From a virus (taxonomy: Duplodnaviria > Caudoviricetes), in IMG/VR virus record IMGVR_UViG_3300031555_003590, positions 64,001 through 128,000 of that record: a DNA stretch of 64,000 nucleotides; one strand, written 5' to 3'. This document shows positions 1 through 64,000 of the stretch, piece after piece (the stretch's first letter is position 1; each line of letters opens with the position of its first letter). A model generated the notes under the pieces. It was not told where the DNA came from. It saw nothing but the letters and a program-made list of their open reading frames with translations, and did no database searches. The translations under genes were made by a program, and so were the position numbers.

Positions 1-529
1 CCGTAAATTTATCTTCAATATCAGCACTTAGCATATCAAATCTAGAATTAATAAGATCTTCAACTTTCTTAGCAGTTTTCTTAGCTGTTTTCTTAGAATT
101 CTTTTTACTATAGTATTCAATAGCTTTCATAATACGATTAACATCTTGATCAATATGGTCATGAATATCATCTGATACATCTTCAAGAAGTTCACTAAGA
201 AGATCAATTACATCAAGTATTTCGTCATCTTCAAAATCATTATCGTCATCATAAATTCCATTATCTTCCATAGTAAAACCTTCATCCTCAATATCTTCTT
301 CATTATTATCATCTAGCTGATAATCTTTATGATTTTTATTGCAATCACATTTAGAATCATTATTCATCTCTAATGAATTATTTTTAATACAATTTTCAAT
401 ACATTCCATCATTTCTTCAAAGCTTTTAAATTCTTTAGCATTCCCTCCATGAATGCTTACAGTAAATAAATCAATTAAATCATTTTTGTCAAGTTCATTA
501 CGATTAGTATCAGCGTTGTAGTGTTTCAT
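1..529 (-). CDS. Acidic hypothetical protein (runs off window start; not in ORF track)
   Basis: ATG at 529 with AGGAGG upstream on the minus strand; open frame MKHYNADTNRNELDK... with an Asp/Glu-rich middle, continuing to base 1. Confidence 0.8.
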   Translation of the reverse strand, partial: MKHYNADTNRNELDKNDLIDLFTVSIHGGNAKEFKSFEEMMECIENCIKNNSLEMNNDSKCDCNKNHKDYQLDDNNEEDIEDEGFTMEDNGIYDDDNDFEDDEILDVIDLLSELLEDVSDDIHDHIDQDVNRIMKAIEYYSKKNSKKTAKKTAKKVEDLINSRFDMLSADIEDKFT

Positions 530-590
530 GTTTAATTCCTCCTAAAAATTCAAGTAATAAAAGTGTCCGAGTATACAATTGTACTATATA

Positions 591-640
591 AGAATATATA
601 ATTATATATCGGATATACCTTTATAATATTTATATATTCT
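591..640. promoter_or_regulatory. Divergent pair of putative phage promoters (TATATATTCT)
   Basis: TATATATTCT on minus (591-600) and plus (631-640), each facing a gene start. Confidence 0.55.
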
Positions 641-687
641 TATAATAGATATATGAAATAAAAATATTATTATAGGGAGATTATAAA

Positions 688-990
688 ATGAAAATTCTTA
701 TGACACTTAAAACACCAACTAAACAATCTACTCAATTAAATGGAAAAGTATTCTATCTTATGGGAGATAAATATCGACGAATAAAATTTATTGATGTTCA
801 AACTAATAATATTCTTAAAAATGCATATATTACTAAAAAAGAAAGGAATGGTGATATTACTACTATTACAACTTTAAGTGGAGAAATATATGAGTTAATT
901 AATGTCGGTAGTATTATTCCTACAGCAGGAATGGTTGGTAAAAATGATATTGTCTTTAATATCATTAATACAATAGTAAATAAAATTTAA
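688..990 (+). CDS. Hypothetical protein
   Basis: ORF with GGGAG RBS, downstream of promoter motif. Confidence 0.75.
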   Translation: MKILMTLKTPTKQSTQLNGKVFYLMGDKYRRIKFIDVQTNNILKNAYITKKERNGDITTITTLSGEIYELINVGSIIPTAGMVGKNDIVFNIINTIVNKI

Positions 991-1004
991 GGAGGAATAC
1001 TGAA

Positions 1005-1598
1005 ATGATGAAGCCTATTGATATCCCTGGAGCAATTAGATGTATTGAAAATAATATTATGGTTGAAGAAGAAATTTTCTTTATCAACATTAAAAATGTT
1101 GGTATTGTTAAATTTGAAGTAGACTATGATAATTTTGAAGAAAACATTCCTACTAGTATTGCTAATATTAATAAATCTGATGCAAAATATCATTGTATAA
1201 TTACAAGACCTTCTTTTAGAGGTAAAACTTTAAGATACCTTAAATGTGTTGAAGCAGCATATAAAATTTTATTTACTGCATTAGGTTGTGAAAATATTAA
1301 GAGAGTTATTCTTGATGCTGCTATCATTATTCATTGTATTTATAATGATAATAAAATTCATGATTTAAATATTATTGCAGAAGAATATCTAAACGAACAT
1401 TTTGGATTCATTGCTAGAACTAAAGCATCAGTAGTATATTTAGTAAATGATATGATCAATTCTAGATATGAAAATGCAATGAATCTTATAAATGTTCTAT
1501 ATAAAGATATTAAACTTGGTGAAGTTGGATATCCTCAGAGAATGTCTTTATTAATGTCATATGCTGGGATTAATACTGATTTTATGTTTAATGAATAA
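1005..1598 (+). CDS. Hypothetical protein, possibly a degenerate HD-fold
   Basis: AGGAGG RBS; AAIIIHC...EHFG spacing loosely resembles SpoT/Mesh1-type HD domains without the Asp. Confidence 0.7.
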   Translation: MMKPIDIPGAIRCIENNIMVEEEIFFINIKNVGIVKFEVDYDNFEENIPTSIANINKSDAKYHCIITRPSFRGKTLRYLKCVEAAYKILFTALGCENIKRVILDAAIIIHCIYNDNKIHDLNIIAEEYLNEHFGFIARTKASVVYLVNDMINSRYENAMNLINVLYKDIKLGEVGYPQRMSLLMSYAGINTDFMFNE

Positions 1599-1602
1599 AA
1601 AG

Positions 1603-1629
1603 AATGGTGGGAATTATATTCCCACCATT
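1603..1629. terminator. Bidirectional intrinsic terminator
   Basis: AATGGTGGGAA/TTCCCACCATT perfect stem between convergent genes. Confidence 0.85.
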
Positions 1630-1636
1630 ATCTTTT

Positions 1637-3058
1637 TTATATATTTAAATAAATAACCTCTTTGGCTAGTGTTACTATTTTCTTAAATCTAGATTTCCAA
1701 TACCATACTACTTGATTTATACTAGTATCTACTATATCAAAGAAGTAAGTATCTTTGTCTTCTGCATAAGGTCTTAATCGTCCAAACATTTGTTCTGCTA
1801 CTACCTTACTAGCTAAAGCTTCAGTATTAATAACAACACGTAATCCTTTAATATCTCGACCAGTACCAGTCGATTTAATTGTAGAAACTATGATATCTTT
1901 CTTTTCTGCAGATTTTTTATCTTCTGCACTTATTTTAGAATGATATGCTGCTACACTTTTATCTGGATAATCCTTTTTTAATTTTTTAACAACTTCATCC
2001 ACTGCTTCAATTAATGGAATAAATATTAATATTTTTCCTTCAATATTTTTTAATTTATTTAAAATTTCTAATATAGTTTTATATGCAGTTTCATTTTGAT
2101 CAGTAATAAATGCATATCTACCATAATTGGCTGATGTTAATGATCCTGTATATCCAATAACTTTTGCTCTATCTTTAGGACTAATTCTACTATTAATATT
2201 TACTACATGATATATTACATGTTTTCTAGTAACAGCCTTAGATTCATATTCACCATAAGTAGTTACAGAATTAAATGCTTTTTTAAAACATGCTGATTCT
2301 GTTTTATCACTTCTATCAAATGTAGCAGTAAGATATAATGTTTTATTTGTATTACTAAAGAAATCCATTAATAATATATTTGCAAATTCCATATGTGATT
2401 CATCATATACTTTAATACCAACATTAAGTTTTTTAAAGAATTTATGAAGCATATATCCATTATGAGAACTTAAGAAACTTCTAAGTGTTTGATGGTTAAC
2501 AAAATAAATATCAGCTGGTTCAACTAAATCTTCTAATATAGCTTCCATTATATTGCTACCAGCTATATTCATTAATTCTTTAGGTCTATAATCAAACATT
2601 TTATGATATGTTGAAATCCATTGTTGTTTAAGAGATTCATTTGGAGTAATAATCAAAGTTTTTAAATTTAGTTTAGTAGAAGTATATGCAACACAGAACG
2701 TCTTTCCTTTACCAGTTGCTAAGTTAAGTCCTAATTGTCTACCATCTTCACATAAGAATTTTATACTATCTTCTTGTAATTGATCTTTAGGTTCATATAA
2801 TGAATAATGTTGTCTAGACATTTTTTCACATGGATCGAATTCATTTATAAATTTAGCTTTACATTCAGTAAGTCTTTCTAATTTACTAATTGATGCTCCT
2901 CTAGGTAAATATAATTTACCATCTTCAATCATATATCCGCATGGAAAATCATTACCAGTAAATTTATCTGTCGCAGTAAAATCGTCCTCAATAACAGGTA
3001 TATCATCTTTTTGATATGGATATAATTCTATATGAGTATTATAAACATCTATATTCAT
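1637..3058 (-). CDS. Superfamily 2 helicase (UvsW-like)
   Basis: Walker A ATGKGKT, motif II YDESH, motif III TAT, motif VI QMFGRLR. Confidence 0.9.
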   Translation of the reverse strand: MNIDVYNTHIELYPYQKDDIPVIEDDFTATDKFTGNDFPCGYMIEDGKLYLPRGASISKLERLTECKAKFINEFDPCEKMSRQHYSLYEPKDQLQEDSIKFLCEDGRQLGLNLATGKGKTFCVAYTSTKLNLKTLIITPNESLKQQWISTYHKMFDYRPKELMNIAGSNIMEAILEDLVEPADIYFVNHQTLRSFLSSHNGYMLHKFFKKLNVGIKVYDESHMEFANILLMDFFSNTNKTLYLTATFDRSDKTESACFKKAFNSVTTYGEYESKAVTRKHVIYHVVNINSRISPKDRAKVIGYTGSLTSANYGRYAFITDQNETAYKTILEILNKLKNIEGKILIFIPLIEAVDEVVKKLKKDYPDKSVAAYHSKISAEDKKSAEKKDIIVSTIKSTGTGRDIKGLRVVINTEALASKVVAEQMFGRLRPYAEDKDTYFFDIVDTSINQVVWYWKSRFKKIVTLAKEVIYLNI

Positions 3059-3131
3059 AATTTTAAATCACCTCCAAAATTAACATTGTTTGTATGTTGA
3101 TAAAATAATATATCATTTTAATAAAAAGAAA

Positions 3132-3152
3132 GGTGGGAAAATGTTTCCCACC
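3132..3152 (-). terminator. Intrinsic terminator
   Basis: GGTGGGAAA/TTTCCCACC stem with T-tract on minus strand. Confidence 0.75.
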
Positions 3153-3163
3153 CAGATATTATA

Positions 3164-3688
3164 TTATACAATTTGAAATAGTCTTATAATTGAAAATCCA
3201 CAATCTTCAATTGGATAATTAAATCGTTTCTTTAATGCAAGTGTCATATCATCTATAAATATTCTATATTTGATATCAGTAAATTCAGCTTTCTTTAACT
3301 TTAATGGAATCAAAGCTTTATTAATATTGATATCATATTCAAGTCCTTCAATATTAATTTTTAATAGATTACCTGCATAAAGTTCATTACAATCTAAATC
3401 AACCCAGGAATCGCTATTTAAATCATTACAATATGAACAATTTTTGATGATATCATTATTTTCATCATCAATAACATCTAATTCTTGTATATGGGATTTA
3501 AATTTAGGATTTTCAATTAATGCATTCCATAAACATTGATCTACTGGAATTAGAATTGTATGTTCTTTAGGATTTTTAGAAATTAATATCCTATTCATAA
3601 ATAAATAATCTGTAAGAGATGATCTATCCATTACATCTTCAAATATATTTATTGCATCTTCAATACTTTGCTTTTTCGCTTTGGCCAA
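3164..3688 (-). CDS. Hypothetical protein
   Basis: 174-aa ORF overlapping the upstream HD gene, AGGAG RBS. Confidence 0.8.
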   Translation of the reverse strand: MAKAKKQSIEDAINIFEDVMDRSSLTDYLFMNRILISKNPKEHTILIPVDQCLWNALIENPKFKSHIQELDVIDDENNDIIKNCSYCNDLNSDSWVDLDCNELYAGNLLKINIEGLEYDININKALIPLKLKKAEFTDIKYRIFIDDMTLALKKRFNYPIEDCGFSIIRLFQIV

Positions 3689-4452
3689 AACTTATTCACT
3701 CCTAACTGTTTAATTCCATTATTTTTACCTACTAATGGGTTTACTGATTTTAGTCTTTTATAATAATACTCTGTAGTAATTTCAGATTGCTTATCTGGTG
3801 TTTTACCTTGAGCAATTAATCTAGCAATATATAATCCTAGACTATAATTAAACTCATTTCCGTTTTCACCAAATACAGTTTTATCTAAATCAACTCTGAC
3901 TAGATGATTTCGGTAATTAATCCGTAAATAATTTGATGATAATTTATCAGCCAACATCATAATATCAACTGATGTTTTGATCTTATCATCAAGTGTTTTA
4001 TATACATCAATGATAGGACAAGAATGAAACATTACTGGATATAAAATTTCTTTATCAGTAATTCCAAATTCTTTATAAAGAAAAATGCCAGCAGCTAATG
4101 CATGTAATTGAACATCGGTATTAAAATAATCTGATAAATTAAATTCATCTAATATATCCAGATTCATTCTAACATACCTATTGAGATCTTGTGGAATATT
4201 ATGACCATTCCAATTTACTTTTCCATCTTTTGATGGGTCTAATCCAATATCTTTAAGTATATCATGTGCAAGAGCAGCATAACTAATTTTTATTGGATCA
4301 GCAGGCAACCCTAATTTATGATTTAATAACAATGCATATCTACATGCTAACTTAATATGTTTCATATGATAATTAAATGTTAAACGTTCTTTTTGTGTAA
4401 ATTTATTTAAGTTTAACAATAATTTAGACTGGGTGTAAAATTTCATATTCAT
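3649..4452 (-). CDS. HD-domain phosphohydrolase, YqeK-like
   Basis: H...LAHDILK, LHALAAG, EILYPVMFHS, ADKL match YqeK-type HD spacing; start moved to ATG 4452 (GAGGT RBS). Confidence 0.75.
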   Translation of the reverse strand: MNMKFYTQSKLLLNLNKFTQKERLTFNYHMKHIKLACRYALLLNHKLGLPADPIKISYAALAHDILKDIGLDPSKDGKVNWNGHNIPQDLNRYVRMNLDILDEFNLSDYFNTDVQLHALAAGIFLYKEFGITDKEILYPVMFHSCPIIDVYKTLDDKIKTSVDIMMLADKLSSNYLRINYRNHLVRVDLDKTVFGENGNEFNYSLGLYIARLIAQGKTPDKQSEITTEYYYKRLKSVNPLVGKNNGIKQLGVNKFWPKRKSKVLKMQ

Positions 4453-4584
4453 AAAATATGACCTCTTTCCATAATATTTATTATATATAGAATATATAAT
4501 CAAAATGCGTATATATTCTAATATAGTAGTATAGAAAGAAATTAAATTCTATACATCCAGTTATTTTAAGGAGGCTAAAACAAT

Positions 4585-5436
4585 ATGATTAGTAATAATC
4601 AGCAACATCGAAAATGTAAAAGAGGTAAAAATTCTAAACTTCAAAAAACATTAGATTGGGTTATTGATCCAGCTAACTTATCTTGGATATTTATATCCAT
4701 AACTATTCTTGCATTTACAGCAGCTGTTATCGTAAATTCTTATAAAGATTCAAATCATTTTAGAAACAATACAACCAATTCATCTCTTATAACATGTATT
4801 GGTTATATTGGTTCTGATATTGTCACAGAACAACCACCAGCTGAATTCATTTCATACGCAGCTCCTAAAAGAACAATTAAGGAGCAACTTACATTAGAAG
4901 AACAACTTGGAAATGATGAAATTATATTAGATGATGTAACAATGATTAGACATGATTTACCAGATAAGTATTATCCAAATATAGACTTTTCCAGTTTTCA
5001 ACCATTTATGTGTTATACCAAAGTCACTAATGAAAATGCACCTGCATATGATGTTGTACATAGTGACAATACATATACAGATGATTATGGTCTTAGAAGA
5101 TATAAGATTAGTGATGATCAATTTTCAATTAATGGTCAAGATGATTATATGATTGCTCTTGGTACATTTTATAAACCAGAAATGGTTGTTGGAAATCGAT
5201 ATTTGATTGTCACTACAAATGGTATGTATACTGCTACTACAGGTGATGAAAAATCAGATATGCATACTAATGAAACAAATATGTTTTCTGTACATAAGAA
5301 TGGTCAAATTGGTATGATTGAATGGATTGTTGATTGGGATAAATTAAATTCAGATATTCAAGTAAGCGGTACAGTTACAATTGGTGGTCCTGATGTAATT
5401 AAAGGACAAATTCTTTATATGTATGAAATCCAATAA
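4585..5436 (+). CDS. Membrane-anchored protein, possible cell-wall-acting (3D/DPBB-like) domain
   Basis: N-terminal TM helix; YMIALGTFY...GDEK...IEWIVD pattern; holin-like gene follows; function is inference. Confidence 0.5.
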   Translation: MISNNQQHRKCKRGKNSKLQKTLDWVIDPANLSWIFISITILAFTAAVIVNSYKDSNHFRNNTTNSSLITCIGYIGSDIVTEQPPAEFISYAAPKRTIKEQLTLEEQLGNDEIILDDVTMIRHDLPDKYYPNIDFSSFQPFMCYTKVTNENAPAYDVVHSDNTYTDDYGLRRYKISDDQFSINGQDDYMIALGTFYKPEMVVGNRYLIVTTNGMYTATTGDEKSDMHTNETNMFSVHKNGQIGMIEWIVDWDKLNSDIQVSGTVTIGGPDVIKGQILYMYEIQ

Positions 5437-5440
5437 CATT

Positions 5441-5471
5441 AAAAAGAAAGAGGAATTTCCTCTTTCTTTTT
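5441..5471. terminator. Intrinsic terminator
   Basis: AAAAAGAAAGAGGAA/TTCCTCTTTCTTTTT inverted repeat. Confidence 0.8.
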
Positions 5472-5518
5472 TATACTTTTATTTAATTAAATAAATAATT
5501 AAAGGAGGAAAATTTATT

Positions 5519-6046
5519 ATGGATGCATATATGATATTTCAATATATTATAGATAACTTAGCTGTACCAGTTTTAATTGCAATTGGTGGAGGTATTGCAT
5601 TAATCGTAAACAAATATTTTGATAAGATTACGAAAAGCATTGAAGTTAAAAATGAAATTGAAAGTATTGAAAAACGGATGAAAACCAGACAAGATATTTT
5701 AGAAACTTTAAGACCAACAGTCGAAGCAGCAGTTGCATCTAATATGCAATTGGCAAATAAATTAAGAGAACGGAATGGTAAATTAACTGAAGAAGATGCT
5801 GCTTCATTAAATGAATCTGCTAAAGAATTGGTTATGAATACACTTCCTGCAAGTCTTACTGAAGAAGAAGGAGTACTTTTAGATATTATTGGTGGTAGAG
5901 ACCAACTTGATACTGCTATTAAAATTATGATTGAACAATATGTTTATGAATATAAACTTCAACAAAATAATTCAAATAATAAAACAGTTCAAAATAATAA
6001 TAGTAAACCTAAAAATATTATTTCATATTTTTTAGAAAATATATAA
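5519..6046 (+). CDS. Putative holin (LL-H-like)
   Basis: Single N-terminal TM followed by a helical domain with EAAVASNMQ...IEQYV. Confidence 0.5.
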   Translation: MDAYMIFQYIIDNLAVPVLIAIGGGIALIVNKYFDKITKSIEVKNEIESIEKRMKTRQDILETLRPTVEAAVASNMQLANKLRERNGKLTEEDAASLNESAKELVMNTLPASLTEEEGVLLDIIGGRDQLDTAIKIMIEQYVYEYKLQQNNSNNKTVQNNNSKPKNIISYFLENI

Positions 6047-6050
6047 TAAT

Positions 6051-6091
6051 ATAAAATGATGAGTGGGAATTAGTCCCACTCATCATTTTAT
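6051..6091. terminator. Intrinsic terminator
   Basis: 18-bp perfect stem ATAAAATGATGAGTGGGA/TCCCACTCATCATTTTAT. Confidence 0.85.
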
Positions 6092-6152
6092 ATATTTACA
6101 AATACCAAGTTTATAATTGGTATAAATAATTAATAAAAGGAGTTGATATAAA

Positions 6153-9100
6153 TTGAAAATTAACATATTGGATTATGAACAATTAATTGCAGTTAATAAA
6201 TTGCAAGAAGTAACATCTCCAAGATTATTTTCAAATAAAATGATGTATGATCCAGAAGGTATTTTATCATCAGAAATTTTTGGTATTTCAAAAGGTGACA
6301 GACGTAGTACATTTGCATATATTGATCTTAAGCGTCCATATATTCATCCACATATTTATGCAAAAGTATTAAAATCAATGTATAAAAATATCATTTATAT
6401 TGTTTCTGGTCAACGATATTATTCCGTTAAAGATGGTGTATTAGTTGAAGATGATGATAATGGATGGACTGGATTACAATCATTATATGACCATTGGAAT
6501 GAAATTAATTGGAAAAAAAGTAAATCTGCAAATAGTGTAAATAAAAAATTAATGGAAAATTTAACTAGAGATCAAGTTTTTATTACAAAATTTTTAGTAT
6601 GCCCTCCAGCATACCGTGATGTATTATTAGCTGGTACAGTTGATTCATCTGATCATGTTAATGAATTAAATGATTTATATGTTAGATTAATTAGAATGGT
6701 ATCATTATTATCTGAGGGAGGTTTATTTGCAGCAACACAATACGCAACCCAATCAAAAATCCAAGATACATTAGTAGATATTATGATTTATTTCAAGAAT
6801 ATGATATCTAAAAAGAAGGGTCTTATTAGACAAAATTTGATTGGTAAAAGTGTAACATATGGTGTTAGAGCAGTTATTTCAGCTCCTTCATATAACCATG
6901 AACGTATTACAGATAATATTATAGATATTGAACATACTGCAGTTCCAATTTCAATGGCATGTTCATTATTTTATCCATTTATAGAAGCCTGGTTAAAAAA
7001 TTTCTTTACTAGAGAAATTATTAATGATCCAAATATTGTAACATTTTATGATTATGAAACTAAAAAAGAGGTTACTGCAATTATTAAAGATCCAGATATC
7101 CAATTTTCTGAAAAAAATATTAAAAAGATGATCAATGATTATTGTTTAAATCCTGATAATCGTTTTAAAGTAATAAATGTAGATATAACAATACCAGGAT
7201 CAAATATATCAAAGAAAGCATCTATTATATTGAAAGGCAAAATATTATTAGAAAATAATATTCAAACCGTATTAAATAGATCAATGACTGTTACTGATAT
7301 TTTATATTTAGCATGTGTAGATGTTTGTGAACGTAGACATATTATGGTTTCTAGATATCCTGTAGGAACTGATAAAGGTATTTATTTTAATAAAATTAGA
7401 ATTCAATCTACTACACAACATATGCATGTTATATTTAATGGAAAAGAATATCCGTTCTATCCAAAAATTGATTTTGATATCCCTCAAGATAAGATTGGAG
7501 TTCAATATATTGATACACTAGTTATGTCTAATTCTCATCTTGATGGTATGGGTGCGGATTGGCCTCATCGTCATGATCCGCTACTGTAGTAATACAGTAC
7601 AAGAATAAGCTGGTGAACGCCTAACAAGCGGTGTGATATACATTAGTATATTGCTAACGGTAGAAGTTAAATAAGCCGGGGTAAACTAGCCCATTTACCT
7701 ATACTAAACGGACGAATAAGCTTCGTAAGAGAACCTAAGGTCTATAAATAGATAGCTTTGGTAATACCGTGCTAAGCATACAAATATTATTGTATGAAAG
7801 TGTAGAGACTAATTAGTAGGGGTATGGTGGAATGCTATACTTCGAAGTGCCAGCCTCCTAAATATAATATTCCACCATAGCGTGGTTAATTATTTAGGAT
7901 GAAGAGATAGTCCATGTAAAATTATTCATCTTTATATACTAGCTCAGGAAGAATTTCAAAATCTTGAAAATATTCTTTATTAGTATTATCTTTAAGATAC
8001 ATATCTATAGTAGTATATAATTCTTTATAGAAAGTTTTAGATTTCTCAGAATGCCTATCTCCAACAGGAAGACAATCTCCTAAAACGTTTCGTTCTAATA
8101 TATCAGCTCTTTTATTAACATTAATATAGAATATAAACCAACCTTTGTATGGTCTACCTTTACGTACAGAATTTTTTATCATGTCCTTACTAGAGTTCAT
8201 ATAATTACCAAATAATTTCATTGATTCAGAAAATATTATTTGTTTCTTATTCATATTTATACATATAATACCTTCTGATCTTAATTGTTTATCTTTTGCT
8301 ATCATTTTACGACCAATTTTATTTATATTGGCTGAAGAATGAGGAATATTATATCCACTATTAATGGAATCAAAAATATCAATAAAATAATTTTCCATAT
8401 CTATATGATTATCTCTAGTAGTCTCTGCAATAGGATACATGATAAAGTTTTCAAAACCATATTCAATCATTGCTCTAAGTATAGGTCTATAGTTACGTTT
8501 AGCTGTAGTAGAGGAATTTTTTATAGCTCTATTATATTCATATAAGTATTGAGAAGCTCTTTTTGTTAATGATGAATATGCAGTAGGACGCTGTACGCCT
8601 TGCCATATTGAATAACTAGATCCAATATATTTTGTTCCTTTTTTAATATATTCAATACAATATATGTATCCAAAAGGTTTTTCAAATGGGTCTTTTAGTT
8701 GATATTTTTTAGGAATTGGTCTAATTTGGAGAAAGTTTGACATGAGTTCTCGATTTCTTTCTAATTCAGATTGTTGCAACATAATAAATTACCTCCTTAA
8801 TTTTAAATTACTATTTGGTATGTCAGATTTAATTTTTTATTGAGGCTAGTAAAAATAAATGAATAATAAAAAAAGATGACGGAGACCAGGTCTCTGTAAG
8901 AGGTCTATGGAGTGATGAAGCAAATTTAGAAGCAGAACAAATCATGAATCAAAAAACTTCAGCATTAAATATTACTGGTACTAATGCAAAAGCAGTTGCT
9001 AAAGAAGTATTTAATTCTCTATATGAATTAACTAAAGATGGTCCTAATGGTAAACACATTAATATAGTAGATCAAAAGAAATATTTAGAATTAAAACCAG

Positions 9101-10278
9101 ATGATATTACTAGATCATTACTAGCAGATATGTTTGCTGATATGGTAGATTCTTCTGATAAAAATAGAAATGTTGGTAAGAAACATCCTAAACATAAAAC
9201 TTGGGATATTATTAGTGTGCCTAAGGATTATTTTTATGAAGGATTTACTGGAATGGATATGAATATTGGTAGATTTATTGCTAACAAATTTATGTTTGAG
9301 AGTAGTGGAATAATTTCTATTCTAGGTGTATTCAATAATGTAATGAATAAAGGTAGTATTGGTAGTATTGATAACCTAGTAGGTCAAATTTATATGGAAA
9401 ATAAAATTAATAGAAAACAATTCAATTCTTATATTGAACATCGTGATGCTCTAGGTTATTGGTTGAATGGTATGTTAGCTCATACTATATCTGAAAAAAT
9501 GTTAAAGCCTTTAGATAAAGTAGAAAAGAAAAAAGCTGAATTAATTAAACAATATGAGAAAGAACTTTCTGAAGGTAATATTGATGTAATGACTCAAATT
9601 AGTGATGAATTAGTTGCATATGCTAAAGAGTTACTAAAAGATGATCCTGGTATGGATTTATATTTATCAGGAGATCTAGACTTTGGTAATAATTATAAAA
9701 ATAATGCTATACTAAAAGGAGCTGTAGTTAATAAAATTACAGATGAATATGATTTTATTAGTAGCTCATTTATGAGTGGTATTGAAATTAAAGATATTCC
9801 AGCACATGCTAATAGTATCTTGGCTAGTCAATATCCTGCTTCTATTGCAACTGCAGATGCTGGATATATGGGTAAAAAGTTATTAGCATTATTACAAATG
9901 ATGGAAGTAGATTATGATATTGAAGATTGTGGTACAAAACATTTAGTTCCTATCAAAATTACTAAAACTAATTCCAAAGATATGTTGTATACATATATTG
10001 ATAATGGTAGTGGACAATTAATTATGTTAGATCGAGATAATATTAGTAGTTATATTGGAAAAACAGTAATGATGAGAAGTCCAATGACTTGTGTTACTGA
10101 TAAAATTTGTTCTAAATGTGCTGGTAATTTGTTTAATATGTTAGATGTTAAACATGCTGGATTATTTGCTACTCAAATATCACATGCTGCTTTAAATTTA
10201 GCATTAAAAGCTAAACATAATAGTCTTGTAGAATTATTTACTTTTAATCCTGATGATTTAATTGAGGATATTGAATAA
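6153..10278 (+). CDS. RNA polymerase beta' subunit (probably virion RNAP), spliced join(6153..7560,8876..10278), 936 aa
   Basis: GILSSEIFG, PPAYRD, LIGKSVTYGVRAVI, RYP; splicing restores GAD-Y-DGD (GAT T|AT GAC GGA GAC); then bridge helix TADAGYMGKKL, Zn site EDCGT..RSPMTC..CSKC, and trigger-loop start. Confidence 0.9.
7561..8875 (+). ncRNA. Group I intron in the catalytic motif of beta'
   Basis: Exon ends in U; guide CGTCATGATCCGC pairs with both 5' exon GCGGATT (P1) and 3' exon ATGACG (P10); core elements GTAGAGACTA and GAAGAGATAGTCC; terminal G8875; frame restored. Confidence 0.9.
7922..8782 (-). CDS. GIY-YIG homing endonuclease, antisense within the intron
   Basis: GYIYCI...YIGS, conserved Arg, MENYFI, GYN; own AAGGAGGT RBS. 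Confidence 0.85.
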   Translation of the reverse strand: MLQQSELERNRELMSNFLQIRPIPKKYQLKDPFEKPFGYIYCIEYIKKGTKYIGSSYSIWQGVQRPTAYSSLTKRASQYLYEYNRAIKNSSTTAKRNYRPILRAMIEYGFENFIMYPIAETTRDNHIDMENYFIDIFDSINSGYNIPHSSANINKIGRKMIAKDKQLRSEGIICINMNKKQIIFSESMKLFGNYMNSSKDMIKNSVRKGRPYKGWFIFYINVNKRADILERNVLGDCLPVGDRHSEKSKTFYKELYTTIDMYLKDNTNKEYFQDFEILPELVYKDE

Positions 10279-10372
10279 ATAATTATATATTCTAAATGTG
10301 AGATCAGGTAATATAAAATTTAAACCTGTATAACTCTCTGATTAATTATTTAACACAAGGAGGAACTAAAAG

Positions 10373-11200
10373 ATGAGCCAATTAAAAATCAGAACAAATT
10401 GTGATTATTGTGGAAAGGAGCTTGATGTATATACTGATATTCCTGATGCTCCTGTAACAGAAATTACAAATTCTCAATTCCCCATTGTAAGAAGTCATAT
10501 TAAACCAATTGGAAATATTATGGTATATCGTATTTCTTCTGAACAAATTAAAGATTTCATTATTAATAAGGCACGTAAGTATGTACCTGATGTGCGTATG
10601 ACTATTGTGCCTCGTTATTGTGAAAAGAAACGTAAATCCAATAATGATCCACATCGTTCTTATGCTTCTCTTAGAATTGCATTTTCTGATAATGTAATTG
10701 AAAAGAAAGAAGATCTTGGATGGTATGGTAATATTGGTGATAATGGATCTAATGTTAAAATGCATCCTTCTATTATGAAGAAGCTAATTGATAAGTATAA
10801 GTATGATCGTAAACAGGTAGAAGCTTGGATGAAAAATTATAAAACTCTTGAGGAACTTGAAGACACTCTTGGTATGACTGAAGCATATATTAATGATCTA
10901 TATACTTATACTATTCCTCAGCGTGTAAAAGCTGATAATAATGAAAATTGGATTATCTTCGCTGCAGCTGCTGAGAATGTAATTGCTGATATGCTTAGTG
11001 AAAAAACTGCTGATGACGATGATCCTAATAAGCATGAAATTAATAAACCAATTGGTCGTATTCAAATTCAAGATGTATATCCTATTTCAAAGGATATTGT
11101 TGAATTTGTAGTTTATGTACATCCTGCGAAGATGAAGCTTCGTGAGAATCCTCATGTTCGTCAGATTCTTCTTGGTGAAGAAAAACCTAAGAAGAAGTAA
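10373..11200 (+). CDS. Hypothetical protein
   Basis: AGGAGG RBS, promoter motif at 10284-10293, N-terminal CxxC. Confidence 0.85.
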   Translation: MSQLKIRTNCDYCGKELDVYTDIPDAPVTEITNSQFPIVRSHIKPIGNIMVYRISSEQIKDFIINKARKYVPDVRMTIVPRYCEKKRKSNNDPHRSYASLRIAFSDNVIEKKEDLGWYGNIGDNGSNVKMHPSIMKKLIDKYKYDRKQVEAWMKNYKTLEELEDTLGMTEAYINDLYTYTIPQRVKADNNENWIIFAAAAENVIADMLSEKTADDDDPNKHEINKPIGRIQIQDVYPISKDIVEFVVYVHPAKMKLRENPHVRQILLGEEKPKKK

Positions 11201-11220
11201 TCACATTTAGTTAGTATTAA

Positions 11221-11281
11221 TCTTATGGAATATAAATATGCCGTATATCTATAACAATAATATACGGCATATTCCATAAGA
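11221..11281 (+). promoter_or_regulatory. Long bulged hairpin in the leader of the cold-shock gene
   Basis: TCTTATGGAA..TATGCCGTATA / TATACGGCATA TTCCATAAGA; no U-tract follows. Confidence 0.55.
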
Positions 11282-11317
11282 AATGCTTATATTTAAAATT
11301 TTAGGAGGAATCACACA

Positions 11318-11635
11318 ATGGCACAAGTAACTGGTAAAGTAAAATGGTATGACGTTCGCAAGGGGTATGGTTATATTTGCGATGAAAATGGCAATGATTA
11401 TTTTGCTCATTTTTCTGGTATTACTAAGGGTCGCAATTATACTTGTCTTCGAGACGGTGATGAGGTTACATTTGAAGTATCTGAAGGCAATAGAGGCCCT
11501 CAGGCAACTGATATTAAGATCACAACTCCTTTCAAGCCTTATGTAAAGAGGAATAATGCTCCTGCTCCTCAGGTTCCTCAGGCAACTGCACCTGTTGAGA
11601 CTGCATCTACTGAGACTACTGAAGTTACTGAATAA
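11318..11635 (+). CDS. Cold-shock domain protein with Pro/Ala/Thr-rich tail
   Basis: GKVKWY...KGYGYI (RNP1), YFAHFS (RNP2), GDEVTFEV..G.RGPQA. Confidence 0.92.
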   Translation: MAQVTGKVKWYDVRKGYGYICDENGNDYFAHFSGITKGRNYTCLRDGDEVTFEVSEGNRGPQATDIKITTPFKPYVKRNNAPAPQVPQATAPVETASTETTEVTE

Positions 11636-11646
11636 TAAAAAGTGAG

Positions 11647-11684
11647 AAATTATATGAGGGGATATATATCCCCTCATATAATTT
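11647..11684. terminator. Intrinsic terminator
   Basis: TTATATGAGGGGAT/ATCCCCTCATATAA stem. Confidence 0.8.
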
Positions 11685-11704
11685 TCATTTAAAGGAGATT
11701 ATAT

Positions 11705-11926
11705 ATGAAAAATGAACCAAAGAAAAGAAAAATGATGATAATATTTGAAGTACCAGAATCTCAAGAACTTAAAGTAGATGATGTGCCAATACTTACACAT
11801 ACTCGTATTATGAAATATCAACCAGATATTCTATATCATATGCCAGTTAAAATTATTGATTGTCCTCCTGAAATAGAAAATATTTTAAATGAAAAAGAAA
11901 TTAATTGGAAAGTAAATAATGATTAA
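11705..11926 (+). CDS. Hypothetical protein
   Basis: AAGGAG RBS, followed by a terminator. Confidence 0.75.
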   Translation: MKNEPKKRKMMIIFEVPESQELKVDDVPILTHTRIMKYQPDILYHMPVKIIDCPPEIENILNEKEINWKVNND

Positions 11927-11962
11927 AAATAATAGGCTGGAATTATCCAGCCTATTATTTTT
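11925..11962. terminator. Bidirectional intrinsic terminator
   Basis: AATAATAGGCTGGA/TCCAGCCTATTATT stem between convergent genes. Confidence 0.85.
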
Positions 11963-11966
11963 TTAT

Positions 11967-13295
11967 TTAATATAATAAAGCACGTTCATCATATCCAGAT
12001 TCAACTGGTTCAACAAAACTTAGATGATCTTTTAATGTAGGTACAATAAATTTATTAATACTTTCCCAAATAGGTTTAGTATCTTTTTCTTTATAAATAT
12101 CTTTAAGATTAAAAGTAAATGAATCATCACCTTTAAACTTCATTCTATTCTTATTACCTTCAATCAAACCTTTATCTCTACTATACATAATTATTGTACG
12201 TAAAGCATCAAATCCATTCTTATGCGAGAATACCATTTCAAATGAAACACCTTTACTATTATTACCAGATTGATTACTAGAACTTTTAATTGGTTCTACC
12301 ATAACCATATGTCCAGCAAAACCATCAGATTCTTCAGTAAAATCATCACCTGGTCTAGCAGTTAATTTAATAATATTAAATGGATAATATAACATGGTCT
12401 TTCCTCCAGGAATTGATTCATCTTGTTTCAAATAATTCTGCTGTTTAGCAACTGGAGTAAATGCATTCATACTCATATTACTATTAATATGATTAATTCC
12501 ATATACTATGATATTAGCTTCTTTACATAGCGGAAGAATATCTTTAAAAAATCCTTTTAATGTTTTAGCATCTCTAGCACCTTCAGTATTACTTCTCATC
12601 TTTTCTGCATCAGATGCTTCTTTAGTATTATTAGGATTAAAAGTTTCATTCAAAACTGTAGTAATAGAATCAATAATAATTACTGTTGGTTGAAATATTT
12701 TAATTTCTTCATTAAATTCATTCTTTAGACCGCTAGGAACTAACATTACATCTTTAAGTTTCATTTTACTTACATATGTTTTTACTATCATTTCTTGAAT
12801 AGCATCTAAACCTACAGATCCAGTTTTAATCATATATCTTTCTACGCCACCATCTTCATTACCAAAGAAATGAGCAGGAAGTCTAGTAATATTTTCACAT
12901 CTAGAAATATCAATTCTATTTTCACAATCATAATGAATTACGTTTGCATATGGAAATTGTCTAATAATGTTACCAGCTATCTGAATAGCTAACGTACTTT
13001 TACCCGATCCAGTATTTCCAATAATTAGATTAAATGTACCAGCAGCTTGACCAACTCTTGGTTCTTGTGAAATAATTTTTCCAGTTTTATCATGAATATT
13101 AATTACTGATCCAAAATAATAATCAAATAAATGGAAACCTGTTTTATGAAATGCTGTAGTTACATTAGTCTTGAACATATTCTTTTTATCATTTTCTCCT
13201 AATGCTACTAATAATGGATTAACTGTCTGCTTTCTATCTAATTCTTCAGATATTACATCTACTAAATCTACTTCTTGTTTCTTTTTTGTTGCCAT
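11967..13295 (-). CDS. RecA/UvsX-like recombinase
   Basis: Walker A GNTGSGKST, YDCE, Walker B IIIDS, INHI, PGGK. Confidence 0.85.
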   Translation of the reverse strand: MATKKKQEVDLVDVISEELDRKQTVNPLLVALGENDKKNMFKTNVTTAFHKTGFHLFDYYFGSVINIHDKTGKIISQEPRVGQAAGTFNLIIGNTGSGKSTLAIQIAGNIIRQFPYANVIHYDCENRIDISRCENITRLPAHFFGNEDGGVERYMIKTGSVGLDAIQEMIVKTYVSKMKLKDVMLVPSGLKNEFNEEIKIFQPTVIIIDSITTVLNETFNPNNTKEASDAEKMRSNTEGARDAKTLKGFFKDILPLCKEANIIVYGINHINSNMSMNAFTPVAKQQNYLKQDESIPGGKTMLYYPFNIIKLTARPGDDFTEESDGFAGHMVMVEPIKSSSNQSGNNSKGVSFEMVFSHKNGFDALRTIIMYSRDKGLIEGNKNRMKFKGDDSFTFNLKDIYKEKDTKPIWESINKFIVPTLKDHLSFVEPVESGYDERALLY

Positions 13296-13386
13296 AAATA
13301 AAAATCCTCCTTAAGTTGTATATTTAAAATATTAATCATTTATATTATCGAGTTCAGAATATATCATTTTACTATTAACTAAAAAT

Positions 13387-13413
13387 TATAGGGGACTATA
13401 ATAGTCCCCTATA
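13387..13413. terminator. Intrinsic terminator
   Basis: TATAGGGGACTAT/ATAGTCCCCTATA stem. Confidence 0.8.
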
Positions 13414-13417
13414 TAAA

Positions 13418-14464
13418 TTACACACTCGCTCTAGGTAAAAAATTATCAGTAATATATAATGAACACATTTTTTCTAATTTAATATTTCCCATATATCCAT
13501 ATTCATAAGGTTTTCCATTACGATTATATGTAGAAATATTATCAATTGATATATTAAATGGATGATTATATTTAATAATCTTATTATCTTCATCTAGATA
13601 ATATTCAATATGATCAATCATATAAGTAAATCCAGGATAACTATCATATTTACCAATAATTATAAGTTTACAATCATTTTCTTTACCAAGTGAATTATAT
13701 TCTATTTTTGATAATATTCCTACTGACCATAACATTTTTTGAAATTTATTTAATCTATATTCATTACCAATAATTCCGATTGTATTAGATTCAAATGCAT
13801 TTAATGAATAACTTGCATCAAATACACCACGAATAAATTGGATTCTATCTTTTAATGATGAATATGCATATTCATCAGGAATAATTGGTAAATTCATGTC
13901 TTTAGTAGTAATATAATTTTTTTGTTTACCAAGAAAATCTTTCCATTTAATTCTAGTATCTTTTGTTTTATTAATATATTTAAAATAAGCTTTATTGTTA
14001 CTAATATCCATATATTTGGTTGAATATTCAATTGAATATTTATTTTTCAAAACATCATTAATTCCTGTCATATTAATTGGAAGATTTATATATTCATCAT
14101 CATAATCTCCATACATTAAAAAGACTCCCATTACATATGGATCCGGATCAAGCATATTTATTATTTTATTTTTAAAATTGATTGGATATTGTTTAAGTGG
14201 TTCAATAGAATATTTATTAAATGATGTAACAGGTCTAAACGATGAACCTGTATAAATATAATCTTGCTCTCTCATAAAAATGAATCTACCATCATTATAT
14301 GTAATTTTATAAATTAAACTTTCTTTAGGTTGATAAACTTTTACAACATTAATCAATCTATTAGTCCTATATTCAATTATTTTGTCACCAGGATTAATAT
14401 TCATTAATTCTACAAATCCTTTGTCAGTTAAAATATTAATTGGATAATAATTACTGTTTGTCAT
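13418..14464 (-). CDS. Free-standing degenerate intein-like (Hint + LAGLIDADG) protein
   Basis: ILTDKGFVEL.NINPGDKI, IYKITYNDGR, PYVMGVFLMYGD, IPDEY, RIQFIRGVFDA, LWSVG, LYITDNF; no exteins, no Cys1, no terminal HN. Confidence 0.75.
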   Translation of the reverse strand: MTNSNYYPINILTDKGFVELMNINPGDKIIEYRTNRLINVVKVYQPKESLIYKITYNDGRFIFMREQDYIYTGSSFRPVTSFNKYSIEPLKQYPINFKNKIINMLDPDPYVMGVFLMYGDYDDEYINLPINMTGINDVLKNKYSIEYSTKYMDISNNKAYFKYINKTKDTRIKWKDFLGKQKNYITTKDMNLPIIPDEYAYSSLKDRIQFIRGVFDASYSLNAFESNTIGIIGNEYRLNKFQKMLWSVGILSKIEYNSLGKENDCKLIIIGKYDSYPGFTYMIDHIEYYLDEDNKIIKYNHPFNISIDNISTYNRNGKPYEYGYMGNIKLEKMCSLYITDNFLPRASV

Positions 14465-14588
14465 TTTTCAACCTCCATTATTAAATAATATCTTTATTTA
14501 ATATTTGTCAAATAATATTATCATTATATTATTTCAAACAAGCCTATTAATTACGGATAAATAACCTATTTAAAGGAGGAATTTTAAA

Positions 14589-15725
14589 ATGTCCAAAAAT
14601 GTAAATAATACTAGTGAAGAAGTACGTGCTTCGGTAGCTTCTATATATTCAGAACTGCTTTCGAAACGTAAACAAGAAAAAGAAGCTAAAGAAGAACAAA
14701 AACGTATTGAACGAGAACTTCGTCAACAAGAAAAAGAAGAAAAGAAATACAATGAAGATGGAACTAAATTAAGTAAGAAAGAAAGAAGAGAAGCTGAATT
14801 TGATAATTGGAAAGAAATTATTGTAGGTCTTACTAGTGATGATCTTGAATATTCTTCTAGCCCAAAAAAGAATAAAAAGAAATACAAGAAATGGATTGAT
14901 GATGAACAAGATACTCCTATTTTAACTGCTAAACCTAAGAAAAATAAGAAGAAAAATTATAATAAAGAATTTGCTCCTGAATTACAAATGTTAAAAACCA
15001 TTGTTGCTGATCAAAATAAATTTACTGCCGATTTGCAGAAAAGATTTAATATCATGGCTGGTCCTGCAACTAAAGATGCAATGCCTCCTAATAAAACAAT
15101 GGTAGAATTAGCTAGTGCTATTAATGCTGGTCGTTCTAATTCTCTTGGTGTATTAAAAGAAATTGGTAATCTAAAGAAAGTTATTGCTGAATTATATATT
15201 AAACAACGTAAAGAAGAATTGGATAAAGGTGCTGGCAGTTTATCTAATATGGATCTTGGTTTAATGGGATCCAATATTGCATCGAGTATATTCTCAGATG
15301 ATTTGATGGCTCCAATATCTCCTGTTCAAACTGTTCCTGGTAATACTAGTCCAACTTATATTAATGAAGTTCCTATTAATAATAGTCCTATGGTAGTACA
15401 AGGTACTACACAAGTTGTAAATAATAATCAAACTGTAACAACTTCTAATATTCCTCAGTTTCAAGAGTTTGATCCAAGTACATGGGATCCTGATGGAATT
15501 AATGTAAATCCTTCTGTTCAATATGAATCCATTCCACATCATATTGTAGTTGAAATGAATAAAGCTACTAATGATCTTAGATTTAAAGCAATTCATGATG
15601 AAACTGGTGAAGAACTTCCAGAATGTCCAGTTCCTACATATGATACTAGAAATTTAAAAATTAATGAAAAAGATTTAATTGCAAAAGGTCAATTTGATGA
15701 AACTTATAAACTTCAAGTAATTTAA
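14589..15725 (+). CDS. Hypothetical protein with charged coiled-coil N-terminus
   Basis: 378-aa ORF, AAGGAGG RBS. Confidence 0.85.
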   Translation: MSKNVNNTSEEVRASVASIYSELLSKRKQEKEAKEEQKRIERELRQQEKEEKKYNEDGTKLSKKERREAEFDNWKEIIVGLTSDDLEYSSSPKKNKKKYKKWIDDEQDTPILTAKPKKNKKKNYNKEFAPELQMLKTIVADQNKFTADLQKRFNIMAGPATKDAMPPNKTMVELASAINAGRSNSLGVLKEIGNLKKVIAELYIKQRKEELDKGAGSLSNMDLGLMGSNIASSIFSDDLMAPISPVQTVPGNTSPTYINEVPINNSPMVVQGTTQVVNNNQTVTTSNIPQFQEFDPSTWDPDGINVNPSVQYESIPHHIVVEMNKATNDLRFKAIHDETGEELPECPVPTYDTRNLKINEKDLIAKGQFDETYKLQVI

Positions 15726-15748
15726 TTTTAGAAAGGAGTGAAAATATT

Positions 15749-18700
15749 ATGTACTCGACAAATGAATCGAGACAAACAGATCCACTCCAGGATTTATTTT
15801 CTGATGTAAAATTAATTTTAGAATTTATGGAAATTAAAGATCAGAAACAAGCTACTGATAATGAAACTGAAGAAAGTAAAAATTTATCTGAAATGTGGAT
15901 GATGGCTAAAATGGAAACTGATACATATTCCACATATAGAAAATATTGGACAGTTTCTATGTTTAGAGATATTCTTCCAAATGCTACACAAAATAATATT
16001 AGATATTGGATGAATAATCCTGCTAACGTTCCATTAGACTTTCGTGATAATTTATTGAAATGCGGTAGAGAAGCTTTTCTTAATTCATATGAAGAAAAGA
16101 ATGATTATTATAGGATGCTAAATGGATTACCTCCTATAAATACTCCTAAGTCTGAATATATTTATTTATCTGAACCAATGAGGAATCAATTGCATGCTAG
16201 TGATTTACCATTACATGAATTATCTCCATTAATTCAGAATAACTTTATGGGTACAGATGAATATCAAGAAATTTTAACTAATAATCCAGATAAACTATAT
16301 CTAAAATATTTAGGTATGTATAAAATTGATACATTTGTAGCTCGTAGAGCAAAAGATTTTGAAATTATTAGGTATCCTTTAAATAGATCTGATATTAATC
16401 CTAATTTAGTAAATGTATTTGCTTCATTATATTCAGATTATCGCGAATATGTAATGACGACTTTATACAACAAACAATTTGAAGATTTATATGTAAATTA
16501 TCGGACTTTTATGGGAGTATTAATTACATCATTTACATTAATGCAGATATCTAATAAAGCATTAGAATTGGCTAATGGAAGAAAGTTTTTAGATGATTCT
16601 GCTTTACATATTATTTTATCAATGTATGGAATTCCTGATGATTTAGTAATGACTGATGAAGTTCGTCGAAATTTAGTAATAAATCTTCCTAAATTAGTTC
16701 TTACTAAAGGTATGAATGAAGTTTACTATACTCTAGTAGATATATTAGGATATAATGATATTAACTTTAGTAAACTTTTAATGATGAAAGGACAGCAGTT
16801 TGATAAAGAAAAAAATTATTTAACTGATCCATCTAATGTAGAACCATATTTTGTACAAGTTGGTTTATCAGATAATAATCCATATGAAACAATTAGTTCT
16901 GGTAATGTTCATATTTATACTTATAACGAAATAATAGCTGATGATCCTACATGGTGGGATTTACCAGATACACAAAAAATTCTAAAAGAAAGCAGTTATA
17001 CAATATCAGATTCTAAATATATTATGATGGAAGCAGTAATTCATCAAATCAAATATTTATTTGAATCAATTTATTTTCCTAGATTAATTTTAGATAATAA
17101 AGAATATACTGATAAATTCATGATTAATATTCCAGAAATATTTGGTACTGAATCTGTATCTATTTATGATTTAATGGTATTTATTATTTCTGCAACATGT
17201 ATGAATGGTGGATTAACTGGTAAAATTATTTCTAATGAACCTGGATTAATTGCAACTGCTGGATTTAACTTTGACATGGATTTTGATTCATTCACTGAAT
17301 ATATTGATAATAGTACATATCTTGATAAAGATAGAATCATGTCTTTTATTGAAGATTTAACTGTTAGAACACCAGCTGATATTAATCGTCTATTTAATGA
17401 TGTAATGTATCCAATGAGAGAATGGATTGAACGCAAAATTGCATATGCTAATACTCGTCAAGAATATATTGAATATGAAAATTTATATAGAGCAATTTTT
17501 ACATATGATATTAATACAAATCCATTTTTATCTGATTTTGAATTACCATTAGAAACCATTCGTAAAAAATATAATATTACTGAAGATGAAATGATTGCAT
17601 TTAAACATTTTTATCCTCATCTAATGAGTGGTGAAACAATTACTATTGATAAATATAATGCATCGACTAATATTACTAGATATAAATATCCATTTATTAC
17701 TAGAAATAATATAGTTGATTGGAATATTCATATTATAATTGATACACCTTATGGAGATGAGGATAGAGGATATTTATATTTTTATGATATTTTAAATTAT
17801 ACTGATCTTAGAGAATTAACTAATCCTGATGGTACTAGAGTATTTATGGATTATGAAGATTCAGAAACTGGTTGGGTAATTAATCAACAATCTGTTGATA
17901 AAGCTATTGAATTAATAGATAAATTAGACGATGAAATGTTAAATAATGCATTTTTTCAAATTTCAACTCCAATTCTAAATAGCAATGGTAAACAGTTTGA
18001 AGAAAATGAATTATTGCCAGCTACAATTAGATCAGGTATTTTTAAAAATATTTTAAAAGAAAAATTAACTATGGATATGCAAGGATTAGCAGTTCCTCCA
18101 AAAACTTATTTAGAATATTTATATCGTAAAAATGAAAAGTTATATAATCTTTTAACTAAAGATGATAGATTTAATCGTAATAAAGAAGCTTGGTTAAATG
18201 ACATATTAGCCATTGTTCTTGCAGTAGAAACTGAATTAAGCATTCATATGAAGTATCTTGAACAATCAGTAGTTGGATCAGAATTATTTTTTAAACCATT
18301 AATTACTATGATTAATAGATTTAAATCTACTATGGTAAATCTTTCTAAAGTAAGCATGAGTCATGTATTTGATGATAAAGTAGATGCTGGAGGCAATTCA
18401 GCTATGTTTAAATTATTTGATGAAATGGGATTTACTATTAGATTTACTATGTTTGCAAATAAGGATAGTGATTCTTCATTTGGGTTGTTTGATACTGAAC
18501 ATAAGTGTACTCATAACATTATATTGAAGGATAGATCTGAGTTATATAAAATGACTACTGGACATGGATTTGCTTCAGAGACTAGAAATATAACTATGGG
18601 TTCAATTAAAATGGTAGATGAAGTTAAATTTTATAAAAATGGAGAACCTTTAGATCCAGATGGACAATATTCTTCTTGGTATTCTGGTGAACCTGGTACA

Positions 18701-18823
18701 GGAAGATGGGACCAAGAAGATGATTTAATTATGAGATCTAGAATTGGTACTGCAAATGTAAAGAATCTACCAGTAGATTTTGAAGCATGGAAAGATTATG
18801 TTGAATCATATAATTTAATTTAA
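15749..18823 (+). CDS. Large putative virion structural protein
   Basis: 1024-aa ORF; YEEKNDYYRMLNGLP resembles a conserved phiKZ-like virion protein (from memory). Confidence 0.6.
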   Translation: MYSTNESRQTDPLQDLFSDVKLILEFMEIKDQKQATDNETEESKNLSEMWMMAKMETDTYSTYRKYWTVSMFRDILPNATQNNIRYWMNNPANVPLDFRDNLLKCGREAFLNSYEEKNDYYRMLNGLPPINTPKSEYIYLSEPMRNQLHASDLPLHELSPLIQNNFMGTDEYQEILTNNPDKLYLKYLGMYKIDTFVARRAKDFEIIRYPLNRSDINPNLVNVFASLYSDYREYVMTTLYNKQFEDLYVNYRTFMGVLITSFTLMQISNKALELANGRKFLDDSALHIILSMYGIPDDLVMTDEVRRNLVINLPKLVLTKGMNEVYYTLVDILGYNDINFSKLLMMKGQQFDKEKNYLTDPSNVEPYFVQVGLSDNNPYETISSGNVHIYTYNEIIADDPTWWDLPDTQKILKESSYTISDSKYIMMEAVIHQIKYLFESIYFPRLILDNKEYTDKFMINIPEIFGTESVSIYDLMVFIISATCMNGGLTGKIISNEPGLIATAGFNFDMDFDSFTEYIDNSTYLDKDRIMSFIEDLTVRTPADINRLFNDVMYPMREWIERKIAYANTRQEYIEYENLYRAIFTYDINTNPFLSDFELPLETIRKKYNITEDEMIAFKHFYPHLMSGETITIDKYNASTNITRYKYPFITRNNIVDWNIHIIIDTPYGDEDRGYLYFYDILNYTDLRELTNPDGTRVFMDYEDSETGWVINQQSVDKAIELIDKLDDEMLNNAFFQISTPILNSNGKQFEENELLPATIRSGIFKNILKEKLTMDMQGLAVPPKTYLEYLYRKNEKLYNLLTKDDRFNRNKEAWLNDILAIVLAVETELSIHMKYLEQSVVGSELFFKPLITMINRFKSTMVNLSKVSMSHVFDDKVDAGGNSAMFKLFDEMGFTIRFTMFANKDSDSSFGLFDTEHKCTHNIILKDRSELYKMTTGHGFASETRNITMGSIKMVDEVKFYKNGEPLDPDGQYSSWYSGEPGTGRWDQEDDLIMRSRIGTANVKNLPVDFEAWKDYVESYNLI

Positions 18824-18828
18824 TAAAA

Positions 18829-18860
18829 AATACAGAGCCCAAATATTTGGGCTCTGTATT
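18829..18860. terminator. Bidirectional intrinsic terminator
   Basis: AATACAGAGCCCAAA/TTTGGGCTCTGTATT. Confidence 0.85.
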
Positions 18861-18865
18861 AATTT

Positions 18866-19486
18866 CTATATTCTGGTTACAAGAGGTCTTTCTTGAAGTT
18901 TTAGAGAATCTGAAATTTTACCCCATAATACATATTGAAAATATTCAACAATACCTTCTTTAAATTTAATAACCTTTCCATTTTCTTCTGTCATAGAAGA
19001 AGGAATTTTAATTTTCTTATTCAATGTACTAGTGATAGAATTACTCCATACTGGATTTTTCTCATCTGGATAATACCATTTTGGTTCTCTTGTTGAAATA
19101 TAGAAATCAGGAATATATCCATACATTCTGGTAAATTGACCAGATGTTGGATCAACATACATAATTGTATTCATCATTGTTATTTTAGCCCATGTATGTT
19201 GTATAGACCATAAACAAGAATTCAAACGAGGAGAATGTTTCTGTTCACCATGAATAGATTTAAATTCAATTTTTATATTATTTTCTTTTGCATATTCTTT
19301 TAATTTGTTATTTAATAAATTAATAGCAATATCACATAAACCTTTATAATTTTCATTATCGCCATAAAATATATTATGTTTTCTAGATAAATCTTCTCTA
19401 ATATCTTTTACCATATAATATAAAATTCCTGCTACTTTTCCTTCAGTTTCATTTTTAAATGGCAATCCAATGCTGTCTGCTTTCAT
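18866..19486 (-). CDS. Transglutaminase/papain-like fold protein
   Basis: Cys-His-Asp in typical context: GLC, HTW, YVDPT. Confidence 0.55.
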   Translation of the reverse strand: MKADSIGLPFKNETEGKVAGILYYMVKDIREDLSRKHNIFYGDNENYKGLCDIAINLLNNKLKEYAKENNIKIEFKSIHGEQKHSPRLNSCLWSIQHTWAKITMMNTIMYVDPTSGQFTRMYGYIPDFYISTREPKWYYPDEKNPVWSNSITSTLNKKIKIPSSMTEENGKVIKFKEGIVEYFQYVLWGKISDSLKLQERPLVTRI

Positions 19487-19547
19487 TTTTATTTCCTCCT
19501 AATATAAATATAAAGTAATAGAGGATGGTTAAACCATCCTCTATTTA

Positions 19548-19724
19548 TTATTCAGTAAAATATTCAAGTTTTTGTTTCTTTTTAATATTACCATCTTCAG
19601 TAATTATTAATGTATTAGGATGTGGCTGTTCTTGTGGAATATAAATTCCAGTTTCATTAATATCATTTAAATCTTTAATGTACTTTAAATCATTATTCTC
19701 ATTTGGCTGAATCTTCATTCCCAT
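19548..19724 (-). CDS. Small hypothetical protein (58 aa, not in ORF track)
   Basis: AAGGAG RBS, MGMKIQPNENN..., followed by hairpin 19517-19545. Confidence 0.65.
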   Translation of the reverse strand: MGMKIQPNENNDLKYIKDLNDINETGIYIPQEQPHPNTLIITEDGNIKKKQKLEYFTE

Positions 19725-19878
19725 TAGTAAACAACTCCTTATCTTTTATAATTTTCTTTTTATTGACCTTTACTAAATGTGCATATCTTCCAGATTTTAT
19801 AATTCCCTTTCTAATATTCATAATTATTCTATCAAAATCTTCATCTTTGTATTGTTCATATCTATCAATACAATTCAT
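19699..19878 (-). CDS. Small hypothetical protein (59 aa, not in ORF track)
   Basis: AAGGAGGA RBS, promoter motif at 19914-19923, MNCIDRYEQY... Confidence 0.65.
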   Translation of the reverse strand: MNCIDRYEQYKDEDFDRIIMNIRKGIIKSGRYAHLVKVNKKKIIKDKELFTNGNEDSAK

Positions 19879-19984
19879 ATATAAAATCCTCCTTATATTA
19901 TTATTTCTATATTAGAATATATAATTTAGATTGAACTCGATGTTAATGAAATATTCTAATATAATAGAAAGGTGGATATATTTT

Positions 19985-21088
19985 ATGAATTCAATTTATA
20001 ATCTTTCGACAGTTGATGATATTATGTTGAAAAATATTGTTAATGATAAAGAATTTTTAGAATTTAGTAATAATATTTATCGGTTAGAAATGCTGGTTCA
20101 ATCATCTATGTTTATTGAAGCGGTAGAAGATACTACAATAAGTTTTGGTAATATGAAAAAGATTGCAAAGAAAAATACTCTTGATACTACAAGAGATATT
20201 GCAGGTGCATATGATAATATTACTGACGCTAATGCAAATGTAATTAAAGCCAGTTGGGATATATTTATGAGGGCATTGCAATTAGTTACAAGAGTTTCTA
20301 GTTATATTGTTAATAAAATTTCTAATATTCCTAAAATGATTCTAAAAGTTAGTGATAGAGCAATGGATATTCCTGGTGAAGTTAAAGCTAAGATTAGAGG
20401 AGATATTACTTTATATATTACTGCTAATGATATTGGTAATATTTATAATAAGCTTTTTATAAGAAGATTGACTGAATATATTACTCTAACTGCTGATCTT
20501 GCTAAAGGAGATTTTTTTGCTACATTTTTTAATCGTCGTAGAGAAAGTAATGAGATTAAATCTCTAGTATTTGGTAAAAATGATATGAAATTATGCAGAA
20601 AAATGGATGATGTATATAATCATTTAGAAAATATGGAATTTAAACCTAGTATTATTAGTATGAAAGATGATTCTATTGTAGAAGTTTATTTTGGAAATAG
20701 TAAATCAATTGATTTTACTGATATACATGGTAATCATCATAATTGTTCATATTATGATGCTCTTAATATTCTTATTAAAGATCTTGAAAGTAAAAAAGAG
20801 GAATTGAAATCTTTCCAAAAAGCTGTTGGAGAAAAATTACATAAATCAGAAACAAATCAAACTTATAATGATTTAAATAATGTTGATAAACATAGACTAA
20901 GTGTAACCATTAATCAGATATCTAAAGTAGTAACTATTATTGGTAACTTTGTAAAATATGTTACTACTGATATCAATACTCTAAACAATAGTATTGATAC
21001 TATTCTTCATAAGAAGAGTAACTTACCTAAGATAGATGGTAAGAAAGCTGCTTCTACTCCTGAAACTAAAATTAATACTAAATTGTAA
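19985..21088 (+). CDS. Putative internal head protein
   Basis: Helical protein with an early FIEA, resembling prohead-protease cleavage sites of phiKZ-like head proteins; start moved to ATG 19985 (AAGGTGG). Confidence 0.55.
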   Translation: MNSIYNLSTVDDIMLKNIVNDKEFLEFSNNIYRLEMLVQSSMFIEAVEDTTISFGNMKKIAKKNTLDTTRDIAGAYDNITDANANVIKASWDIFMRALQLVTRVSSYIVNKISNIPKMILKVSDRAMDIPGEVKAKIRGDITLYITANDIGNIYNKLFIRRLTEYITLTADLAKGDFFATFFNRRRESNEIKSLVFGKNDMKLCRKMDDVYNHLENMEFKPSIISMKDDSIVEVYFGNSKSIDFTDIHGNHHNCSYYDALNILIKDLESKKEELKSFQKAVGEKLHKSETNQTYNDLNNVDKHRLSVTINQISKVVTIIGNFVKYVTTDINTLNNSIDTILHKKSNLPKIDGKKAASTPETKINTKL

Positions 21089-21092
21089 AAAA

Positions 21093-21124
21093 GAAATGGG
21101 TGAGGAATATTCCTCACCCATTTC
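21093..21124. terminator. Bidirectional intrinsic terminator
   Basis: GAAATGGGTGAGGAA/TTCCTCACCCATTTC. Confidence 0.85.
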
Positions 21125-21125
21125 A

Positions 21126-21830
21126 TTATTTATTATCACTTACATCAAACATATCTTTGATAATAGTATCAATATTCTTTTCAATAGCTCTACTGATAGA
21201 ATATGATAACTTCTCATCCATCATTCTCTTAGCACTTTCATGAATCTTATCTCTCATAACTTCGATAATCTCATCAGGATGTTCTTCAATATATTTTCCT
21301 GCAATTTGTTCAAGCCTCCATTGAATAGCTCTGCCAAAACATTTTTCATCTTCATCATTAGATGCAGGTAGATCCATATTAATTACTTTCTTGAAAATAT
21401 TGAGGAAATCTTCACGATATTTATCTACAAATTCATCAACATATTTATTGGCAATTGCAGTGAGAACTTGTTGATGAATATTACCACAACCTATATTCTT
21501 TCGGCTATTAAATATATCATCTAAATATATATTAACCTTTTTATCATAAACAGATTTTGCAACATTTCTCATCTCATTTACAGAGAGATAGTTGGTAATA
21601 TCGAAACGATTTTCAAGATTAATATTACCAGGATTATATTCACTACAATCTTCAGACTGAACTGTGATTCCAAGTTTATTTACAGTATTTTCATCACTAT
21701 CATCAATCTCCATGACATAATCAACAAGACCATAGGGAAGATGTTTTACTTCCTTAATTTCTGCCGTCCAACCTCTCCATTTACCTCTTGTAATAAGAAG
21801 TCTATTTCCAACTTCTGTTATTGCTGCCAT
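21126..21830 (-). CDS. Hypothetical protein with KOW-like N-terminus
   Basis: GNRLLITRGKWRGWTAEI; start moved to ATG 21830 (GGAGG). Confidence 0.7.
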   Translation of the reverse strand: MAAITEVGNRLLITRGKWRGWTAEIKEVKHLPYGLVDYVMEIDDSDENTVNKLGITVQSEDCSEYNPGNINLENRFDITNYLSVNEMRNVAKSVYDKKVNIYLDDIFNSRKNIGCGNIHQQVLTAIANKYVDEFVDKYREDFLNIFKKVINMDLPASNDEDEKCFGRAIQWRLEQIAGKYIEEHPDEIIEVMRDKIHESAKRMMDEKLSYSISRAIEKNIDTIIKDMFDVSDNK

Positions 21831-21865
21831 AATTATAACCTCCAACTATTTTCAAATTTAATAAT

Positions 21866-22099
21866 TTAATCCTCTAATTTAACAGGTATTTTTTTAAATG
21901 AATTATTATAGCCTGGAATAGGTTCTTCTGTTACTGCTTCAAATATCCTTAAGTATGGGCATTCAAAATCTTTTTCTCCAATTTTACATTCAAAATATAA
22001 ATCATCTGTAAGTCTGCATGTAGGAATATAAGTTTCTTTAATTGTATTCATTGGACATTCATTTGGATCTTTTGGTAATTCATCTACAATAAATTTCAT
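21866..22099 (-). CDS. Small Cys-containing hypothetical protein
   Basis: AGGAG RBS; four Cys. Confidence 0.75.
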   Translation of the reverse strand: MKFIVDELPKDPNECPMNTIKETYIPTCRLTDDLYFECKIGEKDFECPYLRIFEAVTEEPIPGYNNSFKKIPVKLED

Positions 22100-22112
22100 A
22101 AGATTACTCCTT

Positions 22113-22499
22113 TTAATAATTCCATACTAATAATGCTTCAATTTTAGTTTTAGGAAATCTAGTATTTTCTGGAAATGCAATATATGAACATTTAGAACAT
22201 TTATAAAGATAATAATCACTAATATCATTTTCATTAATTATAACTATATTACCTTCATTATCATATCGAATAATATTTGGATTACTAGCCCCACATTTAG
22301 GACATTTCATAGGATTATTATTCCAAGCAATATCAATATCAACATCATCAATTTCTTTATTTAACCATTCTAAAAAATCACTAGCATTATTATTTAACAA
22401 TTTTCCATTTGCATATAAAACATATTGTTTTAATCGTTCATACACATATGTGAATTCTTCTGGTGTTTTACACTGCATCATTCTTTCAAAATTTGTCAT
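22113..22499 (-). CDS. Zinc-ribbon protein
   Basis: CPKC...CSKC; AAGGAG RBS. Confidence 0.75.
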   Translation of the reverse strand: MTNFERMMQCKTPEEFTYVYERLKQYVLYANGKLLNNNASDFLEWLNKEIDDVDIDIAWNNNPMKCPKCGASNPNIIRYDNEGNIVIINENDISDYYLYKCSKCSYIAFPENTRFPKTKIEALLVWNY

Positions 22500-22583
22500 A
22501 ATTATTCTCCTTCTTTTTTATTTAAATTTTAAATGGAACGACATAATATAATTTCAAGTATTTAATAAAGGAGGTATGATTAA

Positions 22584-23765
22584 ATGAATCTTACAAATGA
22601 CCAATATATAGCCTTATCTAAACTCGAAAAATGGTATCGTAAATATAACCATCAGATCATAGAAATTTCTGCAATTATTGGTACTGGAGTATGGGACGTC
22701 ATTCAAAAGTTTATTGATGATGAAGAATTAGATCCTAGAGAAGTTATGTATTTAGATTTTAATCAAAGACATATATTAGAGTTAGCATATAAAAGATACC
22801 ATGCATACTATATCAATGGTATAATATATAATTATAATAGAATAGTAGATTTTAATACATTGCCAGTAATCAATTCACGTTCTACTATGATGGAGTATGA
22901 ATGGAAAAAATCAGTAAAAAAGAAAATTGATAAAAGATATAAGTTAATGGTAGTATTTGATTCAGTATTATTAAATGAATCAACATTAAAGGATCTTAGT
23001 TCATTTGGGTTGCCAATGATACTAATAAGAGATCCGATGCTGCTACCAGCACCGGACTCTTATGTATATTTACGTGATTCAAATATTATATTAAGAGAAC
23101 CTCATCCAAATTATATTAAAAATCCAATTGTTTATTTTGCTCATAAATTGATTATTGGAGATAAATTAATTCCTGGTAACTATGATAATGTTAGTATTGT
23201 TCAACGAAAACAAATGAATCTTTATAATTTAAAATCTTCTGATATGAATATTACTATGACTCAGGAATTAAGAAATGAAATTAACAAAATATATCGTGAT
23301 CGAATCATGAAACGAAAAGATATGATTAATGTTGTTAATGAACGATTAATTGTTATGAAAGATATGTATGCACATAAATTAGTTAATCAAGATGAAAAGA
23401 AAATAAAAATATATTTACAGAAAGGTGTTATTGGTCATATTACTAAAATTAATCATCATGTAGAATCAACCAAATATGTTCCAATAGAATTTAGACCTGA
23501 ATTCTATCATGAATCATTTGATGATTTGGTTCTTGATCGACATTACCTAAATGGAATTGAATATCCTTCAAAACAAATTATTCCAGATGAGTTTGTTCAA
23601 ATGGAATATGCATATGCATTAACTCCATCTTTAGCAAGACTTAGTCATTGGGATAAAGTTACAGTAATATTAGATCCTAATATTGAATTAGATTATGAAT
23701 TACAACAGTTAATGATATATACTGCAATTACTAGAGCAAAACAATCATTAACAATTGTAATTTAG
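22584..23765 (+). CDS. Dda/RecD-like SF1 helicase homologue with degenerate ATPase motifs
   Basis: LTNDQ, DPMLLP, C-terminal YAYALT...YTAITRAK; Walker A reads IGTGVW, Walker B reads VVFDS. Confidence 0.75.
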   Translation: MNLTNDQYIALSKLEKWYRKYNHQIIEISAIIGTGVWDVIQKFIDDEELDPREVMYLDFNQRHILELAYKRYHAYYINGIIYNYNRIVDFNTLPVINSRSTMMEYEWKKSVKKKIDKRYKLMVVFDSVLLNESTLKDLSSFGLPMILIRDPMLLPAPDSYVYLRDSNIILREPHPNYIKNPIVYFAHKLIIGDKLIPGNYDNVSIVQRKQMNLYNLKSSDMNITMTQELRNEINKIYRDRIMKRKDMINVVNERLIVMKDMYAHKLVNQDEKKIKIYLQKGVIGHITKINHHVESTKYVPIEFRPEFYHESFDDLVLDRHYLNGIEYPSKQIIPDEFVQMEYAYALTPSLARLSHWDKVTVILDPNIELDYELQQLMIYTAITRAKQSLTIVI

Positions 23766-25051
23766 ACAGAACATTTTTTCAATACAATTCTGCTAGAAAC
23801 ACTCATATATCCTTCTGATTCAATTTTAAAACAATGATATCCATATGCAATACGATATTTGTATTGACCAAATCGTTGCTGTTTTAATTGTTCTTCAAAT
23901 ACTACATAAAATGTTTTATTTGGAGTAAATGATTTAATATCAAAATTTTCTCCATTAATATATAAAATACATTCATTTTCTTCCATACGTGCCTTAATAA
24001 TATCAGTATTAAATTTATTATCATCTTTACGAGTATATACAATAGTTTCATTACGTTGATTAACATAAGATTGATCAGCATCTTGTATATTAATAGTAAT
24101 ATCATCTGTTATTACTACTTTAGCTTCACTTCCTAGAGACTCATTATTTGTTTCAGTAAACTTTTGTGGATTAATATCCATCTCACTTAATGAAACATAA
24201 TTAATTAATTCTCCTTCTTTACGTAGCATTCCATTTCCAGGAATACTACCATCAAGACTGCTAATAAGAAAAGTTGTTTCTATCCATTCATTTTCTCGTT
24301 TAGCAGTTACTTTATCACCTGCACTATTTAATATGTAAAAAGTATCAACATCATAAAATATTAAAGCACCTTTTTTATATAATCCATAATACTGATCTAA
24401 ATATATTAATGCTTTATATGCAGGATAAGCAGGTATCAATAATTCTGTATATATTTCATCATTTTCACATCTACTCATTAATACATTTGAATGTTTAGTT
24501 TCAGTTAATAATCTACCAATACATTGTTGAATAGTATTTTGAGTAAAAACTTCGTTGTAAACTTTATTTGATGCATCCAATAATTTTTTATTAAATAAAT
24601 ATAATGAAATTATGTTTTGTGATTCATAATAACTTTCTGACTCAATATCATTCAATGCAAAATCAATACCTTCATTTCTAGCAATTCGTTCTTCCATGGC
24701 TTTAACGTCAGTAGCATCGTCTTCATCATTTAAATATACTGATAATTCTTCATTCCAAATGGATTCTAAAGCAGTAATGAAAATTTCAGTATCAACATCC
24801 ATACCAATTCTACTAAATTCAAATTTACATGTAATATTCTTTTTATTTTTTAATATCCATAATTTTTTACGAATATCTAATCGCAGTACAACTTTTAATA
24901 TTGCACGTAAATTGAATTCATAATCAGTTAAATACTCTATTGTTAAAATATTACTTGGATCCATTTGAAGATTTTGATCTTCTACCATTAAAATCAAATT
25001 ACTAACTTGATATTTACATAAATATCTTCTGGTATTAGTATCATCAATCAT
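23762..25051 (-). CDS. Hypothetical protein, possibly tail/baseplate
   Basis: 429-aa ORF, AAGGAGGT RBS; function inferred from context only. Confidence 0.6.
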   Translation of the reverse strand: MIDDTNTRRYLCKYQVSNLILMVEDQNLQMDPSNILTIEYLTDYEFNLRAILKVVLRLDIRKKLWILKNKKNITCKFEFSRIGMDVDTEIFITALESIWNEELSVYLNDEDDATDVKAMEERIARNEGIDFALNDIESESYYESQNIISLYLFNKKLLDASNKVYNEVFTQNTIQQCIGRLLTETKHSNVLMSRCENDEIYTELLIPAYPAYKALIYLDQYYGLYKKGALIFYDVDTFYILNSAGDKVTAKRENEWIETTFLISSLDGSIPGNGMLRKEGELINYVSLSEMDINPQKFTETNNESLGSEAKVVITDDITINIQDADQSYVNQRNETIVYTRKDDNKFNTDIIKARMEENECILYINGENFDIKSFTPNKTFYVVFEEQLKQQRFGQYKYRIAYGYHCFKIESEGYMSVSSRIVLKKCSV

Positions 25052-25116
25052 GATTTTAAATACCTCCTTTTAAGTGTAAATTTAATTATTAAGTATAGAG
25101 AAAGGAATGATAAATA

Positions 25117-26073
25117 ATGGCTAAGCGTTTTATAAAACTTAAAGACAGAGTTTCAATTAGAGAAAAACAACCTGTTGGTGGTTTACGAGGAGAAATAATT
25201 TTTGGTACTGGTAAAAAAGAAATTCCATTTACTGATCCTTTTGGAAATCTATCTTATCGTACTGAATTTGAAAATGTTATATATAAGGATCATAATATTA
25301 TTCCAATTGGTGGTTATCAATTTGCATTTAGTAAATTATTTAATATTGGAATGGATAAAGAAACTACTCTTCGTGTAGGTAATTTAAATGATGAAGCACC
25401 TCAAATGAAGATTGGTGTACAAAGAGCTGAATATAATTCTATTTATTATGATGCAGAAGCTAGTATTAGTAATGGTTCAATGAAAATCAATTCTGGTGTT
25501 AATATTTCTGCTCTTAACTATATTTTTGGTTTTATGATTGGTGATGGTGGAGCTCGTGAAGATAACATGACTGCTATTGCACCTGATTACAAGAGACGTA
25601 GTTTATATAGAGCTATTCCATTTAGAATGTCTAATGATGGTTCAGAAATTCCTGCAGGTAAATATTATGGTAAATCAACTTCTATTCAAGGTGTTGGTGC
25701 AGGTGAATCAATTACTTCTTATTATGTAAAGAAGTTCGATAATCCAGCTCCAAGAATTGTACATTCTTGGGTAACTGATAATCCTAATGAATTAACAGTT
25801 GTTGATGATACTGTGTTTGCTTCAACTTCTTCTATGGCTATTGAATCATATGTAGAAATGAATCTCTCTATTTCTAAATATGATGCTAGAGGATTTTTTA
25901 CTACAACTGATGCAAGTCCTCGTGTAAATGAATTTGGCCTTGTAAGTGGATGGTATAATTCAGATAAAGATGATTTTGAATCTCTTCTACTTGTATCACA
26001 TTTTACTAGACCTAGTATTACACTTGCTCAAGATGATAGTATAGAAGCTATTTATAGATTATATGCTAGATAA
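25117..26073 (+). CDS. Putative baseplate/tail structural protein
   Basis: HNII near N-terminus and NEFGL...IYRLY C-terminus typical of baseplate/fibre-attachment proteins. Confidence 0.55.
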   Translation: MAKRFIKLKDRVSIREKQPVGGLRGEIIFGTGKKEIPFTDPFGNLSYRTEFENVIYKDHNIIPIGGYQFAFSKLFNIGMDKETTLRVGNLNDEAPQMKIGVQRAEYNSIYYDAEASISNGSMKINSGVNISALNYIFGFMIGDGGAREDNMTAIAPDYKRRSLYRAIPFRMSNDGSEIPAGKYYGKSTSIQGVGAGESITSYYVKKFDNPAPRIVHSWVTDNPNELTVVDDTVFASTSSMAIESYVEMNLSISKYDARGFFTTTDASPRVNEFGLVSGWYNSDKDDFESLLLVSHFTRPSITLAQDDSIEAIYRLYAR

Positions 26074-26080
26074 TATTAAT

Positions 26081-26113
26081 ATAGACATCAGGGAATTTAT
26101 CCCTGATGTCTAT
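26081..26113. terminator. Intrinsic terminator
   Basis: ATAGACATCAGGGA/TCCCTGATGTCTAT. Confidence 0.85.
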
Positions 26114-26186
26114 TTATTTATTGCTACATTTCAATAAGGGAAAAGTTGCGATTTTTATAAAAATATAAAACAAAGGAGTGTAGAAA

Positions 26187-26783
26187 ATGAATAATCAACG
26201 AAAAGTCTCGTTGTTTAAAATCGAGACTATTATTATTTTTGCAATTGCAGCTTGCATGATTTTCCTTAATGTATTCACTACTAGTAAACTATCTGAATTA
26301 GAATTAGTTGGTACAGAAGCAATGTTTATTAAGGATGGATTAACATATCCAGAAAGTGAACAACTTGGGGAAGAAATTGTAAAATATCGCCCAGATTCAT
26401 GTAAAATGATTGAAATGTATGATGATAATTTTGAATTGTTATTTTCCCTTCAATTTGATGAAAATTATCCAATTCATAATGATAATATTAATAATCATCC
26501 AGAACTTCTTGAACTTTTAACTACTACAAAAGAAGGACAAACAACAATTGAAATTGGAGATTATACTGAAAATGTTTATTTTCAATGGGTTACTAATGAC
26601 AGAAATGAACAAAGACTAGTAATTGTATATAGTACTAAAGAAATTATTGAAAATATTTGGATCTTTTCATTTGTATGTTATTTAGTAATTATATTAATTT
26701 TTGTTTTGTTAATTATATTACATACAAAAGAATATAAAGAAAAGATTAAGCAGTATAAACAAACTACTGCTAGTAGAATCTAA
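26187..26783 (+). CDS. Two-TM membrane protein with Cache/PDC-like extracytoplasmic domain
   Basis: TM, ~125-aa domain (IEMYD...EG...VYFQWV...LVIVY), TM, short tail. Confidence 0.6.
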   Translation: MNNQRKVSLFKIETIIIFAIAACMIFLNVFTTSKLSELELVGTEAMFIKDGLTYPESEQLGEEIVKYRPDSCKMIEMYDDNFELLFSLQFDENYPIHNDNINNHPELLELLTTTKEGQTTIEIGDYTENVYFQWVTNDRNEQRLVIVYSTKEIIENIWIFSFVCYLVIILIFVLLIILHTKEYKEKIKQYKQTTASRI

Positions 26784-26812
26784 ATATATAGAAAAGGATG
26801 TGATGTTATAAT

Positions 26813-27439
26813 ATGAAAGGTAAGAAGCCTGGAAAGTTAGGCTGGGTTCGTTATGAAATCATTTTAATGATTTTATTAATAGGATGCATTTCTTATTGTG
26901 TAACATATGAATCAATAAGAACTCATGATAATGCGATCAGTATAACTGAACTAGGTACAATATCAATTCTTCATGAGGAAGATGTAATTAATACATATAG
27001 GGAACAAGGTAGACCAATTATTGATTTCCATCATGATGCATGTCAATTTATTACTGTATATAATTCAGATGAATCACTAAAATCAATTGTTATGCTTAGT
27101 GATGTAGAACCTCTATATGATCAAATTAATAATACTAGAGATTGGTGGCCAATTTTTAATAGTAGTGAAAGTGGTAAAATAGATATGTCTAACGAGGGTG
27201 TTGATATAACCATTCACTATCAATGGGTTAAATTTGATAATGATACCAAATTTCTAGTTGTATATAATATTAACGATACGGCTGATTTTATATTTAATTC
27301 TTTTACGGCTGTAAGTTATATTACTTTAATATTATCATTTATTTTATTAATAAATAGCATATATTGGAGATATCATGGTATTTCCAGTAGATATAAACAA
27401 GTCAACGCAGAAATGAAAGAGATTATTCGTAATCAATAA
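26813..27439 (+). CDS. Paralogous two-TM Cache/PDC-like membrane protein
   Basis: Same topology; CQFITVYN...SG...IHYQWV...LVVY aligns with the upstream gene. Confidence 0.6.
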   Translation: MKGKKPGKLGWVRYEIILMILLIGCISYCVTYESIRTHDNAISITELGTISILHEEDVINTYREQGRPIIDFHHDACQFITVYNSDESLKSIVMLSDVEPLYDQINNTRDWWPIFNSSESGKIDMSNEGVDITIHYQWVKFDNDTKFLVVYNINDTADFIFNSFTAVSYITLILSFILLINSIYWRYHGISSRYKQVNAEMKEIIRNQ

Positions 27440-27484
27440 TTCTCTATTCACCAAATTTTATAAATGAAAGGAGGATGATGCGTT

Positions 27485-27904
27485 GTGGATCAATATCTAT
27501 CTACTGTTATTATTGCACTAATAACTGGTATATTTTCAGTTATTACATTAATTATTCAAAAGAAACAAGATAAAGTTATTGGTAAAATTGATGAGCAAAC
27601 TTCACTAATTGATCGTGAGAAAAAATTAAAACAAAGACTAGCTTCAAAAGAAAAAGAAAGAGAAATGTTAATTCAAGAAATGATGATTTTAATTCTTGAT
27701 ACTAACATTCATATTCTAAAAAATACTAATATTATTTCTGAAAAAGATTTAATAGATGAAGTATATAAGACCACTGATGAATTGAAGAAAAAATTTAAAG
27801 CAATTAGTGAAGAAATTGAAGAAATTAATAATGAATATAATATCGTCTTAGATATTTCTAATAATATACAAGAAGATTTTAAAAGAAATAATTCAAAAAA
27901 ATAA
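27485..27904 (+). CDS. Single-TM coiled-coil protein, holin-like
   Basis: GTG start with AGGAGG; STVIIALITGIFSVITLII then coiled coil. Confidence 0.55.
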   Translation: MDQYLSTVIIALITGIFSVITLIIQKKQDKVIGKIDEQTSLIDREKKLKQRLASKEKEREMLIQEMMILILDTNIHILKNTNIISEKDLIDEVYKTTDELKKKFKAISEEIEEINNEYNIVLDISNNIQEDFKRNNSKK

Positions 27905-27908
27905 ATAA

Positions 27909-27942
27909 AATATGAGTCCAGGGAATTCCCTGGACTCATATT
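27909..27942. terminator. Intrinsic terminator
   Basis: AATATGAGTCCAGGGA/TCCCTGGACTCATATT. Confidence 0.85.
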
Positions 27943-28090
27943 ATTTTTAATGATATATTATGACAGTGAAATGTAAGGTGCATTATATAAATTCTGTATA
28001 ATATTAAAAATATATGCAATATATACTGAATTTGTAAAGATGTTCCCTTATATGGAAATCTATTTTATAATCTTAAGGAGGAAACAAGAA

Positions 28091-28657
28091 ATGAAAACTG
28101 TAAAAGACACTCTAGGTAAGATCAAGGGAGAAGGTAAGCTGAATGATGTTATGACTGGTAAGGGTGCATTCAGTAAGGCTGGTTTTGCTGATACTGTTAA
28201 TGCTCTTGCCAATGATACCACTTTCAAGATTAAGACCTTCGGTAAGGATGGTAAAGTTAGTGGTGAAGTTAGTATTAGTGAACTAATCCGCAATGACATG
28301 AAGAAGACTCTTGCTAATGCTAAGTATCCTCAGAAGTCCGAAGCTGCTGTTCTAGATACTAGTGATATTTGCACTGCTGGTCTTTCTGAAGCTATTCCTT
28401 ATATTGTTATGGAGCAGCTTAAGTGTGGTAAGAAGTTTGACCTTCCTGCACAGGCTAATGTTACTGGTAGTATCTATCTTACTGATGTTCCTGGAAAGGT
28501 TAAGACTGTTCAGGTCCGTGATCCTAAGACTCAGGAAAATCTTGGTACTGCTACTATCACATATAAGGATAGTGTTCAGGTTCGTGCTAAGTCTCCTGTG
28601 CCTAAGCATCTTCAGACTAAGGTCCGTAAGGATAAGAATGGTAACATTGTAAAGTAA
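28091..28657 (+). CDS. Basic putative DNA-binding protein with HU/IHF-like arm
   Basis: Lys-rich; VRDPKTQE resembles the HU arm RNPKTGE; AAG/GGT/ACT-biased codons suggest high expression; start 28091 (AGGAGG). Confidence 0.55.
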   Translation: MKTVKDTLGKIKGEGKLNDVMTGKGAFSKAGFADTVNALANDTTFKIKTFGKDGKVSGEVSISELIRNDMKKTLANAKYPQKSEAAVLDTSDICTAGLSEAIPYIVMEQLKCGKKFDLPAQANVTGSIYLTDVPGKVKTVQVRDPKTQENLGTATITYKDSVQVRAKSPVPKHLQTKVRKDKNGNIVK

Positions 28658-28696
28658 AAGTTACTTAATACTCATAGTTAAATATATTTAACAAGG

Positions 28697-28957
28697 ATGT
28701 GTTTAACTATGATTCTATCAGTTGATAAAAATCAACTAGCAAACTATTTTCCATATCCACCTTGGAAAGTAGTTGAAACTCGCGGAACTAGAGAAGGTCT
28801 TATTCTTAAATTTAGAACATTCTATCTAAAAATTTATGATAGTAAAGAAGAAAATTCTTATACTGTAGAAATGTATAGATACGGATGGAATCAACCTTTT
28901 CAAATTGATAAAGTTGATTCAAATAAATTTAGAGAATATGCAGCTCAGTTTTGCTAG
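28697..28957 (+). CDS. Hypothetical protein
   Basis: ORF followed by terminator 28970-29003; true start may be slightly downstream. Confidence 0.7.
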   Translation: MCLTMILSVDKNQLANYFPYPPWKVVETRGTREGLILKFRTFYLKIYDSKEENSYTVEMYRYGWNQPFQIDKVDSNKFREYAAQFC

Positions 28958-29032
28958 TTAATGTAATTGATAATGGGTGAGGAAATATTTCCTCACCCAT
29001 TATTTTTATTCTTCTATATTAGGAGAAATATT

Positions 29033-29194
29033 ATGAATATTGAAAATGAATATCCATATGATAGGAATTTGAAATTTCATTGTCATCATAGAAATGGTAA
29101 ACTAGTTATACTTGATTATTGTGAAATATATTGTAAAAGAAATAATAAGTGTGATATCTATATAACAATGCTAAATGAAATTAATAAAAAATAA
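29033..29194 (+). CDS. Small Cys/His-rich protein
   Basis: AGGAG RBS before ATG 29033; the track start overlaps a terminator. Confidence 0.6.
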   Translation: MNIENEYPYDRNLKFHCHHRNGKLVILDYCEIYCKRNNKCDIYITMLNEINKK

Positions 29195-29231
29195 TAGAGA
29201 GGGAATTTAACCCTCCCTATTATTTTTCCAT

Positions 29232-29606
29232 TCAATCATCAATATCAATAAGAGGACAAGTTGAGCAATCATCTAGTTCTTCTACTTTATTTTTATTAGA
29301 TGATCCTTTTAATAGAAGAGCTGCACAAATAATACCAATTGTAGCAAGAGTGATATTGCGTTGTTTAACACGATTCTTATAAACCCTATCAAGAATTTCT
29401 ACCATAGTCTTATTATCACAATCAATAAATAAATTCTTGGGAATATTGATCTGACCTGCTTCAGGTGTAGCTCCTTCAGGAGTAGGATAATTAATAGCAA
29501 ATTTAACCTTTTCAAAATTCTTACGACTAGGTACGATTCCTTTACTTACATAATCAACAATGTCATTTCTACTCTCAAAAGCAATCTGTTCGGGCTTAAC
29601 AATCAT
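29232..29606 (-). CDS. Hypothetical protein with C-terminal TM helix
   Basis: ITLATIGIICAALLL; promoter motif at 29664-29673. Confidence 0.75.
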   Translation of the reverse strand: MIVKPEQIAFESRNDIVDYVSKGIVPSRKNFEKVKFAINYPTPEGATPEAGQINIPKNLFIDCDNKTMVEILDRVYKNRVKQRNITLATIGIICAALLLKGSSNKNKVEELDDCSTCPLIDIDD

Positions 29607-29751
29607 TTACTATACATCCTTTCATTAATAAAATTGCATCACTATTTTATATATGCTACAATCATAATATATAATTATTTTACGCAATATATTACGAACG
29701 AAATGTATAATGATAATTAAAACAATTTATATGTAAAGGAGGTATAGATTA

Positions 29752-31851
29752 ATGGCTGTTAGTAATAGACGTGTTCAAGGAAGTATTCGTCGAGACTTAT
29801 ATGTACTTGAAGATGAAAATAATCCTAGAAGTAGCCAGGCTGAGAATATATTACCTAGTACTATTCTAGATCAAGTATATGATGACCAATCTCCTACAAA
29901 TAAAAATCTTCGAGAAATTATAGAAGAATTACGTCAAGAAATTATTACTGGTGGTAGAGGAAATATTAAATTTCCAGTTACCTCAGTAAATGGAATGACT
30001 GATGATGTTGTATTAACAAAGAAAAGTATTGGTCTAGAGCATGCTGATAATACTAGAGATATAGATAAACCATTATCCAGCCCACAAAGAAATGCTGTAA
30101 TGCAAATGTTACAAACATATGATTTTAAAGTAAATTTAGATGATTTATATCAACATTTAATGAATACTGAAAATCCTCATGATGTAACATTAGAGCAAAT
30201 TAATAAAGATGATGCATTAGCAGTATTTGTAAAACATTATATTGGACTTCATAATACTTCTCAGAATGCTACTGTGCATGCTGATCTAAGAGGTAGTTTA
30301 CGAAGATTATGGATATTAGTAGAACAAATAAATGGTAATGTTGATAGTAAAATTGAAAAGACATTAAAATCATTAGATGATCATCTTCGAGATGATTATG
30401 CTCATATTAATCTTTTTAATGAAAAAGAAAAATTATCAAATAAAACGATTGAATTTACTTCTACTGCAAATGTTAATCATACTCAATATCCTACTACTAG
30501 AGCAGTTGTAGATTATGTTGCACAAAAGTTAGTTGAATTTAATAATACCCTGCCAGATATTCAACATTGGGTTGATGATATCCAAGTAGTAGATACTCGT
30601 AATGATCTTCCTAGAGCATCTCAAGGTACATTCAGAAAAGCATACTTAATTAGAAAAGGTGAAAGTTCATTTAATGAAATAGCAATATGTAGAATAAATC
30701 CTGATGATAAAACATATGATTGGGATATTTCTACATTAGGTAGTTATGGTAAATATAATCAGAATCATTTTATTGATACTATTGATGGATTATCAATTAA
30801 TATGAGCAGTGTTGTAGATGCAATTCTAAATACAAATGGTGCATTGGATATATCACTATCTGAAACATTGAGTAATTATTATACATCAGATGAAATTGAT
30901 GATTTTAATTATATTAATAAAATTACTATATTACCTGGAACTACTCATGGAACTATTCGTTTTTATACCAATGATGATATGATGACAATGAGTAATGATA
31001 TTCAAGTAGCTGGATTACAACGTTTAGCTTATCTTGAATATATTACTGAAGATGAAATTTGGGATAATGCAATTCATGAACGTCATATTTTAAATAATGC
31101 GGTTGCAAGAAAACATATTCAAGATAAAGCAATTATCCCTGGTAAAATTGAATGTAAAAAAGGATTCATTATTGGTAATGATAAAGATGATGTAAATGAT
31201 CAAGCTAATTATATTTCATTACAACAGTTAGCTGAATATTTACGTCCATTAATTGGAGGATGGCCAGATCCAACTGTACCTGGTGGAAATCCATGGTATG
31301 ATCGTCTTTCTACACAATTATTACAAACTCATACTTGGAAACCTGGAATTGAATATTCATTTGGTAATGGTGGATATGCAATTAGATTTACTGGTAGAAT
31401 TAGTTGTTTAGCTAATATGAGTCATAAATTACTACTTACTGAAAATATGACTGTTGATACAGATTTTCAAATTATGGATGCTGGTGGTTCATGGATGTAT
31501 CAATCTGAACCTGATATTGAATGGACTATACTAGGTGGATCTAATATTACTGGACATACATTTGGTACTATTACTATGGATAAAAATGGTTTATATTTAG
31601 AAACCATTTCTACTGGTAATCGTATTGATGCATCATATGATATTTGGGTTAAATATATTAAGCCTACTGAATTAATCAAGTATCCAGTTATTATGCCTGG
31701 TGATACATATATTCCTCCAGTTATTGAAGAACCTTCTAATCCTGATGATGGTACTGGTGATACTACAATTATAATTAATTCTGATCATACTGCAACTCCA
31801 ATTCCTAGTAATATAATTGAAGAATCTGTTGAAGATGCTTTTAATTCATAA
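29752..31851 (+). CDS. Putative tail-fibre/baseplate-associated protein
   Basis: VTSVNG, DNTRDIDKPLS, HLMNTENPHDVT, YPTTRAV are common tail-fibre motifs. Confidence 0.65.
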   Translation: MAVSNRRVQGSIRRDLYVLEDENNPRSSQAENILPSTILDQVYDDQSPTNKNLREIIEELRQEIITGGRGNIKFPVTSVNGMTDDVVLTKKSIGLEHADNTRDIDKPLSSPQRNAVMQMLQTYDFKVNLDDLYQHLMNTENPHDVTLEQINKDDALAVFVKHYIGLHNTSQNATVHADLRGSLRRLWILVEQINGNVDSKIEKTLKSLDDHLRDDYAHINLFNEKEKLSNKTIEFTSTANVNHTQYPTTRAVVDYVAQKLVEFNNTLPDIQHWVDDIQVVDTRNDLPRASQGTFRKAYLIRKGESSFNEIAICRINPDDKTYDWDISTLGSYGKYNQNHFIDTIDGLSINMSSVVDAILNTNGALDISLSETLSNYYTSDEIDDFNYINKITILPGTTHGTIRFYTNDDMMTMSNDIQVAGLQRLAYLEYITEDEIWDNAIHERHILNNAVARKHIQDKAIIPGKIECKKGFIIGNDKDDVNDQANYISLQQLAEYLRPLIGGWPDPTVPGGNPWYDRLSTQLLQTHTWKPGIEYSFGNGGYAIRFTGRISCLANMSHKLLLTENMTVDTDFQIMDAGGSWMYQSEPDIEWTILGGSNITGHTFGTITMDKNGLYLETISTGNRIDASYDIWVKYIKPTELIKYPVIMPGDTYIPPVIEEPSNPDDGTGDTTIIINSDHTATPIPSNIIEESVEDAFNS

Positions 31852-31854
31852 TAA

Positions 31855-31885
31855 AATAGTGGAGGGTTAATAACCCTCCACTATT
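31855..31885. terminator. Bidirectional intrinsic terminator
   Basis: AATAGTGGAGGGTTA/TAACCCTCCACTATT. Confidence 0.85.
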
Positions 31886-31887
31886 AT

Positions 31888-33192
31888 TTATTTTTCTTCT
31901 TTAGTATTATCTTTATCTTTTTTCTCATCATCTTTATTTTCTTTATCGGAATTTTTATCATCTTCATCTTCTAACTTTTTAAGTTCATCATTAATTAAAT
32001 TATTTACTCTCTTTTGAAACTCATCTTTATGATTTAGATATTGATCTAATACTTTTTCTAATTCAGCTAAATCTTCTTCTAATTGTTTCTTAGTAATTGA
32101 AGGAGTTGAAGGATCATTAATATCTTTTTTATATTCATTAATTAAATTACGAATACGATGGATATCAGTTTTATGAACATCTTCTAGCATACCAATAGTA
32201 ATACTATAAATTGCTCTTTGTCTAGCCTTTTCTTTTTTAAATCTAGATCTAAGTTCTCTATCATATTCACTTGTCATTTTATTTAAACCTTTTGCTAAAT
32301 AAGCTCCATAACCATACATTCTAGCAAAATTATCTGCAAATGCTTCACTATAATTTTGACGATTAAATCTATTTTTATCTTTTTCTAATTTTTCTTTAAT
32401 TTCTTTTAATTTCTTTTTTGCAGAACCTTCTTTAGTTTGAAATAAATCCATAATAGGACCTGAAAATATCATAGCAAAATAAATTAAGAAGATTAATAAC
32501 CAAGACCCAAATAAAAGTCCTACTTCTCCTAATTTATTCATTGCTCTTTTTTCATTCTTATTAATAGAACCTTTTCTATCAGTAATATATTTAGATAGAA
32601 TATTTGTTCCAGTATAATTAATATCAACTATTGCAGGATCAATAGAATGACCAAATTCATGTAAGAATACTGCTAATACTTCTTCTGCAGTAAGTTTCGT
32701 TAATAAACCTAGTGTAATCCAAATTTCCATAGTTACTGAATGACTCTTATCATAGAAACCTTTATCTGTTACTAATCCTTCAATTGGAAAACGATCTACA
32801 TGATATACTAAACAATTCATTTCACAACTTTCAAACTTTTTAGTAGTAGAATTATATTTTTCAATATATGGATGAATTTCAACATTACGAAACCCAAATA
32901 TATCACGTAATTGATCTTCAAAATCTTTAAACATTATATTTTTCCAAAATTCTTTTGGATTAAATGGTTTAATTTTAACTTTTTTATCATTCTTATTAGC
33001 AGTAGTACTATCTTCTTGCTCCTTAATTTGTGAATCTAATTCATCTTTAATTTTTTGAATACTTTCTAATATAGGTTTTACAGTTTCCTTACCATTAGAA
33101 AATACTGCTTCACTAAAATACTGATCAACTGCTTCATTAATATTTACGGTATCTTCAGATAAATTCATTTCCATATGAATTGGATAATACAT
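31888..33192 (-). CDS. Zincin (M48-like) metallopeptidase, probable virion protein
   Basis: LTAEEVLAVFLHEFGH (HExxH), EAFADNFA, one hydrophobic helix, N-terminal YFSEA. Confidence 0.7.
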   Translation of the reverse strand: MYYPIHMEMNLSEDTVNINEAVDQYFSEAVFSNGKETVKPILESIQKIKDELDSQIKEQEDSTTANKNDKKVKIKPFNPKEFWKNIMFKDFEDQLRDIFGFRNVEIHPYIEKYNSTTKKFESCEMNCLVYHVDRFPIEGLVTDKGFYDKSHSVTMEIWITLGLLTKLTAEEVLAVFLHEFGHSIDPAIVDINYTGTNILSKYITDRKGSINKNEKRAMNKLGEVGLLFGSWLLIFLIYFAMIFSGPIMDLFQTKEGSAKKKLKEIKEKLEKDKNRFNRQNYSEAFADNFARMYGYGAYLAKGLNKMTSEYDRELRSRFKKEKARQRAIYSITIGMLEDVHKTDIHRIRNLINEYKKDINDPSTPSITKKQLEEDLAELEKVLDQYLNHKDEFQKRVNNLINDELKKLEDEDDKNSDKENKDDEKKDKDNTKEEK

Positions 33193-33250
33193 TTTATAAT
33201 TCTCCTTTACTAAATATTTATATATTATACTTATATAAGATTAAAGAAAG

Positions 33251-34075
33251 GTGGATATTGTAATGTCAATTCATCAATTAGTAAAAGATACTATTAAAAA
33301 TCATAAACAAGAAATTGAATTAATTCAATGGGCTATTATGAATGGTATTTCTTCTTTATTTTATTCTCAATATATTAGTAAAATGAAACATAAAGAAATA
33401 GCAAGTAGAATATTAATACATGTTCCTTCTATTAAAAATTTATTAATTTATTTAAAACCTGAATCTAAATTTATGGAATATTTATCCAATAATTTAATAA
33501 AAGATATTGGGAATCATCAATTAATTAAAAAATATTTTAATGCACCTGAATTAGTAATGTTTAAAGAAGAAAATATTGAAATTATGAAGTTTATATATGA
33601 CTTATATATTTCTTCTAATATTACTAAAAGGATTCCTGAAACTATTTCTAAGAAATTTGGTTTGAATGATGATACTAATCAAACATTTTGTGAAAGATGG
33701 GAAATTAATATATTTGATGCTCCTATTACAAATGATCAATATGAATTTATCATTGATCAAACAGTATTACAATTATTAATGTTGCTTCCTAGTATAAAGA
33801 AAGAAGTTGAGATTCTTGAAAATCGTATGAATATTTTAATGGAGAATGGGAAAAATGGTAAAATCTTAACAATTGAAAATGAAAATGCAATTTGTCCAAT
33901 TCATTTTACTCCAGCTATTGTTAATAATGAATCTGTGATTGATTTATTAACATTTGTTACTAATACTTCATTTAAAGAAATATTTAATGATATAACAAAT
34001 GTATTTGATTATACTGTTACAACTGGATTATTCAATCAAGTTACTTTAACTAGATTAAAAGGTATTGAAACATAA
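33251..34075 (+). CDS. Hypothetical protein
   Basis: ORF behind promoter motif 33219-33228; start may be ATG 33263. Confidence 0.8.
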   Translation: MDIVMSIHQLVKDTIKNHKQEIELIQWAIMNGISSLFYSQYISKMKHKEIASRILIHVPSIKNLLIYLKPESKFMEYLSNNLIKDIGNHQLIKKYFNAPELVMFKEENIEIMKFIYDLYISSNITKRIPETISKKFGLNDDTNQTFCERWEINIFDAPITNDQYEFIIDQTVLQLLMLLPSIKKEVEILENRMNILMENGKNGKILTIENENAICPIHFTPAIVNNESVIDLLTFVTNTSFKEIFNDITNVFDYTVTTGLFNQVTLTRLKGIET

Positions 34076-34210
34076 TAGATATTAACTAAAATAAGGGAGG
34101 GATATAAGTCCCTCCTTATTTTTTATTTTACAAAGATTTAAATTTATTTCTCTACAAAAATGTATTACATTTTTGTAGTAATTTATATAAAGAAAGGAAT
34201 GATAAATAGT

Positions 34211-36520
34211 ATGGCTAGTATATTAAAGAGTGTAGAAATCGGTTATAAATTTATACCTAATGATTTAGAAAAATTTCATCCTATTGAAGGTATTAAAAGT
34301 TTTAATATTTTAAAAGGTGTAGTACCTATTCCTAGTTTGAGTAATGGGGATAGTAATAGTAATGAATTTGTATATAGTGGTAGTGAATATAGTCCATGGA
34401 GTAATATAGATACTAGTAAAGTTAGTATTAGTGGAGACATTAATGCTACTAATGCTGGTGAATATAGTACTACTTTTACACTAGATAAAAAGTATGAATG
34501 GGAAGATGGTACTACAGATCCCTTTACTATTAACTGGAATATTAATAAAATAATAGTTACAGTTCCAACTATTATCAATTCATTTATATCTACTGGTACT
34601 GAACAATCTCCATGTACAATAAGCGATAATATTAATGTTTCTGGAACAATATCAGCAACTAATGTTGGTAATTATGCGGCTACATTATCATTACCAGATA
34701 CAATTAATTATGAATGGGAAGATGGTACTACAGATCCTATTACTATTAATTGGAATATTGATTATAAATCATTTGAAATAACTTCATCTAATAGAAGTGA
34801 AATAAGTTATACTGATACTACTACTGAATTAGTTATACCAGAAACATTTACTGGTACTGATGGAATATCATATAAAGTAACTACTATAGGTAGTGGTGCA
34901 TTTAAGAATTGTAAAAATTTAACTAGTGTAACTATTCCAGATAGTGTAACTACTATAGGTGATAATGCATTTAGTAGTTGTACTGGATTAACTAGTGTTA
35001 CTATTCCTAATAGTGTAACTACTATAGGTAGTAGTGCATTCTATTATTGTACTGGATTAACTAGTGTAACTATTCCAGATAGTGTAACTAGTATAAGTAG
35101 TAGTGCATTCTTGAGTTGTACTGGATTAACTAGTGTAACTATTCCAGATAGTGTAACTACTATAGGTAGTGGTGCATTTAAGAATTGTAAAAATTTAACT
35201 AGTGTTACTATTCCAGATAGTGTAACTAGTATAGATAATTATACATTCCAGAGTTGTACTGGATTAACTAGTGTTACTATTCCAGATAGTGTAACTACTA
35301 TAGGTGATAATGCATTTAGTAGTTGTACTGAATTAACTAGTGTTACTATTCCTAATAGTGTAACTACTATAGGTAGTAGTGCATTTAATAATTGTAAAAA
35401 TTTAACTAGTGTTACTATTCCAGATAGTGTAACTAGTATAGATAATTATACATTCCAGAGTTGTACTGGATTAACTAGTGTAACTATAGGTAGTAGTGTA
35501 ACTAGTATTGGTGATAGTGCATTCGGTGGTTGTACTGGATTAACTAGTGTTACTATTCCTAATAGTGTAACTACTATAGGTAGTGGTGCATTCACAAATA
35601 CTCCTTGGTTAACTACTAAACAAGCTGAGAATCCATTAGTAATTGTAAATAATATTCTTATTAATGGTACTACTGCTAGTGGAAATGTTACTATTCCAGA
35701 TAGTGTAACTACTATAGGTGATAATGCATTTAGTAGTTGTACTGGATTAACTAGTGTAACTATAGGTAGTAGTGTAACTACTATAGGTAGTAGTGCATTC
35801 TATTATTGTACTGGATTAACTAGTGTAACTATAGGTAGTAGTGTAACTACTATAGGTAGTGGTGCATTCCATAGTTGTAAAAATTTAACTAGTGTTACTA
35901 TTCCTAATAGTGTAACTACTATAGGTAGTAGTGCATTCTATTATTGTACTGGATTAACTAGTGTAACTATAGGTAGTAGTGTAACTAGTATTGGTGATAG
36001 TGCATTCGGTGGTTGTACTGGATTAACTAGTGTTACTATTCCAGATAGTGTAACTAGTATAAGTAGTAGTGCATTCAGCAGTTGTACTAGTTTAACTGAT
36101 ATAAAAGTAAATACTAGCAATTCGGTATATTGTGATATAGATGGTATATTATATACTAATGATATTAGTACGATAATATTATATCCTGCTAGTAAGACTG
36201 ATAATAGTATTACTATTCCTAATACTGTTACTAGTATAGGTGATAATGCATTCCAAGAATGTAAAAATTTAACTAGTATAACTATTCCTAATAGTGTAAC
36301 TAGTATAGGTAATAGTGCATTTAATCAATGTTTTAGTTTAACTAGTGTTACTATTCCTAATAGTGTAACTACTATAGGTAGTAGGGCATTCTATTATTGT
36401 ACTAATTTAACTACAGTAAATTATACTGGTACTGAGGAACAGTGGAATGCTATTACTATTAGTACTGTTGGTAATAATCCTCTAACTGCAGCTACTAAAG
36501 TATATAATTATAAGGGATAA
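34211..36520 (+). CDS. BspA-type (LRR_5) leucine-rich repeat protein with two N-terminal beta-sandwich-like repeats
   Basis: About 20 copies of TSVTIPxSVTxIGxxAFxxCxxL; duplicated YEWEDGTTDP.TINWNI; typical C-cap YTGTEEQW; no signal peptide. Confidence 0.92.
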   Translation: MASILKSVEIGYKFIPNDLEKFHPIEGIKSFNILKGVVPIPSLSNGDSNSNEFVYSGSEYSPWSNIDTSKVSISGDINATNAGEYSTTFTLDKKYEWEDGTTDPFTINWNINKIIVTVPTIINSFISTGTEQSPCTISDNINVSGTISATNVGNYAATLSLPDTINYEWEDGTTDPITINWNIDYKSFEITSSNRSEISYTDTTTELVIPETFTGTDGISYKVTTIGSGAFKNCKNLTSVTIPDSVTTIGDNAFSSCTGLTSVTIPNSVTTIGSSAFYYCTGLTSVTIPDSVTSISSSAFLSCTGLTSVTIPDSVTTIGSGAFKNCKNLTSVTIPDSVTSIDNYTFQSCTGLTSVTIPDSVTTIGDNAFSSCTELTSVTIPNSVTTIGSSAFNNCKNLTSVTIPDSVTSIDNYTFQSCTGLTSVTIGSSVTSIGDSAFGGCTGLTSVTIPNSVTTIGSGAFTNTPWLTTKQAENPLVIVNNILINGTTASGNVTIPDSVTTIGDNAFSSCTGLTSVTIGSSVTTIGSSAFYYCTGLTSVTIGSSVTTIGSGAFHSCKNLTSVTIPNSVTTIGSSAFYYCTGLTSVTIGSSVTSIGDSAFGGCTGLTSVTIPDSVTSISSSAFSSCTSLTDIKVNTSNSVYCDIDGILYTNDISTIILYPASKTDNSITIPNTVTSIGDNAFQECKNLTSITIPNSVTSIGNSAFNQCFSLTSVTIPNSVTTIGSRAFYYCTNLTTVNYTGTEEQWNAITISTVGNNPLTAATKVYNYKG
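34875..36415 (+). repeat. 69-bp coding tandem repeats (LRR modules) in three blocks
   Basis: Near-identical AACTAGTGT(A/T)ACTAT...TAGTGTAACTA scaffold with recurring variable cassettes. Confidence 0.9.
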
Positions 36521-36527
36521 TATTTAT

Positions 36528-36562
36528 ATAATAGAAGAGGGATTTAATCCCTCTTCTATTAT
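36528..36562. terminator. Intrinsic terminator
   Basis: ATAATAGAAGAGGGAT/ATCCCTCTTCTATTAT. Confidence 0.85.
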
Positions 36563-36616
36563 TTTTACTTTTATTTTTGACGATATATTATTCATGTATA
36601 TAAATATAAAAAGGAA

Positions 36617-38683
36617 GTGATTTTAAATATGGGCTTTAAACAAAATTATGTAGATGCTGCTGTCATGACTATTATGAAAGTACATCCTGAATATAATAAA
36701 GAAGATGTAAAACAAATTATATCTAGAATAGTAAAAGAAAGAATGACTGATCCATCTATTTTAATGGATAATAATGTTACTGGTGAAAGTCATAATACAA
36801 ATCTTACGTATTTATGCAATTGGATTGATAAAAGAAATCCAGTAGTATCAGGTAATGCAACATTCTATTGTCAACCATCTGAACTATTATCACCAACATC
36901 AAATATGTTACGATCTCTAAAAGTTGGTCGTAAACAAGTTAAAAAACAAATGTTCAAATATGCTCCAGATTCAGATGAATATGCTCAATTAGATTTAGAT
37001 CAAATGAATAAGAAAGTTATTATGAATGCTGAATATGGTGGATCAGGTACTCCTACTGCAGCATTTTATACTAAATATTCACCTGCTGCTACAACTCTAA
37101 TGTCACAAAGTATTATTACTACAATGGCTGCTTTCTTTGAATCATTTGTTGGTGATAATCAAAAATTCTTTAGTATTGATGAATGTTTAGATTGGATGAA
37201 TACTATTATCAATAAAAAGAAAGATAAAGTAGCTAAATGGATTAGAATTCCAACTGAATATGAAGTATCTCATAGGATTAAACTTCATTTCTATATGGCT
37301 AATAAAGATAATTTTGATATAATTGATAAATACATCCATAAATGCAGTGATAGTGAAAGAGCATATTTATATTATACAAATAATATGAAATCATTTATTA
37401 CTGATCACCCTAAAGTATCTAAACTAATTAATGATATTTTAACAATTCTTCCATTATTAGAAGCTAGTGAAAAAGAAGTACCTGATCAATATAAAGATAA
37501 ATTTGGATTAGAAGAATATAATAAGTGGGTTGCAAAAGAGATGTTCTTAGATCCATATAATGTTCCAGATTCAATAAAAAATATAATTACCGATTTAGTA
37601 GATTTAGTACACCAGTATGTATATGTAGAATATTTAACTCCAGATAGCATTGTTAAACTTAATAATCATATGAGAAATACAGTATTATTAGTTGATACAG
37701 ATTCAAATGTTATTAATTCAGATTTGTTTGTTTCATTTGTATTAGATAGTGTATTTCCTGGTAGCACATTTAATAGATCTCGTCTATATAATGAAATGAT
37801 TCTTACTAATGTATTGGCTACAATGTTAGATAAATGTGTAAAAAATACATTAGACTATTATGGAAGATGTCATAATATGGATGAAGCATCAAGAGCTGAA
37901 CTTACGATGAAAAATGAATTTATGTTTAGAAGATTCTTCTTGATGTTAACAAAGAAAAGATATGCAGCTTCTATTGTATTAAGAGAAGGAAATATGATGC
38001 TTCCATTCAAATTAGAAATTAAAGGAATGGATTTTATCAAAGCAGGTGTTACTGATGATGTAACTAGTAAGTTTACTAATATGCTTAAAAATCATATTCT
38101 ATTTGCTGAAGAACCTCAACTTCACAATATGATGAAAGAAATTAAACAATTTGAAAAAGAAATTTATAATGATCTAAGAAATGGTGGAACTAAATATCTC
38201 AAGAGTTCTCAATATAAACCTGCAGAAGGATATTCTAAAATTAAAGATGCTAATGGTAAAGTTATTGGTAGTAAAGCATGGTCACTACCAGTATTTAGAG
38301 GTTCTGAAATATGGAATATATTATACCCTGATAAACAAATAAATTCATTAGATAGAGTAAGTATTGTAAAGCTTACAATAACTAATATAAAGGATCTAGA
38401 TAAAATCAAAGATCAATTTCCAGATGACTATAATAATGTAATTACTAAGATATATGGATCTAATAATCCTAATATTATAAATGCTGGAATGAAAGTTATT
38501 TGTATTCCTAATACAGTATATCAGATTCCAGATTGGATAATTCCATTCATTGATTATGATGTAATTATTTCTGATGTAATTTCATCATTTAGATCTGTAC
38601 TAGATTCTTTAAAATTAGAAGGTATGGCATTTAAAACTCCTAATGGAAAAGCTAATATCACATCATGTTTAATTAGTTTATAA
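36617..38683 (+). CDS. Family B DNA polymerase, polymerase-domain part of a split enzyme
   Basis: KVIMNAEYG (motif B), VDTDS (motif C), TKKRY, IKG; no exonuclease motifs and no recognisable motif A. Confidence 0.85.
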   Translation: MILNMGFKQNYVDAAVMTIMKVHPEYNKEDVKQIISRIVKERMTDPSILMDNNVTGESHNTNLTYLCNWIDKRNPVVSGNATFYCQPSELLSPTSNMLRSLKVGRKQVKKQMFKYAPDSDEYAQLDLDQMNKKVIMNAEYGGSGTPTAAFYTKYSPAATTLMSQSIITTMAAFFESFVGDNQKFFSIDECLDWMNTIINKKKDKVAKWIRIPTEYEVSHRIKLHFYMANKDNFDIIDKYIHKCSDSERAYLYYTNNMKSFITDHPKVSKLINDILTILPLLEASEKEVPDQYKDKFGLEEYNKWVAKEMFLDPYNVPDSIKNIITDLVDLVHQYVYVEYLTPDSIVKLNNHMRNTVLLVDTDSNVINSDLFVSFVLDSVFPGSTFNRSRLYNEMILTNVLATMLDKCVKNTLDYYGRCHNMDEASRAELTMKNEFMFRRFFLMLTKKRYAASIVLREGNMMLPFKLEIKGMDFIKAGVTDDVTSKFTNMLKNHILFAEEPQLHNMMKEIKQFEKEIYNDLRNGGTKYLKSSQYKPAEGYSKIKDANGKVIGSKAWSLPVFRGSEIWNILYPDKQINSLDRVSIVKLTITNIKDLDKIKDQFPDDYNNVITKIYGSNNPNIINAGMKVICIPNTVYQIPDWIIPFIDYDVIISDVISSFRSVLDSLKLEGMAFKTPNGKANITSCLISL

Positions 38684-38753
38684 AAGTAAACAGTGAGGCG
38701 AACCATAAAAATATCAATGATTAAAATATAATAGAAAGTGAGGTAACTATATT

Positions 38754-39623
38754 ATGCCATTTCTGCCTTATAGCATTAGAGGTGAAGATTATGATTTCGA
38801 TAAAGATGAATCTTTAAACATGATGATCAAAGAGTATACTAATAATACTGGGGAAGTCAAAAAGATTTCTCCAGATAATAATATTGATATGTCTATTGAA
38901 GAAAATAGTAATGCAGATATACCTGCAACATATGAGGATGTTGTCAGACATAATGTATTTAAATGTTCAATGTCTTTAGATGTTATTATGGAAGGAATTG
39001 AAAATCAATTTGATAATTATATCAGTAATGATGATTCTAATAATTATGTCGATATATTTTATGATGCACTACATGATTCTTTTAAAGCTGCAACTGAAGA
39101 TAATGAATTACATCAAGAAGATGTTATTAATGTATTAAATGAAATTCAAGATAAATTTATTGATACAATAACTGGATTATTTAATACTAGATTAACATTA
39201 ACAATTGCAGATATTGAATCAGAATCATATGATCAAGATGAAGTTGAATTTATTATTAGAAAATTATATGAATTCTTTATTTTAGGAGCAAAGAATAATT
39301 TCAAAGTTGCAATTGCAAATGATGCAAAGAAACGAATTAATGGAATTATTAATAACCATCGTGAATATATTATGATGTTAAGAAATATGATGATTGATTA
39401 TTCTCCATTAATTACTACTTTTGGACCAATGGAATTTTTAACATATATAGGAGATCAAGAAATTATTGATCTATTCGATGATGGTAAAGTTATTGGTAAT
39501 TTCTTAAGAAAATATTCTCCTAAGTTATATCAGAATGAAGAATTTGAAGTAGAACTTATTACTTACATCACAATGGTACATCAATTCAATCAAACAATAC
39601 AGGAGGAATATAATAATGGCTGA
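38754..39623 (+). CDS. Acidic hypothetical protein
   Basis: 289-aa ORF, GAGGT RBS. Confidence 0.8.
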   Translation: MPFLPYSIRGEDYDFDKDESLNMMIKEYTNNTGEVKKISPDNNIDMSIEENSNADIPATYEDVVRHNVFKCSMSLDVIMEGIENQFDNYISNDDSNNYVDIFYDALHDSFKAATEDNELHQEDVINVLNEIQDKFIDTITGLFNTRLTLTIADIESESYDQDEVEFIIRKLYEFFILGAKNNFKVAIANDAKKRINGIINNHREYIMMLRNMMIDYSPLITTFGPMEFLTYIGDQEIIDLFDDGKVIGNFLRKYSPKLYQNEEFEVELITYITMVHQFNQTIQEEYNNG

Positions 39624-40392
39624 TAATAAACAAACTTCTACTAGTACCAGTACTCAGATTAGAAATCTTTATTCTGAGGGAATGTCATATATGAATCTTA
39701 GATTCTTTAATACAAATCTAGGTATAAATATTTATCCATTTACAGGTAGAGATAATAATGGACGTTCCATTTATGATAAAAATAATTATATTGCAACTAC
39801 TGTAAATTTTGAAAGTGCATTTGCACTTTACCAAGCATCAAATGATGTTATTGAAGGTAAAGTTAAAGAATTAGATATTACAATTCCATGTACATCAGGT
39901 GCAAATATTCTATTTCAGTGTAAAACGAATCAGAATAATCAACCTGAAGTCATCATGACTGTTATGAAAAATAATGTAAATATTCCATTCAAGTTTGCAG
40001 TATTAAATCAAACTATTAAAAATAATAATGGTCAAATTGAACATACTGTTTCTCATATTGGTTTAGGTGCATTCATGAAAACAGTTGAAGGATATTTGAA
40101 TGGTATTAATGCTAATCGTCATTTAGATAAACTTACAGATGATTATGTTAAACTTATTAATGGTTCTCAATCCAATGATAATAATCAATCAAATAATAAT
40201 CAGCAGAATAATCGTAATAATAATTACCGTGGTAATTATAATAATAATGGTGGTTATAAGAAAGGATATAATAACAATTATAAACGCCAATACAATAATA
40301 ACAATGGTGGCGGATTCCCATCACCTCCTTCAAATAATAATTGGAATAATAACAATAGTCAAAATTTATCATCTTATGAAATTAATAATTAA
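39616..40392 (+). CDS. Putative ssDNA-binding-like protein with Asn-rich disordered tail
   Basis: Compact alpha/beta N-terminal domain plus N/G/Y low-complexity tail, near the DNA polymerase; function is inference. Confidence 0.5.
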   Translation: MADNKQTSTSTSTQIRNLYSEGMSYMNLRFFNTNLGINIYPFTGRDNNGRSIYDKNNYIATTVNFESAFALYQASNDVIEGKVKELDITIPCTSGANILFQCKTNQNNQPEVIMTVMKNNVNIPFKFAVLNQTIKNNNGQIEHTVSHIGLGAFMKTVEGYLNGINANRHLDKLTDDYVKLINGSQSNDNNQSNNNQQNNRNNNYRGNYNNNGGYKKGYNNNYKRQYNNNNGGGFPSPPSNNNWNNNNSQNLSSYEINN

Positions 40393-40411
40393 GATTGATA
40401 AATAAAATGGT

Positions 40412-40450
40412 AGAATATGACGAGGGCCCCGCAAACCCTCGTCATATTCT
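40412..40450 (+). terminator. Intrinsic terminator
   Basis: AGAATATGACGAGGG/CCCTCGTCATATTCT followed by T-tract. Confidence 0.8.
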
Positions 40451-40476
40451 TTTCAAAACAAAGGAGGTGAGTTTCA

Positions 40477-41238
40477 TTGATAACAAATGGAAAACCGTTT
40501 GACACAAATATATTTTTTTCAGGAGGAGCGGGTCTATTTCTTCAGTATCATGATATTATAAAACCAGCATATTTATATGCGATTATTAAAATGATAATTA
40601 CTGAAGAAACATATGGATTGCCAGTAAATATTATCAAAAAATTTTCAATTTTATCCATTATTGAATGGTATATAAAAAGAAGATATAAAAATCCATTACA
40701 ATGTTTAGATTTTAATCATAAAGGTGAAGATGAATATTTAGATGAATTATTACGAATTATTTTGAATAATGATAAATCAATTTATAAATATAGCCCAGCA
40801 TTAAATATCAATAGAATGTTGAATGTATATAGAAGACAACATATGTCATTTCCAATTTACGTATATAGTGAAAATGAAGAATATCATATAAGAGAAGATT
40901 GTAGTAGACTTTTCCAAGGTATTCAATTTAAATATCTACATGGAGATTTAAAACAAGCTATTCAAAGTTGTGATCAAAATTTCACTTATATATTTTCTGA
41001 TATAGAATTAGTAAAAGAAGCTACTCAAATTTTGATAGGAACTTGCTCACATATTTTATTAGCAGCAGAGTATAGATATAATTATACTGATAATTGTAAA
41101 ACATTAAAATATGATCTAACTGAATTAGCTTCAAAACATCCATTTGTTAGAATTGGATTAACTACTGCTATTGATTCAATATCATTAGCTAAGTCTTTTA
41201 CTAATTTAATTAAAATTCAACAGGAAGGAGCTATTTAA
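40477..41238 (+). CDS. Hypothetical protein
   Basis: TTG start with AGGAGGT; TAATG overlap with the next gene. Confidence 0.8.
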   Translation: MITNGKPFDTNIFFSGGAGLFLQYHDIIKPAYLYAIIKMIITEETYGLPVNIIKKFSILSIIEWYIKRRYKNPLQCLDFNHKGEDEYLDELLRIILNNDKSIYKYSPALNINRMLNVYRRQHMSFPIYVYSENEEYHIREDCSRLFQGIQFKYLHGDLKQAIQSCDQNFTYIFSDIELVKEATQILIGTCSHILLAAEYRYNYTDNCKTLKYDLTELASKHPFVRIGLTTAIDSISLAKSFTNLIKIQQEGAI

Positions 41239-43295
41239 TGCTACAATTGAATGCAATTAAAACGGTTGATACACAACCAGAAATAATACCTAGATGGGAA
41301 TATAAAAAACATGCATTTCCAAATGGTGCAGAAAGTTATTGGATAAAATGGCGTTGCCATCCAGATGATATGAGATTCTTTTCAATGCCTAAAACGATGA
41401 TTATTAAATTCGATAAAGAATTATCTCACATTAACAATGAAAATATTTCTGCATTAAATGAATGGAAAGTAACTAAACTTTCATATTCTTCATATTTACC
41501 TAGAATGTGTGAAGAATTAAATTTCTTTGAAACTATGTATGATCAAGAGGGAGAATTAATTGCTGCTTTATTTAAAATCAAATATTTGATTGATGTTGAT
41601 AATATTTCATATACAATGAAAAATTTTGATGCATTTAAAGATTTAGTATATAAAACTATTTTTACTGAATCTATGAAGAATAAAATTACTAGAATGATTG
41701 AAGAAAATTATGTTGATGATATTGAAGCTGAAAATATTAAAAATATGAAAAACCCTGATATGTTAAGTATCATGCAACGTAAAAAGAAATCATTGGAGTT
41801 TTTAAATGTACATGTAAAAGCAATGTTAATGATATCATTTGGAATAAAAATATTATCATTTATTGTAAATCATTTTGCAGTAATGAGATCAATTAATATT
41901 CAAAAGAATATAGAATTATTTTATAGATTCTATGTTGGTATGTTTGATGTATTTGATTTTGAATTTAATATATACAATAAAATTTACAGCTATGTTGAAT
42001 CGAAAACAAGTACTTGTGCAAATTTCAACCGTTCCATATTCAGTCAACAAGAAGTAGAGGGAAAAGATAAGAGTATAATTATAAATCAATTAATGACACG
42101 TAATGTTGTGATAGATAATATGATTAAATTTCAAATGCCTCAAACATGGAATTCTGCTAAGGAGCAACCTAATGAACGCGTTCTCAGCTTCTTATGTAGT
42201 ATTATAAATACACATTTATCAATTTTCATTATGCAGGTAAACTAAACTGCCTGTCTTCTCATAATTGCGGGAACATCTTGTTAGACTTATACTACCAAGT
42301 TATACTAGTGATACTATAATGGTCTAGAGTAACTAACTAGAGTATGGTAACAAGGTATAAGGTAGAGAAAATCCGCAGCTAATCAACTAGTGTTAACTAG
42401 TTGCAGGTTCAACGACTATCGAAAGCAGTAATGTGAGTAGAGTAGAGCCTAAGTTAATGAGGTAGGTATATCCTTTAAATCGAAATGAGAAGCACTACTA
42501 ATAGTAGTGAAGATATAGTCTACTCTATACCAAGAGGTATAGTAGTTCATAAAAGAACGGTATTAGTGTTGCGAACTAATATGAATGCCAGGATTTAGAC
42601 GTAATCTTATAGAGACGAGTATGGTCCCTGATTCTGATGGTAATAGTAAAAATGATAGATATAGAGCATCTAAAATGAAACTAAATGAAGAATATGTAAT
42701 TACATGTTCTATGGATATGAAACAGATTGCTGATCATTTATTTAAAAAATATGAAAAAGAAATTACTCCAGAAGAAATTGAATATTATCGCAGGAATTTG
42801 AAACCAAGTAGACTTCATCAATTAATGGTAGAAATTTATTTCTTCAATTATACTGGATCAGCACAAGAATTTGCATTATTAAGAAATTTAGACTGGCATA
42901 AAATGTTATTGGTAATGCGTAAGGATATTATGCGTAGATTTAATGTAGATAAAGATAGTTTATTAGATTCTGCATTATCATTAATTATCACCAGTAATAT
43001 TGAAGAAACTCCAGTTGGTGAAAAGATGTACGTTAAAGATACTAAGTATCTAAAAGATCATCCAGTATATAATGAATTGGTAGAAAAGTTTTATTCTACT
43101 ATTATAGATATCAATCCTGATATCATTAAGAAGTTTCTAATTACATTTGTTAATAGTAAATACAGATTCGTATTATATGAACATCAGGAATTGTTAGATG
43201 AAGAAATTTCATTAAATAAGAAAGAATTAATTGATGAAATTCTTACATTTCTCTTAATAGCCAATACAAATATTTCATTGGAAGGTAGAGTATAA
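41238..43295 (+). CDS. Sigma-like promoter-specificity subunit of non-virion RNAP (AR9 gp226-like), spliced join(41238..42238,42593..43295), 567 aa
   Basis: Splice GT|A restores MQVFRRN; IIKFDK..ISALNEWKVTKLSY and LIDEILTFLL resemble AR9 gp226 as I recall it. Confidence 0.7.
42239..42592 (+). ncRNA. Group I intron (354 nt, no ORF) in the sigma-like gene
   Basis: P1 GCAGGT/GCCTGT; P10 CTAAA/TTTAG; core AATTGCGGGAA, AATCCGCAGC, GTTCAACGACTA, GAAGATATAGTCT; terminal G42592. Confidence 0.9.
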
Positions 43296-43296
43296 T

Positions 43297-43938
43297 ATGT
43301 ATAATGATGATAAACTAAAAGTTTATTTTGATGCAGAGTTTACTGGACTCCATAAAGATACTACTTTAATTAGCATTGGATTAGTATCTGAGAATGGAAG
43401 ATATTTCTATGCAGAATTTAATGATTATGATAAGTATCAATGTGATGATTGGATAAAAGAAAATGTATTAAATAATTTGATATATGACGACAATTTTCCT
43501 GAAACCAATAATATGAATAATCGTCGTATGCTCGTTTATGGTTCTAAAGAGTATATTGGGCATGCATTAAAAGAATGGCTTAAATTGTTAAGTGAAGATA
43601 ATAATAAACAAATTCAAATGTATTGTGATTGTTATGCATATGATTGGATGTTGTTTAATGATTTAATATGTGAAAATGGTAAAGCATTAAATTTACCTGA
43701 TTATATTTATTATATTCCAATGGATCTGAGTACAGCATTACAATTAAATGGTTATGATCCCGATATCACTCGTGAAGAGTTTATTAGATCACAATTAAAG
43801 TTACTTGAATTCTTATTCCCATTAATAAATGACCATGGACCAGCTAAGCATAATTCTTTATGGGATGCTTATATATGTAAAGAATGTTTTACGAAACTAT
43901 CTTTTCTAAATGATGAAAAAAATCTGGAAAGATTGTAA
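43297..43938 (+). CDS. DEDDh 3'-5' exonuclease (RNase AS-like)
   Basis: YFDAEFTGL, LISIGLV, YDW, HNSLWDA. Confidence 0.85.
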   Translation: MYNDDKLKVYFDAEFTGLHKDTTLISIGLVSENGRYFYAEFNDYDKYQCDDWIKENVLNNLIYDDNFPETNNMNNRRMLVYGSKEYIGHALKEWLKLLSEDNNKQIQMYCDCYAYDWMLFNDLICENGKALNLPDYIYYIPMDLSTALQLNGYDPDITREEFIRSQLKLLEFLFPLINDHGPAKHNSLWDAYICKECFTKLSFLNDEKNLERL

Positions 43939-43948
43939 ATAAACCAAC

Positions 43949-43983
43949 AATGAGGTGTTGGGAATATTCCCAACACCTTATTT
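43949..43983. terminator. Intrinsic terminator
   Basis: AGGTGTTGGGAA/TTCCCAACACCT. Confidence 0.8.
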
Positions 43984-44010
43984 ATTATATATAAAGGTGG
44001 TAATATTATA

Positions 44011-44295
44011 ATGAGCATTCCATCAATATTAATTCATCATTATGGTATTTTAAACAAAAAGGAGGAAAATGAAACAGTAATGAGTAATAAAATTAGAGGT
44101 AAGAAAATGACTGTTGCACAAATGAAAATTGTTAATAAGTATGATAAGTCAATTGATGTGAATGAATGGTTATTTCTTAAAGAAGAACATGTTGATTCCA
44201 ATGGTAATAAAAATGCATCAAAAAATTCATCTGTAGATAAATATTTAAATATTATTAATAAAAATACTGGTGAGATTAAAAGAATATTAATGTAA
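44011..44295 (+). CDS. Hypothetical protein
   Basis: Short basic ORF; alternative start ATG 44080. Confidence 0.65.
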   Translation: MSIPSILIHHYGILNKKEENETVMSNKIRGKKMTVAQMKIVNKYDKSIDVNEWLFLKEEHVDSNGNKNASKNSSVDKYLNIINKNTGEIKRILM

Positions 44296-44312
44296 TATAA
44301 AGGAGTAGATTT

Positions 44313-47300
44313 ATGCGAATAAAATTTAGTAGATTAAATTTAGAATCAGAATGTATGTATGATTGTATTAATGGAAAGGGATTCATTATTAGTGATGTAC
44401 CATTTTCTGATATAGATAAGTCAGTTAGGAATATGGATGGTCCTCGTAGCCCTAGGTTTGGTACGACTTATGGCGATGTTAATGAGTTCATGGATCGTTA
44501 TCATTGTAAATGTGGACGATATGTAGGAGCAACATTTGAAGGTGAATTATGTCCAGAATGTGGTACTAAAATTGAATATACTGATGTTGATATTATGTAT
44601 ACTGGATGGCTTAACTTTTATCCATATAAAATCATATCACCACTTTTCTTTCATCGATTACAATCAGCATTATCAAAGAAAATATTAGAAAATATTATAT
44701 CAAATGAAAATATAATTACATCATCAGGCATCATTAGAAAACATAATGATGCATTAGAAGTAAAGAAAAGTTTATTACAATATCACAATATAGGGTAAAT
44801 ATTGTTGCTCTTTCTCTCATAATTGCGGGAAACTCTCGTTAAGTCTAAGGTACTGCAGCTACTGGTGACAGATAGTGTAGCAGATAGTATAACAGCTATC
44901 GGATAGTAAAAACCCTTAGAATAGAGAAAATCATACGCAGCTAAGATAATAGTTATATATTATTTATATAAGATATTAGAATCTGGTATATTCTAATATC
45001 AGAAAGGAGGTAATGATATATGGGTAAGAAACATAGATACAAGATATCAGAAAATTATGATTTAGAACAAGCTGTATTGAATATGAATTGGAAATCAGTT
45101 TTAATACATGGAGAAATGACAAGATATGAAGTTAGTGATTGCGGCTTGGTAAAAAGTTTAAAACACAATATTATCCTTGCACCAGGAATGGATACTTATG
45201 GATATCCTCAAGTTGGAATATATTTGAATGATGTTAGATTTAATCGAAAAGTTCATAGACTAGTTGCTGAAGCATTTATTCCCAATCCTGAAAATAAACC
45301 TGAAATAAATCATAAAGATGGTAATAAAATAAATAATGATGTTAAAAATCTTGAATGGTCTACAACTAAAGAAAATATTGACCATGCAATTAGAACAGGT
45401 TTACGTAAACATATTGATGCATTAAGTGGAGCATATCATAAATATGAAATTGATATAATACATGAAATATGTAAATTATTAGAAGAAGGTAAATTACAAC
45501 AAAAGGAAATTGCTGAAATATTAAATGTCCCTAAGGGAATAATTTCTGAAATTAAATGTAAACGTATATGGCTTAGTGTATCTTGTCAATATAATATTGA
45601 TCTTCCTAATACTAGAGGCGAAACTCATCATAATGCAATATATACTGAAGATCAAATTTGCAAAGTGTGTCAAATGTTACAAGATCGAAAATATAGTTAT
45701 AAAGAAATAATGAAAATTACAGGAGTTTCTAAATCTTTAATTGCTAATATAAAGAATAAGCATAGTTGGAAATGTATTTCAGATTTATATGATATTCCTC
45801 CTTCTAATTATATTGGTGAAAATCATTATAAATCAAAATATATGGAAGATCAAATTCATTATGTATGTAAATTATTAGAAGAAGGAAAATATACTCATTC
45901 TAAGATTTCTGAAATTACTGGAGTGAGTAAAAAGGTTATTTCAAATATAAAATATAAACATTCTTGGACTCATATATCTAAATTGTATAATATATGATAT
46001 ACCAGATCATTTATTATAACATAACTATTATCAAGTTCAACGACTATCGAAAACAGTAATGTGAGTAGAGTAGTACATCAGCTAAAGATGTAAACGAAAC
46101 GAGAGACACTACTAATTAGTAGTGAAGATATAGTCTAGTATCCTATAGAAATATAGGGAAGTTCATAAGAGAACTGCACTAGCTTGCGACTAGTGTGAAT
46201 ATACGTACAACAGTTTTATGAAAATTTTGAAGAAATAATGTTGTATTATAAAAGTAAACGTAAACAAAAAGCTGATTTAATTGATTCATTAATTAGAGAT
46301 AAAGATTTAGTTTGGACATCTAAAATTCCAGTATATTCAACTGTATTACGTCCTCAAGGTGTAACTGCTGAATCATATTATTTTACTACAGCAGATAAGC
46401 ATATTAATCCTTTAACAAATATATGTATTAATTTAAAGAAAGCTTCTCCAATTGAAGTACCATTATATTTATATCAAGCTCAAATGAGAGTAAATGAATT
46501 ATGGGGTATTAATTTTGTATTAATTGACGGAAAACATGGATGGTGTAGGGGAAATGTGCTTGGAGGCGAGTTGATAATATAAAATGGCTCGCTATAAACT
46601 AGGTTAATTGCGGGAACATCTTGTTATGTCAATACTACCAAGTTATACTAGTGATAGTATAATGGTCTAGAGTAATTAACTAGAGTATGGTAACAATGTA
46701 TTGAATAGAGAAAATCCGCAGCTAATCAACTAGTGTTAACTAGTTGCAGGTTCAACGACTATCTCATAGGACTAGTAATACTAGTCAACAGGAGTAGGGC
46801 CCAATTGCATATGGGGTGAGTGAAAATCTCTTAAATCGAAATGCCTAGCTCTGTTCATTTAATAATGAGCTAAAGATATAGTCTCGGCATCCTATAAGAA
46901 TAGGAGAAGTTCATATTCAATTCATATGAATATAAATGAATTGATTGTAGAGAACTGCATAGTAGTTGCGATACTATGTGAAGATTACGTTAACTACAGT
47001 GGCAGGAGCGTTATAGTTCTTGATCCAACATTAAAAGTAGATGAGGTAGATATACCATATAAAGCATTTATTGAACAATTCAAAGGTAGAATTGTTAGAC
47101 GCATTATAATGGATAAAGGTTGGAGTATTACTAAAGCATATAATTTCCTAGCTAGTAAATTTATGTATGATGATTATGTATATTCAATTATGTGTGATAT
47201 AGTAAAAGATGAAAAACCTTCACTTATAATCAATCGTAATCCAACTATAACATTTGGATCCATACTATTAATGAAAATACGTAAAGTAAAGCCTGATGCA

Positions 47301-49471
47301 GATGATATGTCGATGTCAATACCATCTGCAATACTTCCGGGTTAACAACAGTGGCCCATCCTCTCATAATTGCGGGAACATATTGTGCTTAACAATAATC
47401 TGTATATTTATAATTATATATTATTTATATATGGATGCCTAAAGCTTCTAATACTAACTTATCATGGTAACATAGATAAGGGCTGAACTAATTATTCAGG
47501 TATAGTAAAAAGTTAGAAGATATATGGTTGATCCGCAGGCAAGGTTCGTTTAATGAAAATTAGTATATAAAATGATAAAGGAGGTGAAAATAAAATGGTT
47601 GAAGGAATGTATATTGGAGATACATTTTATTTCATCGAATGGAGAAAGATCTATATTGATGGAATTCCTACACACTATGAAGTTAGTGAAAATGGTATGG
47701 TTAGAAATACTGATGATGGATATATTCTATCTCATGATATTGATAAAGATGGATATCATAAAGTGACTATTGGTGTTAGTGGAAAATCTAAACATTTCGG
47801 TGTACATAGGTTAGTTGCATTAATGTTTATTCCTAATCCTGATCATAAACCTATTCCACATCATAAAGATAATAACCCAGACAATAATGATGTATCTAAT
47901 TTAGAATGGGCTACTTATGCAGAAAATCGTAGATATGCAGTAGAAGCTAGTAATGTTATAGGTAAACGTGGAGAAAATAGTCATTTAAATAAATATAAAG
48001 AAAAAGATATTCGTCTGATTTGCGAATTATTTGAAAAAGGTTTATCAAATATTGAAATATCTAAGATAGTTAATATGCCTAGAAAGTATATTACTGATAT
48101 ACGAAAGGGTAGAAGGTGGAAGTATATATCGAAAGAATATAAATTTGATCCAAAATCCTCTCATAGAGAATCAGGATATTATGAAGAGTTAGAAAATGCT
48201 ATTCTTTATCAACTTTCTATGAATAAATCAGTATTAGAAATAACCAAAGAATTGAATTTACCTAATACTAAAATATATAAATCTCTAATTAAACGAATTA
48301 AACGAACCAGCCTCAACGACTATCTCCTAGTGGAGAGTAGCGCCTAAGCTAATGAGGTAGGTATATCCTTTAAAGCGAAACGAGAGGCACTAGTAATACT
48401 ACTAGTGAAGATATAGTCTAGTATCCTACTGAAAAGTAGGGAAGTTCAATTTCAATTCATATAAATATAATGAATTGATTATAGAGAACTGCACTAGCTT
48501 GCGACTAGTGTGAATATAACGCTAAATGCAGACTTTTGAGGTTAAATCCCAACCATTGGAGTCTTTAAATTTCCTTAATTGCGGGAAACCTGTAATATCT
48601 GTTAATACCAAATCATAGTAGTAATATTATGATGGCAAGAGGTAATATCTCAAGGTATGGTAACAAGTTAACAGAGTTGGGTAACCGACGCAGCGAAATA
48701 TCCTTTAAATCTCAATTATATATTTTAAAATAGAAAGGAGTTGAAATATTATGGCATATGTCAAAAGAGAAAGAAGTCAAAAGGCTATTGAAAGAAGTGC
48801 AAAAAAGGTAGCTAGAAAAAAGCGTTTACAACGCAAACAAGAAGCATTTATAGCATTAGATGCTTCTGGTAATAGACCTACTTTAGCATCAAAACCAAAA
48901 CAGAGAATTACAAAAGAAATGTATCTTAGAGAGCTTGAGAAGATACCACATGCAACTGAGTATACTTTATTAAGTGATTTTAAATTATATACACCAAAAT
49001 GTCTTGTTCAGTATAAGCATAATGTTTGTGGTACTAAATTTCAAGCAACTCCTAAAGATTTCGAGTTGAAAAAATCATTATGTCCTACATGTTATGGCAA
49101 TAGAGATTTAAAGGATACGAGTTCAACGACCAACGAACAACCCTAATACATTAATATCGAATTAGGATTAGTAGTGTAGAGCTATATATAATAAATATAT
49201 AGTGGAAGATGGGATTCCTTAAATCGAAACAGGAAGCTATAGAATATTATTCTGTAGAAGATATGGTCTACTATTTAGATATTAAATATTTAATATCTAA
49301 AAGCAGGATGGAGATGTATTAAATACATTATCGATGCCACTTGATGAAATATCTGAGTGGTTTGCTGGCTTTAGTCCTGTCAATATGATGATCAACCGCG
49401 TTGATGAGACGATTAGGTACGATTGCTCGGCACTAGAGAATATCACCTTGGCCATTCTAAGCGACAAATAA
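44313..49471 (+). CDS. RNAP beta' N-terminal subunit (probably non-virion RNAP), spliced join(44313..44796,46206..46571,46990..47342,48522..48536,49307..49471), 460 aa
   Basis: Zn finger CKCG..CPEC; junctions give NIG-L-QQFY, LGGE-F-NYSGRSVI, NRNPT, ILPG-LNADF-DGDVLN; exons total 1383 nt and stay in frame. Confidence 0.9.
44797..46205 (+). ncRNA. Group I intron 1 of beta'-N (1409 nt)
   Basis: P1 AGGGT/GCTCT; core AATTGCGGGAA, ACGCAGC, GTTCAACGACTA, GAAGATATAGTCT; terminal G46205. Confidence 0.88.
45020..45997 (+). CDS. Intron-encoded NUMOD4-HNH homing endonuclease with three C-terminal HTH-like repeats
   Basis: YEVSDCG.VKS, VHRLVAEAFIPNP..KPEINHKDGNK.NN...NLEW. Confidence 0.92.
   Translation: MGKKHRYKISENYDLEQAVLNMNWKSVLIHGEMTRYEVSDCGLVKSLKHNIILAPGMDTYGYPQVGIYLNDVRFNRKVHRLVAEAFIPNPENKPEINHKDGNKINNDVKNLEWSTTKENIDHAIRTGLRKHIDALSGAYHKYEIDIIHEICKLLEEGKLQQKEIAEILNVPKGIISEIKCKRIWLSVSCQYNIDLPNTRGETHHNAIYTEDQICKVCQMLQDRKYSYKEIMKITGVSKSLIANIKNKHSWKCISDLYDIPPSNYIGENHYKSKYMEDQIHYVCKLLEEGKYTHSKISEITGVSKKVISNIKYKHSWTHISKLYNI
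46572..46989 (+). ncRNA. Group I intron 2 of beta'-N (418 nt, no ORF)
   Basis: P1 GCGAGT/GCTCGC; same core elements; terminal G46989; T|TT restores Phe. Confidence 0.88.
47343..48521 (+). ncRNA. Group I intron 3 of beta'-N (1179 nt)
   Basis: P1 GGGT/GCCC; core AATTGCGGGAA, ATCCGCAGG, CTCAACGACTA, GAAGATATAGTCT; terminal G48521. Confidence 0.88.
47595..48347 (+). CDS. Intron-encoded NUMOD4-HNH homing endonuclease
   Basis: YEVSENG.VRN, VHRLVA..FIPNP...HHKDNN..NN..SNLEW; 3' end overlaps the intron core. Confidence 0.92.
   Translation: MVEGMYIGDTFYFIEWRKIYIDGIPTHYEVSENGMVRNTDDGYILSHDIDKDGYHKVTIGVSGKSKHFGVHRLVALMFIPNPDHKPIPHHKDNNPDNNDVSNLEWATYAENRRYAVEASNVIGKRGENSHLNKYKEKDIRLICELFEKGLSNIEISKIVNMPRKYITDIRKGRRWKYISKEYKFDPKSSHRESGYYEELENAILYQLSMNKSVLEITKELNLPNTKIYKSLIKRIKRTSLNDYLLVESSA
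48522..48536 (+). other. 15-nt micro-exon encoding LNADF of the catalytic motif
   Basis: CTA AAT GCA GAC TTT between G48521 and the P1 of intron 4. Confidence 0.88.
48537..49306 (+). ncRNA. Group I intron 4 of beta'-N (770 nt)
   Basis: Guide CCATTGGAGTCT pairs with AGACTTT (P1) and GATGG (P10); core AATTGCGGGAA, ACGCAGC, GTTCAACGACC, GAAGATATGGTCT; terminal G49306. Confidence 0.88.
48751..49146 (+). CDS. Intron-encoded basic zinc-ribbon protein with no recognisable nuclease domain
   Basis: AAGGAG RBS; K/R-rich N-terminus; HNVCG...CPTC. Confidence 0.7.
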   Translation: MAYVKRERSQKAIERSAKKVARKKRLQRKQEAFIALDASGNRPTLASKPKQRITKEMYLRELEKIPHATEYTLLSDFKLYTPKCLVQYKHNVCGTKFQATPKDFELKKSLCPTCYGNRDLKDTSSTTNEQP

Positions 49472-49475
49472 TCAA

Positions 49476-49501
49476 AAGAGGAGGGTTGATACCCTCCTCT
49501 T
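49476..49501 (+). terminator. Intrinsic terminator directly after the beta'-N stop
   Basis: AAGAGGAGGG/CCCTCCTCTT plus T-tract; supports TAA 49471 as the gene end. Confidence 0.85.
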
Positions 49502-49756
49502 ATTTTTTATTTATATATTATTTTTGTATAATACATATACAAGTTATTGATCCTAAAAGAATAATAATTAATAGGAGTGATTATTTTATGCCGTACAAAA
49601 AAAGTTTATTACACAATTCATTGTCCAAAATGTGATCGAGATTATCAAGTATTACCCCAAGCATATTTTAGAATTAAAAAATAATTATATATTATAATAA
49701 TAGAATAACTAATAATACAATTAGTTATAATATTAAAAAGTGGAGGTATATTAATT

Positions 49757-50098
49757 ATGTCTGAAAAGAAAGCTATTTCTATGGATTATATGGTATCCAA
49801 AGATACTACAGAGGCGCCTAATGATTGTGAATTGAAAGAATGTATTATGTGTAAAAATAAATTTGCAATTCCTATTAATGAATTAAAAGATACAGATAAC
49901 ATATGTGTGAATTGCGAACCTGTTACTTATATTATGTATACTGATCATCTTATTGATGAGATTAATAAATCTGATAATCTAAATGAAGATGATAAAGAAT
50001 ATGTAGCATCAGCACTTCGTAATGATACTAATGAAATATTAAAATCTTTATATGATGAAGATGCTGTTAGTATTTTAGATCGGGTATTAGGTAAATAA
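49757..50098 (+). CDS. Zinc-ribbon protein
   Basis: CIMC...CVNC; GGAGG RBS; promoter motif 49686-49695. Confidence 0.75.
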   Translation: MSEKKAISMDYMVSKDTTEAPNDCELKECIMCKNKFAIPINELKDTDNICVNCEPVTYIMYTDHLIDEINKSDNLNEDDKEYVASALRNDTNEILKSLYDEDAVSILDRVLGK

Positions 50099-50219
50099 TA
50101 ATTAAGAATAGGGAGGTATAATACCTCCTTATTTTTTATCGCATATTCTTTAAGAATATTTATATATTATAAAAATAGAAAGAAACAAGAATTTGATTGT
50201 AAAATGGAGGAATATCAAG

Positions 50220-50501
50220 ATGTTTAAACTCAGTTATGAAATTTCCAAGGTTACCTTTCATCCTTATCGGACCGCCAGGGTTTATGAACGATTCATCAAC
50301 ATTGATCGTTGCTCTGATGAGGGTAGAAAATTTGAGGAGATGCTGGCTAAGAAAGCTGGTGTTACACCCGATAATCACACTGCGTATACCCTTGAGTTAA
50401 TCCAGTTTAGCAAAGAAGATCCTACTCCTCATAAATTGTACATTCAGTGTTCAGATTTCGAAATAAGCATTGGAACTCGTTTGATGCTTGGAAATTTTTG
50501 A
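50220..50501 (+). CDS. Hypothetical protein
   Basis: GGAGG before ATG 50220; promoter motif 50161-50170; higher GC than flanks. Confidence 0.75.
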   Translation: MFKLSYEISKVTFHPYRTARVYERFINIDRCSDEGRKFEEMLAKKAGVTPDNHTAYTLELIQFSKEDPTPHKLYIQCSDFEISIGTRLMLGNF

Positions 50502-50530
50502 GGCTGCTAAGCCAGAAAGGAAGGTTCAAA

Positions 50531-51058
50531 ATGAAAACCAACAAGATCTACATCACTAGTGCCGGAGGAAATTTTGGTTGCACTGAGCCCATTTATCAGG
50601 CAATGCCAGATTTCATTCTCCATGTAAACGACAAGTCGTGGATGTTTAATACCGACAAAGATGGTAACCTCACGATGCTTTGTATCAATGGTAAGGATGC
50701 TGACTTTGGAGTGATTAAAGGATATAAGGCCATTACCCTTAAAGCTGTATCTTCTGATTATGACGATTATGAAAAAAGTCGTCATAATTATGAAGAAAGT
50801 ATCAAAGAGTGCAAAGGTCGTTGTTCTTGTCTTGCTGGTACGCTTTCCATTGAGGGTCTCAATACTGGAACCATAATTGGTATTATACCCATAACTGAGA
50901 GAGATCTTGAAAGGAGGGAAATGGATAATGATGATTGGGATTGTCCTTTTGCTGTAACTGGATCCCTTTTGTATGATCCCTTCTGTCTGTGTACTGGTGG
51001 AAAATTCACGATGGAAAACTTCTCTACGAAGCTTGATTCATGTCCTTTCCACCAGTGA
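50531..51058 (+). CDS. Cys-containing hypothetical protein
   Basis: AAGGAAGG before ATG 50531; followed by a terminator. Confidence 0.75.
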   Translation: MKTNKIYITSAGGNFGCTEPIYQAMPDFILHVNDKSWMFNTDKDGNLTMLCINGKDADFGVIKGYKAITLKAVSSDYDDYEKSRHNYEESIKECKGRCSCLAGTLSIEGLNTGTIIGIIPITERDLERREMDNDDWDCPFAVTGSLLYDPFCLCTGGKFTMENFSTKLDSCPFHQ

Positions 51059-51156
51059 GTTAGGGAAGGTGGTACTTAATGGTACCACTTTTCTTTTTTC
51101 GTATATTTTTAATAATTAATTATATATTATTATTTTAAATAAGGGGGATTGATATT

Positions 51157-51357
51157 ATGAAATTTAAATTAATTTCAAATTGGAATAAGAAAAAGCTTCG
51201 TTGTCATTACTGTGGAGAAACTAAAAGTGTTAAATACACACGAGAAATTTATGATCCAACTATAGATGCCAATAATACTGTAACAGTTAATGTCTGTAAT
51301 AAATGTGCATTTGTGTTTGGAATTATCAACAAAGAAGGAGAAATCATCAATGAATAA
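51157..51357 (+). CDS. Small zinc-finger protein
   Basis: CHYC...CNKC; promoter motif 51121-51130. Confidence 0.75.
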   Translation: MKFKLISNWNKKKLRCHYCGETKSVKYTREIYDPTIDANNTVTVNVCNKCAFVFGIINKEGEIINE

Positions 51358-52063
51358 TGAAATTCCTTTTGACTGGTATAATCGATTGATTAGTACTGGT
51401 GAGTTACCTACAAGAAAAGAAGTAATAGATACTGTATCTGAAAATGGTAGTTGGTGGTCTTCTAATAATGTTGATGATTGGTGGAATAATAGTTTGGCTA
51501 AAACTATGTGCCGTACTAATTATGTTCATCAATATAGTTTCCCATTAATTACTCAGGAAGTAGCAAATGATATGGCCAACTTTCTTCTCGGAAAAAGAGT
51601 TTTGGAAGTATGTGCTGGCAATGGGTACATTGCTAAATGTATCACAGATATAAATTCTGATATGAAATCCAATGTGAAATTTATCTGTACTGATAATTAT
51701 AGTTGGGAAGGTAACGAGGCTGATACTGATACCAGCTTTGGCAATTGGAGTAATCATTTCTATCCAGTTGAAAAATTAGATTCAGTTGAAGCAATTAATA
51801 AGTACCATAATGAGATCGATTTTGTAATGGTATCATGGCCTCCATATAGCGAACCTGTTGCATACGAAATTCTAAAGAAATGCATTGAGTATAAACTTCC
51901 TTTGATTTACATTGGTGAAGATTGGGGTGGATGCACAGGTGATGATAGGTTCTTTGAATTGATTTCTGATAAATGCATTATGGAATCCAGTATCATTACG
52001 AATAACTATATTCCCTTCGAAGGAATTCATGATAGAATTTATGTAATTAAAATAAAAGAATAA
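51350..52063 (+). CDS. Class I SAM-dependent methyltransferase
   Basis: VLEVCAGNG, CTD, SWPPY, YIGE..GGCTG; start at ATG 51350 (AAGGAG). Confidence 0.8.
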   Translation: MNNEIPFDWYNRLISTGELPTRKEVIDTVSENGSWWSSNNVDDWWNNSLAKTMCRTNYVHQYSFPLITQEVANDMANFLLGKRVLEVCAGNGYIAKCITDINSDMKSNVKFICTDNYSWEGNEADTDTSFGNWSNHFYPVEKLDSVEAINKYHNEIDFVMVSWPPYSEPVAYEILKKCIEYKLPLIYIGEDWGGCTGDDRFFELISDKCIMESSIITNNYIPFEGIHDRIYVIKIKE

Positions 52064-52078
52064 AAAGAAAGGATTGAT

Positions 52079-52648
52079 TTGCTATTGGATAATATGTTAA
52101 AAATTTATGAGAAATTAAATCATATTGAAAAATGTTTAGAGGAGGCTAAAACTATTTTAGAAAATACAAATCCATGGATTGGTTATATTCCTCCGGATGC
52201 TCCTGAGTCATTCTTTATGGAAATGGCTGAGATATATCCAAAATATAACCAGAAGAAAAATCCTAAGATTAAATTTCATGTAGTGGTTCCTGAGGGTAAT
52301 GAGGGTCCAGTTCCACATGTTCATGTATATTTTAGACATAAAGAGGATAAAGATAAAAGATATATCTCTTATATTGATCTCACTAGATGTGGCTATGCTC
52401 CTCAACATGAAGATGAATGTAAACATTTAATTAGTAAAGAGAAAAAGGCATTAGTTAAATTCTTTGAAACATATCAGCCGAATATTTATACTATGGATAA
52501 AAATGGAAATCCAGTTCCAGCGAATTGTTATCAACACGCATTAGATGTATATATTGATGCACATGATGTTCCTCAAAGTCTTATTGATAAATTAGAACGT
52601 GACGAAAATGGTTTATTTATAATGCCTGATTATCTTAAATTGGAATAA
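52079..52648 (+). CDS. Hypothetical protein with PHVHV motif (DUF4160-like)
   Basis: EGPVPHVHV. Confidence 0.6.
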   Translation: MLLDNMLKIYEKLNHIEKCLEEAKTILENTNPWIGYIPPDAPESFFMEMAEIYPKYNQKKNPKIKFHVVVPEGNEGPVPHVHVYFRHKEDKDKRYISYIDLTRCGYAPQHEDECKHLISKEKKALVKFFETYQPNIYTMDKNGNPVPANCYQHALDVYIDAHDVPQSLIDKLERDENGLFIMPDYLKLE

Positions 52649-52682
52649 AAAAGAAAGGGGATTAATATATCCCCTTTCTTTT

Positions 52683-52868
52683 TTATAAATTCATAATAAA
52701 GGTATAACATTTCGGATCATCAATAGTATTGATAGTAATATCTACATTAGTAATTATTTGATTATTGTCTCTAATTTCAGAAAGTGATTTAATTATATCA
52801 AGAATAATTGAATCAGTACCTTCTGTAGATTTATTTGGATTTTTACATGTAATTGTAACTTCATTCAT
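52683..52868 (-). CDS. Small hypothetical protein
   Basis: AGGAGGT RBS; promoter motif 52899-52908; bidirectional terminator downstream. Confidence 0.7.
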   Translation of the reverse strand: MNEVTITCKNPNKSTEGTDSIILDIIKSLSEIRDNNQIITNVDITINTIDDPKCYTFIMNL

Positions 52869-52968
52869 TATTTATTACCTCCTATATATTATATATTTAT
52901 AATATATAATTTAAAATTTGAACCCGAGATTAATATATGAATAATATGATATAAGGAGGAATGTTAAT

Positions 52969-54783
52969 ATGAATTTAAATCAATCTTCATTAATATTATT
53001 TGAATCAGAACGAAAGAAATATGAATATATACCACCAGAAGGAAGTAATTCATTTTATACTATCGGTGATGGAGAAATAAATCTAGAATGTATTAGAGAT
53101 AATTCTGATAATTATAGATTTGATCTATATACTCAAAATGGACATATTTATACTGGTCCTAGTAATTTTACAATATCAGGAGATATAATTAATAATGAAT
53201 TTCCATATAATGATTTTACTATTATTCCAAATACTATTGTAAGTGTTAATCATACTCTTACTATTAGTAAAGGTACATTAGCTGTACATGGTAAATTAGA
53301 ATTAATGTCAGGATCTCAGTTAATTGTTAGAGATAAAGGAAATATTATTTTTTATCCTGATTCTGAATTTATAATTCATAATGAAACAGATATTTCAGTT
53401 GCTCCAGAATCCAATATCGACATTTATGGTAATATTGATGTTCATTTATCTGAAGTAGATACAATTTTAAATGTGTATGGTATTACAATTGATTCTGCTG
53501 CAGTAATGAATGTAACAGGTATCAATTTATACGATAGGCCATATAGCATGACTGATTATGATTTTGATTTGCGTAATACTATTATAAATGTTCATACTCA
53601 AGGTGAAACTAACTATGAAGATGGTCGTTTAGGATATACATGGACAGGTGGTTCTCCTAATGAATCATCTCAAATTATTAGAATGATTTTATTATGGGGA
53701 CAAGCAATATTAGGAGATTTCAAATTCTCAGTATTAGGAACTCCAGAAAATAGTATTCCTAATCTACAAATGGTATCTGAATTATTAATTAAAAAAGATA
53801 CTACTTTATATATTACTGAAAATTATAAAGGTAGTAGATATATTAGACCTGACCTGTATTTAGGATTGGTAATTGGAAATAATAAAACTCCAGCTACTTG
53901 TATTATAGAAGGTAATATTATTGTAGATGGAATTAATTCTACAATAACAATTGATAGAGGAGCTCGTTTGTATATTAGACCAACGGGCACTGTAAAATTG
54001 ATAAATAATGCTCGTATTAAATCTACATATAATGATGAAAACACTCCAGTATTATTTATTGATGGAACTTTAATTATTGATGATATTAGTCAAATTAGTA
54101 TGTTTTATCCAGGTAATATTGTATTTGGTGAAACTGGTAAAGTGGTTGTATTAAATCCTGATACTGGTGAAAAAAGAATATTATGGTCTACACCTTCAGG
54201 TATTGAATCTACTGATTTATATAGATTATTTAAAGATAGAATTGATCATATAGAATATCATATTCAAAATAATACTGGTATTGGTATTGATAAATATTTT
54301 GAATTTTATGCAAGAGATTTCACTAAATGGTATGGTGGTAGACGTATTGAGAAAGCAATCCATGATGGTATATTAGTATGGCATGATGGAGGATTTATTG
54401 AAGTATATAATGATATTACTCCGTGGGTAAATGAAAATTGTACATTATTTGAAGCATCTCGATTTTTTAAATCATTTGCTTCTTATGATGAAGAACGTTT
54501 ACAAGAAGTGGTTGATAGATTAAAATATACTGGATGTGGTAATATACTATTTAGATTTGTTAACTCTGGTAAAATTGGTGAAGTAATAATGACATTAGAT
54601 GGCACTAAAATGGAATCTGTACTAGCTAATGTTACTAAAGGAACTTATATTCTCAATACTGATAATGATGGAACTTTATTTATGAGAAATAAATTATCAA
54701 CTACTGATGTAGATAATATTGTAAATGATAATGCTAAACAAATTGAAATTAAAAATAAACAAGTTGAATTTACTTTACCATAA
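52969..54783 (+). CDS. Beta-strand-rich putative virion protein
   Basis: 604 aa with repeated G-x-L-x-I/V patterns suggesting a beta-helix. Confidence 0.6.
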   Translation: MNLNQSSLILFESERKKYEYIPPEGSNSFYTIGDGEINLECIRDNSDNYRFDLYTQNGHIYTGPSNFTISGDIINNEFPYNDFTIIPNTIVSVNHTLTISKGTLAVHGKLELMSGSQLIVRDKGNIIFYPDSEFIIHNETDISVAPESNIDIYGNIDVHLSEVDTILNVYGITIDSAAVMNVTGINLYDRPYSMTDYDFDLRNTIINVHTQGETNYEDGRLGYTWTGGSPNESSQIIRMILLWGQAILGDFKFSVLGTPENSIPNLQMVSELLIKKDTTLYITENYKGSRYIRPDLYLGLVIGNNKTPATCIIEGNIIVDGINSTITIDRGARLYIRPTGTVKLINNARIKSTYNDENTPVLFIDGTLIIDDISQISMFYPGNIVFGETGKVVVLNPDTGEKRILWSTPSGIESTDLYRLFKDRIDHIEYHIQNNTGIGIDKYFEFYARDFTKWYGGRRIEKAIHDGILVWHDGGFIEVYNDITPWVNENCTLFEASRFFKSFASYDEERLQEVVDRLKYTGCGNILFRFVNSGKIGEVIMTLDGTKMESVLANVTKGTYILNTDNDGTLFMRNKLSTTDVDNIVNDNAKQIEIKNKQVEFTLP

Positions 54784-54918
54784 TAATATAGGAGGGATAT
54801 AATATCCCTCCTATATTTATCGTATATTTTTATAAAATATTTATATATTATTTATTTGAATAAAAGATTGAAATATATCTGATATTCAAAAAATTGATTA
54901 TAAACGGAGGAATTACAA

Positions 54919-55101
54919 ATGTTGCTAACTATGATTAAAATGATTTTCAAAAAGAATTATGCAAAAGAAATTTATGAAAACAGTAAAAATCCTGTTATTA
55001 CTAATGAAGATGGTCTTCGTGTAATCCAGATTTCTTCTGGTAATGGAAAAGTTGTTGATGGCAGGCTCATGATTGGTGGTAGCTCTATTTTCTATCATTA
55101 A
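54919..55101 (+). CDS. Small hypothetical protein
   Basis: GGAGG RBS; promoter motif 54842-54851. Confidence 0.65.
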   Translation: MLLTMIKMIFKKNYAKEIYENSKNPVITNEDGLRVIQISSGNGKVVDGRLMIGGSSIFYH

Positions 55102-55132
55102 TGAATAAAAATATTTAAAGGAGATATTTACT

Positions 55133-55639
55133 ATGAATACTATCAAATTTAATGCAAGTATGTTTATCGTTCCTAATAGCCTCAGCAAGGTTAAGAATTT
55201 CTTCAATCCTGAGAAATATAAAAAGATAATGACTGAAATCTGCGAACTCAATGGAACAACCTTTGATCCTAAAAATGATTTAATCGTTCAAACTTGGTAT
55301 AATTCTAAACAGCTTGGTTCTGAAAACCTTGCTCGTCACGGCGCATACAAAAGAACAGAAGATGGTAATACATATATCATTGATTTCTATGCTCAAGAAT
55401 ATTTTCCTGTGAAGATTTTCAAGGATCACAAGGAAGGTGATGTCATCAATTTTAAAATTCCTTGTAAACTTACTAAAAGATATACTTGTGATGATGACAA
55501 TGAAGCCTTTAGTACAGAAGAAACAATTGAAGCTATTGCTGATATGCAGTTGGAATTGAACCAATTGGATTATCGGTATCGTAATCATGGTACTTTTGAA
55601 GAAGTGCTTGATAAACTGATTAGTAGATACCATGATTAA
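55133..55639 (+). CDS. Hypothetical protein
   Basis: AAGGAG RBS, 168 aa. Confidence 0.8.
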   Translation: MNTIKFNASMFIVPNSLSKVKNFFNPEKYKKIMTEICELNGTTFDPKNDLIVQTWYNSKQLGSENLARHGAYKRTEDGNTYIIDFYAQEYFPVKIFKDHKEGDVINFKIPCKLTKRYTCDDDNEAFSTEETIEAIADMQLELNQLDYRYRNHGTFEEVLDKLISRYHD

Positions 55640-55660
55640 AACATTTTGGAGGTATTATAA

Positions 55661-56275
55661 ATGACTATCACTACTAGCACTAATGAAGTTCTCTTCAATA
55701 GCACCTTATATGAAATGCCTGATTACTGGCCATTCAAAGTGATAAATGCTACATTCGGTGATAAGAACATGTATCTACAGGCAAATGTTCCTGGTATCTA
55801 CGAGGCTATTAACACTCTGAGTGATCGAGAAAAAGAAATCATTCTCCTTCGCTTTAAAGATGAAATGACTTTAAAGGATATAGGTAACCGATTCGGTATT
55901 TCTCAGGAGCGTAGTCGGCAAATTATTGCCAAGGCTTTAAGGAAACTTCGTCATCCGAGCCGATTTAAGTTTATGCTCGCAACAAGCAGAGCAGATTATG
56001 ATGAGATTAAAGAAAGGCTTAAATTTGCAGAAGCGACTATAGCCAAACTACAAGCGGATGAGCCAACAAAAAATGTACTTGAACTTAGTATCGAAGATGT
56101 TGCATTTAGCTATAGAGCTTTCCATTGTTTACATCAAGCCAATATCAATAATATTGCTGATCTCAGTACTATGACAGTAAAAGATCTACTGAAGATTCAT
56201 AATCTTGGAACAACCACTGCTAGGGAAATCGTTTATAAACTTAAATCTTTTGGGATTAATATACCTGAAGAATAA
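55661..56275 (+). CDS. Sigma70 region 4 - RNAP alpha-CTD fusion protein
   Basis: LSDREKEIILLRF..MTLKDIG.RFGISQERSRQIIAKALRKLRHPSR (sigma region 4), then LSIEDVAFSYRAFHCL.QANI..IADL....DLLKIHNLG...EI..KL..FG (alpha-CTD). Confidence 0.9.
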   Translation: MTITTSTNEVLFNSTLYEMPDYWPFKVINATFGDKNMYLQANVPGIYEAINTLSDREKEIILLRFKDEMTLKDIGNRFGISQERSRQIIAKALRKLRHPSRFKFMLATSRADYDEIKERLKFAEATIAKLQADEPTKNVLELSIEDVAFSYRAFHCLHQANINNIADLSTMTVKDLLKIHNLGTTTAREIVYKLKSFGINIPEE

Positions 56276-56310
56276 AAAGAAAGGGAGCAAATTAAAGCTC
56301 CCTTTCTTTT
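56275..56310. terminator. Bidirectional intrinsic terminator
   Basis: AAAAGAAAGGGAGC/GCTCCCTTTCTTTT. Confidence 0.85.
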
Positions 56311-58880
56311 TATTCATATATTACATTTTGTAATTTAGATCTAGGTACATCATCAGACATACAAATACAATCCATTGGAATATTTATCATCTGAGATAAA
56401 TTATGAGAAATAATAAATGCTTGTTCAGCTTCTAATGTATTCATTTGAGTATATAACATCTTTAAGAATGCTGATCTTCTATCGGAATCTAAGCCTGCAT
56501 CCAATTCATCGACTAGCAATATATTGTATGTTCCGGAAGCACGATTTGCCAAAGCAAATGATAGAGCCATAGTTATCAAAGCAACTTCAGACTGACTTGC
56601 ATATTTAACATCAGGAATTTTAGTTCCATTCTTAATATATGGAACTTCAAATGTATCCTGAGTAACTTTAAACTTTGCAAGTTGTAATTCACCATCATAT
56701 ATTAATCCAAGTAATTCATTAGATAATTTCTGAATTCTACCTAAGTATCGTTTCATATAAATAACCGGAATACCTTTCTTAGTAGATACAGAATCTTGAA
56801 TTAAATTTAAATCAGTATTTTTCTTTGATAACTCTTTACCTTCTTTAACTAGTCTATTATACTCATTTAATTTATTTTCTTTTTCTTTTAAATCTTCTCT
56901 ATACATATTAATCTGACCAGTTACTTGTCTAAGTCTAAACTCCAATTCTCTACGTTCATGTTCAGCTGATTCTAAGGGTTCTAATAATTTAGTAGTAGAT
57001 TCAATGGTAGATTCAAGTATAGATTTAAATTTTTTACCATCATTATATTTAGTAACTAATCCAATTTGTCTATCTATAGTATCTAAATTAGATTGTATGG
57101 TAATTATATTGGATTGAAGAGTTTCAATATTAGATTTATAGAAATCAATACTTTCTCTACATTGTTTAATTTCACTAATATGAGAATCAATACCAGAACT
57201 TTTATAAACAGATAACTGTTGTTCATATTGTTTTAACTTTTCTACATTCTCTACATAGATTTCATGTTCTCTAATTATAGTTAAATATTCTTGAAATCCA
57301 CTAATATCAAATAATGGTAATTTATTACTTAATCTTCTATAAATTTCACTTTCTTCTAATCCACTCTTTAACATTGCAGATAAATTATTAGTAGCTCTAA
57401 TCTCATCCATTCCATTTAAAATATTATCAACATTATTAGAAATTACTTTAATATATCTCAAAGTTTCATCATCTAGTGATTCTTCATCCAATTTATCTTT
57501 GATAGTAGTAATAGTATCAGCTAGTTTATAATAAGGACATTCTATATATTGAGTATCACAATTAGGAGTAATAATATCTTCATCAGCAAATACTTGATTT
57601 AGTAGAGTTCTAATATCGCTTTCATTTATTCTACTCATATTCTTTTTAAGTTGAGTAGTTACAAATTTATCTACAGACTTATTATCTCTTTTTAATTGTA
57701 AATATACTTCTAAAGGTTTATTACCTAAAGTATACAACATCTGTCCAATTTGATTGAATGATGTTAATTTATTTACTACTTGATGAATATCATTAGATGT
57801 AGATCCTAAAGATCTAAATTCTTTAATAGTTTTATTAACAGAATTTAATGAATTTCTTAAACTTTCAATAGCATTGGTTAGCGATTGTAAATCGTTATTA
57901 GAAGTAACTCGTTTAATAAGAATATCTAATCTCTCAATATTTCTTAAATTATTATCAATGGATATTCTATAAGAATTAATTTTGGCTTGAGTATTAATTT
58001 TATCTTCTGATAATGATGATCTTTTCTTCATTAAATTATCAATAGTAGTATCCTGTAACCCTTCACTAATAATATTATTCTCAGTACGTTCTAATTCAGA
58101 TAATGATACTTTAGCTTCTTGATATTTTCTACGTAAGTCATCAATATTATTAGTACTCATAAGAGCTTGTAGTTTACTAATAGAAGCAATTACACTATCT
58201 CTATCTTTTTCTAATTTTTTAATAGATTTATTTAATTGATTAATTTTTTCTTCTTCAACTATAGGATCTGAAATATGGCAATTGTATAGATTATTGTTAT
58301 TAGTAGCTAACATAGCTTTTACTATTCTAATATCTTCATTTATTTTCTTATATATCTTAAGATACATATCAATTTCTTCAATTAATTTACCAATGTATTC
58401 TTTTCTTTTAGCAGGTGCTAGTGTAATAAATGAATTAACATTAGTACCTAATCTAATTAACCTCATCATTTCTTCAGTTAACCCAAAATGTAATTCTACT
58501 AATTGAAGAAATGATCTTACATTTCCATTTTCATTTAATTCTTCACTATTTTTAATAAAGTAACTTTTTACTGTGTGACTATCTTTAGTTGCTTTATAAT
58601 AATGCTTGATAATATATTCATCTTCATTATCTTTATAATGAATTTCTTTATAACCATCATAACCTTTTCTAATATAAGGTAATGAAGATCTTTCATCTAA
58701 TGATGTTACATATGCAAATGGGGTTAACGAAGACATTAGTACTGTTTTTGCACTTCCATTTTTACCAGATATACTTACTATTTTATTCTTAGAATTTTCA
58801 AATGAGATTTCTATTTTTTCTTTATTTTGACCTACATATAGACCAGCAACATTTTCTAATTTGATATATGTTATTTTCAT
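56310..58880 (-). CDS. SbcC/Rad50-like ABC ATPase
   Basis: Walker A GKNGSAKT, long coiled coil, signature ASQSE, Walker B LLVDE, D-loop GLD, ISH. Confidence 0.9.
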   Translation of the reverse strand: MKITYIKLENVAGLYVGQNKEKIEISFENSKNKIVSISGKNGSAKTVLMSSLTPFAYVTSLDERSSLPYIRKGYDGYKEIHYKDNEDEYIIKHYYKATKDSHTVKSYFIKNSEELNENGNVRSFLQLVELHFGLTEEMMRLIRLGTNVNSFITLAPAKRKEYIGKLIEEIDMYLKIYKKINEDIRIVKAMLATNNNNLYNCHISDPIVEEEKINQLNKSIKKLEKDRDSVIASISKLQALMSTNNIDDLRRKYQEAKVSLSELERTENNIISEGLQDTTIDNLMKKRSSLSEDKINTQAKINSYRISIDNNLRNIERLDILIKRVTSNNDLQSLTNAIESLRNSLNSVNKTIKEFRSLGSTSNDIHQVVNKLTSFNQIGQMLYTLGNKPLEVYLQLKRDNKSVDKFVTTQLKKNMSRINESDIRTLLNQVFADEDIITPNCDTQYIECPYYKLADTITTIKDKLDEESLDDETLRYIKVISNNVDNILNGMDEIRATNNLSAMLKSGLEESEIYRRLSNKLPLFDISGFQEYLTIIREHEIYVENVEKLKQYEQQLSVYKSSGIDSHISEIKQCRESIDFYKSNIETLQSNIITIQSNLDTIDRQIGLVTKYNDGKKFKSILESTIESTTKLLEPLESAEHERRELEFRLRQVTGQINMYREDLKEKENKLNEYNRLVKEGKELSKKNTDLNLIQDSVSTKKGIPVIYMKRYLGRIQKLSNELLGLIYDGELQLAKFKVTQDTFEVPYIKNGTKIPDVKYASQSEVALITMALSFALANRASGTYNILLVDELDAGLDSDRRSAFLKMLYTQMNTLEAEQAFIISHNLSQMINIPMDCICMSDDVPRSKLQNVIYE

Positions 58881-58984
58881 CTATTCAAATCCTTTCTCTT
58901 ATTATCATCTATCATGATAATATATAATTTAACTTTCTTCAATATTATAAGAATATTTATTATATTATAGAGAGGAGTATTAAA

Positions 58985-60265
58985 ATGTCAATTATGTATC
59001 AAGAATATATTGAAGATTATATAAAAGAAGCAACTAATGAAATGTTAAAATATAATACTGAAGCTACTGATAAAAGTGCAGTATATAAAGAAAATTATTA
59101 TTTAAGAGATAATCTTCAAATTCCATTTGTTTCTCCAGTATTATCTAAACGAAAAAATCGTGATGAATTAGTTCAATTTACTTCTAAATTTATGGATGAT
59201 CATTCATTTCAATTATCAACTGCAGGTCCAATTCATATATTTATGTTTGGAGATAAAGAAACTAGTTTTCTATATGAAATGTTTGGAGTTACTGGAGAAC
59301 AATTAGTAGCAATGTATCATGCAATGGTTAATGAAGCATTTTTTGGTAAAATTAGTACATTCTTTGATGGATGGGTTAAAAATGCACCACATAAAATTTT
59401 ATTAATTGCAATATTAATTGAAGCATTACAAAAAGGATATGAAGATATTGTAGAAGTAGTTGAATATCTATATGCATTTTCTGAATACCCAATTATATAT
59501 AGATTATTCTGGAAAACTGGTGTAAAAGAAGATGTAATGACTTATACAATTGAACATTTAGGAGCTAAATTTAAAGTTAAAAAAGTATCTAACTTACAAG
59601 CTTTATTAAAGTATGATGCACATTCATCTGTATCAGCTAAGACAGAAGCATTATTAACTGGAGCTGATAATACTTATACTGATTTTATGCAACGAATGAG
59701 AAACCAGATGAAAAATACATTTACTAATATTGCTAGAGCATATTATGATAATGATAAAGAAAATGCAACTCATCATAATACTGCTAATATTTTTGATGAT
59801 GGTTCAATAGCTGATCAAGAAGGTCATATCACTAATATTGCTCAAGCAGTAGATAAAACAATTAATAGATTTAGCACTAAAGAAGTTAATACTTCCATTG
59901 CTAGAATTGTTGCAGATGGAAGTAAAGTTGATAAAAATACTCTTATTACTTATATTAATCAAATTAATTCAGCAAAAAATAATAAAATTAATAAATTAAT
60001 TGAAGTTATTATTACTGCTTATTTTAATAAGAATCCAACTAATACTTCTTTAGGCAGTAGTGAATTTTTAAATTTTGGATTGGCAATGTATAGATCAATT
60101 GGAACTTCAAAGGATCCAATGTATCAGGAAGTAAAAACAATTTTAACATATTGGATGAATGATATTATTAATATAAGAGAAACTTATAGTAGAGAAGCAA
60201 CTATAATTAGTTATACAAGAGCAATTTATAATTACATGGTATTTATGATTAATCATTATAATTAA
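58985..60265 (+). CDS. Hypothetical protein
   Basis: 426-aa ORF, GAGGAG RBS. Confidence 0.85.
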   Translation: MSIMYQEYIEDYIKEATNEMLKYNTEATDKSAVYKENYYLRDNLQIPFVSPVLSKRKNRDELVQFTSKFMDDHSFQLSTAGPIHIFMFGDKETSFLYEMFGVTGEQLVAMYHAMVNEAFFGKISTFFDGWVKNAPHKILLIAILIEALQKGYEDIVEVVEYLYAFSEYPIIYRLFWKTGVKEDVMTYTIEHLGAKFKVKKVSNLQALLKYDAHSSVSAKTEALLTGADNTYTDFMQRMRNQMKNTFTNIARAYYDNDKENATHHNTANIFDDGSIADQEGHITNIAQAVDKTINRFSTKEVNTSIARIVADGSKVDKNTLITYINQINSAKNNKINKLIEVIITAYFNKNPTNTSLGSSEFLNFGLAMYRSIGTSKDPMYQEVKTILTYWMNDIINIRETYSREATIISYTRAIYNYMVFMINHYN

Positions 60266-60325
60266 TTATTTAATTATAAACTGCTGATGTAATAGAAAAA
60301 TTAGTAAAGGAGAGATAAAATAGTT

Positions 60326-62263
60326 ATGAATGATAATAAAAGTTCTGGCTTTAGTGTTTTAGATATGGCTGATAGTTATGCTGCTGCTAATAATATTGAT
60401 ACAGCTGATATTTTTAGAAAAAATCCTGTATCTGGTAATATTAAGGCTGAACTAGAAGCCAATGAAACTATTGAAAAACAATCTACTGAAGAAACAACAA
60501 ATCAACCTATTAAACCGATAACACGAGAAAAGAAAGAATGGATGCCTGATTCTTCTTTGCTTGAAGGAATGAATGAATTTTCTGGTCCTGTAACTTATCA
60601 TAAAGATGAAATTAAAGTATCTTCTGATACTGAGTTAAAAAATATTTCTGATGATAATGCAATTAAAGATAGCATGGAAACCATGAATGAATTAGATCGG
60701 AAGAGAGTAAATATTGAACAAGCAAAGAAACGTCATGGTATTAAGAATTTCCAAATTCCTGAGGGTCCTTATCATGCTTCTATTTTTGCTGCCGCTGGAG
60801 ATACTAATTATAAACGAGCTCAAGAAAAATTAGATGAAATTTTTAATGAAATTAAAGAAACTTATCCTGAGTTTATTTTAGAATGGGAGAGTAAAGAAGA
60901 AGCTCCAATCAATCAAGATAATGATTTAATGGAAAATGTTATAAAGAATACTCCTTCACTAAAAGAAAATAAACTAGCTGATGCAATTGTAAATGATCCT
61001 AATATAATTCTTCCAGATTCTGAAATTAAACCTTTGGAAAGTGAAGAAGTAAAAGTTATAATTGATAAAAGTAATCTTCCTGAAGTATCTTGGACTCCTG
61101 ATGAACTTGATAAAATTAAAAAGTCTCGTACAGTAGAATTGAATATTATTGAGTCTTCTCCTCTTGAATTTAGTGAAATTCAAGATGTAGATAGTAATAT
61201 GGTTGATACTGTACTAGCTCCATATCAGAGAAAATATAACGATGTATCTATTGCATTACCTGCTTCTAGATATCGTGCAACTATAACTGGACTTACTTTT
61301 GCAGAATTAACAGATTTACAAACTTCAGTAGAAATGAATAGTATTGATGCAGAACGTAAAAAGTGGAGTATTTGTTATAATCATATTAGAAATCAAAATA
61401 TTGGTCCTTGGGAAGAATATAAATGGTATATTGATCCTAATACCAAGAAGAAAATTAAAGTTGGAATCAGTGATAAAGTTCCAAATAATATTAATCCAAA
61501 TGATGTTCATACAATATCTAAATTTGATGATTTCTTAATGAAAACTTCATACATTGATCTTGATTTTATTATCTGGAAGATTCTTTGTGCTACTGCAATG
61601 GAAAATGAAATAATCACTATCAATTGTCATGCAAAACGTCCTAATGGTACCACTTGTAATAAGAGCTATGATTGGGTATATAATCCTAATGAATTATTAA
61701 GAGTTGATTTAATTGATCCTGCAGTATTAGAAGAAATGAAAGTTACTGGAGAAGCTAATACTAAAGAAGAAATTCTTAATAATTATAATTCTTCTCCGCT
61801 TCATTCTAATAATACTGTAAAGCTTAGAACTTCTGGTATGTCTGTTGTATTTGGTCATATTTCAGCATATGATTATTTAAATGAAATTTTTGGATTATCT
61901 GAAGATTTAAATGCAATGATTGAAGCAGAAGATCCTAGTAGTATTTCTAAAGGATTTAATATTTTAATGCTTAAATCTATTAAAGCTATTATTGTACCTA
62001 CTACTGATGGGAAATATATGAGAATTAAGGGTGGAGAAAATCTACTTAAGGTATTTGATACTCTTGATGAAGTTGATTGGCAAACATTATTTGAAATTTC
62101 AAATATGATGACTAATCCTTATGATTTTAAATATTCATTCCAAAATCTAGTATGTCCTTCTTGTCATACTAGATCAAGTATTGATATTGAAAATATTACT
62201 AGATTGCTTTTCATATTAGCTCAGAGCCTGACCAACGTACAAGTCGTATTGAAGAGAACTTAA
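60326..62263 (+). CDS. Putative tail/baseplate assembly chaperone (T4 gp26-like C-terminal region)
   Basis: Acidic N-terminus; LPAS, DLDFI..KI, C...C and terminal CPSC; followed by an unstarted -1 frame ORF. Confidence 0.55.
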   Translation: MNDNKSSGFSVLDMADSYAAANNIDTADIFRKNPVSGNIKAELEANETIEKQSTEETTNQPIKPITREKKEWMPDSSLLEGMNEFSGPVTYHKDEIKVSSDTELKNISDDNAIKDSMETMNELDRKRVNIEQAKKRHGIKNFQIPEGPYHASIFAAAGDTNYKRAQEKLDEIFNEIKETYPEFILEWESKEEAPINQDNDLMENVIKNTPSLKENKLADAIVNDPNIILPDSEIKPLESEEVKVIIDKSNLPEVSWTPDELDKIKKSRTVELNIIESSPLEFSEIQDVDSNMVDTVLAPYQRKYNDVSIALPASRYRATITGLTFAELTDLQTSVEMNSIDAERKKWSICYNHIRNQNIGPWEEYKWYIDPNTKKKIKVGISDKVPNNINPNDVHTISKFDDFLMKTSYIDLDFIIWKILCATAMENEIITINCHAKRPNGTTCNKSYDWVYNPNELLRVDLIDPAVLEEMKVTGEANTKEEILNNYNSSPLHSNNTVKLRTSGMSVVFGHISAYDYLNEIFGLSEDLNAMIEAEDPSSISKGFNILMLKSIKAIIVPTTDGKYMRIKGGENLLKVFDTLDEVDWQTLFEISNMMTNPYDFKYSFQNLVCPSCHTRSSIDIENITRLLFILAQSLTNVQVVLKRT

Positions 62264-62409
62264 AACTTATTGAGGAATTTGGTATTTTATTTAAAGCTGA
62301 TCCTACATTTAATTATATTTTTACACAATTACCTCGTTCTCATTTTCTAAAAATTGTTGAATTACGACGAAAACGATTGGAAACGGAACCTCAACTTCCG
62401 TTATTATAA
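62203..62409 (+). other. Open -1 frame without a start codon, probable programmed frameshift extension
   Basis: 68 sense codons; overlaps the last 19 sense codons and stop of the upstream gene; CTTTTC at 62207-62212. Confidence 0.6.
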
Positions 62410-62460
62410 CTACTCTGAGCATAATCAATTAAGTTGAGATAAGAAAGAAGGTGGTATAAC

Positions 62461-62760
62461 ATGAATAAATATAAACCTGAATATTTAGGTAAAGTTATAC
62501 CAGCCGATAATCCAGGAAAACTTACAGACTTTGTAACTAATAAATACGAATCATTCTCTAAAACATATGATGCTTGTAAAGATCATTCTGATAAAATAAA
62601 TGATGTACAAGCTATAGAGTCTGAAAGTAATGATAAAAACTCCTTTAGTATGAAGATTCATACAGATAAGGATACAGTGGAGATAATTAAAAAAGCTATT
62701 GGATCAAATGACTCCATTACTATTAAAGATGACGTGATTACGGCTACATGCAATACCTAA
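62461..62760 (+). CDS. Hypothetical protein
   Basis: AAGGTGG RBS, 99 aa. Confidence 0.75.
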   Translation: MNKYKPEYLGKVIPADNPGKLTDFVTNKYESFSKTYDACKDHSDKINDVQAIESESNDKNSFSMKIHTDKDTVEIIKKAIGSNDSITIKDDVITATCNT

Positions 62761-62829
62761 TATTCATATATTAAAATAATTATTAATTAAATAAAAAATA
62801 AAGAGAGGCCAATTAAGGCCTCTCTTTAT

Positions 62830-63573
62830 TTATGTTATATTATAGCCTGCTCCAAAACATTGTCTATATCCAGGATCTCCTTCTATTAATTCTCCATTAT
62901 TATCTTTCCATCCAATATCTCCACTAAAGTAATCTTTAAATAGTTTAATCATTATTTCAATGACTGTATGAAATAGTTTATTATCAATATAAAGATCTAA
63001 TAAATGTAGTGCTGTAGAATCATTATGAGTAAATTTAATTATTGGAAAAATACAGTATATTTCTTCATTCGTTTCAGTAATATTAATTCTATTATAATCT
63101 GATATAATAAATGGATTTTGTTTACCAGTAGGAAGAGGAATTGTATAGATTTCATAAATTTTATCAAAGAACGTGTTAAAAATTTTTGCGTCATAAACAA
63201 TTTCTGATTTATAAAAATCACCACAAATAAATTGTAAAGCTTTTACTTCATAATTTATCTCTTTACTCAATTCACTACAAACTTGATTCATCAATCCATC
63301 TTCATATAACATTTTATTGAATTGATTACATATTGTTGCAATCAAATATTTTTTATGAGGAATTTTCCAATAAGTATCTTCTACTTGATCATCTGGATTA
63401 TTAGGATCATATGAATAAATTTTATTTAAATAAAATTCTTCATATACTTCAGACCATGTAGGTAATTCTTCTTTAGTATATATAGATGGTTTATATACTA
63501 ATTCATCTTTTTGTTTCATATCATCACTAGGTGATTTAATTAATTCTCCTGTAACATTATTATACCATGGCAT
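62830..63573 (-). CDS. Hypothetical protein
   Basis: 247-aa ORF coupled to the upstream gene by a TAATG overlap; terminator 62799-62829. Confidence 0.8.
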   Translation of the reverse strand: MPWYNNVTGELIKSPSDDMKQKDELVYKPSIYTKEELPTWSEVYEEFYLNKIYSYDPNNPDDQVEDTYWKIPHKKYLIATICNQFNKMLYEDGLMNQVCSELSKEINYEVKALQFICGDFYKSEIVYDAKIFNTFFDKIYEIYTIPLPTGKQNPFIISDYNRINITETNEEIYCIFPIIKFTHNDSTALHLLDLYIDNKLFHTVIEIMIKLFKDYFSGDIGWKDNNGELIEGDPGYRQCFGAGYNIT

Positions 63574-63761
63574 TATTTATCACCTTCTTCATTAATTAAT
63601 TTTTCTATTGCTTCAGCTGATGGGATTTGATCATCGGTAGAATTTTCATCTATTGTATTTACAATTCTTCCATCTAACATATCATTTACTTTATTAAAAA
63701 ATGCTTCAGAAAATATTTTTATACCTTCATTATCTAAATATTTAATTTTTTCATCACTCAA
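63573..63761 (-). CDS. Small protein with tail-fibre-like motifs
   Basis: YLDNEGI...STDDQIPSAEAI; AAGGAG RBS. Confidence 0.65.
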   Translation of the reverse strand: MSDEKIKYLDNEGIKIFSEAFFNKVNDMLDGRIVNTIDENSTDDQIPSAEAIEKLINEEGDK

Positions 63762-63783
63762 TATAATCGCTCCTTTTATTAAT

Positions 63784-63816
63784 AAAAAGATCGGGATGTA
63801 AAATCCCGATCTTTTT
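63784..63816. terminator. Intrinsic terminator
   Basis: AAAAAGATCGGGAT/ATCCCGATCTTTTT. Confidence 0.85.
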
Positions 63817-63830
63817 TATTTCTATTAATA

Positions 63831-64000
63831 TTATGCTCTATAGTTAAATCCACTATAAGCATCAAACTGAGACATTACATCAGATTGTTCTCTATTCTTC
63901 TCCCAAGTATCACGCTGATTTACATGTTTCAGAATCTGACGAGATACTTTCTTGAAACGAGGAATGGACTTCTTCATACTAATAAACATTTTAGTATCAT
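63831..64000 (-). CDS. 3' end of a gene entering from beyond the window
   Basis: Open frame ...DTKMFISMKKSIPRFKK...GFNYRA* followed by a terminator. Confidence 0.7.
   Translation of the reverse strand, partial: DTKMFISMKKSIPRFKKVSRQILKHVNQRDTWEKNREQSDVMSQFDAYSGFNYRA

Follow-up and report, generated by a model that had tools for sequence, protein, structure and literature searches.

A 15-nt exon between two group I introns in the catalytic-loop DNA of a jumbo-phage RNA polymerase gene

Introns in phage RNA polymerase genes and related systems

The closest described system is the intron of Bacillus phage AR9 g270, which carries the HNH endonuclease g271 and shares with the present locus the gene, the catalytic loop and the intron family; this pair bears out the statement in a preliminary description of this DNA that AR9-like phages carry introns in RNA polymerase (RNAP) genes. 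The AR9 intron ORF is a related HNH/NUMOD gene with 38–47% identity to the intron ORFs of the window (the whole 64,000-nt stretch of DNA analyzed here). AR9 has one loop intron, which follows GDYDG/D (a slash within a peptide marks an insertion point) 6 nt downstream of the intron-4 site here, whereas the present gene has two loop introns, at PG/L and F/D, and two more upstream, leaving a 15-nt exon. A second relative by position is found in PhiPA3, where gp210 is the endonuclease of an intron beside the codons for conserved Asp residues in an RNAP beta gene and the intron has been described as both a mobile element and a competition weapon (PMC11620839). Like the introns studied here, it is an HNH-bearing group I intron placed exactly where a multisubunit RNAP gene of a jumbo phage encodes conserved catalytic Asp residues, but it is a single intron in the beta subunit gene of the virion RNAP of chimalliviruses, whereas ours form a tandem in beta' and belong to another lineage (PMC11620839).

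Several self-splicing group I introns within one essential phage gene are also reported for Twort orf142, phiNIT1 rNDPL and SIOphi (PMC11878797; Landthaler and Shub 1999, cited in PMC3073962). In phiNIT1 a pair of introns encloses a small exon, and in this group of genes splicing from the 5′ splice site of an intron to the 3′ splice site of its downstream neighbor has been observed. The genes concerned encode tail tube protein, ribonucleotide reductase, DNA polymerase and terminase rather than an RNA polymerase, and splicing was demonstrated experimentally, whereas here it is deduced from sequence. Outside phages, mitochondrial genes such as cox1 contain exons of fewer than ~4–5 codons for highly conserved residues between adjacent group I introns, and ordinary gene finders miss them; these are organelle genes whose splicing is often protein-assisted, in contrast to a phage gene with ORF-bearing introns (PMC10352661). 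Introns prefer the active-site codons of essential genes (PMC12908238). The piling of mobile introns into conserved DNA is an expected kind of event, and the literature already describes both small internal exons and the skipping of exons by group I introns of phages.

The gene and its exon junctions

The source record is a 292-kb IMG/VR phage entry that CheckV rates as 100% complete. It contains a single copy of a gene homologous to AR9 g270, which encodes the N-terminal half of the beta' subunit of the non-virion RNA polymerase (nvRNAP); the gene spans 44313-49471 (+) and consists of five exons separated by four group I introns of type IA. The spliced coding sequence given by the splice model translates without a stop into 460 aa. 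This product matches chain d of PDB 7S00 and 7S01 (DNA-directed RNA polymerase beta' subunit, E ~3.5e-13), which relates it to the solved AR9 nvRNAP, and tblastn finds the beta' genes of AR9, PBS1, LPJP1 and BpSp. The hallmarks of the beta' N-terminal half are present in the translation, namely the N-terminal Zn ribbon, the NYSGRS motif and the NADFDGD metal-binding loop. The carrier is an uncultured AR9-like giant (jumbo) phage, and a search for a near-identical phage found none. The parts of the gene, in order, are as follows (relatives are denoted by L numbers).

44313..44796 (+): exon 1, with the Zn ribbon CKCG...CPECG, ending in phase 1 (ORF list, splice model, colinear with L013)
44797..46205 (+): intron 1, group I (P/Q/R/S core elements, P6 closing helix, U.G 5′ splice site, terminal G)
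45020-45997 (+): intron-1 ORF, 325 aa, HNH_3 + NUMOD4 + HTH endonuclease (Pfam), in L6
46206..46571 (+): exon 2 (splice model, comparison with the intron-less allele)
46572..46989 (+): intron 2, ORF-less group I (RF00028, full model, 59.2 bits, E 1.3e-14)
46990..47342 (+): exon 3, ending ...SIPSAILPG in phase 0 (match to PDB 7S00/7S01 chain d)
47343..48521 (+): intron 3, group I (core helices, P1 covariation, RF00028 match to its 3′ half)
47595..48347 (+): intron-3 ORF, 250 aa, HNH_3 + NUMOD4 homing endonuclease, in loop L6
48522..48536 (+): exon 4, the micro-exon, CTAAATGCAGACTTT, encoding LNADF, codons 402-406 of 460
48537..49306 (+): intron 4, group I (own guide, core helices, terminal G)
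48751..49146 (+): intron-4 ORF, 131 aa, basic N-terminus and a C..H..C/CxxC zinc-ribbon-like part, in loop L6
49307..49471 (+): exon 5, DGDVLNTLSMPLDE...LSDK, followed by the stop codon

An intrinsic terminator hairpin lies at ~49474-49500, after exon 5, and matches to a terminator-like sRNA model map there.

The preliminary description had placed the end of intron 3 at G48521, followed by a 15-nt LNADF exon, the immediate start of intron 4 and the resumption of DGD at 49307, and all of these coordinates hold to the base, the DGD codons reading GAT GGA GAT. Exon 3 ends at T47342 (...CCG GGT, PG). The cumulative coding length is 1203 nt at the intron 3 insertion and 1218 nt at that of intron 4, so that both introns are in phase 0, as had been proposed; it follows that a product lacking the micro-exon would stay in frame and read PG-DGD. 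The uninterrupted DNA of L013, L012 and L018 corresponds to the predicted ligated sequence (PSAILPGLNADFDGDVLNTL). The spliced coding sequence is colinear and gapless with intron-less L013 at 79% amino acid identity, with synonymous differences in the loop, and is colinear with L012 and L018 as well, but across the loop region; all four junctions agree base for base with intron-less alleles. The chance that an insert of 1964 nt would contain a 15-mer that encodes LNADF in frame and is bordered by both a terminal G and a U.G P1 was estimated at <1e-3. An independent feces-metagenome DNA contig covers 48071-49471 with zero differences. In four DNA runs (short, low-depth contigs) no exon-exon join was found across any intron boundary, the apparent joints sitting in repeats common to the introns. 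A search for RNA-seq runs containing this gene returned none. Correct splicing is predicted to place the LNADF peptide in the contexts ILPGLNADFDGD and ILPGLNADFDGDVLN.

Architecture of the tandem introns

All five introns of the window (introns 0–4) contain the P/Q/R/S core elements, and introns 3 and 4 each have P3, P4, P6, P7 and P8 together with the G-C guanosine-binding pair in P7. Helices were read from a local-pair alignment and from explicit helix tables, a MAFFT alignment having misplaced P3' and P8. The pairings below are all on the plus strand.

47339-47343 with 47353-47357 (+): intron 3 P1, containing U47342.G47354
47360-65 with 48382-87 (+): intron 3 P3
47370-76 with 47532-38 (+): intron 3 P4
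47543-54 with 48297-308 (+): intron 3 P6
48318-22 with 48414-18 (+): intron 3 P7
48388-93 with 48402-07 (+): intron 3 P8
48553-48564 (+): intron 4 guide sequence, P10 part 48553-57 and P1 part 48558-64
48558-64 with 48530-36 (+): intron 4 P1, containing U48536.G48558
48553-57 (CCAUU) with 49307-11 (GAUGG, start of exon 5) (+): intron 4 P10
48570-75 with 49231-36 (+): intron 4 P3
48579-85 with 48685-93 (+): intron 4 P4
~48698-48713 with 49103-49118 (+): intron 4 P6
49128-32 (GACCA) with 49264-68 (UGGUC) (+): intron 4 P7
49237-44 with 49250-57 (+): intron 4 P8
~49275-49302 (+): intron 4 P9 hairpin

Compared across ~19 related introns, P3, P6 and P7 covary. P3 reads, for example, CCUCUC/GAGAGG, UUUCCU/AGGAAG, CUAGG/CCUAG or CATCTC/GAGATG, while the P7 of most introns, GACUA/UAGUC, is replaced in intron 4 by GACCA/UGGUC, a compensatory change from U-A to C-G relative to introns 0–3. 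The P6 helices that close the ORF loops have energies of −22.6 and −21.0 kcal/mol, against ~−8 to −9 ± 2.7 for shuffled sequences. P1 of intron 3 covaries with its counterpart in L014 (GGGU/GCCC here, AGGU/GCCU there); it is short (4 bp), and P10 of this intron is nearly absent (1 bp), so the choice of its 3′ splice site, after the terminal guanosine G48521, could be less strict than assumed. The guide of intron 4, whose terminal guanosine is G49306, forms 7 + 5 = 12 contiguous bp with the ligated exon junction. The 5′ strand of its P1 is made up of the seven 3′-most nt of the micro-exon (48530-48536, AGACUUU, pairing with GGAGUCU), which substantiates the earlier observation that seven of the 15 nt serve in this helix. 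Introns 3 and 4 are two separate, complete group I introns, each with its own guide, core and terminal G.

A scan with group I intron models had been suggested, and its outcome is mixed. The whole-window Rfam scans, at the gathering threshold and then at E up to 10 over 38-52 kb, returned no group I intron. Since intron 2 searched alone reaches the above-mentioned 59.2 bits, over the RF00028 gathering score of 50, this miss is a filter artefact and not absence. In ORF-bearing introns, loops of 370–700 nt split the RF00028 model: the 3′ half of intron 3 scores 34.2 bits (E 1e-6) and intron 4 only 11.5 bits, the latter being low because its ORF splits the model. In L016, a copy of the intron-4 type that has neither an ORF nor the 3′ strand of P4 gave no RF00028 match, and some relatives' copies of this type are atypical in having A as last base.

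The intron ORFs differ in how clearly they can be assigned. That of intron 3 matches Pfam HNH_3 (7e-9) and NUMOD4 (8.6e-8) and phrog_59 (4e-44), overlaps P6' and P7 with its 3′ end, and is 43% identical to the ORF of the same-site intron in L014. That of intron 4 has no Pfam match and no nuclease domain was detected in it; its weak phrog_559 'HNH endonuclease' match (1e-7) falls on a non-catalytic part, and it is 74% identical to an ORF at the equivalent place in the L014 intron. With a whole-intron score below the Rfam threshold and an ORF that lacks a recognizable nuclease domain, intron 4 can be called no more than a putative autonomous mobile element.

Other constructions of the locus were ruled out: a twintron or single composite intron, as LNADF is needed and each intron has a full core; ribosomal bypass, by which two catalytic-loop residues would be lost; and, in relatives, a split gene whose DGD fragment would be translated on its own, as neither a start codon nor a ribosome-binding site is present and the guides pair across the junction.

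Origin of the micro-exon and its splicing

Presence and absence of these introns vary among close relatives. L013 is intron-less, L012 and L018 have no introns in the loop, L016 has the second loop intron only, and L019 and AR9 have one loop intron each, at a different point. The tandem pair also occurs in four other lineages (L014/15, L020 and L027), where the exon between the introns is 13 nt long with phases 0 and 1. The insertions cluster at four points within 21 nt of loop DNA, PG/L, DF(1)/, F/D and DG/D, the last being the annotated intron site of AR9 g270/g271. A related ribozyme with a GIY-YIG module was found in a DDGD-encoding gene of related phage contigs. Both the homing-endonuclease ORF in a peripheral loop of intron 3 and the coexistence of intron-plus and intron-minus alleles among close relatives are features of mobile introns.

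With these observations in mind, we consider it very probable that two independent selfish introns are stacked in the loop DNA and both removed constitutively, the micro-exon being what remains between them rather than a switch. On this view two IA-type introns entered the DNA for the Mg-binding loop (NADFDGD) at points 15 bp from each other. Homing endonucleases can target this DNA because it is nearly invariant, and the micro-exon would be the leftover of a hot spot that holds two homing sites. Both introns, which are presumably self-splicing, would have to be excised in the usual two steps started by guanosine before ILPG-LNADF-DGD, and with it an active enzyme, can be made. Since they lie so close together, homing would probably move both as one unit (co-conversion). 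The word constitutive may be too strong, because another phage, SIOphi, skips an exon in 47% of transcripts (PMC11878797).

A possible, though doubtful, alternative keeps the selfish introns and makes their closeness a source of error, so that some transcripts, in a proportion that is not regulated, lose the micro-exon or halt once intron 4 has completed its first step, at a tolerated fitness cost. Skipping between neighboring phage group I introns has precedents (PMC11878797, PMC3073962), the 3′ splice site of intron 3 is weakly defined by its P10 of 1 bp, and only 8 unpaired nt separate its terminal G from P1 of intron 4. However, the 12-bp P1 + P10 of intron 4 and the incompatibility of P3 and P6 between the two introns favor independent, correct splicing, and the persistence of the tandem in four other lineages suggests a low cost.

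The preliminary description had gone further and proposed that the order or choice of splicing events decides whether active or dead polymerase is made and so times late transcription, a proposal that the comparisons do not sustain. Here the skipped in-frame exon would yield a dead beta' (PG-DGD, without the first Asp), and the ratio of full to skipped mRNA would set the timing. The shared phase 0, which keeps the skipped product in frame, fits such a switch, as does the fact that AR9 nvRNAP transcribes late genes and is itself encoded by early genes (PMC7598289); phage group I exon skipping is real in Twort and SIOphi (PMC3073962, PMC11878797). But the introns are dispensable, the tandem pair being unconserved, with three relatives lacking any loop intron and others having one intron or a different site. 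No conserved in-frame skippable exon was found across the tandem-intron relatives, the exon being 13 nt in the four other lineages, where skipping would therefore shift the frame, and the introns being absent elsewhere. In addition, a hybrid ribozyme of the 5′ half of intron 3 and the 3′ half of intron 4 cannot form P3 or P6, the guide of intron 3 offers no P10 to exon 5, and the HNH endonuclease ORF in intron 3 is as expected of a selfish mobile element. We regard the switch as very improbable. A version in which controlled joining of exon 3 to exon 5 would put an LNADF-less, dominant-negative beta' into the polymerase, with splicing fidelity set by GTP, Mg or temperature tuning or delaying late transcription, appears very improbable too.

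Least credible is a decaying pseudogene with one or both introns splice-dead and the subunit not made from this locus, to which the sub-threshold score of intron 4, its nuclease-less ORF and the odd copies in relatives (last base A; one without the P4 3′ strand) could point, but the reading frame is open through all five exons, identity to the intron-less allele is 79% with synonymous loop differences, the gene is the sole copy in a complete genome, and the core helices of introns 3 and 4 are all intact.

This locus is an extreme and clean case of mobile introns accumulating where the DNA for an essential enzyme is most conserved, with five loop residues encoded on a 15-nt exon. Skipping, if it occurred, would yield an inactive subunit. 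Standard gene callers and whole-window Rfam scans overlook such a micro-exon, and a jumbo-phage RNAP subunit then appears as fragments without an active site. The clade forms a natural series that begins with intron-less genes, continues with single introns, whose four positions fall within 21 nt, and ends with tandem pairs; this series serves the study of homing endonucleases competing for overlapping targets and of the splicing accuracy of neighboring ribozymes.

The interrupted gene and its exons

The window covers bases 64001-128000 of its IMG/VR source record (292,119 bp, rated 100% complete by CheckV; G+C of the window ~28%), which has no near-identical phage in GenBank. By tblastn, the exon-3 protein matches the beta' genes of AR9/PBS1-like jumbo phages.

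Identity of the exon-3 protein to jumbo phage beta' genes (tblastn)
Listeria LPJP1: 37%
Bacillus BpSp: 35%
AR9 and PBS1: 32%
Staphylococcus jumbo phages: 29-31%

The AR9 match is g270, annotated as the N-terminus of the non-virion RNA polymerase (nvRNAP) beta' subunit, and the closest solved chains are chain d of PDB 7S00 and 7S01 (E ~3.5e-13), deposited as DNA-directed RNA polymerase beta' subunit. The AR9 nvRNAP is encoded by early genes and transcribes late genes (PMC7598289). The gene for this N-terminal half is present in a single copy in the record.

Exons of the nvRNAP beta' N-half gene (window coordinates)
44313-44796: exon 1
46206-46571: exon 2
46990-47342: exon 3
48522-48536: exon 4 (micro-exon)
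49307-49471: exon 5

When joined, the five exons make 1383 nt (460 aa) without an internal stop, and the product reads ...SIPSAILPG-LNADF-DGDVLNTL.... Ten related IMG/VR loci, mapped by tblastn, served for comparison. One of them, L013, is intron-less, with a product 79% identical to that of the window and colinear across all 460 residues, and the ligated window exons are in register with its continuous DNA at all four junctions. Across the loop, L012, L013 and L018 carry uninterrupted PSAILPGLNADFDGDVLNTL, differing from the window in the micro-exon only synonymously. A contig from an animal-feces metagenome spans 48071-49471 with zero differences from the window, so the exon-intron arrangement occurs in more than one assembly. 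A search for sequencing runs that contain the sequence listed no RNA run. The preliminary description had placed the micro-exon between two phase 0 introns and stated that skipping it would give an in-frame PG-DGD product; since the junctions match the intron-less relatives in register, its coordinates, phases and predicted product are all correct. The feature is real and was correctly described.

Group I cores and splice sites

The core elements P, Q, R and S are found in all five introns of the window, four in the beta' gene and one in the gene upstream. The Infernal scan proposed as a check missed every intron in the whole 64-kb window and also, with the E limit relaxed to 10, in a 14-kb slice (Rfam cmscan, no Intron_gpI reported). 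On isolated introns, RF00028 (gathering score 50) gave 59.2 bits over the full model for intron 2 searched alone (471-nt slice; E 1.3e-14), 34.2 bits for the 3' half of intron 3 (E 1e-6) and 11.5 bits for intron 4, where the ORF loop splits the model. The speed filters of the Rfam scan hide real group I introns in AT-rich phage DNA.

Because the RF00028 model is broken up by ORF loops of 370-700 nt and whole-window scans missed the introns, the pairing was checked helix by helix in 19 related introns, taken from the window and its relatives. P3, the long-range pairing of the two intron halves, covaries throughout (UCUCUC/GAGAGA, CUAGG/CCUAG, ACUUUCC/GGAAAGU, CAUCUC/GAGAUG), being CCUCUC/GAGAGG in intron 3 and UUUCCU/AGGAAG in intron 4. 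P7 is mostly GACUA/UAGUC; the GACCA/UGGUC of intron 4 and its L014 homolog is a compensatory change, and the G-C guanosine-binding pair is retained. Intron ORFs sit in L6, and the long P6 helices that close this loop are unrelated to each other in sequence, with GGUUCGUUUAAU/AUUAAACGAACC in intron 3 (-22.6 kcal/mol vs -8.0 +/- 2.5 for shuffles) and a helix of -21.0 kcal/mol in intron 4 (vs -9.2 +/- 2.8). The 3' domain has extra hairpins between P7 and P3' of the kind typical of subgroup IA, as in the Twort and T4 introns.

At intron 3, P1 is GGGU/GCCC with U47342.G47354 and covaries with the L014 copy (exon CCA GGT, guide GCCU), the terminal G is 48521, and P10 is 1 bp only. Intron 4 ends at G49306. 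Its guide, 5'-CCAUU.GGAGUCU-3' (48553-48564), pairs 7 bp with AGACUUU at the 3' end of the micro-exon (48530-36) and 5 bp with GAUGG (49307-11), which confirms the earlier statement that P1 takes up seven of the 15 nt. Judged from base pairing, the F↓D junction (arrow, insertion point) can be placed without recourse to the protein argument, since the guide is paired over 12 contiguous bases of the ligated junction.

Introns 1 (44797-46205) and 2 (46572-46989) are two further group I introns in this gene, the former with a 325-aa ORF (HNH + NUMOD4 + triple-HTH) and the latter ORF-less. Introns 1 and 3 share an almost identical 3' tail, ...GAACUGCACUAGCUUGCGACUAGUGUGAAUAUA(A)CG, pointing to a recent exchange between the two. 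In the upstream gene, an ORF-less group I intron at ~42246-42584, whose P/Q/R/S elements fit the consensus perfectly, separates two ORFs (41238-42245 and 42585-43295, both without a Pfam match) that its removal would join. Stretches similar to intron cores lie outside the window at ~25191-27324 and ~189476-189817 of the whole genome (both minus strand), so other genes of this phage probably carry introns as well.

Introns of the metal-binding loop among relatives

Occupancy of the loop
L013, L012, L018: no intron
L016/17: second-site intron only
L019, AR9: one intron after DFDG↓D
Window, L014/15, L020, L027: tandem pair

Four insertion points fall within 21 nt (PG↓L, DF(1)↓, F↓D and DG↓D). In all other tandem lineages the second intron lies 2 nt upstream of the window's intron-4 site (GAYU↓...↓UUGAC), and the internal exon measures 13 nt (phases 0 and 1). 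Where the exon changes synonymously, the guide changes with it (GCAGACU with GGUCUGC; GCUGACU with GGUCAGC).

Homologs of intron 4 with a GIY-YIG gene in P9
L014 7480-9189
L016 6353-7671
L020 5370-7249
L027 2124-3487 (reverse complement)

In L014/15, L016/17 and L020 the reverse-strand GIY-YIG (SegE-like) gene occupies the loop of a long P9 helix that is common to them though the three sequences are completely different. These homologs have a U.G 5' splice site, 12-14 contiguous P1 + P10 pairs and A, not G, as the last intron base; L027 is laid out alike and ends in G. In the L015 record, a complete genome bounded by direct terminal repeats, the beta' N-half gene occurs once, and the group I intron with this odd last base interrupts an essential gene that has no second copy. 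L016 also holds an ORF-less intron-4-type copy (6353-6740) that keeps P3, P5, P6, P7, P8 and P9; the 3' strand of P4 (Q element) could not be recognised in it, nor does RF00028 detect it; it may need help in trans or be decaying.

In L028, L029/30 and L033 (reverse complement), a module of the same kind, with a group I S element and then a reverse-strand GIY-YIG gene in P9, immediately precedes exons encoding ...DDGDQVSIRG... and ...DDGDTVSIRG..., of a gene that may be the other (paralogous) RNAP beta'. L029/30 is a second copy of this ribozyme + GIY-YIG module in the same genome as L014/15. Because the module adjoins the DDGD exons, a DGD-encoding loop of this second gene has been invaded too. 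With four insertion points, varied occupancy and a second DGD gene hit, the DNA of the metal-binding loop is a repeatedly invaded target. This agrees with the PhiPA3 gp210 case (PMC11620839) and with the published view that introns preferentially occupy the active-site codons of essential genes (PMC12908238).

Mobility and splicing of the tandem pair

The intron-3 ORF (250 aa) carries HNH_3 and NUMOD4, Pfam domains of homing endonucleases, matches phrog_59 (4e-44) and shows 43% identity to its counterpart in the same-site L014 intron and 38% to AR9 g271. The intron-4 ORF (131 aa) has no Pfam match; it weakly matches a non-catalytic part of an HNH endonuclease family and shares 74% identity with the equally placed ORF of the L014 intron. 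A break by the intron-3 HNH enzyme would probably transfer introns 3 and 4 together, because 15 bp lie between them. The simplest view is that two selfish mobile introns are stacked in one homing hot spot.

Some unregulated skipping of the micro-exon is conceivable, if rather doubtful: skipping of an exon that lies between adjacent group I introns does occur in phages and has been reported for Twort orf142 (cited in PMC3073962). Mini-exons under ~4 codons are regular in mitochondrial genes (PMC10352661). A regulated, adaptive switch gating active versus dead polymerase, as first proposed, finds no support and is very improbable, given that loop introns are optional within the clade, that skipping would keep the frame in the window only, that the intron 3 guide has no P10 to exon 5, and that a hybrid core cannot form because CCUCUC of intron 3 does not pair with AGGAAG of intron 4 and the P6 strands are unrelated.

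With two stacked mobile introns, both predicted splicing events would be needed for the sole nvRNAP beta' N-half to be made. The principle is already established; what is notable here is its occurrence in an RNA polymerase gene and the 15-nt size of the exon.

Follow-up and report, generated by a model that had tools for sequence, protein, structure and literature searches.

The window (the whole stretch of phage DNA that was analyzed, 64,000 nucleotides) contained, at positions 55661–56275 of the plus strand, a gene encoding a 204-aa protein in which sigma region 4 (sigma-4) is fused to the C-terminal domain of the RNA polymerase (RNAP) alpha subunit (alpha-CTD), as identified from the ORF, Pfam and PDB searches and an AF2 model. 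This fusion gene was the third and last gene of a three-gene unit flanked by hairpin terminators. The unit of the preceding 604-aa gene ended in a hairpin (12-bp stem, 3-nt loop) with a T-rich run behind it (54788–54814, plus strand); this terminator was called by eye and was absent from the consensus terminator scan. A putative early promoter core of the virion RNAP type, TATATATTAT, was located at 54842–54851 and was followed by six bases and a G at 54858, the likely start (54842–54858, plus strand); this arrangement matched the early consensus of Bacillus phage AR9, AAATATATATTAT-(6N)-G (PMC5312081). As judged from its sequence, the unit is a predicted early transcription unit of the AR9 type, with the core, the 6-nt spacing, a purine start, an intergenic position and a gene on the same strand. 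Genome-wide, 42 of the 50 copies of the early core were found in non-coding DNA, which makes up 10.3% of the genome; a purine was present at +1 in 46 copies, and a same-strand gene start lay within 150 nt in 30. The first ORF of the unit (54919–55101, plus strand; 60 aa) was taken from the ORF list, had its own ribosome-binding site and gave no family match in profile searches, and the second (55133–55639, plus strand; 168 aa) had no Pfam, PHROG or Atlas match and was not conserved beside the fusion gene of the closest relative. The fusion ORF began with ATG, with GGAGG 9 nt upstream of the start. Immediately downstream, a hairpin of 13 bp (56276–56309) with a run of T on either strand was read from the sequence as a candidate bidirectional terminator (56276–56314), which separates the fusion gene from a convergent SbcC-like gene (56310–58880, minus strand; PHROG 77). 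The initial annotation, according to which the gene ends an operon behind a phage promoter motif, thus agreed with both the promoter match and the hairpin 3′ of the gene.

The Sigma70_r4 domain (PF04545) was found at residues 49–98 of the fusion protein (E-value = 5.3 × 10−20, profile positions 1–50, i.e., full length), and RNA_pol_A_CTD (PF03118) was found at residues 135–195 (E-value = 2 × 10−17, profile positions 6–66 of 67). Since both E-values were below 1 × 10−16, the domain assignment is far beyond chance, and the joining of the two domains, which had been proposed from the letters of the sequence, was confirmed by the Pfam scan. The proposed absence of sigma region 2 was likewise borne out: 48 residues precede region 4, and at E ≤ 1 the Pfam scan gave Sigma70_r4 and r4_2 only, without PF04542. 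No Pfam match to the alpha N-terminal domain (RNA_pol_L/RNA_pol_A_bac) was found in the protein, and the NCBIfam rpoA models were matched over their last ~90 positions only (56 bits vs. a cut-off of 228). The fusion protein has no part able to bind core RNAP in the manner of a sigma factor or of an alpha subunit.

Region 4 (4.1 and 4.2, five helices) occupied residues 43–105 (55787–55975, plus strand; Pfam, PDB, alignment and AF2) and belonged to the primary-sigma type by its best PDB and NCBIfam matches, with Staphylococcus aureus and Bacillus subtilis SigA as the top PDB sequence matches. It was joined to the alpha-CTD by the short helical linker noted initially, which was a single helix in the alignment and the AF2 model (residues 110–132; 55988–56056, plus strand) with a heptad hydrophobic stripe; the family linker carries Leu every 7 residues, a pattern that would predict a dimer, and the linker of this protein belongs to the shortest class of the family (23 residues vs. 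~54 in a long form). The alpha-CTD, with the (HhH)2 fold, comprised residues 135–202 (56063–56266, plus strand; Pfam, PDB and superposition); its top PDB sequence match was RpoA chain 8i23_A, followed by S. aureus 8x6f and B. subtilis 3gfk and 1z3e. The AF2 model of the fusion protein had a mean pLDDT of 88, and the modelled alpha-CTD superposed on B. subtilis 1z3e_B with Z = 13.6 and an rmsd of 1.3 Å over 67 residues. When two chains were modelled as a complex on the basis of the family alignment, the score was 0.38, against a mark of 0.42 and with one control at 0.35, which speaks neither for nor against a dimer. A fold search with the fusion protein in BFVD gave nothing at E ≤ 0.001; what it listed were viral proteins with either an alpha-CTD or a sigma-4 domain alone, besides a few unnamed candidates.

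In the −35 recognition helix, E585, R586, R588 and Q589 of sigma-70 were kept as E83, R84, R86 and Q87, and R584, whose contact in the −35 hexamer is position −31, was replaced by Q82. The sequence KALRKLRHPSR was intact (residues 91–101), and RERIRQ was changed to QERSRQ (residues 82–87; R584→Q and I587→S), exactly as described initially. The 265 determinant of alpha-CTD consists of R265, N268, N294, G296, K298, S299 and E302 (E. coli numbering), five of which were kept in the fusion protein (R152, N181, G183 and E189, with T186 at S299). The initial reading of this domain was also accurate: the R265 equivalent was R152 and the NLG motif was preserved (N181-L182-G183 = N294-L295-G296), and the equivalents of N268 and K298 were changed to H155 and T185, respectively. 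E261 was changed as well. It is known from E. coli genetics that N268 and K298 both matter for UP-element binding. Given these three altered contacts (R584Q, N268H and K298T), the affinity or specificity of this member probably differs from the family norm. The equivalents of B. subtilis Y263 and K267, which contact Spx, were F154 and H158.

The protein had previously been treated as a singular invention of this phage; instead, it proved to be one of the short forms in a very large family that is carried by phages, most of them non-jumbo, and comprised 1,843 clusters at E ≤ 1 × 10−30. The family architecture, namely, a flap-tip-like helix, sigma-4, a helical rod and alpha-CTD, was present in the fusion protein with all four elements in this order; the protein seeded an alignment with 136–168 family members, was recovered by the family profile and paired with member P0002 inside the family tree (support 100). 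P0002 is 63% identical to the fusion protein and has the canonical residues at N268, K298 and R584. Most members carry an additional N-terminal XRE helix–turn–helix (HTH), which is absent from the short forms, and these arose at least three times in the tree. Up to seven alpha-CTDs, three Spo0A DNA-binding domains or the N-terminal XRE HTH were found in relatives. The family was located mostly in non-jumbo phage contigs, nearly all members being in phages without RNAP genes nearby, and relatives were found in long arrays of small co-oriented ORFs. No family model, paper, cultured phage or plasmid carrier was found for the family; tblastn searches with the fusion protein and with long and short forms against GenBank phages and PLSDB plasmids gave single-domain matches only, mostly from host contamination. 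It should be noted that the pattern KALRKLRHP, when used in the contig scan, picks up mainly ordinary RpoD genes. One biochemical study of this family, so far confined to uncultured phages and mobile DNA, could annotate thousands of genes.

Conservation was assessed over 136 members, with true sigma-70 numbering counted from the C-terminus. In sigma-4, the frequencies were 90% for E585, 98% for R586, 94% for R588, 98% for Q589, 80% for K593, 86% for R596 and 94% for R599; in alpha-CTD, they were 99% for R265, 94% for N268, 91% for N294, 100% for G296, 81% for K298 (K/R), 91% for S299 (S/T) and 92% for E302. The R584 position was basic in about 70% of the family, and the other DNA-contact residues of both modules were conserved in at least 80%. 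Exactly one deviation in the −35 recognition helix, as in the fusion protein, was found in 37 of the 136 members, and all seven alpha-CTD determinants were kept in 83; two or more deviations were found in just 13. The position of B. subtilis K267 was variable in the family.

A conserved helix at residues 23–34 (55727–55762, plus strand), resembling the flap-tip helix of the RNAP beta subunit, was revealed before sigma-4 by motif alignment, profile and AF2. The family motif, [WY]-P-[YF]-N-L-[LVI]-[DE]-x-[IV]-[FLY]-G-E, was present in 166 of 168 members, about 15 residues N-terminal to sigma-4, and in member P0154 it recurred ahead of each of three sigma-4 copies; it was absent from the 107 ordinary RpoD-like sigmas compared. 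When the motif profile was run, with filters disabled, over the complete E. coli RpoB (1,342 residues), the sole match was at 900–909 (E-value = 0.008), a 10-residue resemblance that had been noticed before testing; its score was reached by 8 of 2,000 shuffles, and the AT-rich six-frame translation of the phage, taken as background, reached it ~0.1 times for every 1,342 residues. RpoD and RpoA gave no match to this profile. A PDB-wide hmmsearch with the 22-column profile, which is too short for significance, gave a single match (E-value = 2.7), the unrelated HTH protein 3pxp. The motif was also considered as part of a known XRE-associated domain, and this was rejected, as the profile of the N-terminal halves of the long forms did not recover 3pxp. 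The conserved hydrophobic positions of the motif align with RpoB L901, L902, I905 and F906, which are occupied in the fusion protein by V27, I28, T31 and F32; L901, I905 and F906 are reported to be the flap-tip residues that insert into hydrophobic pockets (PMC6755090). The AF2 model of the fusion protein placed this helix at residues 25–32 (block pLDDT 92), and its counterpart in a long form was modelled with a value of 96. We infer that this helix may work like the beta flap-tip helix, docked in the sigma-4 pocket, which is a statement on function and not a claim of homology.

The phage genome (292 kb) contained AR9-like split RNAP beta/beta′ genes in two sets of RNAP genes, with subunits lying in the window. 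The fusion gene was the only match to Sigma70_r4 or RNA_pol_A_CTD at the gathering threshold in the whole genome; one sub-threshold r4 match (E-value = 0.005) was in an unrelated 326-aa ORF. Both the split beta/beta′ genes and the early promoter core are common to AR9 and this phage, but AR9 has no homologue of the fusion gene, and the same is true of the PBS-type phages (tblastn, GenBank phages). AR9 can complete infection without transcription by host RNAP, since rifampin-treated cells still gave progeny (PMC5312081). Its protein gp226 has no sigma-4 HTH and uses no −35 element, keeping the first sigma-4 helix only and making a non-specific "pseudo −35" contact (PMC9209446). A ThyX-type thymidylate synthase (110 bits) was encoded by the phage under study, and no ThyA was found; because ThyX is encoded, this is probably not a uracil-DNA phage, and the explanation of the altered contacts as an adaptation to dU DNA, as in AR9, was disfavoured for the same reason. 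The hexamer TTGACA was observed 86 times in the 292-kb genome (86.8 expected), and related hexamers were unremarkable, so that the hexamer statistics gave neither a target signal nor an avoidance signal. The identical protein was found on nine contigs, and the seven listed came from seven samples; these contigs represent the same strain (at least 99.8% identical at the nucleotide level, without a single difference in the gene) and hence carry no dN/dS signal.

Taken as a whole, the sequence and the models suggest, with a probability of about 0.45, that the fusion protein recognizes −35/AT-rich DNA independently of core RNAP, in competition with the host holoenzyme. In this mechanism, the helix before sigma-4 would copy the flap-tip helix and fill the hydrophobic flap pocket of sigma-4 in cis, so that sigma-4 would be folded and DNA-competent without the polymerase and would not compete for the real flap. 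Sigma-4 would read a −35-like hexamer in the major groove, and alpha-CTD, which the 23-residue helix would keep at a distance of about one turn of DNA, would read an AT-rich minor groove; in PDB 3n97, alpha-CTD and sigma-4 are adjacent on UP/−35 DNA. The targets would be host sigma-A promoters with good −35/UP elements, because AR9 RNAPs use no sigma-4, alpha-CTD or −35 element and those of this phage are assumed to be alike. Early occupancy of these promoters would compete with the holoenzyme and lower or redirect host transcription. The extra alpha-CTD, Spo0A and XRE modules of the relatives would fit the same theme, that is, DNA-binding modules stacked for avidity. Against this reading, the isolated sigma-4 and alpha-CTD domains bind DNA only weakly.

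The protein had been described initially as a single-chain holoenzyme mimic directed against the host, which could occlude promoters, block the beta flap or titrate activators. Its core idea, a copy of the upstream promoter-reading surface that is produced early by a phage able to do without host RNAP and is directed at the host, is the best supported, and promoter occlusion fits best, the DNA-contact residues being conserved; blocking of the beta flap is disfavoured, since the conserved helix before sigma-4 should fill the flap pocket in cis. Titration of Spx-type activators is neither favoured nor disfavoured, with F154 and H158 at the Y263 and K267 positions and K267 varying in the family. 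A role of the protein in host shut-off may be inferred. More tentatively, and with doubt prevailing, the chain with its copies of the flap-tip helix, sigma region 4 and alpha-CTD, the three RNAP pieces that come together at a promoter's upstream end, might be a trans-acting "promoter mask" that binds host −35/UP elements against the holoenzyme. Known phage tactics act on the polymerase by binding, modifying or replacing its subunits, whereas a copy of the promoter-reading surface would act on the promoter instead and would preferentially affect the strongest −35/UP-dependent promoters of the host. If true, a promoter mask would be an undescribed DNA-side route to host shut-off or redirection, present in well over a thousand gut-phage lineages, and since one member belongs to a phage that can dispense with host RNAP, the host, as opposed to phage genes, would be established as the target. 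This member is a useful test case, as the RNAPs and AR9-like promoters of its phage remove the ambiguity between phage genes and host. Counting against promoter reading are the loss of N268, K298 and R584 in this member and the TTGACA frequency; this hexamer occurs about as often as expected, which gives no hint that the phage genome is shielded against a −35 binder. Nor are phages of this type known to require host shut-off, because AR9, without the gene, changes few host transcripts (PMC5312081).

Instead of reading DNA, the domains could soak up the partners of host sigma-4 or alpha-CTD, such as activators or Spx-type regulators, anti-sigma factors, defence sensors or RNAP-targeting proteins of rival phages, thereby disarming them or disconnecting host regulation. 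It is mainly through sigma-4 and alpha-CTD that regulators contact RNAP, and small-ORF arrays of other phages hold host-takeover and counter-defence genes. Such a protein decoy, which we consider rather unlikely, is consistent with the early-type promoter, the location of relatives in arrays of small co-oriented ORFs, their sponge-like 3–7 alpha-CTD copies, the 80–94% conservation of the activator-contacted basic K593–R603 patch, and PDB matches that include Spx/alpha-CTD 1z3e, ORF67/sigma-4 4g6d and WhiB/sigma-4 6ono. However, a decoy needs no DNA-reading side chains, yet E585, R586, R588 and Q589 of sigma-4 and N268, N294, K298, S299 and E302 of alpha-CTD are among the best conserved residues, whereas the activator surfaces of alpha-CTD (the 287 determinant; K271 = B. 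subtilis K267) are variable and the Spx-contact positions of this protein are occupied by F154 and H158. DNA reading would also be the function of a sequence-specific repressor or activator of the phage's own genes that reuses RNAP-derived domains as DNA-binding modules, acting at phage promoters or at a few phage genes read by host RNAP. The XRE/Cro-type HTH of most members resembles phage and ICE repressors (best PDB matches Pli0006 and ICEBs1 ImmR), the PHROG matches of the sigma-4 part are "transcription regulation" families, and members occur on contigs of non-jumbo phages, for which dependence on host RNAP is presumed; even in AR9, a small contribution of host RNAP to the reading of a few phage genes could not be fully excluded by the authors (PMC5312081). 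Nevertheless, the promoter motifs of this phage are AR9-like and without a −35 element, AR9 RNAPs use neither sigma-4 nor alpha, −35-like hexamers are not enriched in the phage genome, and the near-invariant primary-sigma recognition helix across ~30%-identical members points to a common target, the host −35 consensus, instead of operators specific to each phage, which makes own-gene regulation improbable.

Two further explanations place the protein on a polymerase. Docking of the sigma-4 module on the host beta flap, with displacement of sigma-A region 4, would block −35 recognition or bring alpha-CTD to RNAP; the hydrophobic core positions of sigma-4 and the helix-5 equivalent are kept, and phages are known to disturb the sigma-4/flap contact (T4 AsiA/MotA; PMC6755090). 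This is highly improbable, since the flap-tip-like helix, tethered in cis about 10 residues away from sigma-4, should out-compete the real flap and a lone sigma-4 would face a full-length sigma with many other contacts. The least probable explanation, with hardly any weight, is an accessory factor of the phage RNAP that supplies the sigma-4-like or alpha-CTD-like upstream contact its enzymes lack: the presence of the gene in a genome with two RNAP gene sets and the reduced sigma-4 of gp226 with its pseudo −35 contact (PMC9209446) are in its favor, but AR9 and PBS-type phages transcribe without a homologue, nearly all family members lack RNAP genes nearby, and no phage-RNAP docking element is evident.

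Comparison with the upstream assembly of the holoenzyme (PDB 3N97; also 1LB2 and 1KU7) revealed the same two folds, with DNA-contact residues mostly kept in this protein and strongly kept in the family. The mutual alpha/sigma contacts were also kept (acidic 258/259 patch = E145 and D146; R603 = R101), whereas E261, N268, K298 and R584 were changed. In contrast to the holoenzyme, the fusion is one polypeptide lacking a link to core, sigma regions 1–3 and the alpha N-terminal domain, and its modules are joined by a rigid helix, so that adjacent DNA sites are not required. In chimeras engineered for crystallography from sigma region 4 and the flap-tip helix, the helix is C-terminal to sigma-4. 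These chimeras (PDB 3T72, 7KUF, 8CWR, 8CWT and 8D5V), which were among the structural matches of the fusion protein, likewise have sigma-4 covalently tethered to a flap-tip(-like) helix and stable and functional without core, whereas the natural helix is N-terminal, merely flap-tip-like in sequence, and presumably docked. If confirmed, the built-in look-alike would be a natural counterpart of a construct engineered to make isolated sigma region 4 behave.

Host RNAP is retargeted through sigma-4 or alpha-CTD by T4 AsiA/MotA, phage G1 gp67 (PDB 4G6D) and T4 Alt/ModA, the latter by ADP-ribosylation of alpha R265. The outcome is likely the same as that proposed for the fusion protein, an early disadvantage for −35/UP-dependent host promoters (PMC6755090, PMC3694059, PMC5312081); however, these proteins bind or modify host subunits, whereas the fusion copies domains of the subunits and its action would be on the DNA side. 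Neither in sequence nor in fold does it resemble AsiA, MotA, gp67 or Alt. Stand-alone sigma-4 phage regulators and minimal sigmas (PHROG 351, 1740 and 36; RinA/ArpU-type late activators) are likewise small phage proteins with a lone region-4 HTH, but they have neither an alpha-CTD nor a flap-tip-like helix, and their region 4 is ECF or divergent, whereas that of the fusion protein is of the primary-sigma type with an intact KALRKLRHPSR.

The fusion gene (positions 55661–56275, + strand; ATG start, GGAGG nine bases upstream) encodes 204 residues. The Pfam scan proposed in the initial annotation placed both expected domains in this single ORF, namely, Sigma70_r4 at residues 49–98 (E-value = 5.3 × 10−20, all 50 profile positions aligned) and RNA_pol_A_CTD at residues 135–195 (E-value = 2 × 10−17, profile positions 6–66 of 67), with no match in the protein to sigma region 2, sigma region 3 or the alpha N-terminal family. 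The nearest PDB chains found by sequence search were region 4 of S. aureus and B. subtilis SigA for the sigma part, and RpoA 8i23_A, followed by S. aureus and B. subtilis RpoA, for the alpha part. In the AF2 model (mean pLDDT 88), for which a family alignment of 136 rows served as input, the C-terminal domain was superimposed on the B. subtilis alpha-CTD 1z3e_B (Z = 13.6, rmsd 1.3 Å, 67 residues), and the middle domain matched SigA region 4 chains. The description of the product as a sigma70 region 4 joined to an alpha-CTD without sigma region 2 was thus borne out, and the residues named in it were all correct: KALRKLRHPSR occupies residues 91–101, the recognition helix reads QERSRQ (R584→Q and I587→S in E. 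coli sigma-70 numbering), R152, N181-L182-G183 and E189 are equivalent to R265, N294-L295-G296 and E302 of E. coli RpoA, and H155 and T185 stand where alpha has N268 and K298. No other gene of the genome matched either profile at the gathering score. A 326-aa frame (45020–45997, +) gave a sub-threshold Sigma70_r4 match (15 bits, E-value = 0.005), which probably reflects the HTH of an endonuclease carried by an intron, or of some similar protein, and not a second sigma-like gene.

A word-indexed search retrieved about 10 proteins with both domains (29–63% identity). The distribution of the architecture, which the initial annotation had left to be checked, proved wide: a profile of these relatives compared with 1.84 billion representatives yielded 1,843 clusters at E ≤ 1 × 10−30, and nearly all of the best 150 of these covered the full profile. 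Both domains were present in 185 of the 192 candidate sequences, and a single sigma-4 followed by a single alpha-CTD in 168. Approximately 85% of these 168 members were long forms (300–375 aa), whose additional N-terminal 70 residues represent an ordinary XRE/Cro HTH (best PDB matches Pli0006 and ICEBs1 ImmR); short forms, lacking this HTH, had at least three independent origins in the family tree. The window protein was paired there (support 100) with P0002, on a long branch that falls among the long forms. P0002 is the only close relative (63% identity) and lies on a 1,243-bp contig (L084, Logan SRR14307646) with a convergent SbcC-like neighbour, as in the window, and a different upstream gene. 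A protein identical to the window protein occurred in nine public contigs; the seven of these that were listed came from seven samples and all belonged to one strain. On contigs of 10–150 kb, family members were found among long runs of small ORFs sharing one orientation, next to RusA, Lar-type restriction alleviation and AcrVA2-like genes, methyltransferases and tyrosine recombinases; their genomic setting is a phage or mobile element. No full-length copy was detected by tblastn in 50,697 GenBank phage records (three members) or in 72,556 plasmids (one long form). No NCBIfam model spanned the fusion, and the name carried by one member was just "sigma-70 family RNA polymerase sigma factor". 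The literature searched contained no published description of such a fusion; relative to it, the architecture is undescribed, while the component domains are well known.

Over 136 aligned members, with an overall identity of about 30%, the best-conserved positions were DNA-reading side chains. These were E585 (90%), R586 (98%), R588 (94%) and Q589 (98%) in the sigma-4 recognition helix; K593 (80%), R596 (86%), K597 (82%), R599 (94%), H600 (86%) and R603 (80%) in its basic patch; and R265 (99%), N268 (94%), N294 (91%), G296 (100%), K298 (K/R 81%), S299 (S/T 91%) and E302 (92%) in the alpha-CTD. All these side chains are exposed to solvent and are known for contacting DNA, and their conservation argues that family members would bind DNA via both modules, with the same read-out as the holoenzyme. 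In the window protein, two of the seven alpha-CTD determinants were changed, a deviation that large being found in just 13 of the 136 members, as well as one of the five sigma-4 positions. Since the latter change is common in the family, the charges of both modules are typical, and P0002, unlike the window protein, has canonical residues at R584, N268 and K298, the window protein is, judging by its sequence, altered rather than dead.

About 15 residues ahead of sigma-4, 166 of the 168 members carried the motif [WY]-P-[YF]-N-L-[LVI]-[DE]-x-[IV]-[FLY]-G-E (WPFKVINATFGD, residues 23–34, in the window protein), which formed a confident helix in the AF2 models of both the short and long forms (block pLDDT 92 and 96, respectively). 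None of 107 ordinary RpoD-like sigma factors contained it (top score 0.4 bits), and it travels with sigma-4: in the relative P0154, each of the three sigma-4 domains is preceded by its own copy, duplicated together with it. The natural docking partner of sigma-4 is the flap-tip helix of the RNAP beta subunit, and the resemblance of the motif to this helix had been noticed before the motif profile was compared, with all filters off, with the real E. coli rpoB product (locus L171). A single match was found in the 1,342 residues, at 900–909 (KLLRAIFGEK, E-value = 0.008); its score was reached anywhere in 8 of 2,000 shuffled RpoB sequences and recurred at a rate of about 0.1 per 1,342 residues against this phage's own AT-rich six-frame background. 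RpoD and RpoA gave no match, and searching the whole PDB with this short profile returned nothing significant. The conserved hydrophobic positions aligned with L901, L902, I905 and F906, followed by G907 and E908, and L901, I905 and F906 of the flap tip insert into hydrophobic pockets (PMC6755090). The helix would, with somewhat better than even odds, be a flap-tip surrogate in cis, in which case the window protein would be a natural counterpart of the sigma-4/flap-tip chimeras engineered for crystallography (3T72, 7KUF, 8CWR). On the other side of sigma-4, every seventh residue of the family linker is Leu or Ile, and in the AF2 model of the long form the last sigma-4 helix continues as a single 54-residue helix up to the alpha-CTD. 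The modelled linker helix of the window protein comprises 23 residues (about 35 Å, roughly one DNA turn), and it is plausible that the alpha-CTD would lie about one turn upstream of sigma-4 on a −35-like hexamer.

The fusion gene comes third in a unit of three ORFs, after ORFs of 60 and 168 aa; all three have an RBS of their own. The unit lies behind an AR9-type promoter core, TATATATTAT, at 54842–54851, followed by six bases and G at 54858, in agreement with the phage promoter motif reported earlier ahead of the operon. Upstream lies a 604-aa ORF (52969–54783, +) with no PHROG match, for which a separate copy of the early promoter motif (52883–52892) and a separate terminator, a 12-bp hairpin followed by T-rich sequence (54788–54814), are present. 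The stop codon of the fusion gene is immediately followed by a 13-bp hairpin with T-runs on both strands (56276–56309), beyond which lies the convergent SbcC-like gene. In Bacillus phage AR9, the early promoters, used by the virion RNAP, have the experimentally determined consensus AAATATATATTAT-(6N)-G+1 (PMC5312081). The ten-base core occurred 50 times in the whole 292,119-bp genome; 42 copies were in non-coding DNA (10.3% of the genome), 46 had a purine six bases downstream, and for 30 a gene on the same strand started within 150 nt, so that the core behaves like a real promoter element. By analogy with AR9, we infer that its timing is early. Within the window, the copies lie at 22821, 29664, 33219, 44954, 47415, 49512, 49686, 50161, 51121, 52883, 52899, 54842 and 58917. 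The base six positions 3′ of the core was A in 36 of the 50 copies, whereas the AR9 consensus has G; the early start base of the two phages may differ.

The window (bases 64001–128000 of the 292-kb IMG/VR virus record) also encodes split RNAP beta and beta′ subunits of the phiKZ/AR9 type, virion proteins and a family-B-like DNA polymerase. [quoted passage not shown] The AR9 promoter-specificity subunit gp226 lacks a sigma-4 HTH, and AR9 promoters lack a −35 element; since AR9 needs neither module, the transcription machinery of the window phage has no obvious use for them, and a role as an accessory factor of the phage RNAP is very improbable. Its own RNA polymerases and the AR9-type early promoter ahead of the gene point to a function aimed at the host, and this setting is the particular contribution of the window member.

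The preferred reading, with a probability of roughly 0.45, is that the protein is made early and, as a core-independent reader of −35/AT-rich promoter DNA, would compete with the host sigma-A holoenzyme. A protein decoy soaking up the binders of sigma-4 and alpha-CTD is unlikely, and a regulator of phage genes is less likely still. Competition for the flap is more doubtful than either, because a flap-tip-like helix in cis would leave sigma-4 not free for the host flap. The holoenzyme mimicry suggested initially is partly supported, in its promoter-DNA component and not in that of flap competition.

A flavin-dependent thymidylate synthase of the ThyX type (Pfam Thy1, 110 bits, 362-aa frame) is encoded beyond the window (G000:C1:224078–224992, −), and no ThyA was found in the genome. 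In contrast to its relatives AR9 and PBS1, which have uracil DNA, the window phage is thus probably not a uracil-DNA phage, and adaptation of the altered DNA contacts to dU DNA was dropped as an explanation.

Several relatives had unusual architectures. P0154 (543 aa) combined three tandem motif and sigma-4 units with two alpha-CTDs, and the giant metagenomic proteins P0222, P0223, P0213 and P0259 (the last of 2,194 aa) combined one sigma-4 with 3–7 alpha-CTD repeats, P0222 having an added N-terminal SWI2/SNF2-type helicase (ResIII and Helicase_C). In P0121 (1,003 aa; L176:2281–5292, JGI sample 3300009826), three copies of the DNA-binding C-terminal domain of Spo0A were combined with one sigma-4 and five alpha-CTDs, and the flap-tip-like motif was missing. 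These three module types converge on promoters activated by Spo0A, and P0121 may thus be directed at sporulation promoters. Many BFVD matches were UniProt entries of uncultured phages consisting of a stand-alone alpha-CTD (about 130 aa) or sigma-4, with an alpha-CTD-containing protein of Rhodococcus phage Finch as one cultured example; the use of single RNAP promoter-reading modules by phages seems to be common.
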